A stretch of 64,000 nucleotides of DNA from assembly GCA_965287045.1 (NCBI GenBank), contig OZ336872.1, positions 93,744,001-93,808,000 on the forward strand, written 5' to 3'. The translations under genes were made by a program, and so were the position numbers. The DNA comes from Carcharhinus amblyrhynchos (lineage: Eukaryota). Positions 1 through 64,000 of the stretch are shown piece after piece. The notes beneath the pieces were generated by a model, which had not been told where the DNA came from, did no database searches, and saw only the letters and a program-made list of their open reading frames with translations. The first letter of the stretch is position 1; the number at the start of each line of letters is the position of its first letter.

Positions 1-539
1 TACACCTTTCCCTCAAGTCTTTACACAAATGTATTTACAATAATATTTACATACAACCACTTCCCTTTCAAAGTCTTGGATTTTACAGGTTCAGAAAGTC
101 TAGAGGCTTTATGGCTCTTCCAGATCTTGTTCTTTTCAAGTTTGCAGTTGTGGTTGTTTAGGGCTGATTCTGTTGATCTGGAGTTGAAGTTATAGTACTT
201 GGTGTTTCAGGTGTCAATATGTGATTTGTATCTTCTTGCGCTCCTTAATGTTGTATTTTTCTGCCTTCCTTGGTAAGATACCTTGGATTTAATCCTCTCC
301 TTCCAGAGGGAATGTTCCACTCTGTTCATTCATAGAGTGGCACAGGTATTCAATAGGGTCCATGTTCTTCCTGGAAGTTGAAAGTTTACCTCATTTTTCT
401 TTGTATATTCCTTAACCTGCAATTTAGTTTCTAATGCTGTGCTCTGTTTCTCCATGTGTACTTATGCATCCTTGAGTTTTGTTTTGGTGTGATGATGGTT
501 GCTTCTCTCCTGCTACAGGATTGACATCATGTTGTGGAC

Positions 540-699
540 AGATTTTTAATCAGTAAGGGAATTAAGAGTTATGGGGATAAGGCAGGAAAGTGGAGTTGAG
601 GAGAGTCCTATCCAATCAGTCGTGATCTGATTGACTGGTGGAACAGACTCAGTGGGCCAAATGGCCTCCTTCCACTCCTACATCTTATGGTCTTATGGT
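540..699 (+). mobile_element. CR1 LINE 3' end inserted in the Gypsy relic
   Basis: AAGGGAATTAAGAGTTATGGGGATAAGGCAGGAAAGTGG...TGGCCTCCTTCCACTCCTACATCTTATGGTCTTATGG matches the ORF2 end, 3'UTR and tail of the CR1 copies at 10460-10600 and 49310-49463. Confidence 0.85.
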
Positions 700-2766
700 A
701 CCTGTCAGCTTGAAGCTTCAGCTTTGTTGCTGTAGTTTTTCCTCGTTCTGTGGTTGCAGCTGTTTGACTTTGAAATTCAGACGCAACCTTCTAATGTTCC
801 TCTTTCTCCTCTATATCTTCTCTTTTAAGCATTTTGGTGCTCATCTGGAGGTTTGGCTGGTCTAACCAAAGAAAAATATTTTCTGCCAAGTGCAAAGGAG
901 TTGGAATAATTGCCAAGAGCGAGTCCCAGACTGAAGACCCAGTTGAGATCATCCACACTAGTGGACCTTTGGGGAGTCTCCATTTCAGTGCTGTTGACCA
1001 CATGGCTGTTTTGGTGTCTTCTGCTGTTTTGAGGAGGTTGAGGGAACACAGGCATCTCTGTTCTGAAGAGAAAAGGATTGAATGTGGATGACTTAGAGAA
1101 TTTTAAATTAATTGCTTATTGCCATACCAGAGTGGCTCTTGAATCATGCCAATGACAGGTAGTTGAATTCCTCCAGACCCATACAGTGGTGTGTCTGTCA
1201 TCTTTAGCCAGAGGTCTTTTAGTCATGGTTCCTGACCTGACGGGACCATCATACTGGCTCCTGTGTTTAACTTGAAATTTGTCATTGAAATTTACAGATA
1301 CGTCAACATTTCAAAATGTGAATCTGGGTCCTTAACTTCTCCTGTGAAGTATTGTTGGATGGCTTGATAGGGATCCCCTGAACATTTTGAAATTTTGGAT
1401 TGGCACATCTTTCTAAAAATATCCCAGGTGGTTGCAGCGAAAGCTTTGAACAGTGAATGCTCCTGTGAGGTCTTTTGATGCCAAAAGTGCTGACATGTTC
1501 TGCCACCATCTTGTGTTTTGCTTCAGTATTGCCTTCCTTAAAGTGGAGTCTTCCTGTCCTTTTGCTTTATGAGCTGGACTGCTGGCATTGCTCTGTGCCA
1601 TGGTTTAACTTCACCATGCAAAATGGATTGGTTTTGCTGGCAGACTTTCGATTGTCTGGCCATTTGGATGACATTTTCCAAAATCAGAACTTCCTTAGAT
1701 TGAAGTACATCTGAAGAGTATCGTCGTCCATCCCCATTATTATTCGACCTCTTATGAGCTCCAGCTAAAGGTCACCGTAGTCACAGTCTTAAAACAAATA
1801 TAATTTTATAACTCATTTATAAAAGAGTCTACTGCTTCCCCTGGTTTTTGGAGTCCCTTGTTAAATTTTGCTTGCTCCAAAATTTTTTTACTTCTTAGTT
1901 TAAAGTAGGTGTCAAAGGACTTCATGACCTCTTCAAAGTTATTGGAAGATTAATTTATTCCTCATTTGGCAATTATGTCATTGGCTATTCAACTTATTGA
2001 ATACAATAATGTATTCACTTATTCACCCTCTGCTTTTGTATTCAAACCTGATGATATAGTATACCTTAAAATCTTCCCAGTAACACCCAATTTTGTGCCA
2101 GGTCTAGCCCTTGCATCTGCCTTAATTAGTCTGGCAGTGTTGAATTACCATCCAAGGCTTTTTTCAGCACAGGGGAATACAGGTTTAATTTTTTTTAACG
2201 GCACTCATTTTTTTCTCTTTCCGCACTTGTCAGGATTTGCTGGACTCCCATTCTGGTTACAGAGCTATTTTGAACTTCAGCAATTATGCAGAAAATATTT
2301 GAACTGATTATTTTGGCCAGCTGGTTGCTTTCTTAAACTTGGAAAATCAAAATAAAACTCTTTTGCACTGACTTCTTTTTAAACTTTTTTTGTTTGTGTG
2401 TGGTCCCAGCTACAGCATTTCTCAAGCCACACTTATTAAAGCAATTGGTCTACCAGTGCCACCTGATTTTTGGAGAAAATTTAAAAGCTTATTTTTTTGG
2501 CTGCTGCTCACCGTTTTCCGATCTGACCAGGTCCTTTGACTCTACTTTTGATTGGACCTCGAAATGGACTTCCACGTGCTTTGGCAGCTACCTCTTAAAC
2601 TGCACAACAGATATTCTCTGCCCTTCAGCCTCCACATTTGTAATGAAGCTTCGAATGCGATCTCCGGTTGTGTGTTCGAGTTAGGCACACTGCCCTCTAG
2701 GCTAGACTGCAGTTTTTTACTTCTTCATTCTTTTGGGGTTTAGGGGTCCTTCACCTACTGCCTTCC

Positions 2767-3001
2767 TGTTGTAAAATTGTGTGCTCACTCGTGAAGAGGT
2801 CTGGGGCTTGTATGGTTGAACAATAACTGTTTATTAATAACACATTACTATATACATGCGTACACACGGTACAGTCCCAACTAGGTGCTATCTTCAGTCT
2901 AATTTCTACTAGACTCACTGCTACACTGTACTACTCCCATGTGACTCTCTACATCATAATGTGGGTGGTACTATTTCCCCAGTCCTATGTTAGCCCTTAC
3001 A
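2767..3001 (-). repeat. 5' LTR of the Gypsy relic
   Basis: Minus strand starts TGTAAGGG and ends TACAACA (TG...CA), has AATAAA at 2835-2830, and is followed by a degenerate PBS-like GGAAGGCAGTAGG. Confidence 0.65.
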
Positions 3002-4105
3002 GTTTTGAACACACCGATGCTGCACTCATTAACAAGCAGTCTCATTTTTCTACATGCTCCACAAGAGAACATGAAGAAAATATTATCGTGAAGACCACTC
3101 AGCCTATTTCTTTGGTGTTGATTCAGGTTCTGGCATTGTGCTGGGCTGAATTTTTTTGGATATGTCTCTAATTAATTGGGGCAGGACTTCTACCAGCTGT
3201 CCCAGGGTATCATAGTCTGATATTATGGGTCAGGTATTATTATCCACTAATGGTAGGAAAGGCTCAGCTCAGGAGAGGCTACCCAGAAAATCCAGATAAT
3301 ACTGCAGTCTGATAACCTGCATAGCACCAAAAGAAGTGGATGGTGATTTTAAAGGGCAAGATTGCAACTAATCACAACTGGGGCTGAGACCTTTGAAGGG
3401 TAGGGAAGTAAATGAAAATGGAGGGTAAAAAAGGTCTTCCTAGTCCCTTTTCCTCTGTCAGGGGATTTTGCGGCTTTTCCTCCGTTAACCACAGAAATTT
3501 CAAATGGAGATGTGGGGGAAAAGTGACAAGAGTGATTGGCAAGAGTAAAAAGGACAATCTCCTTTAGCTTTTACATACAAGGTGCAGGGAAAAGACAACC
3601 AACGATGCCAAAGATTGATGATGGAAAGAAATCATGTTGGAACAAGAGGCAATGTTATGCCGTACCACCTAATTTTTCCTCACTGTTTCGATGCCTGGCT
3701 TGCCTGATGTGAGGTGGGATAGTGTAGGAAAATCCAGACCTCAATGTCAGCTTCATCCTCCATCAGAATCAAATCTGCTCTTCTTTCACTGATCCTGTGT
3801 CCTGCACCATTTCCTCATATTAGAAATCAGATCGCATTGTTCTTTTCTCCTGGTTTGAAGTGAAAATGAAATATAGGATGGAAAATCCATCTGTGGATAT
3901 GATCTGTAATTCTTATTGTGCTTGTATTGTGTGAACTTCATTGCAGTGCTGCGCCAGATTACATTACCAAGATTAAAATCTCAATGCATGAGTGAGATGA
4001 AGTTCCAAAATATTGTACAAATAGCAAAGAGTGATGCATGATCCAAATAAAATATAGGTTTGACCCTGTTATATTATTAACAGTGCCTTTATTTTGCATT
4101 TTCAG

Positions 4106-4352
4106 GTAATGGGACTCCTGGCAAATCCTGGTGGTGTTCCGCACCAACCACAAACTGACTATGCTCTGTCACCATTAACTGGAGGTCTCGAACCTTCCAC
4201 TTCAGTTTCTGCCAGCTGCAGTCAGCGGCTGGACCCTATGAAACCTCTTGACAGCTTGCCCACCACCCAGTCATACTGCCCATCCACTTACAGCTCCTCA
4301 GGTTACAGCATGGAATCAGTGGCAGGCTACCAGTATGGACAATATGGGCAAA
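4106..4352 (+). CDS. PAX3: PAX3 exon 8 (C-terminal transactivation region), 247 bp, phase 0 to phase 1
   Basis: Acceptor TTTTGCATTTTCAG, donor A|GTAAGT. Translates [82 protein letters not shown], close to human PAX3 exon 8 ([30 protein letters not shown]...) and unlike PAX7 (VMSIL...QADFSISPLHGGLD). Confidence 0.97.
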
Positions 4353-5235
4353 GTAAGTGCCATGTAAATCTAAGCAATAGCTTTAGCTATAAAAATGCCT
4401 ATCCACCCCATCCTTCTTCGATTTGTATTAAAATGTGTGACTCAGTGTACAAACTTTGATGATGAATGTGAAATTCAGAGTGGCTTATTAGTCATGTGTA
4501 CAAATATGTTTTGAAATTATTGCAAAATATATTGCTGACTTAGTATGTTTTGGCACATAGTGCAACATCCCAGCCATATGCACAAACAGAGCATGCAAAC
4601 ATTAACAGGAAAATAGTTAGTATTTGGTCAATATCTTAGTTTGATTCAGAGAGGCCATGATGAGGGGAAGGACCAATATCACCGTAGAGACATTTCAGTA
4701 TTAAATTGGATTGAATTTGAAAAACAAAAGAAAAGCTGACATTTTTCTATACTGCGCTGTTGTGGTATCTGAAAATGTAACATTTTTGCCCTGTGTTAGG
4801 ATAGTATTCTCTAGACATTGGAAGCTACCACATTCTGGCCAGACTACATTCAGCTTTTCCCCCCTCTAGTTCTATTAGGTTGCCAAAAATCTGTTACCAA
4901 GAAAATACTTTAATCTCATGGCTGTAAACATCTGTCTTTTATAGCATGCAGCCAGATGATACTTTATTTCTTATAATAGCTGGGGTATAGTTTTAATTAA
5001 TGAATGAAGAACATTGCTGTTTAATTATTTAAAGGCTGCCCTATCATATTTTTAAGCCAGTTTTTTTTCAACCAAATGCTTACTTTGAACTATGCTAACT
5101 ACAGCTTAGTCAACATCGGCTGGGATTTTCCAGTCCTGTCGCAGCGTGAGACCCAACAGCCAGCCAAAAGCCTATTGAATTTTGGTGGGACTGGACAGTC
5201 CAGGCAGCGCATGTTGTATTCCTTTTATATGAACA

Positions 5236-5580
5236 TACAAACTAGGAGCAGGAGTAGGCCACTCAACCCTTCGAACCTGCCCATGATATTCAACAAGGTC
5301 ATGGCTGATTGTAACCTCAACCCCACTTTCTTGCCTACCCCCAATAACCTTTCACCCTTTGGTTAATCAAGAATCTGTCCAGCTCTGCCTTAAAAATGTT
5401 CAAAGTCTCTGCTTTCATCGCCTTTTGAAGAAGAGAGTTCCAGAGACTCATGCGTCACAGAGAAAACAATTCTCCCCATCTCTGTCTTAAATGGGTGACC
5501 CCTTATTTTTTATCAGTGACCCTTAAATCTAGATTCTCCCACAAGAGGAAACATTCACTCCACATCCACTCTGTCAAGAC
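5236..5580 (-). mobile_element. CR1 LINE 3' fragment in PAX3 intron 8
   Basis: AGGAGCAGGAGTAGGCCA...GGAAACATTCACTCCACATCC is the reverse complement of the CR1 ORF2 end and 3'UTR seen in other copies here. Confidence 0.85.
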
Positions 5581-6613
5581 TTAAAAACTACATGACATAA
5601 TATTTGTTTTAGCTGGTACACAATCAGAAACTTCACGCCATTTTTTTAAATTCTAATTTTCACTGGAATGGAATTTAACAAATGGCAACTTATTTTATGT
5701 TTTATTCAGTAATTCAGTGATGGAATTGAAATCTCTCTGCCTTTTTTTATTATTGCACTGGTTAATGCATTCAGTCAAATTCAACTTGATTAGTCACCAA
5801 CTCCTTTAAAATCAACAGGTTTACAACTCCATTAAGAAGAAGAAATTGATGAGGACACATTAACCAGTGCGCAGAGTGGCATTTCAACTGGTTAACGATT
5901 TTTGCACATTATGCTTATCTTATACTTATGAAGTTGCTGCAGATGACACGTTCACATTAATTGGTAAATCTTTCCTCTTAAACTTTCCTTCCTCCACAAC
6001 TGAGAAGCCGAATAGATCTGTGGTTGCGATTACAGTGTGACTCTTGGTGTAAAAAAGAGAGTTTGCACAAATGGAATAAAAGTTCATGTTAGAACGAAGA
6101 AGCCTCAACATAATGGGCTCTCTGGAAAGTCCACAAATTGAGTTAGATTGTTCAGATAATGGGTACAAAATATCCACAAAAAAAAATGCCACGCACTTAA
6201 AAGTTCTGCCTATTTCTAATAAAACAATTTTGTTGACAGGCTGAGTTAAAGCACTATATGTAATTATCTTCAGTGCAGTCAGCAGCATCTTGATATGATT
6301 AATTGCCGAGACCTAATATATGCTTGCCATTTATATAGAACCTAAGGCCAAGGTCTGTCAAAAAATAAAACAGCCACTGGAATGTCACTATTAAAAACAC
6401 ATGTTCCGATAAAAACCAAATCAGGCATCATCTTGGACAATATTCCTGGATCCGTGTGGTACTGTCAAACTTGTCCTAATATAAACAAAGTAACCCTCAT
6501 AGTTTTGGCAGGTCATGATTAGCCCTGACAACATTGTACCTGCATTTGACATGGCCCCTTGCTACGATGTTGTCACAAGAAGCATTCCTAAGTTTCTTTT
6601 ACTTCCATTACAG

Positions 6614-6648
6614 GTGCCTTTCATTATCTGAAGCCAGATATAGCATGA
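6614..6648 (+). CDS. PAX3: PAX3 terminal coding exon (exon 9, PAX3d-type C-terminus)
   Basis: Acceptor TTTCTTTTACTTCCATTACAG. Joined to exon 8 in phase 1 it reads A|GT GCC TTT CAT TAT CTG AAG CCA GAT ATA GCA TGA = SAFHYLKPDIA*, the mammalian PAX3d C-terminus as I recall it. Not captured by the ORF track. Confidence 0.95.
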
Positions 6649-8560
6649 GTGAAAATGTCCATAAAAAGTTGAAACGACCCTTGTTCTGGACCCACAAACA
6701 TAATGGGACTATGGTACCCACAACGGTTGGATCTGTTCCCCAGAAACAAGCCAACTCTTGTCTTTCTCTGATAATGGTTTTCATTTGTGATCAAAGGAAG
6801 AGTCCTTTGTTCTAAGTTTTGGTATAAATATTACTTCTGTTGCCTTTAGACATTGGCTTTTCTATTCAGAGAAGAAGGAGAAAGTTAATTTCCATTTGGG
6901 GCCCACACAGGATTTGTGGCAAACATTCAGTAAATGATGATGAGTAAGAGCTTTTTCCAAGTTCTTGCCACAATAATGAAATATTGTGCATTTCTCAAGC
7001 ATTCAATATTAATCATTTCCGTGTAACCTGATTATAGTGAAAGACTGATTTACAACCAACTCTACTAGTGAACGTTAGTTCGTTCAAGTAAGTCTTCATA
7101 CGGACAACTCTCAAAGAAGAAAAACAATTTTTCTTTTAAACACCCTATTTCTTTAAGTGTGAACCACCGAGCTAGTGGAATCCTATCTACTTTGTGGTAG
7201 CCATTTACTGTATTAATTTCTGTTTGCTGATTACCAGTGTACGAAACAATACTCATTGAGTCAACAATGCCTCATTGATTCTCATTACATTGTGACATCC
7301 CTATGTGGCTTAGTTCCAAAATTAACTTTAAGGGCATACTTCACTGATTTACTGAAGAGTTGTTTTCATGTAAATAGTTTAAACTGTTACAACTGAAGTA
7401 TTTTGAAATAGTAGTCAATGCCAAAACAATATCTAAACAATCAGCTTTTCTTCATAAAATCTACACGCTTACCATAAGAGCCATTCTGGTTTCTATCTCT
7501 CTGCGAATGAATAGATCAAAATTATTCAAACAAAGGACCAAGTAATATGAAGAAAGGGTTTTTCTTTTCAGAAATAAATGGAGCTGTTTAAAGTTCCATA
7601 ATTAGGTACACCCCACTATCAAATATCTTCAGTGCAGAAAGAACAAAAGCAACAAATTAACTCCACCTTTAGTGACGAAACAGCAATGTGCAATATTAAG
7701 TACTTCTGCGTTACCATGGTATTTGTTGAAAATATTGTACTGTATTCTATTTTTCTTGACATCATTGTAATTTAATTAGTTGACCATACGTTTACTGGCA
7801 GGTGCTTTGGGTATTGCTAAGGATATACAAGAACTGAACAAAATATACATTCATATTGTACATAAATTCTTAACTGTAAAATCTGATGTGTAGAAAGAAC
7901 AACATTGTAATGTTTATATCACAAACTGAAAACCATATCTTATTTTAGTAAGACTAGAGGAATGGTATGTGTAGAAGGCAGAAAGCTGAGAAATTGTTCA
8001 TAATGGACTGTTACTACCTTTCTGCTAAGTGCTTAAAATATAGTGGCAATTTGGACATTTCCATATAACCTTTTACAAATATGGTTCCAGAATCACACAG
8101 AAAGATTGGTAGCTTGATGTTTATATCCTTGTAGGAGTTTATGGTAACATTTTTCATGACTTTGTCCATAAACTTAATTATGATTATGATATCAACCTGT
8201 TAAGTTGTTGCATTGCAACATAGATATTCATAGAGAGACTATTATTTATTCCTATATATCCAACTATTTTAGAATTTAGCATGTATCTCATGATATGTAC
8301 ATTTTTGCTTAGCATGTAGTAACAAATTAGATAATTACTGCCATTAAGTACAATGATCTAGATAATATGACCTCTTCTGTCATATGTTGGTTTAAAGGGT
8401 GATGGAACTGAATGTTTTGTGGTGTCTGTCATCCAACCTTCTGTTTGACATTTGACTGCAAAATACAGCCTTGATGTAAAGATTCTCTTTCCTGTACAAA
8501 CACAGTGAATATTTACTATTTATAATAAAAAAATAAACAGCTAAGAAAATCAATCAACAG
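6649..8560 (+). other. PAX3: Probable PAX3 3'UTR (~1.9 kb)
   Basis: Follows the stop codon, is AT-rich, has no recognisable repeat, and ends at tandem AATAAA hexamers. The 3' end is inferred. Confidence 0.7.
8524..8537 (+). terminator. Tandem polyadenylation signals (AATAAA x2)
   Basis: AATAAA at 8524-8529 and 8532-8537, with TGTA upstream (CCTGTACAAA ~8491). A more proximal AATAAA lies at 7573-7578. Confidence 0.6.
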
Positions 8561-9499
8561 AATGTGAGTCCCATTTATTATACAATGTTAGAGCAATAGA
8601 TAACAAATAATATTGGCACTGGTTTTACGCTCAGCAATGAATGGAGGTCTCATTGACTTTCGGTGCGCTTTTAAACAGGGAGAAGGGAAGGGCATTTGGT
8701 GTGCTTTTAGGAATATAAAGGTGGTTGCAGCCACTTCAACGTAAAATTGGACTTCTCCAAAGACTCGTCAGGTAAGTTCATGACATACTGTTGAACTGAG
8801 CAAACAGACCAGGAGGCTTTCAAGTTCTATTCCTGTTTGTGTGTGTGCGTGGGAACTGATCTGAATGCAGGGTTTCAAAATTCACCAGAGTGCATCTGGT
8901 CTTGATTTGGCTTAAATATAAACTGGTATTTCAGGGTAAATTTTAACCCTACCTGTGAGAAACTGGGTGGATAGGCAGTTAAAATCTACTCGATGATTGA
9001 CCTGCTAATGTTCTGCCTGGATGCTGTTGTCTTTGAGCTTGTTAGTCTGAGCAGGTAGCTATAACCCTAACAGTGACTGGAGGCCTGCAAGCGCGCTGTT
9101 GTCTTTGAGCAACCATACACAAGATGAACGGCAAACCATTCCTTCATCGCTTACATCAAAATCTGGATACTATCTTAGAAATCAAATGGGATGGAGATGT
9201 AGTTAACCTCTGGGTTGATAAGGATGATCTGGGATTAAATGCAATGCCAAGGAAAGGACTATGCATCATTTTATGCCTTCAAACTTTTTCAGTTGTGACC
9301 CCATTTTAATGTTCACACTTGGTGCCACCCCGGCATGAAAATTGCAGGGGCAGAGGATGCAGGAGAAGAATTGTTGTGTGGGATGCGGATTCAAACATTA
9401 AGGTTACAGGCACAACAGAGGCTCTGTTAGTGTCAGTGATTGCACCTCAGAGCTCATTGGTTTAGGTCACGTTCACAGGCAAAAAAGAATAATGCACGT

Positions 9500-11087
9500 T
9501 GTCAATACCTTGGGTTTATCATTGACCAGAAACCCAAGTGGACTTGCCACATAAACATAGTGGCCACAAAAGCAAGTCAGTGGTTAGGAACTCATTTCCT
9601 GACTCAGCTATTTACCATTTATATAGATGATCTGGAGGAGGGAACCGAGTGTATGGTGTCGAAATTTGCTGATGACACCAAGATTGGTGGAACGGCAAAT
9701 TGGGCGGAGGGTGTGGACAGTCTGCAGAGGGATCTAGATAGGCTGGGCAAATGGGCCAGGAACTGGCAAATGGAATTTAATGTTGGCAAGTGCGAGGTGG
9801 TCCACTTTGGCAGGAATAATGGTAGGAAGGACTATTACTTACGTGGCGAAAAACTGCAGCAGGCGACGGTGCAGAGGGACCTCGGGGTCCTTGTGCATGA
9901 GTCGCAAAAACGCAGCCTGCAGGTGCAGCAGGTGGTCAGGAAGGCTAATGGGATGCTGGCCTTCATAGTGAGGGGGATTGAATATAAAAGTAGGGAGGTC
10001 TTGCTGCGGCTGTATAGGGCATTGGTGAGGCCGCAGCTGGAGTACTGTGTGCAGTTTTGGTCGCCGTACTTACGCAAGGATATTTTGGTCTTGGAGGGAG
10101 TGCAGAGGAGGTTTACTAGGCTGATACCGGAGTTGAGGGGGTTGAGCTATGAGGAGAGGCTGAATAAACTAGGCTTGTACTCGTTAGAGTTTAGAAGAAT
10201 GAGGGGAGATCTCATTGAGACATATAAGATGATGAATGGGATGGATAGGATAGAGGTGGAGAGACTCTTCCCGCTCAGAAAGGACAGTAGGACTAGGGGG
10301 CACAGCCTCAAGATAATGGGGGGGCGGTTTAGAACGGAGTTGAGGAGGAACTTCTTCACTCAAAGGGTGGTGAATCTCTGGAATTCTCTGCCCGTTGAGG
10401 TGTTGGAGGCTGCCTCGCTAAATATTTTTAAGACGCGGGTTGATGGGTTTTTGATAAGAGAGGGGATTAAGGGTTATGGGGAGAGGGCGGGAAAGTGGAA
10501 CTGAGCCACGACAGATCAGCCATGATCTTATTGAATGGCGGGACAGGCTCGAAGGGCTAGATGGCCTACTCCTGCTCCTATTTCTTATGTTCTTATGTTC
10601 AAAGCCTGTCCACCATCTACAAAACCCAAGTCAGGAGTGTGATGGAATATGTGCCACTTGCCTGCTTGGTTGCAGCACCAACAACACTCAAGAAGCTTGA
10701 CACCATCCAGGACAAAACAGCCCACTTGATTGGCACCACATCCACTCCCTCCACCACCGACACTCAGTGGCAGCAGTGTGTACTATCCACAAGATGCACT
10801 GCAGCAATTCACCAAAGATTCTTAGACAACACCTTCCAAACCCATGACCATTTTCATATCGAAGGATACATGGGAACACCAACGCCTGCAAGTTCCCCTC
10901 CAGCCACTCACCGTCCTGACTTGGAAATATATTGCCATTCCATCACAATCGCTGGGTCAAAATCATGGAATCCCCTCCCTAAAGCTGCAGCGATTCAAGA
11001 AGGCAGCTCATCACCACCTTCTCAAGGGCAACTAAGGATGGGCAATAAATGTTGGCCAGCCAATGTCCAATGGATGAATAAAAAATA
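9500..11087 (+). mobile_element. 3' part of a second LINE family (CR1/L2 group, called family B here), split by a young CR1
   Basis: 9500-9605 (LGFIIDQKPKWTCHI) and 10601-11087 (LSTIYKTQVRSVMEYVPLACLVAAPTTLKKLDTIQDK, tail GGGCAATAAATG...GAATAAAAAA) are contiguous in the copy at 62350-62600. Confidence 0.85.
9603..10600 (+). mobile_element. Young 5'-truncated CR1 (HER1-like) LINE, C-terminal half of RT, copy 1
   Basis: Open frame QLFTIYIDDL...SKFADDTK...GKWN* (stop 10502-10504) and (TTCTTATG)n tail. Nearly identical to 48454-49463. Confidence 0.95.
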
Positions 11088-11229
11088 AGAGGCCTTGCAA
11101 TTGATCGCTGGGCTGCCTCAGACAGTCGCCATCACTGTCGCCCCCTCCCTCACCCCCCGCCCCGCCACTGGAGGCCTCGATCCACAATTTAGGGACCCCT
11201 GTTTATGCACTGGGAATTTTAGCAGAAGT

Positions 11230-11475
11230 TATTATAAGTAAATACAGCATGAACCTTAAACATTTCTCCCTTAACTTCACTGGACTTTTAAAAATGCTTG
11301 TTCTCTCGGGAAGAGGACGATGATTTTAGAAGTATTGTAAAATGCAACAACAGTATTAAAACTAAATACACCATGAACTTTAAAGAACATTTCCCCCTTA
11401 ACATCACTGGACTCTTATAAATTCTTGTTCTCTGGGGAAGAGAACAACTTCAAAAATGTAGAAAAATAGAACAAC
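11230..11475. repeat. Diverged tandem duplication, two units of ~124 bp
   Basis: TAAATACA(G/C)CATGAAC...CACTGGACT...CTTGTTCTCT(C/G)GGGAAGAG begins at 11239 and again at 11363. Confidence 0.85.
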
Positions 11476-11635
11476 ATGAGAGAGCCTATTTAATTTGTAC
11501 CCATTGCAGTAGATAGTAGAAATATGGTTATAACTACTTAAGTACACATCTAATCAGGTATTGCTATTATATGGGCTATGTTACATTTGTGCCCAAACAA
11601 GGTATTTAGAAGTGTTGATAGAAAATAGCTTGCAA

Positions 11636-11900
11636 ACATAAGAACAGAAGAAACAGGAGCAGGAGTAGGCCATCTAGCCCTTCGAGCCTGCCCCGCCATT
11701 CAACAAGATCATGGCTGATCTGAAGTGGATCAGCTCCACTTTCCCGCTTTCTCCCCATAACTGTTAATTCCCCTGTCTATCAAAAACCTATCTACCCGTG
11801 ACTTAAATATATTCAGCGAGGTAGCCTCCACCACTTCAACGGGCAGAAAATTCCAAAGATTCACCACCCTTTGAGTGAAGAAGTTCCTCCTCAACACCAA
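11636..11900 (-). mobile_element. CR1 3' fragment
   Basis: ACATAAGAACAGAAGAAACAGGAGCAGGAGTAGGCC...AAGAAGTTCCTCCTC is the reverse complement of the tail and the RRNFFTQRVVNLWN region. Confidence 0.85.
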
Positions 11901-12100
11901 TCTAATAACATATAGGCCTATATTTTGCAGTCAGCTCTAACAAGCGTGCTTGCCGCTGACTGGGAAGAAACGGCTCATAAAGATGTCACAATCTCTATGG
12001 CGGGTTTTCTACTTTGCAGATGGCAAATTAAATCTGATTCCAGACCAAGGGCATGTCTTGGCATACTACAGGTTAAAAAGGTGTGAAGAGGAGACAATTC

Positions 12101-12374
12101 ACATCTCTTTAACCTGTCATTATCCCTCTCTCCACTCACATTGCCTGTACCTGCAAATACTTGATTACCTGTTAAGACTCACATTCCAACCGTTGTCTTG
12201 CAATTGAGTTTGTGTCTATATATGCCTTGTTTGTGAACCCAACTCTCCACTCACCTGATGAAGGAGCAGTGCTCTGAAAGCTCATGCTACAAAATAAGCA
12301 TGTTGGATTTTAACCTGCTGTTGTGAGAATTCTTACTGTGTCCACCCCAATCCAACACTGGCATCTCCACATCA
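12101..12374 (+). mobile_element. Penelope-like element terminal repeat fragment
   Basis: Contains a minimal hammerhead motif. Its 3' end TGTTGGA...CCAACACTGGCATCTCCACATCA recurs at 29989-30063. Family assignment is inferred from the ribozyme architecture. Confidence 0.65.
12252..12286 (+). ncRNA. Minimal type I hammerhead ribozyme motif, slightly decayed
   Basis: CAC-CTGATGA-A-GGAGC-AGT-GCTCT-GAAA-GCTC-ATG: intact core, 5-bp stem II, palindromic AGCT stem III, stem I CAC/ATG (GTG expected; CpG-type change). Confidence 0.65.
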
Positions 12375-12819
12375 AGGAATCAAAAAGCATGGAATTCCAT
12401 CACATTTAATTTAAATCTTCAGATGGTGAGATAAAGGATCACAATCAGATTAGGATAGAAGCTAAAGTAAAGAAAGGAAATTCACTTTTTATCTTAAATT
12501 GCTCTCAAAATTAGGTGGATTTTTTTTAATGCTTGTGGATAAATTCAAAACTCTACAAATATAAAATTGTTTTTCACTTTCAGTGAGTGTGTTTAGCAGT
12601 GATTATGAAGGTAGTATGCCATTAAAAACTCAATTATACTGCATCTCATTCAACAGCATATAACTTTTTCACAGGGGTTTCACAGTGAGACGAATAGTGC
12701 AGAGTTTGAGATTTTCGTCAAATCGCGATTGCAATGGAGATTTTGGACTGTGAAAACCACTACAGTGCACCCAATGGAGGATTGAAGATCCTTTCCCTCC
12801 ATTGAATCACCATGGCTAT

Positions 12820-13110
12820 CCCTGTAATTATCTCCAGATCTACAATCCTCCAAGATATCTGTGCTCCTATAGTTCATGTCCCTTCTGCACTCATTGGTTC
12901 CTGGGCTTTCAGCTGCTAGGTCCTACATTCTGGAATTCTCACCCTTAACCTCGCCATCTCTCATTCTTTTCTCCTTTGAGATACTAACTAAAGCATTCCC
13001 CTTTGGCCATGCTCTTGGTTATTTTCCCTAAGCTCTCCTTATATGTCAAACCTCATTTGAAATTGCTCCTATGAAGCCCCTTGGGACATTATTCTTTCAG
13101 TTGTTGTTGC
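12820..13110 (+). mobile_element. Old L2-like LINE 3' remnant
   Basis: CTTTCAGCTGCTAGGTCCTACATTCTGGAATTC...GCTCCTATGAAGCCCCTTGGGAC; related sequence occurs in reverse at 43925-44600 and 53020-53590. Confidence 0.5.
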
Positions 13111-15399
13111 ATTTAATGTTAAAGAGGACCAGTGAAGAGAAGCGGGAATGAAAAGGAACACTGGTGAGGATCAGACAACAAAGTGAAATGGCCAGAATGA
13201 AGTCAAACATTATCAGCTAACATTAGAATGATCAGACAATTATTATTGGAGCTGGAAGTCAATACAACCAGAGACAAGGCAATCAAGATATGGAGCCAAG
13301 CACTGAAAAAAGCCAAAGCTTTGGAGATAATGGACAGACTAAGGTTGATAAAAGAAGCAAGAACGGGAAGAAAATTTGTGACACTAGGTAAGGAATTACA
13401 ACACAAAACAGCAACAAGTAGGTACAGGTACAACAACACCGCTGAAGGAAACAAGGAGACTAATCTTCAACTTCTATCTGAACTGGGTGTAAGGTTCACT
13501 TTGTGTGCCTTGCCCATTGGCCCCTGGCATCAACTGGCCTTCCCAGCAGTGCTTAAAGGGACTAGCAAAAACCAATCCATAAATGGACCATTTACTTTTA
13601 TCTCTTATTTTTCTAGGATAAGAAAGCTGACTCCTCTAGGGTTTTGTGGCTAGTATCTGCACAGCCCCACACTCCTCCCTCAATATCTGCATTGCTGGTA
13701 CAGAAGATTGCTGACTTCTCACATGTCCTGGCAAGGGCATTCACTTGCAGCAGTCATTTGACACTCTCAGGTTGTTAGTCATAAATGAATGAGAAGTGAT
13801 CACCAAGGTGGTTTATGCTTCTCCTGTGTAAAGCCTGCTGTCCAATCAATTACGACAGCAAAGTAAAATCAGCCTCAGTAAAATGATCATCAGATGAGCA
13901 AAGGAAGATCTAGAGAATAAGAAAAGGTACAGCAAACAAAATAACGGCAAAATTATTTTCAGTGGTGTAATAATAGGAGGGCAGTCAGAGAGGAGGGTCA
14001 GAATTTGCACTACTCAACATTGGGTCAATTTCCTTGTCCCGATCCTAGACCCAGTCAGTATCAGTCATGTGATGTGATTTTCAAAGACAAAGACTCTAAT
14101 TTGTATGGAGGCCTGTTTGGTACCCGAATTAGGGGCAACAGGTGCAGGGAAGAGGTGGGACTTAGTTCTGGAGGGTGAATTTAAAAGGCAAATGGCCATC
14201 ATTTCTGACCTTGCTGCTGCCTAGAGGAATGGAACAGAGGGCTAGCAGCCTCACGGTCTACTTAAGTGCCAACTCAATCATCAGGTAGTCAAGTCTCTCT
14301 GCTCAAGTGATGTTGGGCACCATGTTTGTTTCCAGCAGGTGTGCCTTATAAAACGTGCTCACCGTTTTCCTACCCACCCCCAATCTGTTCTCCATAATTT
14401 GGGAGCAGGGTATGATGCCCACTAGGTCACCCACTCTTAGGCCTATTGAAGCTGTTAGATGCCCAATCAAATGGCAGTTGAGGGCTTCAATCTGCCTCTC
14501 TTTCCATAAAATGCTGGGCAACTGCAAGTGATCCAGTGTGCAGCGACTGCTTTTGAAGAGGCTTTTTGAAAAGGTGGGAAGAAAGCACGGGCTCATCAAT
14601 TGAGGAGTGCCCATGCGCATCAGTGGCAGCACCCCAACCCAACATGGCACCCCTTCTTCCTCCATGCTTCTCCTCCAATACCCAGCCCCCCCCACCTCTT
14701 CTTTCCTTGTCCTATGTTTTCTGATCCTTCTCCACCATAGAAACCAGGGATTTGCCAGCCTCTGGTTGCCAGGATATGTTTCTCGAAGGGCCTCCTTTCA
14801 GTCCTAGCAGTGTCCACTCCTGAGTTCTGGCACTGCTGGGACTTCTAGAGCTGCTAGCCATTCAAATTGACCAGCAGCTGTCAAGGGTGAGACTTCCTGT
14901 CCACTGATGGGCAGAAGTCTGACCCTCAGCCTGTTTAGTTTATGCCCAGCATATTGTCATTGTGGGGAAAAGGCTTTTTAAAAGGACTGAATTTCCTTCT
15001 AGAAGGGAAAGCAGTCTATTTCCACTCCCACCCATCATCACCACCCCTTGAAATCCAGTTCTTTGTAGCACTGCATGATCACCTCAGTTAAACTATCCCT
15101 TCCTAATACAAGATATTTCACCTGCGACTATAATGAATGATGGTTCCCCGTTTTGCTCCTGACAGCTGTGCACTAACATGTCCCAGATCATTCCTTCTTC
15201 CCCTTGTTAACTTTGATTCTGTCCCTTTCCAGTCTGTCACTAAGTTCTTCAATGAGCTAAATACCAAGTTAATTACAAGCGTGCATCTTACTGGCTCTAT
15301 CATCTCTGGTCCTCTCTTTAAAAATTCAAGCATGTCATAGAAGTGTCAGAAATGCCATCCCAGGGTGTTACGTTCAAAGGGCACCTGCTTTGTCCCCAC

Positions 15400-16200
15400 G
15401 GACAACTGAAAATCTTGACCAAAGTGAAAACACAAAGTTACCAGGATCAAAAGTGAGGATCGAGCACAAATTAGCCCATATTCTGAATGATTCCTTCCTC
15501 CGAGTATTCACTAGGGAAGATCTGAATAACACTGTCTCCCTAACAAGTGATATCCAAAGCAAAATGAATAACCTTGATATAAATTAAATAGAAGCTCTTG
15601 ACAGGCTAAAAGGGCTCAAAACAAATTCCCAGGGACAGATGATATTTATTCCAGTGTTGAAAGAAATAAGACAGGAACATTATTAATGATTATGAGAGAA
15701 TTGCTGGACACTGGGGAAATATTAGATTGGAAACAGGCTAAGGTGGTACTCAAATACAACCAAGGTGACAAAACAGGCATTGGCAACCACAAATCAATTC
15801 GTCTTTCTTAAATTCCATGTAAGGTTTTAGAATTGTTCCCCAGTCATAAATTTAAGACTTAACTGTACAACAATGATCTAGTAAGCAGCAACTGCAAGGC
15901 ATTAGAGGAATAGATCCTATATGATCAATCTCCTTGACTTCTGAGAAAGTGACACCCAGCTGGGAAATCTGACAGTACAATTTGTTTGTGTTTCTGTAAG
16001 GCATTTGACAAAGCTCTGCATGATAGTTTAGTTATCCCACATTGCTAAAAAGACATGATAATTCCTGGGAATGAATACAAAATTGGCTGAAGGATAGAAA
16101 ACCACAAATATCTGTTAGAATAATCAAGTCAATGTGAGATAGAATAGTGAGCAAGGAGCTGCATGTAACCACCACTGATCCTATTTTGCCTTCAGAAACA
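15400..16200 (+). mobile_element. Highly decayed CR1 ORF2 (RT) fragment
   Basis: Remnants of VFTRED, DWKQAKV and KAFDK with many stops and frameshifts. Confidence 0.65.
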
Positions 16201-16220
16201 GATTATGCTAAACTAAGACG

Positions 16221-16515
16221 GGGAGGTGATGACCTAATGGTATTATCGTTAGACTATTAATCCAGAAACTCAGCTATTGTTCTGGGTTCAAATCCCACCA
16301 TGGCAGTTGGTGGAATTTGAATTCAACAACAATTATCTGGAATTAAGAATCTCCTAATAACCATAAAACCACTGTCGATTGTTGGAAAAACCATCTGGTT
16401 CACTAATGTCCTTTAGGGAAGGAAAACTACCCTTTTTACCTGGTCTGGCCTAAATGTGACTCCAGAGCCACAACAATGTGGTTGATTCTCAACTGCCTCT
16501 GAAGAAGGGCAACTC
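16221..16515 (+). mobile_element. tRNA-derived SINE of a different family from HE1, 3'-truncated
   Basis: A-box-like TGACCTAATGG and B-box GGTTCAAATCC. Ends AAGGGCAACT, the start of the family B LINE tail (11024-11033). Confidence 0.7.
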
Positions 16516-17339
16516 GATTCTGTGGATCGCCCTGTCTCCCAGTTCGCCTCCATGGGAATATTCGATTCCGTCCCCCATATTTTTGAATTAAAATTAAAAG
16601 AAAATGTAATTATTTATTGTGTAGATGGGTCAAGACTACTCACTCATTTTGCATTATGGGTCATATTCATTCCATCCCTGTGCTAATGGTCACAAATGAA
16701 GTTCAATAATAGTGACAAATTTCTTGTGGGAATTATTGGGTGGAGCAGGTAGTACGTAAGAGGGAAGTGGGACATAATAGACCCTAGATTACATTAGAGA
16801 TTCAACTCTTATAAACCAATGCTGAAGCTGTAGCAGCTCCTCACATGACATGACCAACTCTTTGTCAAGAATTCTTTACATAGTTTAAAAGTCATCACAC
16901 TTCTCACACAGAGGAGGAATTTCAGGCAAAAGCTTTTTTTCACAACAATATGCATCCCATTCACAACTATGGTCTTGTGATAGATTAATGCCAGATTTTA
17001 GAAACTTTTGTATTTGAGGGGATGCCTACCAACTGAAAATTACTTACTTGTGGTATTCTACCAAGTATTAAATTTCATGTATTGTCATGAGAAACCCTGC
17101 CAGGTATCATGTACTGACTTATTATTCATCCTAATACATAACCAGTGTGAAAACACGGGCTCAATGCTTCAGCTTAATCTGACATTTAATCTTCTTATCT
17201 TAATCCTCCTGCTAGCTATCCATTGCATTTCCCCTCTTTTAACTCATACAAAACAAGGTAAAACACTGCAGCTGCTGCTGACCTGAAATAAAACCAGAAA
17301 ATGCTGGAAATATAGCAACACTCACCAAACCACCTGTCC

Positions 17340-17495
17340 CCTTCCCAATATTGAGGCTCCTAAATGCTTTTTTCAAGTGAAACAGTAATTTACTTTCACT
17401 TTTCCCAATTTACTATACTGTATTCATTGTTCGTGATGCAATCTCCGTAAGGGAACCACAAATACACATTTGGTTATTACCCTGCTGAATACCAC
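17340..17495 (+). mobile_element. Penelope-like GIY-YIG endonuclease relic
   Basis: Frame from 17371 reads FQVKQ*FTFTFPNLLYCIHCS*CNL, matching the Penelope pattern F-T-C-x-S-x-N-[LV]-[VI]-Y-C-I-x-C-x-x-C that precedes YIG. Confidence 0.65.
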
Positions 17496-17589
17496 TGTTA
17501 AGTTAATAAGTCTGTACGAATAATTATGGCAAACTTTAGTCTTCATAAAGATTAGGCAACCCAAATTGACAAAAGTAGTTTGGGAAACA

Positions 17590-19150
17590 ATTTCATAAGA
17601 TGCATTCAAGACTGATTTCTGGAATAATATGTTGAGGGCAACAGATTGTTTTAGTTCTAGTTTTATGAATGAGATAGGTTAATTGGTAAATCTATAATAA
17701 AGAATCTTCTGGAGAATAGTGATCATAAAGTGAAGGAATCATTATGGCACACAGGAGTCCATTCAGCCCAGTGAGATCATGCTGACTCTATATAGACCAA
17801 TCCAACCATTCCACTGCTCTATCCCTATAGATTTATTTTCCCCAAATACCCATCCAATCTCCTTTAGAAATTATTGATCATCTTCTCTTCCACCATCTTC
17901 AGGGGTAGTGATTTCCAGGCCATTACCAATTGATGCAAGAATAAAGTTCTTCATCATAACTCTTGCTTAAAACCTTAAATCTGTTTCCACTAATCCATCG
18001 GCTAATAGGAACAGCTTCTTTTTGTCTATCTTATCTAAATCTGTCATTATCTTGTACACCTCTTTCAAATTTCCTCTCACTCTCCTTTATTCCAAGGAGA
18101 TTAACTCCAGCTTCTCTAATCTAACCTTATAGCTAAAACCCCTCATCCCGGAACCATTCTAGTAAATCTCCTCTGCACCCTCTGAAGGATCTTCCTAAAT
18201 TGTGATGGCCAGAACAGGACACTAAACACCAATTGCGGCCTAACTAGAGCTTCATACAGCTTCAACATAACTTCTTTGCTTTTGTATTCAATATCTTTGT
18301 GAATCCCAAGATCGTATGTGCTTTGCTAATTACTCCCTCTGTATGTCCTGCTATCTTTAACGACCCATGCATATGCATCCCCAGGTCCCTCTATCCCTGC
18401 ACATTCTTAGAACTGTGCCATTTAGTCCATATTGTCTTCTGCCAAATTGCATCACCTATTATATGAAATTCCATCTGCCACTTGTGCACTAGCTTACTTA
18501 TGTCCTATTGAAGTAGATTGATATCTTCTCGATTGGCCATACCCTCAAGTTTGCTATCACTGCCACATTTTACCATTTTACTCTGTATTCCAATATCATA
18601 AAAGGCAGTGGGCCCTATCACTGAACTTTGGGGAACAGCACTGTCCTTTATACTGCAGTCTGAAAAACAATCACTTACCAAGACTCACTTTTTCTGTCTT
18701 TAAGTTTTTTTAAAATCCAAGTTGATACCATGAGGCTCAGTTTTGTTAATCAGCCTTTATGTGGTAATTAATGTGGTAGAATTTCATACGGAGTGTGAGA
18801 GTGACGTGGTTATGCCGAATCTAGGGTCCTACATTTAAACAAAACTGATTATGTAAGTATGAATGGCAGGTTGGCTAGCGTGGACTGGGAAATTAGTTTA
18901 AAAGATCTACTGGTAGATAAGCTGTAGAGAACAATTAAAGAAATAATTCATAATTTGTAACAAACCTACATTCCCTGAGGAAACCTCATAGAAAAATGTT
19001 CCAACTGTGATTAACTGGAGAAATTAAGGATAACATTAAATTAAAGGTAGAGCCGTGTAATGTCAAAAAGTGTAGTGAGCTTGAAGAGTATGTGGGTTGC
19101 AGAAATCAGTAAAACATAATCAAGAAATGAAGAATAATTTGGCAATATAT
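17590..19150 (+). mobile_element. Decayed CR1 endonuclease/linker fragment interrupted by an opposite-strand CR1 (~17735-18770)
   Basis: AGTGATCATAA... at ~17720 resumes as AATGTGGTAGAATTTCATA at ~18770. The intervening block is reverse-complement CR1 RT plus 3' end. Confidence 0.6.
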
Positions 19151-19439
19151 ATGTGACAGCTGCTACAGATAAATAGAAACATAGGAACAGGAGTATGCCA
19201 TATTGCCCATTGAGTGCATCAATATGATCATGGCGGATCAGCTGCTTCAATGCCTTTTTCTCACACTATCCTCATATCCCTTTACATCATTAGCATTTAA
19301 CAATCTGTCAATCTCTACTTTAAACTCAATGACTCAGCTTTCATAGCCCTTGAGGGGTGGGAAATTCCATAGATTCACAATCCTCTGAGTAAACCCATTT
19401 TTTGGTCCAAAGTGGCTTTCACCTGATTCTGAAATTGTG

Positions 19440-20005
19440 GGCCCAATTCTCCCAAAAAAATCTAAGAGCTGAATTGATGGGGAATCTGGTGTAAATCATG
19501 ATTGTTTTTTCATTGCAACTTCAGACTCGAATCTCCCACTCCCTGTTCAATTCAGAGGTCACAATGGTGAATCTTATTAAAAGCTCATGGGTGGTGGGGG
19601 GTGGTGGTGGTGGTGGCGGCGGGGGGGGGATCCTTGCTTACGCCGGAGTCTGGCCGTTCCGGAACTCTGCACATACGCAGTGGCCCCGATCTGTCCACCT
19701 CTCATATACTGGCCAGCGCAATCACTGGTTAACATGAGGCCCTTGCAGTGCTACCACCCTCAGCCCCCTCATGGCCTGATCGTGGCCCCCACAAGCATTC
19801 CCAGGCCCGACCCCCCCTCCCATCCTGGAGTGCCCTGATTTCCAACTTCCACCGTCAGCAGTGACGATGCACTCCACGCGCCCCCCCCCCCCCCCCAGGA
19901 GGCAGACATACTCCCACGGAAGACAACCCCCCCAGCAGACCACCCCCCAGCCCGCTCTGATCAGTGGCCTCTCTCCAGCTCCAACCAATCCTAACGCAGA
20001 GTGAT
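19440..20005 (+). mobile_element. GC-rich MITE-like element, partial
   Basis: Starts GGCCCAATTCTCCCAAAAAAATCTAAG, the same terminus as the elements at ~21000 and 58719 (reverse). Confidence 0.55.
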
Positions 20006-20098
20006 CACAGACTCCACACAGACAGGACCCAAGCCGGGAATCGAACCCGGATCCCTGGTGCTCTGAGGCAGCAGTACTAACCACTGTGCCACCATGCC
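20006..20098 (-). mobile_element. HE1-like SINE 5' head
   Basis: Reverse complement reads GGCATGGTGGCACAGTGGTTAGTACTGCTGCCTCAG...GGGTTCGATTCCCGG, with A and B boxes. Confidence 0.85.
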
Positions 20099-20994
20099 AA
20101 CCTAATTATGAACACTCTATAGAGTTTTTCTATTATTAACTTTCTTTGTCAGCCATGATTGACTGACTTTTCTTTCTGAGATATTGTTTTTGAAAGGAAT
20201 GTATAATTGCTATTATAACTCTTTAGAGACTGTCCATTGCATATGTATAGTCATACTTTTTAATGTATTTCCCCATTCAGCTGAGTCAATTTGCCTCTTA
20301 TAACTTCATAATTTCCTTTGTTCAAATTTAACACCTTGGTTGAAGGGTTATGGGGAGAAGACAGGAAAATTGGAATGAGGAGCATTTCAGCCACAATCGA
20401 ATGGTGGAGCGGACTTGATGGGCCAAATGGCCGAATTCTGCTCCTACATCTTATGAACTTCCCCTTGAAAGATCTCATTGTCAATCATAATGTAAAACTC
20501 CATTGCATTATGGTCACAAATAGGAAGGAAGAAGTTAGAAAAATTAATGATGGATCCTTCTGTGACAGTGACAAGGAAATTATAATGGAGAGTAAAGATT
20601 TGGGGGGAACATTTGGTGGCATTTTATCTTCTGACCCACTCAGAGTGGAGGGTCCCAGTAGCATATGGAAGGTTGAAGATCAGGGGAGAAGGGGTGTCCA
20701 TTCATGAGTGTTTGGTCAGGCTGGTATGCAGAATTCAGGAGGCATCCCTCCTGGCACTTATTCCAAGGAAGCAATAGTCCTTACCTAGCTGTGGCTACTG
20801 GTGTCCCAAGGCTCAGGAACTCCAGCATTCCAAGTTTAAATATGAGGCACATAGCCTCATATTTAAAGTGAGTTGGCTACCCACTCCATTCATGTCTCTG
20901 TTTAAAATATAAGTGGATGGGTTGGGGTCAGCATGCAGATTTTAAACACTTTAACTCCAGAAGGCTGGTTGGTTTGAATTTGGTGGGAGGTTAA

Positions 20995-22000
20995 AAGGTG
21001 GGATTCTCCCAGAAAAATTCCAATTCAAATTCGCGTGAAAATTGGAGGAAATCCTATTGTTAATTTCAGCAGGAGTTTCAAACTGAATTTCCCACACTCT
21101 GTGCACTGTGGAGTGCATAAGCGTAAATCCCATTGAAAATCAGTGAGGGTGGCCTATTCCCACTGGCCAGGCCGACAGCATAGCTCCAGCAGACCACTGC
21201 GCGTGCACCGATTTGTCATAGCGAAGATTGACGCACTGCCAGTCTCCGTTCACTGGCCAGCCCCATGACTCTGCATCACTGGCCACGCGACCCCCTCATG
21301 CCTCAATGCTGATCCCCCTGGATGTGTCTGGGCAAGTCCCGACTCCTCTCCCCAGCAGTACCAATCTCCCAATCTCCATTGGCAGCTCCAAGCACCCCTC
21401 CCCACAGTTCCGACCCCCTCCCTCACAGCCCAGATGTCCAACCCACATCCCCCACCCCAATGGCCAGCCCCCACTAGCTCCCTTCCTCTGTGAGTGGCAG
21501 GGAATTCCCCCCAATTGATCTCCCACCCAGAGGCCCTGCCCCTGTAGGCCCTGCCCCTGTTTTGGCCCCATCCCCCTTGAAACTGCCTGATGCCTGGTGG
21601 CAGTGCCAAGGTGCCGCTGCCAGTGGCAGGTGCCAGGTTGGCAATGCCTAGGGAACACCCCCTTATCCCACCCTCTTCAGGGTCACAATGGCCCCCCATC
21701 ACTCCAGTGAGTCAGACTGCCAGCTCCCCTTAAATGGGAGCTGCTGTAAACGTCTGGTGGGGGGAGACTTTAGCAGGCCTTGAGACCTCAGTCCCAGGCC
21801 CACTAATTATATTTAAATCACCATTTAAATAATTTATGCAGCTCTATGCCAATTTCTGGCATGGAGCTGACAGCACCAGCAACCCAGTGGCTGGAGACTT
21901 GTGGAGGCCGTGGCACTCAGGGGGTGGCCCACTACATGACTTCTGTTTGAGTCTCCTGGTTTGCTGCCCTGCTTAGAAATTGCCCCCAAATTTTCTCCCT
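20995..22000 (+). mobile_element. GC-rich non-autonomous TIR/MITE-like element
   Basis: The first ~260 bp align with the reverse complement of 58440-58719 (CACACTCTGTGCACTG, CTATTCCC, TGCCAGTCTCC). No coding motifs. Confidence 0.6.
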
Positions 22001-22014
22001 TTGCAAATCACACC

Positions 22015-22306
22015 GGCACGGTGGCACAGTGCTTAGCACTGCTGCCTCCCACTAGGGATCTGCATTTGATTCTCAGCTTCAGTCACTATGTAGAGCTTGC
22101 ACGTTCTCCCCATATCTGTATGAGTTTCTTCCGGGTGCTCTGGTTTCCTCCCATGATCCAAAGTGCAGGTTAGTTTGATTAGCCATGATAAGTTGTCAGG
22201 GGGACTAGCTGGGGTAAATGCATGGGGTTATGGGGATAGGACCTGGGTGGGATTGTGCAGATTCAATGGGTCAAATGGCCTCTTTCCGCATTGTAGGATT
22301 CTATGA
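22015..22306 (+). mobile_element. HE1-like tRNA SINE with CR1-type tail
   Basis: GGCACGGTGGCACAGTGCTTAGCACTGCTGCCTC head, CCGGGTGCTCTGGTTTCCTCCCA central domain, TGGCCTC...GATTCTATGA tail. Confidence 0.9.
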
Positions 22307-22339
22307 ACAAAATCTTCTCATTGTAGAAGACAAAGAAGA

Positions 22340-22950
22340 ATGCTGGAAGCAGTCAGGAACCAAGGTTTTGATGAGAGTAAGGAACTTAAAGTAATTAATA
22401 TTAAGAAAGAAATTACTGAAGAAGGTAATGGAACTAAAAACCATCAGGCATCTTACAAATGAGGGCCTACATCCTATGGTTTTAACAGTGAAGGTTACAG
22501 AGATAATAGATGTATTGATTTTGATCTTCCTCAGTTCCCAATATTCTGGAATAGTATGCACAGAGTTGAGGATAGAAAATGTATCCCCATTCTTCTAAAA
22601 AGGGGTATGGGGGAGGGGACATAAAGCGAACTATCAATTAGTTACCTTGACATTAGTTTGATGGAAGATGTTACAATATATAATTAGAGAGATGGTACAG
22701 GGCACATAGAAAATGATAGTTGGACCAGACAAAATCAACATAGTTTCATGGAAAGAAAATTGTGTTTGACCTGTTTATTAGAATTTTTGTCTGTGTAACT
22801 AATGGGATTGATAATGGGGGACCAATCAATGTGGCATTTTTAGATTTTCAAAAGGCATTCAATAAAGTATTAAGTAAGGTTAGGGTTCATGGGTTAGTGG
22901 CAATTTATTAACTCAGGGTAAGGGGTTGGCCAATTAGGACTGAGATAAGA
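22340..22950 (+). mobile_element. Decayed CR1 RT fragment
   Basis: Remnants of HPMVL, CLT and FLDFQKAF (TTAGATTTTCAAAAGGCATTC ~22841). Confidence 0.7.
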
Positions 22951-23456
22951 AGGAACTTATTCACTCAGAGGATAGGAGTCCATTTGGCCCTTTGAGCCTG
23001 CCTGTTATGCTCATGGCTGATCATCCAACTCGATAGGCTGATCCTGCCTTCCTCTCATATCCGATAGAATCCTGATATTCCTTTTATATCACTGTGAAGA
23101 GAGAGGGGAGAAGGGAGGGTGAAAAATCATATCATACCTTTATGTTGACATGAAATGCAACTTGGGCTTCCCACAAGATTTTCTGCTCCTGTTGCTGATC
23201 CCACCCAACGAAAATGGGAATGTAAAATCCCCCCCCCCACGCCCCCTTCCCCTCACCCTCCCACCATGTACCAGTAATAGTGCTGCTGTTGGCAGAGGTG
23301 GACAATAAATGTTGGCCTTGCCACTGACCCCCATGAAAGAATTTTTAAAAAGGCCTACATTTTGTTTACTTATTTGACTCATTACTGCCTCCTTTACCTT
23401 CCACCCTATTGACATTCTCTTTCGTTCTATAATCCCTTCTCCCACAGCACAGTTTT

Positions 23457-23605
23457 GGCAACATGGTGGCACAGTGATTAGCACTGCTGCCTCACAGTGC
23501 CAGGCATCCAAGTTCACTTGCAGCCTCAGGTCACTGTTTGTGTGGAGTCTTCACGTTTTTCCTGTGTGTTTCTTCCAGGTGTTAGAGTTTCCTCCCACAG
23601 TTCAT
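23457..23605 (+). mobile_element. HE1-like SINE, 3'-truncated
   Basis: GGCAACATGGTGGCACAGTGATTAGCACTGCTGCCTCACAG...TTTCCTCCCACAG. Confidence 0.85.
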
Positions 23606-23625
23606 GATACAAAATTATTGATGTG

Positions 23626-23908
23626 AGCACAGTGGCACAGTGGTTAGCACTGTTGCCTCACAGAGCAGTGTTGGGGGCCCAAGTTTGATTCCTGGCTTGT
23701 GTCACTGTCTGTGCGAAGTCTGCATGTGCTCCGGGTGCTCCGGTTTCCTCCCACAGTCCAAAAGACAAGTTGATTAGGCCGATTGGCCATACTAAATTGC
23801 CCCTTAGTGTACCCAGGCAGGTGCTGGAGTGTGGCAACAAGAGGATTTTCACAGTAACTTCATTGCAGTGTTAAGGTAAGCCTACTTATGCCACTAATAA
23901 ATAAACTT
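23626..23908 (+). mobile_element. HE1-head SINE with an alternative non-CR1 tail
   Basis: Same head and centre as HE1, but the tail is GGATTTTCACAGTAACTTCATTGCAGTG...TAATAAATAAACTT, shared with 56228-56534. Confidence 0.8.
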
Positions 23909-23914
23909 AAAACT

Positions 23915-24035
23915 ACTTGATTATAAACTGTCTTTAATTTCTCCCAGTTCTGATGAAAGGCCATCAACCTAAAATGTTAATTTTGTTTCCATCTCCATGG
24001 ATGTGAGCTGACTTGCTGAGTATTTCCAGCATTTA
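23915..24035 (+). mobile_element. Penelope-like terminal fragment with decayed hammerhead
   Basis: AGTT-CTGATGA-A-AGGCC-ATC-AACCT-AAAATGTT-AATT (23946-23982), then TGCTGAGTATTTCCAGCATTT, related to 46808-46830. Confidence 0.6.
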
Positions 24036-25419
24036 CCATGGATCACAGCAGCCTTACTTTTCATTCCTCCCCCTGAATTTGCATTACCAGCTGACCTTCG
24101 TACTCTTATCAAAATATGTTTTACAAAAATTAATTTTCTGTGCTTTTGTCCTGGCTTTTAACACTCCTCAGCTGTACATCTATCTCACGCTTACTCATTT
24201 CTTCTTTTTAATGAATACATTACATTTTACATCCATGCCATCTGGCAGTCTAACTGGTAGACCATCTTGAACTCACCAGTTCTCCAGTATATTCCCTTCC
24301 TATGCAACTCAGAGCTTTTGCATTAGTCTCTTCAAGCAACATATTACATTTCTATAATTTTGTCTCTACTGTATGTATGCAATTCTGGCCAAATAGTATA
24401 ACTTGTAAATGAAGACGAGCTGGTGACATGTAATTTATTCACAGCCACCAAACAACACTTTACATTCTTAATTTGAAACTATATATATTTGTAAAACAGG
24501 TTTATTTACCCAGAAGCTGGATCACTGTTACCCCTGAGTCAGAGCTCCCTGCCTTTGCTTTTCTTCTTGGGAATATTCAATATCCCAATATAAAGCAGAT
24601 TTGGTGATCTTCCAAACCTGAAAAAGATTGAAACTTTTGACCCCATACGATCACCATAGCAACAAAACAGCTCTTCCAAGTATAGTAGGAAGACTTAAAG
24701 TAGTATTGTTCTTGTTCTCCCTGCACATTTACAACAATTGCTCTGCAAAGACAACAGGAGAGACAACTGCTGGCCAGCGTGTACAACTGAGCACAGCCAA
24801 ATGAAATCAGGGAAGGGAAAGAAAGGATTTAAGCAGAACAGCTGGATTTCAACAGATTCTGCATATTGTCATTATATCTTATTGTTCTGTCGTTCATCTG
24901 GAATAAAATCCATTTCAAGTTGAGACGTAGGAATACAAGTATATTGTTGTATTATATACTGTCATCATGTGATACTAGTTAGGGAAACAAAGAATTATGT
25001 AGGTAATGGACCCAGTTTTACTTGAAACAAGGTAAGCATAGGACCTGTGGTGAAAGCAGCAGGCACAATCCGGATCGCCAATGAGCTATTTTAACATCGG
25101 GCCTTGTTTAATCTTCCACAATGTGTTATCTCCTGATCCTTGTGTGAATCTAGCAGCCAGCTGAACTCTCGCATGTTTTCCTGCAGCTGGTTCACAATGT
25201 CAAAACCCTTCACCTGCAAATCATGAGAACAGTATCATGATTTTACAGCTGATGTTGGATAAATGAATCTATCCCATTGAATGAATAGTTAGGACAGCTA
25301 TTATAGTTAGGATACTGAATGTTCAATGGAAAGATGGTTATGATGAGAGATATTTTGACAGATAAGATTCCTCTTATACAGCTAAATATATGGACCCAGA
25401 GATAGTAACTACCACCTAG

Positions 25420-28400
25420 CAAAAACAGGCAAAAAGAGATGACTATTTCCTCATTTATCTTCAACACTAGTAATTTGTTAGTAAGTGGAAGATTTTATTA
25501 GTTGTAGTAAGGCTTACTGGAGTAGTAAAGGTTGTTGGGAATAACAGTGTTTATTAATTATAAATTAATTAAAAATAAATTAATTCATGTGTAACAACAA
25601 TGGCAGGGCAAGTGATATGTTGCAACTGCAGAATGTGAGAAATCCTGGGTACCTGGGTGATCCAGGGCAAACATGTCTGTGAAGTGTCTGTGGCTTGAAG
25701 GGCTTTGACTCAGAGTCAGGAGGCCAAGCTGTGGACACTGTAATGCATCATGGAAGGGCAAAATTACCTGGACACTTTGTATCAGGAGCCAGTCATACCC
25801 TTTAGAATAGGGTCTTCTGGTTTAGTCAATGGTCAGGGACAAGAGGGTAAGACTGTGAATGATACAGGTAGGGGGATTTAGAAGGTAGAAGTGGAGAAGC
25901 CTCAGGCTTTGTAATTGTTCAACAGGTTTGAGGCAGGTTTCACACCTGAATCAGGAGATAACTGTTATATATTAGTTTGGCGTGTTATGTGCCTTTAAGA
26001 GAGTGGTTCAGGTGATCCTGGTAACAAGATTCATCTGGGTGGAGCTTGGACTGACTGTGCAACTGTGATCGTGGTTGAGCATGATGCTTTCTTCACAGGT
26101 CCTACACTTGCCTTGGCCTCAAGTAATACTTGGGTCTTTTATTTATCCATTTTATCAATTTCCTGCAGCCTATACGAATAAAATTGGTGGCTGCAAGGTG
26201 GATGAGTAAGCTGATCATGAACCATGATAAAGGAAGCCATTCATGAAAGGGGAATGAATCAAAATGTGGTGGTAGTTGGGGACAGTATAATCGGGGGAAC
26301 GACAAACCAGATGGCAGTGTTGCCTGCCCAGTTCCAGGGTTTGGGGCATTTATTCTGGGTTGGAGATGAAGTTGCAGGAGGAGTGGGGAGGATCCAGTGC
26401 TTGTAGTCCACATAGGTAACAATAATATAGGCAGAACTAGGGGAGATGTTCTGCTGCGGTGTATGAGCAGCTAGGGGCTATAGTACCAAGCAGAACATCA
26501 AAGGTAATAATCTCTGGATTACCGCCTGTGTCATAAGCAAATTGACATTGGATAAATCAGATTAGCAAGTTAAATGTGTGGCTCACAGATTTATGTAGGA
26601 GGATTGCTTGTGGGACAGTAGCATTGGTATAGGGGAAAGTGGGAGCCATACCATTAGGACAGTCTTTCCCTGAACCACTTTGGGATGAGTGTTCTCACAA
26701 GTCATATAATTAGGGCAGTAGAGAGGGCTTTAAGCTAAATTGTGGGGACAAGGGATCAAGTTTGGGAAGCTGAGATAAATTGAATAGATAAAACAAGACA
26801 AAAGAGTAAGTAGGAATTAGGGGAGTGAGGATTAGAGCAAGGTAAGAAGGGACAAATGTACAAACCTGAGAGTGCACCAACAGATAAGGATAGAGGTGAC
26901 AAAAAAAGTTTAAAAAAGCAGAATGAAAGGTTCTGTATCCAAAATCATGCAGTATTCATAACAAAACAGATGTATTGACAGTACAAATAAAAATAAAGAT
27001 GTATGATCTGATAGCCATTACAGAGACATAGCTGTGGGATGTCAAAAACTGAGATCTGAATATTCAAAGTTACATGACATTTAGAAGGATAGGAAGTTCT
27101 TAAAAGGCGGAAGGGTAGCTCTGTTAATTAAGGATGATATTGGTACAATAGAGAGAGAGATGATCTTAGTTCTGGAGCCTAAGATATAGAATCAGTTGAA
27201 TAGAGATGAGAAATAGTAAAAGTGAGAAGTCACTTGCAGAACTGATTTATAGATTCTCCCCACCAAAACACGTAGTAGGATGGGGAATACAGGAAGAAAT
27301 AATGGGGACTTGTGAGATTGATTGATTTAATTTACATATAGACTGGACAAATCAGATTGGCAAAGGTAGTCTGGAAGACGAGTTCATAAAGTATTTTTGA
27401 GACAGTTTCTTAGAACAACACATATCAGCACCAACCAGAGATCAGGCTATACTGGATTGGCTAATGTGCAATAGGACAGGATTAATGACAGAATTAAAGG
27501 CACCCCTAGGAGCAGTGATCATTACATGATTAAATTTCACATTCAGTTTGAGGGAAAGAGGAGTGAATCTATGACTAGTATTTTAAGCTTAAATAAGAGT
27601 AATCATGAGGCATGAAGACAGAGCTGACTAAAGTGAACTGGGAAATTAGGTTAAGGGCTAGGCCAATGGAAATGAAATGGCATATATTTAAAGAGATATT
27701 TCAGAATACTCAGAAAAAATATATTCTAGCGAGAAAGAAAGACTGAGAGAATGAAACATCATCCAAAGTTAGCTAAAGAAGTTAAAGGTTGTATCAAATT
27801 GAAAGAAAAAGTATATAATTTGACAATGATCAGTGTCATGCTGGAATATTGGACAGAATATAAAGAACAGCAAAGGATGACTAAAAGATTAATTAAGAGG
27901 GAGTACGAGAAATATAAAAATAGATGATAAGAGTATCTAAGTCTTTAACAAGGAAATGAGTAACTAAGGTGAGCATTGTGATCTAGAGGGTGATGATGGT
28001 GAAACTAGTAATGGAAATTAAGGAAATGATGATGAATTAAACAAATATTTTGTGCCTGTCTTCTCTGTAGAGTTTACAAATAACATCCCAGAAATAATTA
28101 TGAATCACAAGGTTGAAGAGAGGGAGGAACTTTAAACAATTACAATCACCATGGAAAGAGTACTGAGAAAATAATTAGAATTGAAAGCTCTCAAGTCCCA
28201 CGTGGATTTCATCCTAAAGTCTTAAAAGAAATGGCCACTGCATTGGTTTTAAATTTTTCAAAATTCCCTAGATTCTGAGAAGCTCTCATCAGATTGGAAA
28301 ACAGTGAATGTGGCTCCTCTCTTCAAGAAAGGAGAGAGTCAGAAAACAGGAAACTACAGGTCAGTTAGCTTAACATTTGTCAGGCAATTGCTGGATTCTA

Positions 28401-30620
28401 GAGAGTGGGTACAGACTTGGTGGGCCTAATGGCCTCTTCTGCACCATAGGGATTTTATGATTCTATTATCAAGGACAGTATAGCAGGTCACTTGGAAAAT
28501 CTCAGTGCAATCAGAGTCAACATGGTTTAGCAAAAGGGAAATCATGTTTGACTAATTTATTGGAGTCCTTTGAGGAAGTAATGTGCATCAGGGATAAAGG
28601 GGAACCTGTGGATGTGCTGTACTTGGATTTACAGAAGGCATTTGATAAGGTGCCACATCAAAGATTACCATGCAACATAGGAGATTATGATTTTGCAGGG
28701 TGATGTATTAGGTTGGAAGGATTATTCGTTAGCTAACAAGAAACAGAGTGTAGGCATAAAGATCATTTTCAGATAGGTAAGATATGCAGAGTAGAGTGCC
28801 AAAGGGATCATTGCTGGGAGTTCATCTATTTATATTTATATTGATGGCCTGGATGAAGGGACCAAATGTATGGTTGTTAAAATTTGCTGATGGCACAAAG
28901 AGAGATAAGTTGTAAAGGAGACATAAAGAACTGAATTTTATGTGCCCCACTTGGTGTGTTTTTCAGTGTGGGAGCCACAAAAAAATGGGTGTGCCAACTC
29001 CATCATCCTCTTGTCCACTGTGGAGTTCACCCCATAACACAGGGGTGGGCAGGTTCTGTAATCAGCAGCTTGCCCACCATATTTAAATAAATAACCAAGA
29101 TTGAATTGAACTTGCTAACATCATTCACCAACGCATTATCTCAGTGGCCATTTCTTTTAAGACTTTAGGATGAAGTCCATCCCAATTGACTGAGATAATA
29201 TGTTATCCAGTTCATTGCACAGTTGGTCTGAGCAGTTGGGTGGAAGTGGGCTGGCCATCTTTTTAAAAAACTTTTTCAAAGGGCAGAAAGGAAGTGGGAC
29301 GAGGTGGAGTGGGGGGGGGAAAAGGCTGCTATCTTCTGGGCGTGCCCTTTGCACATTGTAGGGCAGCCCCCCTAAGATAGTGACTTCCTTTCACCCAGCT
29401 GCTCAGTGGAAGACCATAGATTTACTTTGCTCTGGGACCAATGAGCCTTATTCTTGGGGCTGCTTGCAGTTTGAGCACGACTTACTAATGCAGTCCTGCT
29501 AGAAAAGTCAGCTAATCTACTTAACCAACAAAGTCTGTGGATGCAACTTCTTCCCCAGTGAAGGGTGAAACCTTATTAGCATTATGGCTGTAGGGTGGGC
29601 TGATGTGGAGCAAGTTAGCTCTGCACTGACTTCACTTTGAGTTGCCAACTGTCTACCTGCGTCCCTTTAATATGCTGCCCAAGGTGTCAGCAAGGGGATA
29701 TAGATAGGTTAAGTGAGTGGGCAAAAATTGGGAAAATGTAAACTTGTCCACTTTGGCAAAAAGAATATAAAAGGAGCACTTGGAGAGAGTTTGCAGAACT
29801 CTGAGATACAGAGGAAGCTGTGGGTACTAGTACATGAATCAGGAAAAGTTAATATCTAGCTATATCAATGATTAAAAAGGCAAATGAAATGTTGTTGTTT
29901 ATTGCAAGGGAAATCCAATATAAAAGTAGTGATACTTTTCTACAGTTGTACAGGGCTTTGACATGACCATGTCTACAGTATTGTGTACCTGTTGGACTTT
30001 AACCTGGTGTTGTGAGACTTCTTATTATGTTTACCCCAGTCCAACGCTGGCATCTCCACATCATACAGTATTGTGTACAGTTTCTGTCTCCTTACTTATG
30101 AAAGGATATAAATGAGATCAAAGCAGTCTGGGGAAGGTTCACTTGACTGATTCCAGGATGGAGTTACCTTATTATAAAGGTTGGACAGACTGGGCCTGTA
30201 TCCGTTGGCATTTAGAAGATCAAGAGGTGATTTTATTAAAACATATAATTTTCTCAGGGGACTTGCAAGGTGGAAACTAAAAGGATGCTTCCCTTTGTGG
30301 GCGAAACCAGAACGTGGGGACACAGTTTAAAAATATGGGGCCTCCCAGTTAGGACAGAGATGAGGAGAAAGCTTTCCTCACAGAGGGTCGTGAATCTTTG
30401 GAACTCTGTTCCCCAGAATATGGTAAAGGCTGGTCATTCAATATTAAGGCAGAAGTAGAAATGTTCTTGAGTAATAAGGGAGTCAAAGGAATTTGGCAGG
30501 TGGGTGAAATATGAAGTTGAGGCTGTGGTCAAATGAGCCATAATCTCATTGAATGGCAGAGCACTCTAAAGGGCTGGACGGTCCACTACTGTGCCTAATT
30601 CATATATTCCTATGTGTATG
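25420..30620 (+). mobile_element. Near full-length but decayed CR1 (ORF1 zinc finger and SGNH esterase, ORF2 APE and RT, 3' tail) with nested insertions
   Basis: ATG at 25600 reads MAGQVICCNCRM*; VVVVGDSII ~26266; DPVLVVHIGNNNIG ~26391; YDLIAITET ~27002; YLDLQKAFDKVPH ~28620; QRVVNLWNS ~30381; tail ~30600. Inserts at ~25960-26200, 28401-28458, ~28930-29680 and 29989-30063. Confidence 0.85.
29989..30063 (+). mobile_element. 75-bp Penelope-like 3' fragment with a 15-bp target-site duplication
   Basis: TACAGTATTGTGTAC at 29974-29988 and 30064-30078. The insert matches 12300-12374. Confidence 0.8.
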
Positions 30621-33600
30621 ATCATATGCTTCAATGAAACACGAAAACTTGTGTGTAAAACTGAGGATAATCACAGCACAGAGTAAGGAATGCACGTTAT
30701 ATATCAGTACCATTGATTGAAAATGCCCAGTATTAACATGGGTTCCAATTCTTATGCTGAAATGGTAACTTAGTGATTGTCAATAATTTTAATAGCTCAA
30801 TTCAAGGTGTTTTTTGATTCTGTAGGGATTTAAAATCTTATGTAGAAAGCTAAATTATAAGATCTCCTTTTCTTTTGCCAGAATGCATATAGAATCTCTA
30901 AACAGGCTCCTAAGTTTGTTTAAGAATCTTGCCACAATCCTTGATTACAACTGAAGATGATCTGAGGGATCATCCTTTTAGTACGAGGACCACAGTTGCA
31001 CCAGGCACTGATCAAAACAGAATTCTGTTAAAATGGCATTCGAGCCTAAAAGACATCATCAGACCCAGATTTTTGAGTTTCAGTTTGGCCTTTGCATGCC
31101 TGAGGTGTAGATGATAAATGGTGTGAAATCAGTGAAGGTCTAACAAGTATTACCTTGCCATCATTTTTAACTTCAGCATGCCCCATTCTCATTGGATGCT
31201 GGGGTTAAAATTGGATCGTAATGCCTATTATTTTGCCTGCATATTTTTCATGATTAGCTATAGCTTGATCAAACCTGGCTCAATATATGACAGTTGCCTA
31301 CATCTGGAAGTTCAACATAGCAGCCTAGATTAGATGTGATTCTACACCAATTTTCAAATTTTAATTTAATATTCTTAATTTCAAAATAAATTTTAAGTTA
31401 TTTCACAGAACCTCTATTATGTGATACAATTTCATTTTTTTTATGTGCAGCGATGTCCCTAATTTCTGTCACAGTTTTCTTTTTGCTTTTCCCAGGGCTG
31501 TTGACTGATACTTAGATCCGGTTCCACTACTTCTGGCTGTTCTCTAGTTCCTGATTGAAGTAACTTTTTAAAATGTGACCCCAGACAAAGTGGATTCAAC
31601 AGGGATTGTGGGTGGCATCAAACTACAGTCTGATCACTTCTTGCCCAATGTCCACATGTGCACATTTTCCATCAAGGGTCATTTGGATAGAAACTTGATT
31701 TTGCCTAAGAAGCGCCAAGGTGAATATCAACCTACTTAGTGTTGTCTTGTAATAAGCAGGCAGCTAAATCCTGGTTTCAACATAGAGATGAGGCTTGAAG
31801 GGGACCCTAGTGTTAGAAGGCAGAATTGTAAGGGAAAAGTAGAGAAATTTGAGTTGGTTGAACTTAGAAGGAGGCAACCACGAGAGATGATTGTAAGTGG
31901 TAAGTTAAAAGGTGATTATGGAAATGGTGACACTGGAGCAAACTGGATGATAAAAGGAGGGTTGAGTAGAATTCATCGTCTGTATCGATCTTGTAATCTG
32001 CATAAATACCATCAAATGAAGCTTATCATACCATCAAACATATTGTACTCATGACATAAATACAATTTACACACAAAACAAAGCCCCTTGAGAATATTCT
32101 TTCTCTGGCAACTTATAAACTCAATTTTTCATTTTGGGTAATTTGGACTGCAAATGAAAACATATCTTTGACCTAATTTAAATTAATAAGTTATTCCAAA
32201 TCTTTCTAGAACAAAAGATACTTTTAGTTTTGTATATATCTTGACATAATAAAAATGAAATAGATTTTTAGTGTATCACTATCCTGTTTATGTTAGGTAA
32301 AGTACCATGGTTATTGTAACGTTTATAGACGTACAGCTATTTAACTTCTCGTGATTTGAAGGTTATTTGTCAAAGAGATTTGAGGGAAAAAGTATGGAAA
32401 TTACCCTGCTTATTAGCAAAAGATCTATTCCTCCAGTCAGGCATTCGAAGCAAATATCCTTCACAAATCAATACTTGGTGGTACAACTTCTGTTTCAGAT
32501 AACCCTTTGCAGCTGTTTCTCCGTAGGTCTCACCAAATCCATGTGAAGAACGCAGGAATGGCTTCCCATGGCTCTTTTAGATTCTGTTTCAGCTTAGCTA
32601 GGTTTGTTGCCGTTTTTTATTTTAGATGATAATTTAATTGGAAACAGGCCCACTATTTGGTTTAGGGCTGACGAATCACCAACCAATTGTGAAAAAAAAG
32701 ATCTATTCACTAAATGCCTTTAAGGAGCTTCAGATATGGTTTGAATAACTGATGTACCACAGAGAATAATTCTGAGCAGCAAGGGCATGAGAATTTTTGT
32801 TTAACATTGATTTTTTTTTTCCACCTACATTTTGGTTCTTTTGTAAGTTACCTCAGCTTCATATTGATTTTGGAGGGCAAGGTACTGATTGGCAGGGGTG
32901 AGATTCCACCAGGACATTTTGAACAAATTGACCCAATAATTATTTTTATAAAGAGCAACCTTTCCCTTCTTCATTTGGTTTTATTGTGGTTGTTTACATC
33001 AGACATGCCTAGACTCTCACTGATCATGATGGAGGCTTATTGTGCAGTGACGGGAGATGAACATGACTAGGCTTGAAGCCAGGATTTTATGGCCCCTCCT
33101 GGCTGGCAGGATATTACGGTACCACCAAAGTAAACGTCAATTTAAATGGCCTGCCACATCTGCTTGAAGGGAGATACACTTTGGCAGATCTGTAAAACTG
33201 TGGCCTGAGTGTCTCACAGCAAAGGGGCTGTATACTCATCCTTGAAGCTGTACAACCTTAAGACAGTGTGTCTTTGGATGCTAACCTGAGTCACATTCAT
33301 GGCTATTTTTTTCAATATCTATGGAGCACCTCTTTTGCTTTATACATGATCCTTTTTCCATTAAATGGTCATATTTTTGCTTATGCAATTACTCAGATAT
33401 ACTTGTTACAAACTCAGTGGGTTCAAACAGTCCATAAGAACCAAATTAACTGAACAACCCCAATGAGTAAGTCGCTTTTACAACTTTTACTTTAACAGTC
33501 AAACAAAAATCGACATAAATTAAGACTGGATTGAGGGACAAATTGTGGTCATTACAAATTGCACATTAATTCACGGATACGACAAAGATGTATCTCACAG

Positions 33601-34038
33601 ATTTACTGGGCAATTGGCTCAGCATATATGGCACCAATTCCAGCTGCAAAGTCCTTCTAAGTTCTGACAGTTTGGGTTGTAAATGTAACCAGTCTGATTG
33701 AAACATCTGGCTTTTCGCAACCATCTGACTATGTCATGAGGCTGCCCCTGGGGGCAAACATCTTAACAGCAGTTCAATAAAGCCTCTCATTGAGACACTC
33801 ACCAATGAATGTCTGGGATGAAATTTTATGGCCCAGTCATGGCAAGGGTGGGCCTGTAAAATGTGGCAAGCCATGCAAAAGTCCATTGTCTTCAGTAGGA
33901 CTGGAAATCCCCATTGGCAGCAGGGCCTTTACAATTCTGCCCCTTCAGTCCTTATGTATGAAACATGGGGTGAAATTTTCCCATCCTGCCCACCACGGGA
34001 GTGGTGACAGGGAGGCCGCAGTTGGAAAATCCCACTCA

Positions 34039-35960
34039 TGATGTCAGAACGTGAAGAAGAACTTGATTTTTGAATGCTGGAAATGATATGGAGAACACAC
34101 TGAGAGGTCAGGGACACAGAAAAGTTAGAATCTGCAGAAAAGCTGCTGAAAAAAGGACAAAAATAAAAGTTGCAAGTAAAATACTGGCTACAGAGAAGAC
34201 ATAGCTAAGGAAGAAACACAGAAAGGTTCAAACCTGCAAAAATGCTACTGAAAAGGACAAAAGAAAACAGACAAAAGCTGTAAGCAAATTCTGAATGAGT
34301 AAAAAATGGCTGCAGTAAATTTTCCCATCCCACTCCTAGTCAGTGATATGCAGCAAAACTGGTAGTTTTTCCACTTACAATTGCAAAACTTGGAGATGCA
34401 ACATATTTAATTAACAAGCCTGGACAATTCAGCATCTGCCAAGAAGAGTTCCAGCTGCCCTCAAGTTAAGCTTAAAAAACAAGGCAGAAGAGCTGGAAAA
34501 GAGTGAAGTCATCAAAAAAGCGGCAACTCCTACAGACTTGATTTGCTGCATGGTGGGAGTGAAACAACCTGGAAAACTGTGAGTATGATGACCCTAAGGA
34601 TCTAAACAAAGCGCTGAAGAAATCCACTACCCCATGCCAACCATCGAAGGAATGCTGTTGCAAATTGACAAGCCAAAGCTATTCACCACCCTAGATTTGA
34701 AAGATGGTTACTGGCAAGTAAAGCTGGATGAAAGCAGAGGCCGTCTAATGCCATTCTGGATGCTGTTTGGGAGACACAGATGTTTGCATGTGCCATTTGT
34801 CATTTCTGTGGATCTAGGAGAGTATCAACATAGACAACATGAGATAATCAGTCATCTTCCTGGAGTGAGAGCCATAGTGGATAATCTACTAATCTATAAA
34901 TGTGGAGACACAATGGAAGGAGCCAAAAACGGACCAAGATCTTCATTTAAGATATAGGCTATGAAAATTGAGAAGCTTTTGTTTTGTATGACTGCTAGAG
35001 AAAGCTTGCCAGATAAATCTGAAGCTGAACGAGAACATATTGCAACTGAAGATGCCCAACATCAAGTACATAGATAATGTATTGATGGCAAAAGGTCATC
35101 ACCCAGATCCTGATAAGGTGAGAGCTTTAGCAGCAATGCAGTGACCAACAAACGTGAAAGCAGCGAAATGATTTGTTAGGTTTGTGAACAACTTAGCTAA
35201 ACATTTGCCAAATTTGTCAGCTGGATGTGGACTATGGTGCAAGCTCATTGCCATACACTGCTGCCTCCCTGTGACTCCCGCATTCCTTGTCCTCCACCCC
35301 TTGACGGCCCAATCATTGGCCCCCACAAACATGCCCGAGCCCAGTGTTGATCCAGCCCCAGCCTGAATCACCCCCGATTCTCCCTCAGTCCCAAACTCCA
35401 ACCTCCCTGCAGCACTGACCCCCCTTCCTCAGTCCCGACGTCCCCCCAACCCGCAGTGTCGAGCCCCCCCTTCAGCCTGACCCACTAAGCAGGCTAACCC
35501 TCCCCCCCCATTCCGATGGCCATCTCCATTGCTGGCCTCCCTCCTTCTGTCACTCAGTCTGAGTGCAGATTGGCAGCAGAACTCCCTACCCCTACAGATT
35601 GCCCTTCATTGTTTAAAGACTATTGCCAGAATTTTCTGGCCAGTCCTGCTGATGGCCCACCCACCACAGATTTCCCAGTAGTGAGGGGTGCTTTCAACGG
35701 GAAACTCCATTGACAACAGCAGGACTAGAAGACCCCACCACCGGCCAATGGCAGTCTGAATCCACTGCTGCAAAGCATATGGTGGGGTCTGCGGAAAGTC
35801 CTGACCTGTGTGTGCAATGCATTTGCAGAACTTGATGAATAGAACAGTTGCTAACGCATGAAAACAGTGCATAACCTGGATAAGTCACAGTCAACTGAGT
35901 TTGATGTTTGCTAGGAAAAGAGGATGTTTGAATCTTTTGTTTAATATGAAAAGGGGAATG
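34039..35960 (+). mobile_element. Degenerate Gypsy/Ty3 internal region (RT relic), interrupted by a MITE-like insert (~35270-35800)
   Basis: HYPMPTIEGMLLQIDKPKLFTTLDLKDGYWQVKL...IVDNLLIY (ORF 34634-34957), PDPDKVRAL ~35102, PBS-like TGATGTCAGAAC at 34039, purine tract GAAAAGGGGAA then TGT at 35948-35961. Confidence 0.75.
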
Positions 35961-36231
35961 TTTGGGTTTTGAAATATAACCTGAATGATCAGTCTTTCCA
36001 TACTCTGGAGGCAGACATCCTAAGAGGAGTTCAGTAAAGTCTCTTACTGGACATTCTATGATCGATCTAATGCAATGGCATCATTTTTTTTCACATATTT
36101 TATATACATCATGGCCAGCCAATAAGTTTTGACATTTGGACATCACCATGTAGTATTGAGATACAGGTCCCAATCCTCTTTCCTTTTCCCACAATCCTTT
36201 TTAAAAATTACTGCTGTACCAAGGTTTTATT

Positions 36232-36805
36232 ATCACAGAATCACAGAATCCTATAGTGCAGAAGAGGCCTTTCAACCCATCAAGTCTGCACAGACGCATG
36301 GAAGGCCCTGACCTGCCCACTTGTCAGCACTTGGCCCACAATCTTGAATGTTATGGCGTGCCAAGTACTCATCCAGATACTTTTTAAAGGACGTAAGGCA
36401 TCCCGCCTCCATCACCCTTTCAGGCAGTGCATTTCAGGCCATCACCACCCTCTGGTAAAAATGTTTTGCCTCAGATTCCCCCGAAACCTCCTACCTCTCA
36501 CTTTTAACATGTGTCCCCTTGTAACTGACCCTTCAACTAAGGGGAACAGCTGCTCCCTATCCACTCTGTCCATGTCCCTCATAACCTTGAACACCTCAAT
36601 CAGGTCGCCCCCTCAGTCTTCTCTGCTCCAGAGAAAACAACCCAAGCCTATCCAAATTCTCTTGATAACTTAAATGTTCCAGCCCAGGCAACATCCTGGT
36701 GAATTTCATCTGCACCCCTTCCAATGTGTTCACGTCCTTCCTAAAATGTGGCGACCAGAACTGCACACAGTACTCCAACTGTGGCCTCACCAAAGTTCTC
36801 TTATA
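36232..36805 (-). mobile_element. CR1 3' fragment
   Basis: Minus-strand [20 protein letters not shown]...[11 protein letters not shown]; tail (ATCACAGA)n on the plus strand. Confidence 0.9.
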
Positions 36806-38784
36806 ACAGGAAAGAAATGACTTCAAGTGAAACCACAAGAATAGAACAAACTGATTTACTTCAAAATGATAAAGAATAGGAAAATCTGCTTCTGTATAAT
36901 TTAACATGTTTGTTTTTGTACAATAGTGCAAAGTGAGTGACAGTGGATATGCAGCCAGTTTTAACCCCCTCTCCCTGATCCTTATTCCCATCGGTGGGAA
37001 TTACAATCGAGATCGATGCATGGGAGAGATGCCCAGAGACAGTAGTGATGGAAAGACACTGGAGCCATTTAGATGTCTTGATGCAAGGAGTGTAGGTTTC
37101 TTCTGGAGAGATATGTTAGGACAGGCAGGAGGGCTTTTCTCATCTGATTTATCATGTGATAAAGTAGACAATGTTTGCCATTGATAGCAAAGTCAAAAGA
37201 TAATATCAAGTTATGGTGAACAAAGGCACATTGAAAGGAGCTCATCTGAATTTCAGCTGGAAGGTCTCAGAGGGATAAACTTTCTTCTAATTGTATTTAT
37301 TAACCCAATATTTTTAGGTAACCGTATTAATTATAAACAATTCTGTCTCATTTCTTTTTGCACGAATATGTCGTCCATCATTTTAAAACTCTCAGTAATT
37401 ATGTTTTGTAAAGTTCAATCCCTTTCAAAGCTTCCACCAAACGGAACATTAAAAAGATATTGGGCCAGATTTTGTTTTAGCGGCGCATCTAACAGTTTTT
37501 GTCTTGCAATACAAAAACATGTACAATACAAAAATATAATCCTGAAGGATTGAGAGTCCACACTTGTGAAAGTTAATTTCTGCTGTCAGGAAACTTGACC
37601 GGCAGTAATTAACAATTATTTCAGTAGCCAGTGCTGCAAAAAAGGGGTGTGTTTTCACTTTCCTAGCACAGCTGCCCTGAAGAGAAGAGTCCGGGGGGGC
37701 TGACATGCTGTGCACTTCTGAGGAGGCCCGAGTTGGAAGAGAAATGTTCAACTCCCAACTAAAGTAAGTGAAAATTAGTGGAGTGATTATCAGATTGCCA
37801 CCCCTCAAAGCTCTAGTCCAATGAATCTCATAAGACAACCATATAAAAGACATACTTCATATTTAAATGGTCCAAGCTTTGGTGGGAATTTATCCTCAGA
37901 CTCTTTTTTCAAAAACTACATTGTTTTGCAAGTTATCAGAAAATATAAAATAAGGCTTCTTAAAATGTTTGTTTTGGAGTTAGGCTTTTTCTTCCCATTC
38001 CTCTTCTCTGGGTATTGATTTATAATGGATATAGTTTCACAGGTGGAAGCCGCATACTGATATATCACATAAGGGTCATTCTTTATACATGATGTTATAT
38101 CCAATTGCAGGGGATTGCAATCGTGAGTGAGAACTGCTTTTCTTTTTATCCACAATCACGGAATAGTTACAGCGCAGAAGGAAGCTATTTGGCTCATTGT
38201 GTTTGCAGTCGAACTGACCTAACTCTCTAACTGTAACTAATTATAAATATGTGCTAAATTCAGTTAGATTACAATTATTTCTATTACTGTGACTGAGATA
38301 GATGAATCCTTTAACCCACTCTTATGTCAAAGATTTCCATTACTTTTCACATAATTTTCATAGGTTAGATATTGAATTGGAAACTGTAAAATAAATTGTC
38401 TATCAGAAGCCAGTTGAACATCTGGAAAACAACTGTTAATATTTCAGATCTTCACCCTGTACTACCATGTGGAGAGACTGTTGCTGACATTTAACAGAAA
38501 TAAATCACACAGACAAGATTGCAAAATGAGTGAATTCCTGCTATCAGTCATATATGCTCAGGAAGATTAATACTGATATTTTTATTAATGCTGCCATTAT
38601 CTGTAATGCGCATCTGCTTCATACTATGTTGTACATCTGCTCACTTTTTCTTCGTTTCTGACATTGGATCTTGCAGGCACATTGGGCTGGATTTTCCCAT
38701 GGGCTTTAGAGCCCAATGTCAGGACAAATTCAGGTCCCAAGCCCACAATTGCCAATGACGTGACTAGCTACTACAATCTCATGG

Positions 38785-39121
38785 AATTGTAGAATCCTTA
38801 CAGTAAAGAAGGAGGCCATTCGGCCCATTGAGACTGCATCGACTTTCCAACAGAGTATCCTACCCAGGCCCTATCCCCATAACCCCAAGTATTTACCCTG
38901 CTAATCCTCCTAACTTACACAACCTGGGGCATTAAGGTGCAATATAGCATGGCCAATCCTACAAATCTTTGAAGTGTGGAGGAAACCAGAGTGCTCGAAG
39001 AAAGCCACGCAGAAATGGGGAGAATGTGCAAACTCCAAACAGAGAGTCACCCAAGGCCAGAAATGAATCTGGATCCTCGGTAGTGTGAGGCCGCAGTGCT
39101 AACCATCATGCCACCATGCCA
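38785..39121 (-). mobile_element. HE1-like SINE, full length
   Basis: Reverse-complement head at 39121-39060, central domain, and CR1-type tail at ~38790-38830. Confidence 0.85.
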
Positions 39122-39169
39122 CCTCTATCTTCCAGAATGCAGCCTCCTAATTGGCCACCTATAAGGCCA

Positions 39170-41165
39170 GAAACCATAAGACATAGGAGCAGAATTAAGT
39201 CATTTGGCCCATCAAGTCTGCACTGCCATTCAATTATGACTGATACTTTTCTCATCCCCATTTTCCTGCCTTTTCCCCATAATCCCTAATCCCCTTATTA
39301 ATCAAGAACTTACCTCTCTCTGTCTTAAAGATACTCAATGACCTAGCCTTCACAGCCTTCTGCAGCAAAGAGTTCCACAGATTCACCACCTTCTGGATGA
39401 AGAAATTCCTCCTCTTCTCTGTTTTAAAGGACTGTCCCTTTAGCCTAAGATTGTGCCCTCTGATTCTAGTTTTTCCTACTAGTGGAAACATCCTCTCCAC
39501 GTCCACTCTATCCAGGCCCCACAGTATCCCGTAAATTTCAATGAGACCACCCGCCCCCCATCCTTCTAAACTCCAGTAAGTACAGTCCCAGAGTTCTCAA
39601 CTGTTCCTCACACGACAAGCTCTTCATTCCAGGGATCATTCCTGTGATCCTCCTCTGGGCTCTTTCCAAGGCCAGCAAATTCTTCCTTAGATATTGGGCC
39701 TAAAACTGCTCACAATGTTCCAAGTGGGGTCTGACCAGAACCTTATACAGCCTCAGAAGTACATCCCTGTTCTTGTTTTCTAGCTCTTTCAACGTGAATG
39801 CTAACATTGCATTTGCCTTCCTAACTGCAAACTGAATCTGCAAATTAACCTCAAGAGAATCTTGAACAATGACTCCTAAATCCCTCTGTGTTACTGATTT
39901 CCTTAGCATTTCCCATTTAGAAAATAGTCTATTGCTCCTTTCAAAGTGCATAACCTCACACTTTCCACATTGTATTCCATCTGCCGCTTCTTTGTCCACT
40001 GTGCTAACCTGTCCAAGTCCTTCTCTGCCGCCACCCCCCCCCAACCCCCCACTCCCAGTTTCTCAATACTACCTGTCCCTCTACATATCTTTGTATCATC
40101 TGCAAACTTAGCAACAATGTCTTCAGCTCCTTCCTCCAAATCGTTAACGTATATTGTGAAAAGTTATGGTCCCAGCACTGACCCCTGAGGCACAGTTACC
40201 AGCTGCCATCCTGAAAAAAGCTCCTTTATCCCACTCTCTGCCTTCTTCCAGTCAGCCAATCCTCTATCCATGCCAGGATCTTACCCTTAACACCACGGGC
40301 ACTTACTTAACAGTCTCCTATGCAGCACCTTGTCAAAAGCCTTCTGGAAATATAAATAAATCACGTTTAGTAGTTTTCTTTATCTAACTTCCTTGTTACC
40401 TCCTCAAAGAACTCTAATAGATTTGTCAGACATGACTTCCCCTTGACAAAGCTGTGCTGACTCAATCCGATTTTCTCATGCACTTCCAAGTAATCTGCAA
40501 TCTCATCTTTAATAATCGACTCTAAAATCTCGCCAATGACCGATGTCAGGCTAACCAGCCTATAATTTCTCGTCTGCTGCCTCCCTCCCTTTTTAAACAG
40601 CGGTGTTACATTAGGTACTTTCTAGTCCTCTGGTGCCCTCCCTATTCCCAGTGATTCCTGAAAGATAACCATCAATGCCTCCACATTTTCTCAGCTATCT
40701 CTTTTAGAACCCTGGGTTGTAGTCCATCCAGTCCAGGTGATTTATCCATCTTCAGACCTTTCAGTTTGCCCAGAACTTTCTCCTTAGTAATGGCCACTAC
40801 AATCATCTGTGTCCCATGACTTTTTGGAGCTCTGGCATCCCACTGTGAAGACTGATGAAAAGTAACCATTCAGTTCCTCTGCCATTGCTTTGTTTCCTAT
40901 TATTACTTCTCCAGTCTCATTTTCCAGTGGTCCTCTTTTATATACTGAAAAAACTCTTCCCATCTTCTTTTATATTTACTAGCTTACAGTCATATTTCAA
41001 CTCCTCCCTCCTTATTGCTATTTTAGTTGCTCTCTGCTTGCTTTTAAAAGCTTCCCAATCCTCTGGTTTCCCACTAATCCTTACCACTTTGTATGCTTTT
41101 TTTTTGCTTTTATGCTGTCCTTGGCTTCCCTCATCAGCCATGGATGCCTCGTCCTCCTCTTAGTA
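39170..41165 (-). mobile_element. 5'-truncated CR1 (~2 kb) with frameshifts
   Basis: Minus-strand pieces DKSPGLDGLQPRVLKE, AKFADDTK, LVRPHLEHCEQF and RRNFFIQKVVNLWNSL; tail CCATAAGACATAGGAGCAG. Confidence 0.9.
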
Positions 41166-43860
41166 CGTTTCCTTCTCCCCTGTGTTCACTGTCCTATGAT
41201 GGGCAGCAGATGGGCATCCAATGCTGCATGTTCAATCAGAGGGCTAGCAGCTCTGAAGAACTGGCAGCTCCACTGGGACAGGTGGGCACAGCTAAGGTAG
41301 GTCAAGAACCGTACGAGAGCCTTAATACTGGCTAACATCAAATGGCTGCACTGAAGCTTACCGAAGTTGGTAGGGGCTCTGGGATGGTAGGGAAAACTAT
41401 CTTCAAGCTAGGTCATGGATGGTGTTGCAGCCTTTCATCCCTGTGGCCCTGCCATTGGAACATGGAGCTTCAGGCTCTGATAGCAGTACCTTGAATGAGC
41501 ACACGGTGGCAGATCACTCCGATATCGATAAAATACCAGCACTGGCTCAAAACGGCCCCTTAGCAGAACTTTAATTGAACTAATTGGCTGCTTGATTCTG
41601 TGGAGCCAGCTTGATTTCCAGTCAGCTTCTTGAGACAGTCCCCAAGAGGTAGGAATACATGGCGAGTCCTCCCGATATGGCTTCCTGCTGTTTTCCTCTC
41701 CTGTCCTACCTCCAACCCTGGGAACTTTCAACTCAGCCTCTCATTCACAACTAAGTTATGTGTGCTGATCTAAGCAATTAATGAAACACAATTCATTGGT
41801 ATGAACCCAGATTTACAATTGACCAACTATTCCTCTTGGTGCACGAGATGCCTCTTATTTAGTTTGCAATCTCCTTCATCTTTTTCAATCAATGATAATG
41901 CACATCTTTTCAATTAAGTGTAAGCCAGTCAGGATTGCTCACTGATATCTCTTGCCTACTTCTCCTCAGAATACGTTACATTTGCCTGGGGCTTGGCCGA
42001 CACAGATTACTGCAAGTAAATAATCCACTGAATCAATCTTGGATAAATTAATACGGGCTCTGAAATGTTATCAGCAAAATAATTCACAGCGCAATGCTTA
42101 AGGGCCTAGAACGACAGAATGTGAGGAAATTCATATTCTGTTTTCATCGTTCCAACACTTCAAAGTTGCCACATATATAATTGCTGCAGGGTGTTTGAGA
42201 ACTAATTTGTGATAAGAGAGTTCATCAACCCTCCGTATAACAAAAACTAAATGGAAAGCATACCCAATATTATTGTGTAATAATACTGCAGGAAGAAAAA
42301 GTAGGCTCATTGACATACAGCGTTGCAAGCAAAATACATCCCTAAATCTAAAGGCAGGCCATTCACATTTCCTCTTTAAAGGATGAAATCAAAGCATGCT
42401 AATTTCTTAATTTTTTTGGTGACAATATGATAAACTCTCTATGATGCTCCTCACAGCAGCTATTTAGCAGCAAATGCTAAATAGATGGTTAGTTTATTAA
42501 ATAAACAGTCTCTGTGGGCTAGATCCGGAAAATATTGAGAGTACATTGGTCTGTTTACATTTACATTGTCCAATATACAGGCAATTTATCGATAGAAGTA
42601 TTTAATAATGGTTGTGTTAACATGTAACAAAGACTTACAATACCATTTGCAACTTTGATAGCTTTTTTTAAAAAAGAACCAGAAACATTGGTGGTAATTT
42701 TTAATTTCATTGATGGATAGTAACCTGGTGGAATACCCCGGGTCGAACTTGTGATTTTCATCCCATTACTTTTATTGGAATGAAACTGGATGTGTTCTGA
42801 TGACAGGATGATTCACTCTTCCAGATTATTATTTGCATTGTAACTGCATAATAATCATTATCTTTTTATATTAAAAAAAAGAAATGCATAAAAAGCTTCA
42901 AGATATTAATTGAGTATTCCATTAGTCTATATTCATCAGCAACTTAGGTCAGTTGGTCCCATGCTTTAACTTTGTAAAGTGTGCAGGTAACATCAGCTAT
43001 GACTATAACATCGCTTTTCCATGTCAAATCACCTGCTAGTTTCAGACATGAAGGATGGTCATTTGGGTGAGTTCCTGGAGAGCAGTCTACATCTGTGAAA
43101 CTGTAACTCAAGTAGACTGAATACTATCAAGAAGGGAGGATTTGGCAAGTAAAGGGAAATTGCTTAAACAGAGAATTTGAGAACAGCTGAAGCGGTTGTC
43201 CCATCTGGGTACAAAATACGATGAGAACTATAACGTGGGCAATGTTTCAGTCTACAACTGGTCGTAGAGATAGGCATTAGCGTTTTTTTTGGACACACAA
43301 AAGATATCTGATTTTCACAAGGCTGCTTTAGTCTCTTGCATTCATACCCATGAGACATGAGCTATCTCATCCAAGAGTTTATATCTTCCAGACTGAACAA
43401 CAATTTCAGTGTAGTTTAGAAACTCATGATTGAAATTAAAAAGGATGATTTTAAAATAATAATTGTTAGGTCAGAAAACATGCTAAACTAGGTACAGGTT
43501 ATATTTCTAATCAGTATTGGGATTTACAGAAAAAACAAATGGGGTTCATATGTCTTTTTCTATTCTCCCATTATGTGAAGAAGGGTGAATAATGCAGATT
43601 AATAGCATCAAGAGAAAAATAACAAGAAAGATGGTTGTGATAGTTAAAGAGCCCAATTGCGTCCAAGTTGAAGTGTTTTGCTTCTGCAGTTACTCAGGAC
43701 TGAGTTAAATCTTTACCACCCATTATATTATCAGATATTGTAATAGAAATTTTATAGTAAATGGAAGCTGTTTGTTGACCTATCCTGTAAAAATCCACAC
43801 TGTTCTTTATATATTCTTTTATATTGTTGCTAACAGTAACTTGTGTCAAGTTGCTAAAAC

Positions 43861-43895
43861 CTGCCATCTTGTGGTCAGTAAGTATATTGCTAGTA
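43861..43895 (-). promoter_or_regulatory. Candidate CTCF binding site (core plus upstream module)
   Basis: Minus strand AGCAATATACTTACTGACCACAAGATGGCAG. Core CCACAAGATGGCAG (43874-43861) fits the CTCF consensus, with an AGCAAT resembling the upstream TGCA(A/G)T module at plausible spacing. Motif evidence only. Confidence 0.5.
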
Positions 43896-43924
43896 TTATT
43901 GAGCAAGTCTATCATTAACAACAG

Positions 43925-44600
43925 CAACTTTTATTTATATAATGCCTTTAACATAATACAATGTGCCAAAATGCTTCACAAGGGCATTATAAACCAAGAT
44001 GCAATATCAATCCACATAAGGAGATATCAGGGCAGGTGACTAAACACTTAGTTGATGACATAGGTTTTAAAGAGTGTCTTTAAAGAGGAAAGCAATGTCA
44101 AGACGCTTAGGGAGGAAGTTACAGAGTTTTGGGGCCTAGACAACTCGAGGTATGGTGACCAATGGTGAAGCAATTAAAACCACAGATGCACACAAGGATG
44201 GAATTTGATGAGTGCCAATATTTTGGAGGGGCTGGAGGAAATTATTGCGATAGGGAGGGATTGGAAGGATCATGGACAGGTTGGAAAACAAGGATGAGAA
44301 CTTTAAAATTAAGACCTTGCTTAATCAGGAACCAGTGCAGTTTGGTGAACACAGGGGTAATGGGAAATGGGATTTGATATCAGGCTGATGATGCTTAGAT
44401 GATCTCAAATTTATGGAGGGTAGAATACTGGGGATCAGCTAAATGTGCAATTTGAACAATTAAGTCTAGAGGTAATGTGGATAATGGCTTCAGCAAGTGA
44501 TGAGTTGAGACAGGATAAAGTTGGGGATGTTATAGAGGTGAAAATAGGCAGTCATAGTGATGGCATGAATGTGTTGAAAGCTTATCTTGGATTCATAAAC
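43925..44600 (-). mobile_element. Old L2-like LINE 3' portion
   Basis: Begins with the reversed tail CAACTTTTATTTATATAATGCCTTT...GCTTCACA; similar to 53020-53590 and to the reverse of 12820-13110. Confidence 0.6.
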
Positions 44601-45979
44601 AGCTATTTCCCTAAATAATTTTATTGTAAAATTTGGTATGTACTAAATAAGATTTTCGGTTATATATTGATGTGGAAATTCTGATTAGATCTACTGACAA
44701 AAATAAAAATTCAGTGATTTCTGAAGGGGGTCTGCTCATTTCAAATATAAAGGGGAGATTTTCCAGCTGCACTTGTCCCAAGGCCGGGAAATCCCACACA
44801 AGGTCAACACATCTTTGCGTGGATCATATCCCACCTGCTACGATATCTGTGGTTGGTTGGTGGGATGGGAAAATCCTGCTGAAAGTGTAGATTTCAAATT
44901 ACTTAGCAGATAAAATCAGTTTTTTTTGTAAAATTGAAGTGACCCAAAGTTTAGAAATTGATCTCAATGGGTTTTTATTGATTTTACTGAAAAAGGCAAC
45001 AGCCTTACTTACAGCTCATATAACCTTTAAAAATCTCATTATTTTGTTGAGTATCCTAAATTTCAGTTCTCCTTAATTCCAAGAGAACTGTGGGGATTAC
45101 AACTGATGAAATTTGAAGCATTTTATTTCATTTCCTCAACAATCGAAACATAAGCCTGATAATGATAGTCAAATTGTTTAAAAACTTTTTGCAGCAATAC
45201 TTGTATGTTTCATAAAATAAAGATTAGAGGAAAATGCTTCAGATAAAATGAAGAACATAGGAATGGAAACATAGAAATTGGAATTAGCCATTCAGCCCCT
45301 TAAACCTGTTCCATCTTTCATTAAGATCATGGCTGTTCTGCAATCTAACTCCATATAACTGTTTGAATGGTGTACAGGTCTTGCTGCATGTGGGCACAAA
45401 CTGCCTCAGTATCTGAGGAATTTTGAATGGTACTGAACACTGTGTATTCATGAGGGAACATCCCTACTTCTAAGCCTTTGTTGGAGGGAAGGTCATTGCT
45501 GAAGCAACTGATGGTGGTTGGGTCGAGAAACACTATCCTGAGGAATTCCTGGGGCTGGAGTGATTGGCCTCCAATAATCACAACCATCTTCTTTTGTGGT
45601 AGCTTTGACTCCATCCAGTCAAGAGCTAGATCAATGATTCTCATTGACTTCAGCTTTGCTGGGGTTCCTTGATGTTACACTCAGTCAAATGCACCCATGA
45701 TGTTAAGATTAGTTACTTTCATATCGAGTATGGAATTCAGGTTGTTTGTCCTTGTTTGAACCCAGCTGTGATGAAGCATGGAGGCAGGTGGTTCTGGCAG
45801 AATTGAAACTGAACATTGGTAAACAAGTTATTTCTGAGAAAATTGCATTTGATATCACTGTTGTTAAAACCATCTATCACTTAACCGATGATCATGTATA
45901 GGCTGATGGGGTGACAATTGGTCCAATTGGATTTGTTTTGTATTTTGTGGACAGGACATACTGTACATTTTTTCACACT

Positions 45980-46715
45980 TTGGGAGGTCTCATAAGGGTA
46001 GGATATACACAATGAGTGGTAGGTCCCTAGAGAGTATTGGGGAACAAAGGGATAACAAGTCCATAGATCTCTGAAGTTGACAGCACAGGTAGATAGGGTG
46101 GTGAAGAAGGCTTGCCTTCATTTGCCAGACATAGAATATAGGAGTAGGGAGGTCCTGGTGCAACTTTATAAAACATTGGTTCGGCCACAGATGAAGTATA
46201 GTATAGTTCTGGTCACTGCACTATTAGAATTGCACTGGAGCGGGTGCAGAAGAGATTCATCAGCATGTTGCCTGGGATGGAAAGCTTCAGCTATGAGGAG
46301 ACACAGGATGGGCTGGGTTTATTTTCTCTGGAGCAGAGGAGGTTGAGGAGGAGTTTGATAGAGATATACAAACCATGTGAGTCATAAATAGGGTAGATTG
46401 TAAACATCTTTTCCTTGTAGTAGTGGATCTCAGACCAGAGGCATAGGTTAAAGATATGGAGTAGTAGTTTAGACAGAATCTGAGGAATATTTTTTCACCA
46501 GAGGGTGGTGAAAATATAGAACACACTGTCTGAGAGGGCGGTGGAGGCAGGTACTCTCACAACATTTAAGAAGCATCTGGACCAGCACTTAAATTGCTGT
46601 GGCATAGTGAACCATAGTCCAGTTGCTGCTAAATGGGATTAGTGCAGATTGGTCTTTGATAGTCGGCATAGACAAGGTGGGCTGAAGGTTCTGAGCTGTA
46701 TGACTTTGTGACTAT
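45980..46715 (+). mobile_element. Older CR1 3' fragment
   Basis: QVDRVVKKA...IEYRSREVLVQLYKTLVRPQ, FFTRGW-like region, tail TATGACTTTGTGACT. Confidence 0.85.
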
Positions 46716-46738
46716 TTCAGTGTGAATTCTTGTTTCAA

Positions 46739-46777
46739 AGCTTTGACAAAGGGTCATCTGGGCTTGAAACGTCAGCT
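46739..46777 (+). ncRNA. Minimal type I hammerhead ribozyme motif with U3-A8 core variant, inside a Penelope-like terminal fragment (~46735-46872)
   Basis: AGCT-TTGACAA-A-GGGTC-ATCTG-GGCTT-GAAA-CGTC-AGCT: stem I AGCT/AGCT, stem II with G-U pairs, palindromic ACGT stem III, GUC cleavage triplet at 46771-46773. Confidence 0.6.
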
Positions 46778-47059
46778 ATTTTCTCTCCTTACAGATGCTG
46801 TTAGAACTGCTAAGTTTTTGCAGCATTTTCTCTTTTGGTTTCAGATTCCAGCATCTGCAGTAGTTTGCTTGTATTTGGATCATCCAATTGGTAATTCTGA
46901 CTGTAGATGCAAATGCTTCAGTATTGTCTTTTGCTGAACTCCTCCTCTGGTTATTGTTGAACTGTGACAGGATTGCAGACAGGAGTGATCTGATCTATTG
47001 GTGTAGGATCATTCAGCTTTGTCTATAGGAGACTGCATCTGCTGTTTGGCATGTCAGTA

Positions 47060-49463
47060 TTTGGCATGCCGACGAGGGAGCGAGCTATCTTGGATCTGGT
47101 GCTATGTAATGAGGCGGGTAGAATTAGGGACCTTGTGGTGAAGGATCCTCTTGGGGAGAGTGATCATTGTATGGTGGAGTTTCTGGTGCAGATGGAGGAG
47201 GAGAAAGTGGGTTCCCGGACACGCGTCCTTTGTTTGAATAGAGGGAAATACGGTAGGATGAGAGAAGAATTGGCGAATGTGGACTGGGAGAGCGCGTTGG
47301 AGGGAGGGTCTGTTAAGGAGCAGTGGAGGATCTTTAAGGAGATCTTTCTTGGTGCTCAACGGAAATTTATTCCGATGGTCAAAAAGGATAGTAGAAGGAG
47401 AGGTAATAAGCCGTGGATAACAAAGGAGGTGAAGGAAAGTGTTAAACTAAAAGCGGAGGAATTTAGAGTAGCTAAGAGTAGTGGGCGAGAAGAGGATTGG
47501 GAGAGGTTTAAATGTCAACAAAGATTGACAAAGAAGTTGATAAGGAAGGGTAGGAGAAACTATGAAGCTGAGCTAGTGCTTAATATAAAAAAGGATAGCA
47601 AGAGTTTTTATAAATATATAAAAAGGAAGAGGCTGGCTAGGGTGAATGTTGGTCCTTTAGAGGATGAGAAAGGGGACCTAGTGGTAGGGGATGGGGATAT
47701 GGCTAAGGTATTGAATAATTTTTTTGTTTCTGTCTTCACGGAGGAGGACGTGAATAATTTGCCGGGTGTTAGCGATAGAAAGGTGGTAGGACTGGAGGGT
47801 CTTAATGACATTACTGTTACTAGAAAGGCGGTGCTCGACAGACTGGAGGGGGCTGATTGTGGACAAGTCCCCAGGACCGGATGGAATGCATTCGAGGGTT
47901 CTGAAAGAAATGGCGGAGGTGATAGTGGATGCCTTGGTGGTTATTTTCCAAACGTCGCTGGATTCCGGGGAAGTGCCGGATGATTGGAAAACGGCTAATG
48001 TTACGCCGTTGTTTAAGAAGGGTGCCAGGCAAAAGGCGGGGAATTATAGGCCGGTTAGTTTAACATCTGTGGTAGGTAAAATGTTAGAATCTGTCATCAA
48101 GGAGGAAATTGCGAGGCATCTTGAAGGGAATTGCTTGATAGAGCAGACGCAGCACGGTTTCATTAAAGGGAAGTCGTGTCTGACAAATTTACTGGAGTTC
48201 TATGAGGATGTGTCTAGGGCAGTGGATAGAGGAGAGCCGGTGGATGTGGTCTTTCTAGATTTTCAGAAAGCGTTTGACAAAGTGCCTCACAAGAGGTTAT
48301 TGCAGAAGGTCGAGGGACATGGAGTTGGGGGTAAGGTGTTAGCGTGGATAGAAGATTGGTTGTCAAATAGGAGGCAGAGAGTGGGGGTCAACGGGTGCTA
48401 TTCGGATTGGCGGATGGTGACTAGTGGAGTGCCCCAGGGGTCGGTGCTGGGGCCTCAGCTTTTTACCATTTATATAGATGATCTGGAGGAGGGAACCGAG
48501 TGTAGAGTGTCGAAATTTGCTGATGACACCAAGATTGGGGGAACGGCAAATTGTGCGGAGGGTGTGGAGAGTCTGCAGAAGGATCTAGATAGGCTGGGCG
48601 AATGGGCCAGGAAATGGCAAATGGAATTTAATGTTGGCAAGTGTGAGGTGGTCCACTTTGGTAGGAAAAATGGTAGGAAGGACTATTACTTACGAGGCGA
48701 AAAACTGCAGCAGGCGACGGTGCAGAGGGACCTCGGGGTCCTTGTGCATGAGTCGCAAAAACCCAGCTTGCAGGTGCAGCAGGTGGTCAGGAAGGCGAAT
48801 GGGATGCTGGCCTTCATAGCGAAGGGGATTGAATATAAAAGTAGGGAGGTCTTGCTGCAGCTGTATAGGGCATTGGTGAGGCCGCAACTGGAGTACTGTG
48901 TGCATTTTTGGGCGCCGCACCTGCGCAAAGATATTTTGGCCTTGGAGGGAGTGCAGAGGAGGTTTACTAGGCTGATACCGGAGTTGAGGGGGTTGAGCTA
49001 TGAGGAGAGGCTGAATAAACTGGGCTTGTACTCGTTAGAGTTTAGAAGAATGAGAGGAGATCTCATTGAGACGTATAAGATGATGAATGGGATGGATAGG
49101 ATAGAGGTGGAAAGACTCTTCCCGCTCAAAAAAGACAATAGGACTAGGGGGCACAGCCTCAAGATAAAAGGGGGGCGGTTTAGAACAGAGTTGAGGAGGA
49201 ACTTCTTCACTCAAAGGGTGGTGAATCTCTGGAATTCTCTGCCCGTTGAAGTGGTGGAGGCTGCCTCGCTAAATATTTTTAAGACACGGGTTGATGGGTT
49301 TTTGATAGGAGAGGGGATTAAGGGTTATGGGGAGAGGGCGGGAAAGTGGAACTGAGCAGCGACAGATCAGCCATGATCTTATTGAATGGCGGGGCAGGCT
49401 CGAAGGGCTGGATGGCCTACTCCTGCTCCTATTTCTTATGTTCTTATGTTCTTATGTTCTTAT
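47060..49463 (+). mobile_element. Young 5'-truncated CR1 (HER1-like) LINE, copy 2: end of APE, linker and complete RT, one frameshift
   Basis: ORFs 47051-47983 and 47805-49355 join if one G is removed from the G5 run at 47848-47852. Motifs LGESDH, NYRPVSLTS, DFQKAFDKV, GVPQGSVLGP, KFADD; tail (TTCTTATG)x4. Confidence 0.97.
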
Positions 49464-50480
49464 TGTTGTCGCACCTGGTTTTTAAGTATGTCTTGTGCAG
49501 CTCCTGATATGCTCTTTGGCATTTCTTATTGTACCAGAGTTGGTGCCCTTTTTGATGGTATTATTAGACTGGGGAATATGCCAGACCCCCAGGTTACAGA
49601 TTGTGGTTGCATACAATACTGCTGCTTCTGATGGCCCCCAGTAACTCACAGATGGCCAGCTTGGAGAGCCCATCCATGTTAAGACACCCTCAAGGGCAAG
49701 ATTACCTTATTTATTGAACATACCATGGACAGGCATGTAGGTCCCGGCAGTCAGAGGGATGAACCCTCCAGCTGAGGTGTCAGAGGAATGGAGGTGATAA
49801 TTGTGGTTTGGGAGTCCCTCTGTGGGCCATGGATCAGTCATTATGGAAGGGAGCCCTCCCCTTTAGTATTCCAGTGGGATACCGCTATGATTCACCTGGC
49901 AGTCTCCCCATGCAGGGAGGCTTTCCTGATTTTCGTAAAGACCGATCGGGGGTGGATAAGTGGCCAGTAATTGACCAATTAATTGACATAATTGGTTGTC
50001 TACTTCCTACTAGTAGGTGGCTGCATCATGGCCGTTTCCACCATTCAGATATCCCATGGCGGCAAGAATTGTCAGGACACTCTTTGCGACATCTTGCCCT
50101 CAAGTTACAAGGCTTCATACTTCCCAGCCTGTTCCCAGAGAGCTGGTAAAATCCAGTCCTAAAAATCTCCAACCAAATCGTAGAGCTGCATTTCACGGGC
50201 TTGTGGGGGTGGGGGTGGGGGTGGGTGGGGGGAAGGCGTGGGTCGGGGGAGAAGGAGGAGGAGACTGCACACATCCCCCAAGGAGGAAAATCAGCCAGAA
50301 ACTGACACTGGCAGAACAAGCCCATCCCACAGCCTAACAAGAGGGGAGCGGACTAAGTTATTTACTAGTGTGGCTGCTGCCCGTCAATGGGAGGAAGGTC
50401 TCCCTCTCAGGAGCTGTCAGCCAATCTGATTGGTAACATTACCACAATGTTCCAATCCACTTTGAAGATTGCTGCTCACA

Positions 50481-50817
50481 GCAGCACAGTGGTTAGCACT
50501 GCTGCCTCACAGCTCCAGGGAGCTGGATTCGATTCCTGGCTTGGGTCACTGTCTGTGTGGAGTTTACATGTTCTCCCTTTGCCTGTGTGGGTTTCCTTCA
50601 GGTGCTCGGTTTCCCCCCACAGCCCAAAGATGTGTGGGTTAGATTGAGTGGCCGTGCTAAGTTGCCCTTTAGTGTCCCGGGGTGTGTAGGTTAGAGAGAT
50701 TAGCGAGGCAAATATGTGGGATTACAGTGATAGGACCTGGGTGGGATTGTTGTCGGTGTAGACTCGATGGGCTGAATGGCCTCCTTCTGCACTGTAGAGA
50801 ATCTATGATTCTATGAT
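50481..50817 (+). mobile_element. HE1-like SINE, full length
   Basis: GCACAGTGGTTAGCACTGCTGCCTCACAG head, GATTCGATTCC B box, tail TCTATGATTCTATGATT. Confidence 0.9.
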
Positions 50818-51726
50818 TTCAGCTGAAGAGGAGGCGAAGGCTGGACAAGTCTCAGGTTGTTTGGAAACAAAAGTTGGTGCTGAGCCAATGCAATTCTAAA
50901 TCCAATGTCAAAGCCAAAACAATCAGATTGGTTTGGCAGCTCCAGCAGTCCTGTTAGTGCCAAGGTTCACTGGTACATTCTGCCAGGACTGCAGGAAGGA
51001 GGACAAAGAAGACCCATGGCTTCTTCAGAAAGATAAGTCCCAGAGTTTTAGGGAAAGGAGGGATCCTAGAACCTAGTGAGGGAGAGAGGAGACTGCGTGG
51101 CCTGGGTCATGGAAAATTATCATTGTGGGAAGTGGGGTGGGGGGGCTGACATATAAAAGCCTATGTGCACAGGACACTTCCTGAATTAACTCATCATCCT
51201 TCCTTTCTCATGTGGGCCAAAGCAAAGCTCTGCCCATTCCCACCTGCCCCTCCATGCCAGCTGTATTATGGCGTGTACAGCATGGTGAGTGTCCTGCCAT
51301 GCTGGACACTCGCCATGGAGCCTGCCCAACAGATCCACCAAGGGGTTAGCTCAGGGATGGACAGGAAGGTGTCAGACTAGCCACCTGACCTATTTTACGT
51401 ACCCCACCCATTGAAAGCATGCCCAGCAAGAGCACATAACATGCAGCCTATTATCGTTCTTTGTATGTAGTATATTATAGATTAGCTTTCTGATTATGTT
51501 TTGCCTTCTTTTAGCCTGGCTCATTGGTAACATTTTCAGTCAGTTAGTCCATGAAGCTGAATGTATGATTCAGATTCTTAAAGGGAGCATGCTGCATTAT
51601 TCAGTGTCAAGTCTTCTGTTTGAGACTCTCTTCTCAGGTACTGTCAGACCTAGCAAGTATCTCCAGCACTTTGTTTTTCTTTTCATTCAAGAGTCACTTA
51701 TTGGCTATGAGAAATTTTGGGAAGTC

Positions 51727-52553
51727 AACAAAGAACAAAGAACAAAAACAGCCTGGGAAACAGGCCCTTCGGCCCAACGAGCCCGCGCCGCCATTTTAAC
51801 AATACCAGTCCCCCCCTCCACCCATGACCCTTATCTATTGATTTATGGCAATCCACATTGAGGGAAACTAATTTAGGGACAACTTATTACTTCCAATCAG
51901 CCTAATAGCACATCTTTGGGGTGTGGGAGGAAATGGGAGCACCCGGAGAAAACCCACGCAAGCACGGGGAGAATGCGCAAACTCCCACAGACACTGGCCC
52001 AAATCCATGTGTCTGCACAGCAAACAGTGATAGTCACTGAGCTGTCGTGTTGCCCAGCATCTGGTCCAGTTTAAGCACACACTAACGACATGAAGCACTA
52101 GGCCAATTTCGAACATTCAAGAGCAGCCCAAGTACGACCCATCGCGTGTATGCCCCTCGTTGGACGACAAGGCGGACCGACTTAAAATCTGTGAATTAAA
52201 AGAGAAAAAACATTATTATCATACCATCCATTTACATTACCAGGGACATCCCAATGCTAATGAACCTTATTTAAAACAATCTCCTATATCCTCCCATCTC
52301 CAACCCACTCATGTGCCTGTCTAAGTTACTCTTAAACAACTCTAGCGTGCTTGCCTCCACCACCTTACTTGGCAGAGCATTCCATACCCCCACTACCCTC
52401 TGTGTGAAAAACCTCCCTCTAATATCTGTGTTATACCCCTCCCCCCTCACCTTAAGTCCATGGCCCCTCCTACTGTGTGTCTCTAACATAGGAAATAGCT
52501 TACCTCTGTTTACTCTAGCTACACCCTTCGTAATCTTATATACCTCTATTAGA
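51727..52553 (-). mobile_element. 5'-truncated CR1 with a long (~545 bp) 3'UTR containing a SINE-derived segment
   Basis: Minus strand order: ORF2 end RGHGLKVRGEGYNTDIRGRFFTQRVVGVWNALP...RRLF* (stop 52273-52271), ~215 bp unique sequence, HE1-like body 52055-51873, then GGGCCGAAGGGCCTGTTTCC and a (TGTTCTT)n tail. Confidence 0.7.
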
Positions 52554-55500
52554 TATATGTCCTGAGAATGCGGATGGTGCTAAGGATGTGGATGGTGCTA
52601 TATAAATGCAAGTTCCTTTTCTTTCAAGTGAAAGTCAATTGTTACAATTAAACCTAGCTTGACCTCAGCAAAGACAAAACTGAACTATTATAGAGTGTTC
52701 TCTGCATAGGGGAAGCTACAAAGCTGAGTCCAGTTTTTTAGGTATCGAGTCCCAAGGGCACTAATGCAATCCAACTATAATTCTGGGAAGTAGTGGGAGA
52801 GACTGGATCACTGACCAAATGGCAACCACTCTGATTTCCTGCTCAGTTTGTGCCAAGAAATCAGTGTGGCCCCAGTGGAAAATTCTGTCCATTGTTTCTT
52901 TGCCATAATGAGTGAACAACAACTTGTGTTACTGTACTACTTTCAAAGAAGCTGTGTGTTCCAAGATGCATCAGATGAGTAGTATCAAATGACAATTTGA
53001 CACAACTTGACAAAGAGGTATCAACGGCAAAAAGCTTTATCAAAGAGGTAGGCTGGAATTTTATCACTGTTCATGCTGGTGGGATTTTCCCACCCCGCTG
53101 CAGTGAACAGAGGTTTGGTAGGCTGCCAAAATTCTCCAACCTTGCTGCAGCAGGAGCATGGTGTGACCGTCTGGTGAGATTGGCCCCATGGGTTTTAAGG
53201 AGCGTTTAAGAGAGGTCGGGAACAGAGTGGGTTAGGGAAAGAATTCCAGGGCCAATTAGGCCTTGGCAGTTCAGGGCATTGCCATTGAAACAATTAAAAA
53301 TGTGGGTGCTCACAAGACCAAACTGGAAAAATGCAGATATGAGTATAATTTGCTGCAGCCCAGTAACCAGAGATGGGAAAGCGTAAGGTCATTGAGGTAT
53401 TTTAAAGCAAGGGTGAGAATTTTAAAGAAGCTGTGCTCATTCAGCAGTCAGTGTAAGTTGTGAGCAAAGTTTCATTTGGTGGATGGGATTTGGTGCAAGT
53501 TCGGATCCAGCCAACAGAACTTTAGATTACCTCAAGGTTAAGAAGGTTAGAATGGATGAAGACAAGCAGTAGTATCTTGGAACAGCCACCTGAAATGAGG
53601 TCATTCACTACTTGCATAATTTTTTGCTCTGTATTAAATTATAAGAAGGGAAACAGATTTTTAGCTACACTTCTGCCATTGACTTATTAAAATGGACATT
53701 TTCACCTAATTTCCGAGATTCTGCTATTCATCTGATGCCCCACTTCTTTTGGGAAGAGAAATCACACATGCATAAATATTGTCTCGCTATCTTTGTCTTC
53801 AGCTGTGGGTGTGACGGTCAGGGAAACTGGGCACAGAGCATTACTTGTGCTGTCTGGCATACTTAGCATCTCCAATAGTCATCTAAAAATTGATGCCACC
53901 ATTTAAATGGCACTGCTAAATACAAAAGCTGCTGAAGGAGTGGTATAACCTCAAACCTTGTACCACCAATCACTGTCAAAAATGTAATTTTCATTCAAGT
54001 AAGAACTTTCCAGTCAGATTAATACTCTGACCAGTGTACACTGCTGCTGTGCATCTCTGCTTACTTGTATCTTGATTTTATTCTTGGGAGAGTGATTGTT
54101 ACAGATGCAAAGTCTGAAAGAACCAGAATCTGAACCTTAACTAAACAGAATTGACACTTCTGATTCACATTCCAGGATCAACACAGATTTGCCACTTAGA
54201 TGTCAGTAGAACATATTGGAAAATTGTGCATTCCCAGATCATGACTCTTCCTCTCTAATTTTAATGAGTTCAAAACTGTGGCTGGCCATGTTTCCTGATG
54301 CATTCCTCTAGTGAACTATATGAGCATGGAGAGAAAAACTCATCAATCAATTCCTGTATGCAAAACTCTGATAGGAAGTCGTAAAGTCAACACCATGCAT
54401 TAACTCTATCAGCAGCTAATAAAATATAACATAAGCTCTGTTGGCTAAAGTTGGGACATTGGACTTGACCTTGCCGGAGTGAGATTTCTCATGGCATTCA
54501 TACCCAGTTAACTGAACTGTTTTCTGCAAGTACAAAGGCAATGGGTTATCTCTGGGAACTCAATCAGTGAATGGTGGGACCAACAGTATCTCTCCTTAAC
54601 AAATTTTATGACTGAAAAAGAAACAGATAATGAAATCACACATCAGTCAGGGTAACAGGATGTTACTGTGAATTTTTTTTTCTCTGTCAATCATCCACCT
54701 ATTCCATTTGGTGTGAACATGATCCTTGAGTGGCTTAATGAGGTTTGCATCCACAGGTTATAAGCAATGGACATTAGAACCCCTGGTATAGCAACAATGA
54801 GGGTGTTATTTATTCACAGGCACTCTTAATCTCATCACTAAATGGGATCCGAATAAGCTGCACACTAATAAGCTGCATTCTTTAAATATGTCATTGGGAT
54901 GCCTTTTCTATACATTACTGATCCATAAATCCTTATCTGTCCAACCACTGTCATGTACAGAAACCCCTGCAGGCAACTTGATGCTTGGCAAAGTTTTACT
55001 TTTGAAAAATTACCGTTTTAATTTTCCTCCATCAGCCATCCATAAGACCATAAATCATAGGAGCAGAATTAGGCCACTCGGCCCATCGAGTTTTCTCCAC
55101 CATTCAAACATGGCTGATATTTTTCTCATCCCCATTTTCCTGCCTTTTCCCCATAACCCCTGACCGAGTCACCATGAGTGTTGTCTTCTCATGCCATGTG
55201 GGTTTCACTAGAACAATTTTCAAACCTTTCCACTCAGCTGCTAGGCATGGTAGAATTTGGGCGGGTTCCATCTATGTTGCCAATGCATAAAAGGTGCCAT
55301 TGTCTGATGATTGACAGCTGGAAAATTTTCACTTCTGGCATTGCAGTTTATAGAGACATAGAGGTTAACAGTATGGAAACAAGCCCTTCAGCCCAAGCTG
55401 TCCATGCTGCCCCTTTTTTCCCACTAATCTGGTCCCAATTGTCCACATTTAGCCCATATCACTCTATATCCATCTTACCCATGTAAATGTCCAAATGCTT

Positions 55501-56227
55501 TTTAAAAGACAAAATTATAGCAGCCTCTATTACTACCTCTGGCAGCTTGTTCCAGACACTCACCACCCTGTGTGAAGAAAGACATTGGTGACACTGTACT
55601 AAGTTCTTTTGAAGAAGTGCTAAAAGTTGAATGAGTCTGATTGTGAATCAACAAATGGCTGGATGAAGGAAAATTAGAGTGTGAAAAACATGTAAGCATT
55701 TTTACCATAAAATTATTTATTTCTGTTAACACCTGTTCTATTGCTACCTTAACTGTGAAGTGGAGTGTGAAAGCTTTTATGACACTTTGGAAATGGAAAG
55801 ATTCCACTGCAATGGGTTTTATTACCTTGTACACTTGGATAGTTAACTGGGTTATTGCTGAATTAAACTAGATCACTATGTTTTACAGACTATAAAACCT
55901 GAGCTGACTGCTGGTAGGCACTGTTGCTGTCAGTTCTGTCAGTGATGTTATAAAGACTGGCAATGACCCAGGTTGTTCCTTGCTGATTCAGTGTTCTCAT
56001 GAGTACCTCAGATAATAAGTCTGAGAGAGACAACCATTAAAAAACTTAAGGGTACCGTATGCACATTTTCTAACACACTATAAATTTAAAAATATGACCT
56101 GTGCACTTGTTGAAGTATGAGTGCATTCCTTATGAAACAATAGAAGGATGAAAGCATATCTTTTAGGGATGGTCTTTGTACAGATGCAAACTATTGATTT
56201 TTGTGTAACTGGCTGCAGTGTACTACA

Positions 56228-56534
56228 GGGGCGGCACTGTGGCACAGTCGATACCACTGCTGCCTCGCAGCGCCAGGGACCTGGGTTCGATTCCTAGCTT
56301 GAGTCACTGTTTGCACAGAGTCCACACGTTTGCCGGTGTCCATGTGTGTTTCCTCCGTGTGCTCTGGTTTCCTCCCACAGCGCAAAAGATGTGCTGGTTA
56401 GGTGCATTGGCCATACTAAATTCTTTCTCAGTGTGCCCGAGCAGGTGCCGGGATGTGCTGACTAGTGGATTTTCACAGTAATTTCAGTGCATTGTGAATG
56501 TAAGGCTACTTGTGACAGTAATAAATAAACTTTA
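56228..56534 (+). mobile_element. HE1-head SINE with alternative tail, second copy
   Basis: GGGCGGCACTGTGGCACAG...GGGTTCGATTCC head; tail GGATTTTCACAGTAATTTCAGTGC...TAATAAATAAACTTT. Confidence 0.85.
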
Positions 56535-56789
56535 AAGTTACATGTTATGTCACTGGCACAATTCAAAACATAGTATAACACTAAAGCCAAGTATTCATTG
56601 AACTGAGACAAAAGGCATTTTATTAACTTTTGACTTCCTTCCATTACAAACAGCAATTTCTGACAATGGAAAGATAAAGAACAAAACTAGGATAATTTCC
56701 ATAGAGAGAAAAAGAATTACTACATAACTGTTAAGTTAAATTTCATTTCATTCCAAGGCTGCATATTGCAATTCTTGTGCTATGAATCA

Positions 56790-57110
56790 CTGAATCATAA
56801 AATCCCTACAGTGCAGAAGGAGGCCAATCAGCCCATTGAGTTTGTAATAACTACAGTACCCAAGCCATATCTCCTTAACCCTATTGTATTTAACCTGCTA
56901 ATCCCCCTGTCACTATGGGGCAATTTACTATGGCCAATCAACCTAATCAGCACATCTTTGGACTGTGGGAGGAAATCAAAGCACCTGGAGGAAACCCATG
57001 CAGACATGGGGAGAATGTGCAGATTCAGCACAGACAGTGACCTGAGGCCGGAATCTGGGTCCCTGGCATTGTGATGAAGCAGTGCCAATCATTGTGCCAC
57101 CGTGCCACCC
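56790..57110 (-). mobile_element. HE1-like SINE, full length
   Basis: Reverse-complement GGCACGGTGGCACAATG head at ~57107; tail at ~56790-56830. Confidence 0.85.
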
Positions 57111-57856
57111 TGTGAATACAGTCAAATACTTAAAAAACATTTTTACTCCATTCTTAAGATTATGAAGCCAATGTGTGGAGTCGACCAGGCAAGCCTAGAA
57201 TCTATCTCCTCCTTGCTTGCTCCAAAAACAAAATTCAATCCAATTCATGGTCCCCATAGAGACATACAAGATCCAAGCTGACAAAAAAAAGGCATTGATT
57301 TTGGGCTTGATCTGATTTTTGACTTAGCCAAAAGGATGAGACGTGTACCCCTGCCAGCTGATCATGGTTTCACCCCTGCCAAGTAAGTCCTTCCTGATCA
57401 ATAACTCTTCCCTGCTAGGTATACTTCAGTGGGGCATCAGTAAAACTTCACACTTACTTTGTTCAGCCTGAGAAACAGAGCCAGGTCTTCATTTCAAAAT
57501 AGCCAGACCAACTTCATTGTAGAAATGCTAATTCAAGTCCACCATCCATCTACAGTCTCGACATTTTCAGTAACCCTACCCCAGTCATGGTTTCTCTGTT
57601 GGGCTAAATACACCAGGTGCTGTATAAGAAACAAATAACCCATATGCACATTTATTACATATGAAAATGCAACTTGAAAAGTATAAGTATTTTAATTTTT
57701 TAACAATCTTTTCATCATGTAATCAAGCAATCAAATGTAAAATTGATCCAGAAACCAACTTAAACTGCATCATCCATGTAGTTTTATAAATCAGAGGAGA
57801 AATCTTATATCACATAATAATCGCATGAATTACTTAATAGGCCACATGTTTGGAGT

Positions 57857-58719
57857 GATTCTCTCAGTCTGCTGCACTGCTCCAGCAGTTCAACAGGCTG
57901 GAAAACATCAGCGGATGTCATTTTGCGGGTGCCCTGTTAGGCACCACAACCTCCGCGGAAATCTGGCTTCAAGCTTTTTAAGAGTAGTCAATATTTAACT
58001 GATCATTTCCATCTGATTAGTGGGCCCAGGTCTGAAGTCTCCAGGCCTGCTAGCGTTTCCACTCCCCATCCCCCCCCCCCAACCCCAGCAGGAGTGGTTC
58101 ACTCCAGGAGGGTTTACAACTACTCTCCAATAATGGGGAACAGACGCCAACCCTGCTGGGGGGAATAGAGGTCATTGAGGCCCCCCACCTCAGGAGATCG
58201 TGGGTAACAGGCTCCCTGGCATTGCCCAAGGGGCAAACCGACAATGCCCAAGGGGAAATGGGACGGACGGTGATTAGAACTATCATCTGGATGGGGGTGG
58301 AGGTGCTACTGGTTGGGAGTGAGGGAGGTGGTGACTGCTGGCGCAGGGTGATTATTTCAGGCAGAATGGGTTTGGCCAGAGGTTGGGGAGATCTGCACTG
58401 CTCGGGAGGTGGGTCAGCAAGGCAGTGATGGGGGGATTTGGGGAATAAGGATTTCAGTGCTGGTCAGCAATAGGGAGACTGGCAATGCCGGACTACTGCG
58501 CACGCACTGATCTCCGCTCTGACAGATTGACGCTTGCGCAATGGCCTAATCAGTGTTATGCAGCCAGTCTTTCCATCGGGAATAGATGCTGCCCGTTGAT
58601 TTTCTTCTGCAGTGCACAGAGTGTGAGAGATTTAATCTGAAAATTTATGCTAAAAAAATTAATGGGTGTTACTCCCATTTTCACAGGAATTGGGGACTTA
58701 GAATTTTTTTGAGAGAATC
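57857..58719 (-). mobile_element. Non-autonomous TIR element (~860 bp)
   Basis: GATTCTCTCA (57857-57866) and TGAGAGAATC (58710-58719) are perfect inverted repeats; the body is homologous to 20995-22000. Confidence 0.6.
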
Positions 58720-61700
58720 CTGGCCATAAGTGGACTAACTGAACTCCAGCCTCTAGCTAACTAGAATTTTACTGTTCCTAAAAACTCCCCCACCACACTC
58801 TGGTCTCCAGAATCTCATGTAGTATTCCACCTTGATTATTCTGTATTGGCATTTCAAAATGCATTAAGTAATTCCATTGTCACTTCAGGAGTAATTTGAA
58901 GCTATCGAGGAAATTATCCAGTTAAGGAATAATTTTGGACATTAAAAGCTATGTCATCATTTGAAATAACAAATAATCAAATATTACAGGTTGTATTAAA
59001 TTCAGTGGGATTGTGTAATTCTACATATGGTGAAGTCTGACGCAATCACTCATTAAAAAGATCAGACTGAATTATACTGGCTCATAACTGGATAAATTAT
59101 TATTAAATTATTTGAACGATTAACAATAATACAAATATTGCTTTCTTTTATTGCAGGGTTACTTTCACCTTTATCACTTCAATCCCCCACCAGGATAAGT
59201 CTGAATTTCTAACATTAGCTTTTTCTAATTTGCTTTCATGTGTTTTATTGCTGCATCCTAATGGCAAATACAGGCACACTGTAGCTGTACAGATATAACA
59301 CAATCTGTGCACGTGTAACAGTCATCAGAAAATCAGTTCAGAGGTCACACTTAAAGAAACAGCACTAAGCTTGCAAAATATTACTCTTTTTTTAAAGTGC
59401 ATGCAACTTCAAAGCAGCTTTGTGTTTTCTCCCTGATGGCACAGTGGCTAGATCACCAAAGCAGCTGTTACTGTCGTTTAGAGAAGTAGTCTCTATGCAG
59501 AGAGATAATGTTTCACTCTTTGGTAAAACAACAATTTACTTTACTGCAACATAACCTGTAAAACATAATACTGAGTGAGTGGGCTCTGACCACTTTACCT
59601 TTAGCGTGTGAGTGGGCACATCTAAAGGAAACGCATATTGGGGACAACTTAACCCTTGCCCCCTTGCTTCTTTGACATGGTCTTTCATTTCAGTTGCTAC
59701 TGGCGATCAAAGAATTAAACTATAGGAAATGCAATTGGTCAAAAACGGGCATCTCATTGACCACAAGGTCCACATTTCAGCAGCAGAAATGTAGGGTACA
59801 ATCTAGGTAGTTTCCATTTAACATTCGACAAGTGCAAAATATAAAAAAAATTGTAGCTTGTAAGCAAATTTCTACACTAAATCCAAGACAGCGTTGTTGC
59901 TAAACTAACCTTTGCAAGAATGTGTATGTGTAAAGTTGGTAGTGCAACATGTTCAGCACATTCAAGAAATGCAATAAAAAAAAGTGACTCATTTGATTGA
60001 CTAATATGAATTGTGGGGCCACTGTTCAGCCTGTAACCATTTGTGAGAAGGACCAGCTGAAAACTGCCAAGCAAAGGAAGTAACGTGTATTCAGAGAAGC
60101 CATACTGAAGTCCTAGAAAGTTACAGAGCAGAAAAAACAGTCAATTCTTCAAGGCTGTGCCAGTGTTTTTGACTATCTAGTTTAATCTCACTCTACTGTT
60201 TGTTTCTCCTGCCCTTCAAGCTGTGATATATGTCTTAGTCATTTCTAAACTCTGTGTGAATGAGTGTGACAGAGAATATCATGTTCTGACCGCTTTCAGC
60301 TATTTTCCAACTTTTTAAATTTGTATTTTGATCCTTTAAAATTATACAAACCCGTTACCATCTCACCAATTTGTAGAAACAATTTATCACTATTTACCCG
60401 ATTTTAAAGCTGTCTATTTCTTGGAAACAATTATTTGGTTTACGCTTTAAATTTTCTCCGTCCAAGTGGATAAGTTCTAATGCCTCTTTTTTAACAGACA
60501 TTGGCCCTTGGTTCAGTATTAGCTTCCTTACAGGACTTTAAATTTTAGTCTGAATTGAAATGGGGCCATTGATGGTTGGTGCACCTTGCAGTGATATCAC
60601 AGTGCATAAGTAATTGCAAGACAACAAGAACAGCAAACTTTGCAATTGAGGGTTAATTTCATGCACTTGCGATTAACGCTCGAAGGGACAGCAAGGCAAG
60701 CAGAAGCTTGTAGGCCCAGCTTCCTGATCTGCACTCCCTCTGTGCAGAGCCACAGAATTAGCCTTGACATTCTGAAAGGGTAATTGTGAGGTTTTTAAAA
60801 AAAATTATAATACTTATGCTTCCCAAGTTGCACTTTCACATGTAATAATTGTGCACATGGGTTATTTACTTTTCATGTACCACCTGAAATGTTTTTTTTT
60901 CTGTCGCAGGTCAAAGTATTTAAGGTTAAGCATTTTAACAGAAGTTAGATGATGTTTAAAGAAATGTATAAAGCATAATCCAAGGGAAGAAAGGATTGTA
61001 TGCTTTTCTACTAATGACACCTAAAAGAAGAGTTAATGCTAAATGTATACCAATGTCACTTTGGAATGCAGGCACTGAATGTATTTTTTCCAGGTGTGCT
61101 AATGGACATTGAACATTAATCTGTCACATTGTTATGAAGCGGAACTCAACTATGACTGACATACTACTGTGTTATCTATCATGTGTACCTACAATGATTT
61201 AGAATCTATTGATCTATATTAAGGATCAGTTACATCTGCTCTAATTCCTAAAATGAATCTTACAATGGTACTTGTTCTGATATAATATATGTTTTTAAAC
61301 AAAGCAGAGTTATGGTTACCTCAATTCCTCTTTGGATACCTCTTGCAGTGTTGGAGTATGGACTTGTTTTTGATAAGTTTAATTAGTATTTTTTCAAACA
61401 GATTTAGATTGGACCATTAAAGGAGTTCGAAGTGCATAGATCACAAAAAGAACACTAGAATTAAATGATAACTCTCCATCTATTTTTCCAATATATTTTC
61501 TATATCTCATGTTGAGTAGGATTGATAACCTGCTCCATGATCCGATTTAAGGGATAAATAAATTAAATACATTTAAATGTTGATCCACAGTTCCTTGAAT
61601 GTCAGGATATCATTAAACGGCTGCCACATGCTCTACTAGTATAATTTCTTAGTTTTGTCTAATTAAGGGCAGCCCTGTATTGTTAGCTTGCACTACACTA

Positions 61701-62291
61701 CAGGATTACAGGACAGGACCTTGTTGTGACAATACCCAATAGAGGCAAAGCCCGCAATCACAGCAAAATAGAGGTTAGCTGCTTCCCATGAGGAAGGGAG
61801 ACCAAAGGGCAAACCACTTGGCGTTGTTCTCCCACACCTCCTGCAACAAATCAGCAGCAGCAACCAATGAGATTATTACTCTGCCACCTTCGAGGGTCGA
61901 AGGGCCTGTTCCTGTGCTGCAATTTTCTTTGTTCTTTGTTCTTCTCATGCTTAGGTTGGAATTCTGTACTGAAGTAGTTAAAGGAGAGAAACACAAGAGG
62001 CAGAATTTGAAATAGGCAAAGGGGTCTTGCCTGCAGGCTGCAGAGCCATTGAGAGCTCTGCAATGCCTTTTTTTGGGAAGGCCCGCTGCATTAATTGCCA
62101 CTGGTTAGTGGCTGGCCTTCCCCACGTTCAAGGACCCCAGGGACAGAAGTCCCACTGGTGAGAGCTGCTGGCCAAACAGAAGCCAGCAGCTCTTCATGCC
62201 CGGCAGCACTGCTGGGGAAGCAGTGCTGTTGCTGGTAATGCAGTAACATTTACACTACACAGGTGCTGGGCAAAGGCCACCTCCAGAAAGA

Positions 62292-63290
62292 GAGAACCTA
62301 ACCACTATCCCTTGACATTCAATCGCATTATCATCACTGAATCCCCCACTATCAACATCCTAGGGTTTACCATTGACCAGAAACTGAACTGGACTAGCCA
62401 TATAATTGATGTGGCTACAACAGCAGATCAGAGGCTGGGGATCCTGTGGTGAGGAACTCACCTCTTGATTTCCCAAAGTCTGTCCACCATTGACAAAGCA
62501 CAGATCAGGAGTGTGAAGGAATAGTCTCCACTTGCCTGGATGAGTGCAGCTCCAAAAACACTCAAGAAGCTAGACACTGTCCAGGACAAAGCATCCTGCT
62601 TGATTGGCACCCCATCCACAAACATTCACTCCCTCCACCACCAATGAATAATGGCAGTGTATACCATCTACAAGGTGCACTGCAGAAGCTAACAAAGGTT
62701 TTTTAGACATCACCTTCCAAGATCATGACCACTACCATCTAGGACAAAGGCAGTTAACACATAGAAACACTACCACTTGGAATGTCTCCTCCAAGTCACT
62801 CGCCACCCTGACTTGGAAACATATCACCGATCCTTCACTATCACTGGGTCAAAATCCGGGAACTCATTCTCCCTAACAGCACTGTGGATGTAGCTACCTA
62901 CACCACAGGGACTGCAGTGGGCGGCATGGTGGCACATGGTTAGCACTGTTGCCTCTCAGCACAAAGGAGCCGGGTTCAATTCCAGCCTTGGTTGACTGTA
63001 TAGGGATTGCACATTCTCCCTGTATCTAAGATGCTCTAGTTCCTCCCATGGACCAAAGATGTGCAGGTCAGGTGGATTGGCCATGCTAAATTGCCCTGAG
63101 TGTTAGGAGTATATCAGAGTAAATATATGAGGTTGCGGAGATAAGGCCTCTGTGGGATTGTTGTTAGTGCAGGCTTGATAGGCCAAATAGCCTCCTTCTG
63201 CACTATAAGGACTCTATGGGATTCTATGGTTCAAGAAGGCACCACTTTCTCAGGGGCAATTAGGGATGTGCAATAAATGGTAGCCTACCA
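62292..63290 (+). mobile_element. Family B LINE 3' part interrupted by an HE1-like SINE (62920-63227)
   Basis: Aligns with 9500-9605 plus 10601-11087. GACTGCAGTGG resumes as GGTTCAAGAAGGC after the SINE tail. Confidence 0.85.
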
Positions 63291-63608
63291 AAATGGCCCA
63301 GGCTACAGGTGAACAATGGCAGGAGCAGGATCATGCAACTGGGGTCACAGGGGATGAGGATCAACAGCTGGGAAGGAATTGGCCCTCAGTGGACCCAATT
63401 CTTTCTCAATGTCACATCCATTGATCAGGCATCAAGAACATTTGAATGCTGTTTGAACTGTCATTTAAGCACCATTTAAACTGAGCAATGTAAGGATATA
63501 TTGAGGCAGATACTTGGTCAAAGTAATGTGTCTTCAGCAGCATCATAAAGTAGGAAGGAAAGATAGGAAAGCAGAAGAAAAGATGAGAGGAGGAAGGAGA
63601 GACTGAGA

Positions 63609-64000
63609 GGAATGGCAAATTGCGCGGAGGGTGTGGAGAGTCTGCGGAAGGATCTAGATAGGCTGGGCGAATGGGCCAGGAACTGGCAAATGGAATTTAA
63701 TGTTGGCAAGTGTGAGATGGTCCACTTTGGTAGGAATAATGGTAGGAAGGACTATTACTTACGTGGCGAAAAACTGCAGCAGGCGACGGTGCAGAGGGAC
63801 CTCGGGGTCCTTGTGCATGAGTCGCAAAAACCCAGCCTGCAGGTGCAGCAGGTGGTCAGGAAGGCGAATGGGATGCTGGCCTTCATAGCGAGGGGGATTG
63901 AATATAAAAGTAGGGAGGTCTTGCTGCGGCTGTATAGGACATTGGTGAGGCCGCAGCTGGAGTACTGTGTGCAGTTTTGGTCGCCGCACTTACGCAAGGA
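63609..64000 (+). mobile_element. Young CR1 copy 3, 5'-truncated, running off the window end
   Basis: Near-identical to 9689-10080 and 48540-48930. Confidence 0.95.

Follow-up and report, generated by a model that had tools for sequence, protein, structure and literature searches.

A predicted U3-A8 hammerhead ribozyme as the inherited state of a Penelope-like subfamily in a shark genome

Positions 46735–46874 of the window, the whole 64-kb stretch of Carcharhinus amblyrhynchos DNA analysed here, very probably hold a decayed 140-base stub of a Penelope-like element (PLE). The stub carries a minimal hammerhead motif whose U3-A8 core is the inherited state of one subfamily of the element, and likely compensatory for C3-G8 in the source. 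The source ribozyme would cut after the GUC triplet only as a dimer or with the aid of a protein, and the window copy is likely inert.

Anatomy of the hammerhead motif

Motif positions are numbered after the established hammerhead scheme. Every part of a minimal type I hammerhead can be read in the sequence of the 39-base segment 46739–46777, and the letters and coordinates assigned to it in the first-pass annotation were confirmed. The features of the stub, which belongs to subfamily A (see below), are as follows.

46735–46874, plus strand: the whole insertion, a probable pseudo-LTR (pLTR) stub of a subfamily A PLE (hammerhead plus ~100 bases, long 3' end with PLE tail), from the genome search
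46735–46746, no strand: palindrome TCAAAG/CTTTGA, a remnant of a head-to-head inverted junction, from fold-back centres in A copies
46739–46742, plus strand: stem I 5' arm AGCT, from the sequence; also the usual 5' boundary of stubs
46743–46749, plus strand: core U3 U4 G5 A6 C7 A8 A9 (TTGACAA; U3 is 46743 and A8 is 46748), from the sequence and the subfamily consensus
46750, plus strand: extra A between 9 and 10.1, from the sequence; a trait described in PMC4209133
46751–46765, plus strand: stem II GGGTC/GGCTT (46751–55 and 46761–65) with the 5-base loop ATCTG (46756–60)
46766–46773, plus strand: G12 A13 A14 A15.1 (GAAA, 46766–69), palindrome ACGT (46769–46772) and GUC triplet, from the sequence
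46774–46777, plus strand: stem I 3' arm AGCT, from the sequence
46778–46874, plus strand: remainder of the stub, reaching the farther of two family 3' end clusters (PLE tail), from 30 copies

The palindrome ACGT occupies the place of stem III, and C17 is 46773, with the cut predicted 3' of C46773. The core contains a Watson-Crick 3-8 pair, U4, G5, A6 and A9, G12, A13 and A14, the A15.1-U16.1 pair and an H17 base. Also present are the traits of minimal hammerheads: a palindromic 15.2-16.2 segment without a stem III, the extra base after 9, and a stem I of 4–5 pairs. A descriptor calling for a C3-G8 or U3-A8 core, a stem II of at least 4 pairs, GAAA, the palindrome and a stem I of at least 4 pairs matched the 64-kb window once, at 46739–46777, and found nothing in 200 dinucleotide shuffles. 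The folding energy of the 39-mer was no better than that of its own shuffles (z = 0.03); the fold resembling a hammerhead, at −6.0 kcal/mol, lies above the minimum-energy fold (−7.5 kcal/mol), and the minimum-energy structure of a two-copy cofold was other than a hammerhead dimer. These folding results were counted neither way because such a lack is expected for a 39-base minimal motif. An Rfam covariance-model scan of 44000–50000 gave no hammerhead match at E ≤ 5.

Core states of genomic copies and two sister subfamilies

Copies were collected from the genome of the species itself (2.92 Gb). A DNA search with a window query returned copies 87–92% identical over query positions ~16–157, covering ~46735–46875. 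Since the best matches lean towards the query, core states were counted with patterns in which positions 3, 7 and 8 are free and most other core letters fixed. The 1910 exact matches comprise 1123 with U3-A8 (by subtraction), 451 with C3-G8, 272 with C3-A8 and 64 with U3-G8, an association of r = 0.62. By nine positions outside the core, the copies fall into subfamily A, with loop ATCTG and a GUC site, and subfamily B, with loop ATCCA and a GUU site. At 107 loci, 11 of them unclassified, all 26 classified TTGACAA copies belonged to A and all 25 classified C3-G8 copies to B. Subfamily B also accounted for 22 of the 27 classified C3-A8 loci, and these 22 represent CpG decay of the B core CTGACGA.

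A pattern of the A type anchored outside the core (it bars A at position 3) had 3144 exact matches in the genome. A hand tally of the first 100 gave TTGACAA in 65, U3-G8 in 3, C3-A8 in 2 and C3-G8 in none; the remaining 30 had other changes or truncations. In these same 100 matches the CpG at 11.1/12 was intact in 39 and decayed in 61 (C>T in 24, G12>A in 37). Had the A source carried a CpG at 7/8, it should have decayed likewise and left many TTGATGA cores, but TTGATGA was seen once. Three of the first 100 (G000:C1:836588, 1512834 and 3336410) have one common non-core 7-mer in place of TTGACAA; they are possibly a duplicated or derived sub-repeat that has lost the core.

The same state recurred in 25 A copies taken from loci chosen as long and ORF-bearing, which have U3 in 24 and A8 in all 25. 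In contigs of four runs from four organisms, positions 46743 and 46748 had no other letter at the 10% level under a likeness filter of 85%. U3-A8 is thus the master, or source, state of subfamily A, and C3-G8 the state of its sister B. TTGACAA is the subfamily A consensus, as the check proposed in the first-pass annotation had asked; the alternative it named, a CTGACGA consensus with the window copy as a decayed outlier, fails against the 1123 U3-A8 matches. An intermediate U3-G8 subfamily was also considered but found no support. Copies of the A type with U3-G8 are only 3 of the 100 listed, and most of them (7 of 8) keep the CpG, which is what recent back-changes should look like.

Subfamilies A and B are ~85% alike and differ at ~11 of 69 positions (the nine diagnostic ones plus 3 and 8). 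Within the 39-mer the differences are confined to 3, 8, two loop bases, H17 and a single base of stem I, a constancy of the core that is partly built in because the patterns fixed most other core positions. The stem I difference is wobble-compatible, and the base stays paired. Differences that keep the 3-8 pair and the stems fit selection on the source elements; against this, the change at G8 is a cheap one, G8 lying in a CpG in subfamily B. The first-pass annotation had proposed a paired change. With a C3-G8 sister in the same genome a compensatory pair is plausible, but the A/B contrast is to be counted as a single inherited event, with no repeated covariation. Single copies are under no selection for catalysis and decay neutrally, as the loss of G12 in 37 of the 100 listed A copies shows.

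The window copy is a diverged stub

The 3' end of the stub was placed by local alignment and by loose contig ends at 46870/46874, two bases beyond the 46872 first proposed; the proposed start, 46735, was upheld. An inverted junction is common in the family, in which full inverted copies were seen, and the window copy retains a 6-base remnant of it. Compared with the majority letters of 30 copies it has 11 differences in 134 positions, a divergence of ~8% like that of other copies. Two of them, 46762 A>G and 46765 C>T, fall within stem II; they are private to this copy (against 30 of 30 pattern-selected copies) and read the same in the contigs. The T at 46765 turns the family pair G10.1-C11.1 into G10.1-U11.1, so that three of the five stem II pairs are G-U, and the hairpin is calculated at −2.3 kcal/mol compared with −5.3 kcal/mol for a majority-type copy. 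The loss of G10.1-C11.1 is a decay mark of the copy and not of the family, as C11.1 is kept in 22 of the 25 A copies from long ORF-bearing loci.

The native upstream pLTR is missing from the window copy, and no second copy of the motif was found within the 64-kb window. Contigs from two other organisms (X19 and X20) cross the insertion junctions at 46601–46761 and 46841–47000 with 2–8 differences per ~160 bases, and the insertion is therefore likely to be shared and old. A search for expression yielded 23 runs, all of them contigs, in which the RNA rows contained under 0.1 of the query words, and gave no sign that the copy is transcribed. Contigs of two putative RNA runs cover the repeat but not its flanks and are locus-unspecific. 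The stub lies between plus-strand LINE fragments at ~45990–46700 and 46994–49352, which are probably CR1-like; the one on the right contains two RT-like open reading frames, 329 and 521 aa long.

The source is a Penelope-like element

Where native upstream sequence is kept, copies share up to ~2.3 kb; these long copies are ~82% alike, so the family is old. In longer A copies the motif follows a broken RT and GIY-YIG gene at a distance of ~400 bases. The broken ORF pieces alone gave GIY-YIG at E 0.03–0.06 in Pfam, below the cut-off, and no RT family; a PDB search returned no significant match. A search with the RT piece found 47 relatives (best E 6.5e-48), the closest named ones from cartilaginous fishes, and the intact relatives carry RVT_1 and GIY-YIG, with the RT followed by a C-terminal GIY-YIG upstream of the repeat. 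One relative aligns over residues 268–907 and ends ~400 bases before the hammerhead, and the B locus L098 has the same gene end at a similar distance. The assignment to EN+ PLEs thus rests on the domains of intact relatives, the broken pieces falling below the Pfam cut-off, and the domain order fits the Poseidon/Penelope clade. Together with the minimal hammerhead traits, the gene behind the longer copies bears out the earlier view of the motif as a PLE-type minimal hammerhead.

The 3' ends of 30 copies fall into two clusters ~33 bases apart, with 12 at 64–69 and 10 at 97–101 bases past the cut site and 8 elsewhere. An inverted 5' partner was found in 12 of the 30. The family therefore has the 5' truncation, inverted 5' partner and 30–40 base tail of PLEs, the tail and inverted partners being described as PLE traits (PMC8557442, PMC11167929). 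Neither a full-length ORF between two direct pLTRs nor a direct-tandem A element was found in 23 long loci reaching ~5 kb upstream, and no long constant sequence was found among the 100 matches listed that would represent a tail running on into the ORF start. A non-LTR retrozyme was ruled out, as the site has a single stub without a tandem array and long copies carry ORF pieces.

The 5' boundary of stubs and a putative transcript start

Of 30 A copies selected by their motif, most (21) start in or directly at the AGCT of stem I, 7 retain native upstream sequence and 2 retain 6–12 bases of it. Fold-back junctions are centred on AG/CT in 14 of 17 A copies (perfect arms of at least 5 bases) and 3 of 4 B copies. 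Exactly 30 bases above the stem I A lies the start of a TATAAA-like word in 30 of 33 A matches and 5 of 7 B matches, despite a spacer sequence that differs between A and B; these represent two inherited states rather than 35 events. The word was noted at this distance in L004, L008, L076, L110 and other loci.

The sharpness of the 5' boundary and its place 30 bases downstream of a TATA-like box suggest that the ribozyme sits at the transcript start, and thereby hint at where PLE transcripts begin. The simplest reading of the stubs is that they are RT run-offs from internal start sites to an RNA 5' end at stem I. The same AG could instead be a 3' splice site, for a pyrimidine tract and AG directly precede the core and the Drosophila virilis Penelope intron is reported to end at helix I (PMC4209133). 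The D. virilis Penelope promoter has been described as TATA-less (PMC2377424). None of 100 listed among 5446 tail-anchored copies begins at the cut site; these show no genomic cleavage footprint, and the integrated copies came from uncut RNA, as reported for the anole PLE. It is conceivable, if rather doubtful, that in these fish PLEs a TATA-driven transcript opens with the hammerhead as its first 39 bases. Cleavage after base 35 would then take off the capped leader instead of serving only to resolve tandem RNA. The thousands of stubs would be RT run-offs from 5' ends left uncut, and subfamilies A and B would form a natural experiment in which activity was kept through an independent swap from C3-G8 to U3-A8.

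Origin of the U3-A8 core

In the account we favour, C3-G8 would be ancestral and the swap to U3-A8 would have been retained by selection on the source element. Base-pairing of two source-element RNAs at ACGU would build stem III, and the cut would then follow GUC, in line with the dimer model (PMC4209133). The stub would have been made by the RT of the element, starting ~100 bases past the cut site on uncut RNA and reaching the RNA 5' end at stem I. The selected variant proposed in the first-pass annotation can accordingly be retained for the source element alone, as a conjecture; it does not extend to neutrally decaying single copies such as the one in the window, which has lost G10.1-C11.1.

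A more serious competitor, though still an unlikely one, holds that the A source ribozyme was dead or dispensable, so that U3 and A8 drifted in separately and pair by chance. In its favour, there was one event only, G8 is CpG-hypermutable, A and B differ at ~11 of 69 positions, and the tail-anchored copies listed never start at the cut site. Hammerhead mutants are moreover reported to have no effect on insertion of the anole PLE in vitro (PMC11167929), and Naiad PLEs are described as thriving without canonical hammerheads (PMC8557442). Against chance pairing, the remaining A/B differences in the motif leave the core untouched and the stems paired, other PLE lineages are reported to have undergone the same swap (PMC4209133), and U3/A8 ribozymes are reported to be active in vitro (PMC3088659).

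Selection on the source is also to be preferred to post-insertion decay of one copy in a CTGACGA family, an idea that the counts refute and that retains almost no credibility. Both changes are indeed transitions, subfamily B often shows C3-A8 through CpG decay (272 matches) and the window copy has other private changes; yet U3-A8 makes up 1123 of 1910 matches, C3-G8 is absent from the 100 listed A copies, and the copies from long ORF-bearing loci are nearly uniform at U3 and A8. Very improbable too is an active window copy used by the host. Its core, palindrome and stem I are intact and the insertion has persisted, its junctions being crossed by contigs of two other organisms, but stem II is weakened by the loss of G10.1-C11.1, the divergence is that of any other copy, the window lacks a second copy, and the native upstream promoter region is missing between flanks of LINE fragments.

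Comparison with known hammerheads

The swap itself is already in print (2011 and 2014), and what is new here is another family carrying it; the comparisons below draw on the cited passages of each paper. C3 and G8 pair and covary to U3/A8 in several natural examples according to Perreault et al. (2011, PMC3088659), who also cite earlier in vitro activity of U3/A8 ribozymes; their examples have the same core pair as subfamily A and come from other families. Cervera and De la Pena (2014, PMC4209133) reported U3-A8 in Schistosoma PLE minimal hammerheads, with ~1,300 matches and a search descriptor of its own. The Schistosoma mansoni Cercyon hammerheads described there resemble subfamily A in being type I with a short stem I and a U3-A8 core, and Cercyon and other PLE minimal hammerheads share with it the extra base between 9 and 10.1, G10.1-C11.1 and the palindrome at 15.2-16.2. 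Like the shark family, they are located in the pLTR and occur mostly as single truncated copies. The shark family differs in its vertebrate host and in a stem II of 5 rather than 7–8 pairs, and, unlike what these passages describe for Cercyon, it has a C3-G8 sister subfamily ~85% alike in the same genome. The first-pass annotation had expected the variant to be missed by CUGANGA searches. In a vertebrate genome, entire subfamilies of high abundance do escape such searches (A has at least 3144 exact matches), but the point was made in 2011 and 2014, and the PLE variant has its published descriptor.

The Poseidon element of Anolis carolinensis (Frangieh et al., 2024, PMC11167929) is like the shark element in encoding an RT followed by GIY-YIG and in its pLTR hammerhead. 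Two internal RT start sites are reported to give its tail, with uncut RNA as the main template, and RNA-seq ends to be absent at the cut site in the data presented there. Poseidon has a C3-G8 core, with the ORF start in stem II, whereas shark subfamily A has U3-A8 and its copies gave no located ORF start; and an active protein and protein-assisted cleavage have been shown for Poseidon, whereas the shark element is known from sequence alone. The cut of the anole PLE needed the protein of the element and was dispensable for insertion in vitro (PMC11167929). Small PLE-associated hammerhead variants with almost no stem III are reported by Lunse et al. (PMC5785218) to cleave as dimers; this model would be shared by subfamily A, which may itself be listed there. 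The A/B sister pair offers ready material for asking whether PLE hammerheads must cleave, a question raised by the anole and Naiad reports (PMC11167929, PMC8557442). A literature search on hammerhead U3-A8 and shark Penelope ribozymes found no paper on the shark family, which may be catalogued in Repbase or Dfam, and the chondrichthyan sampling described in a 2026 retrozyme preprint is one genome.

Other features in the window

A second hammerhead-like motif, at 12255–12285 on the plus strand, has a canonical CTGATGA core and belongs to another repeat family. A TATATA word lies 38 bases above its C3; its palindrome and stem I seem degraded, and the motif falls outside the strict descriptor. 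Tail fragments of related PLE-type repeats without a hammerhead lie at 17246–17310 (minus strand) and 24014–24034 (plus strand). The sequence at ~34600–35000 (plus strand) resembles an LTR-retrotransposon RT motif.
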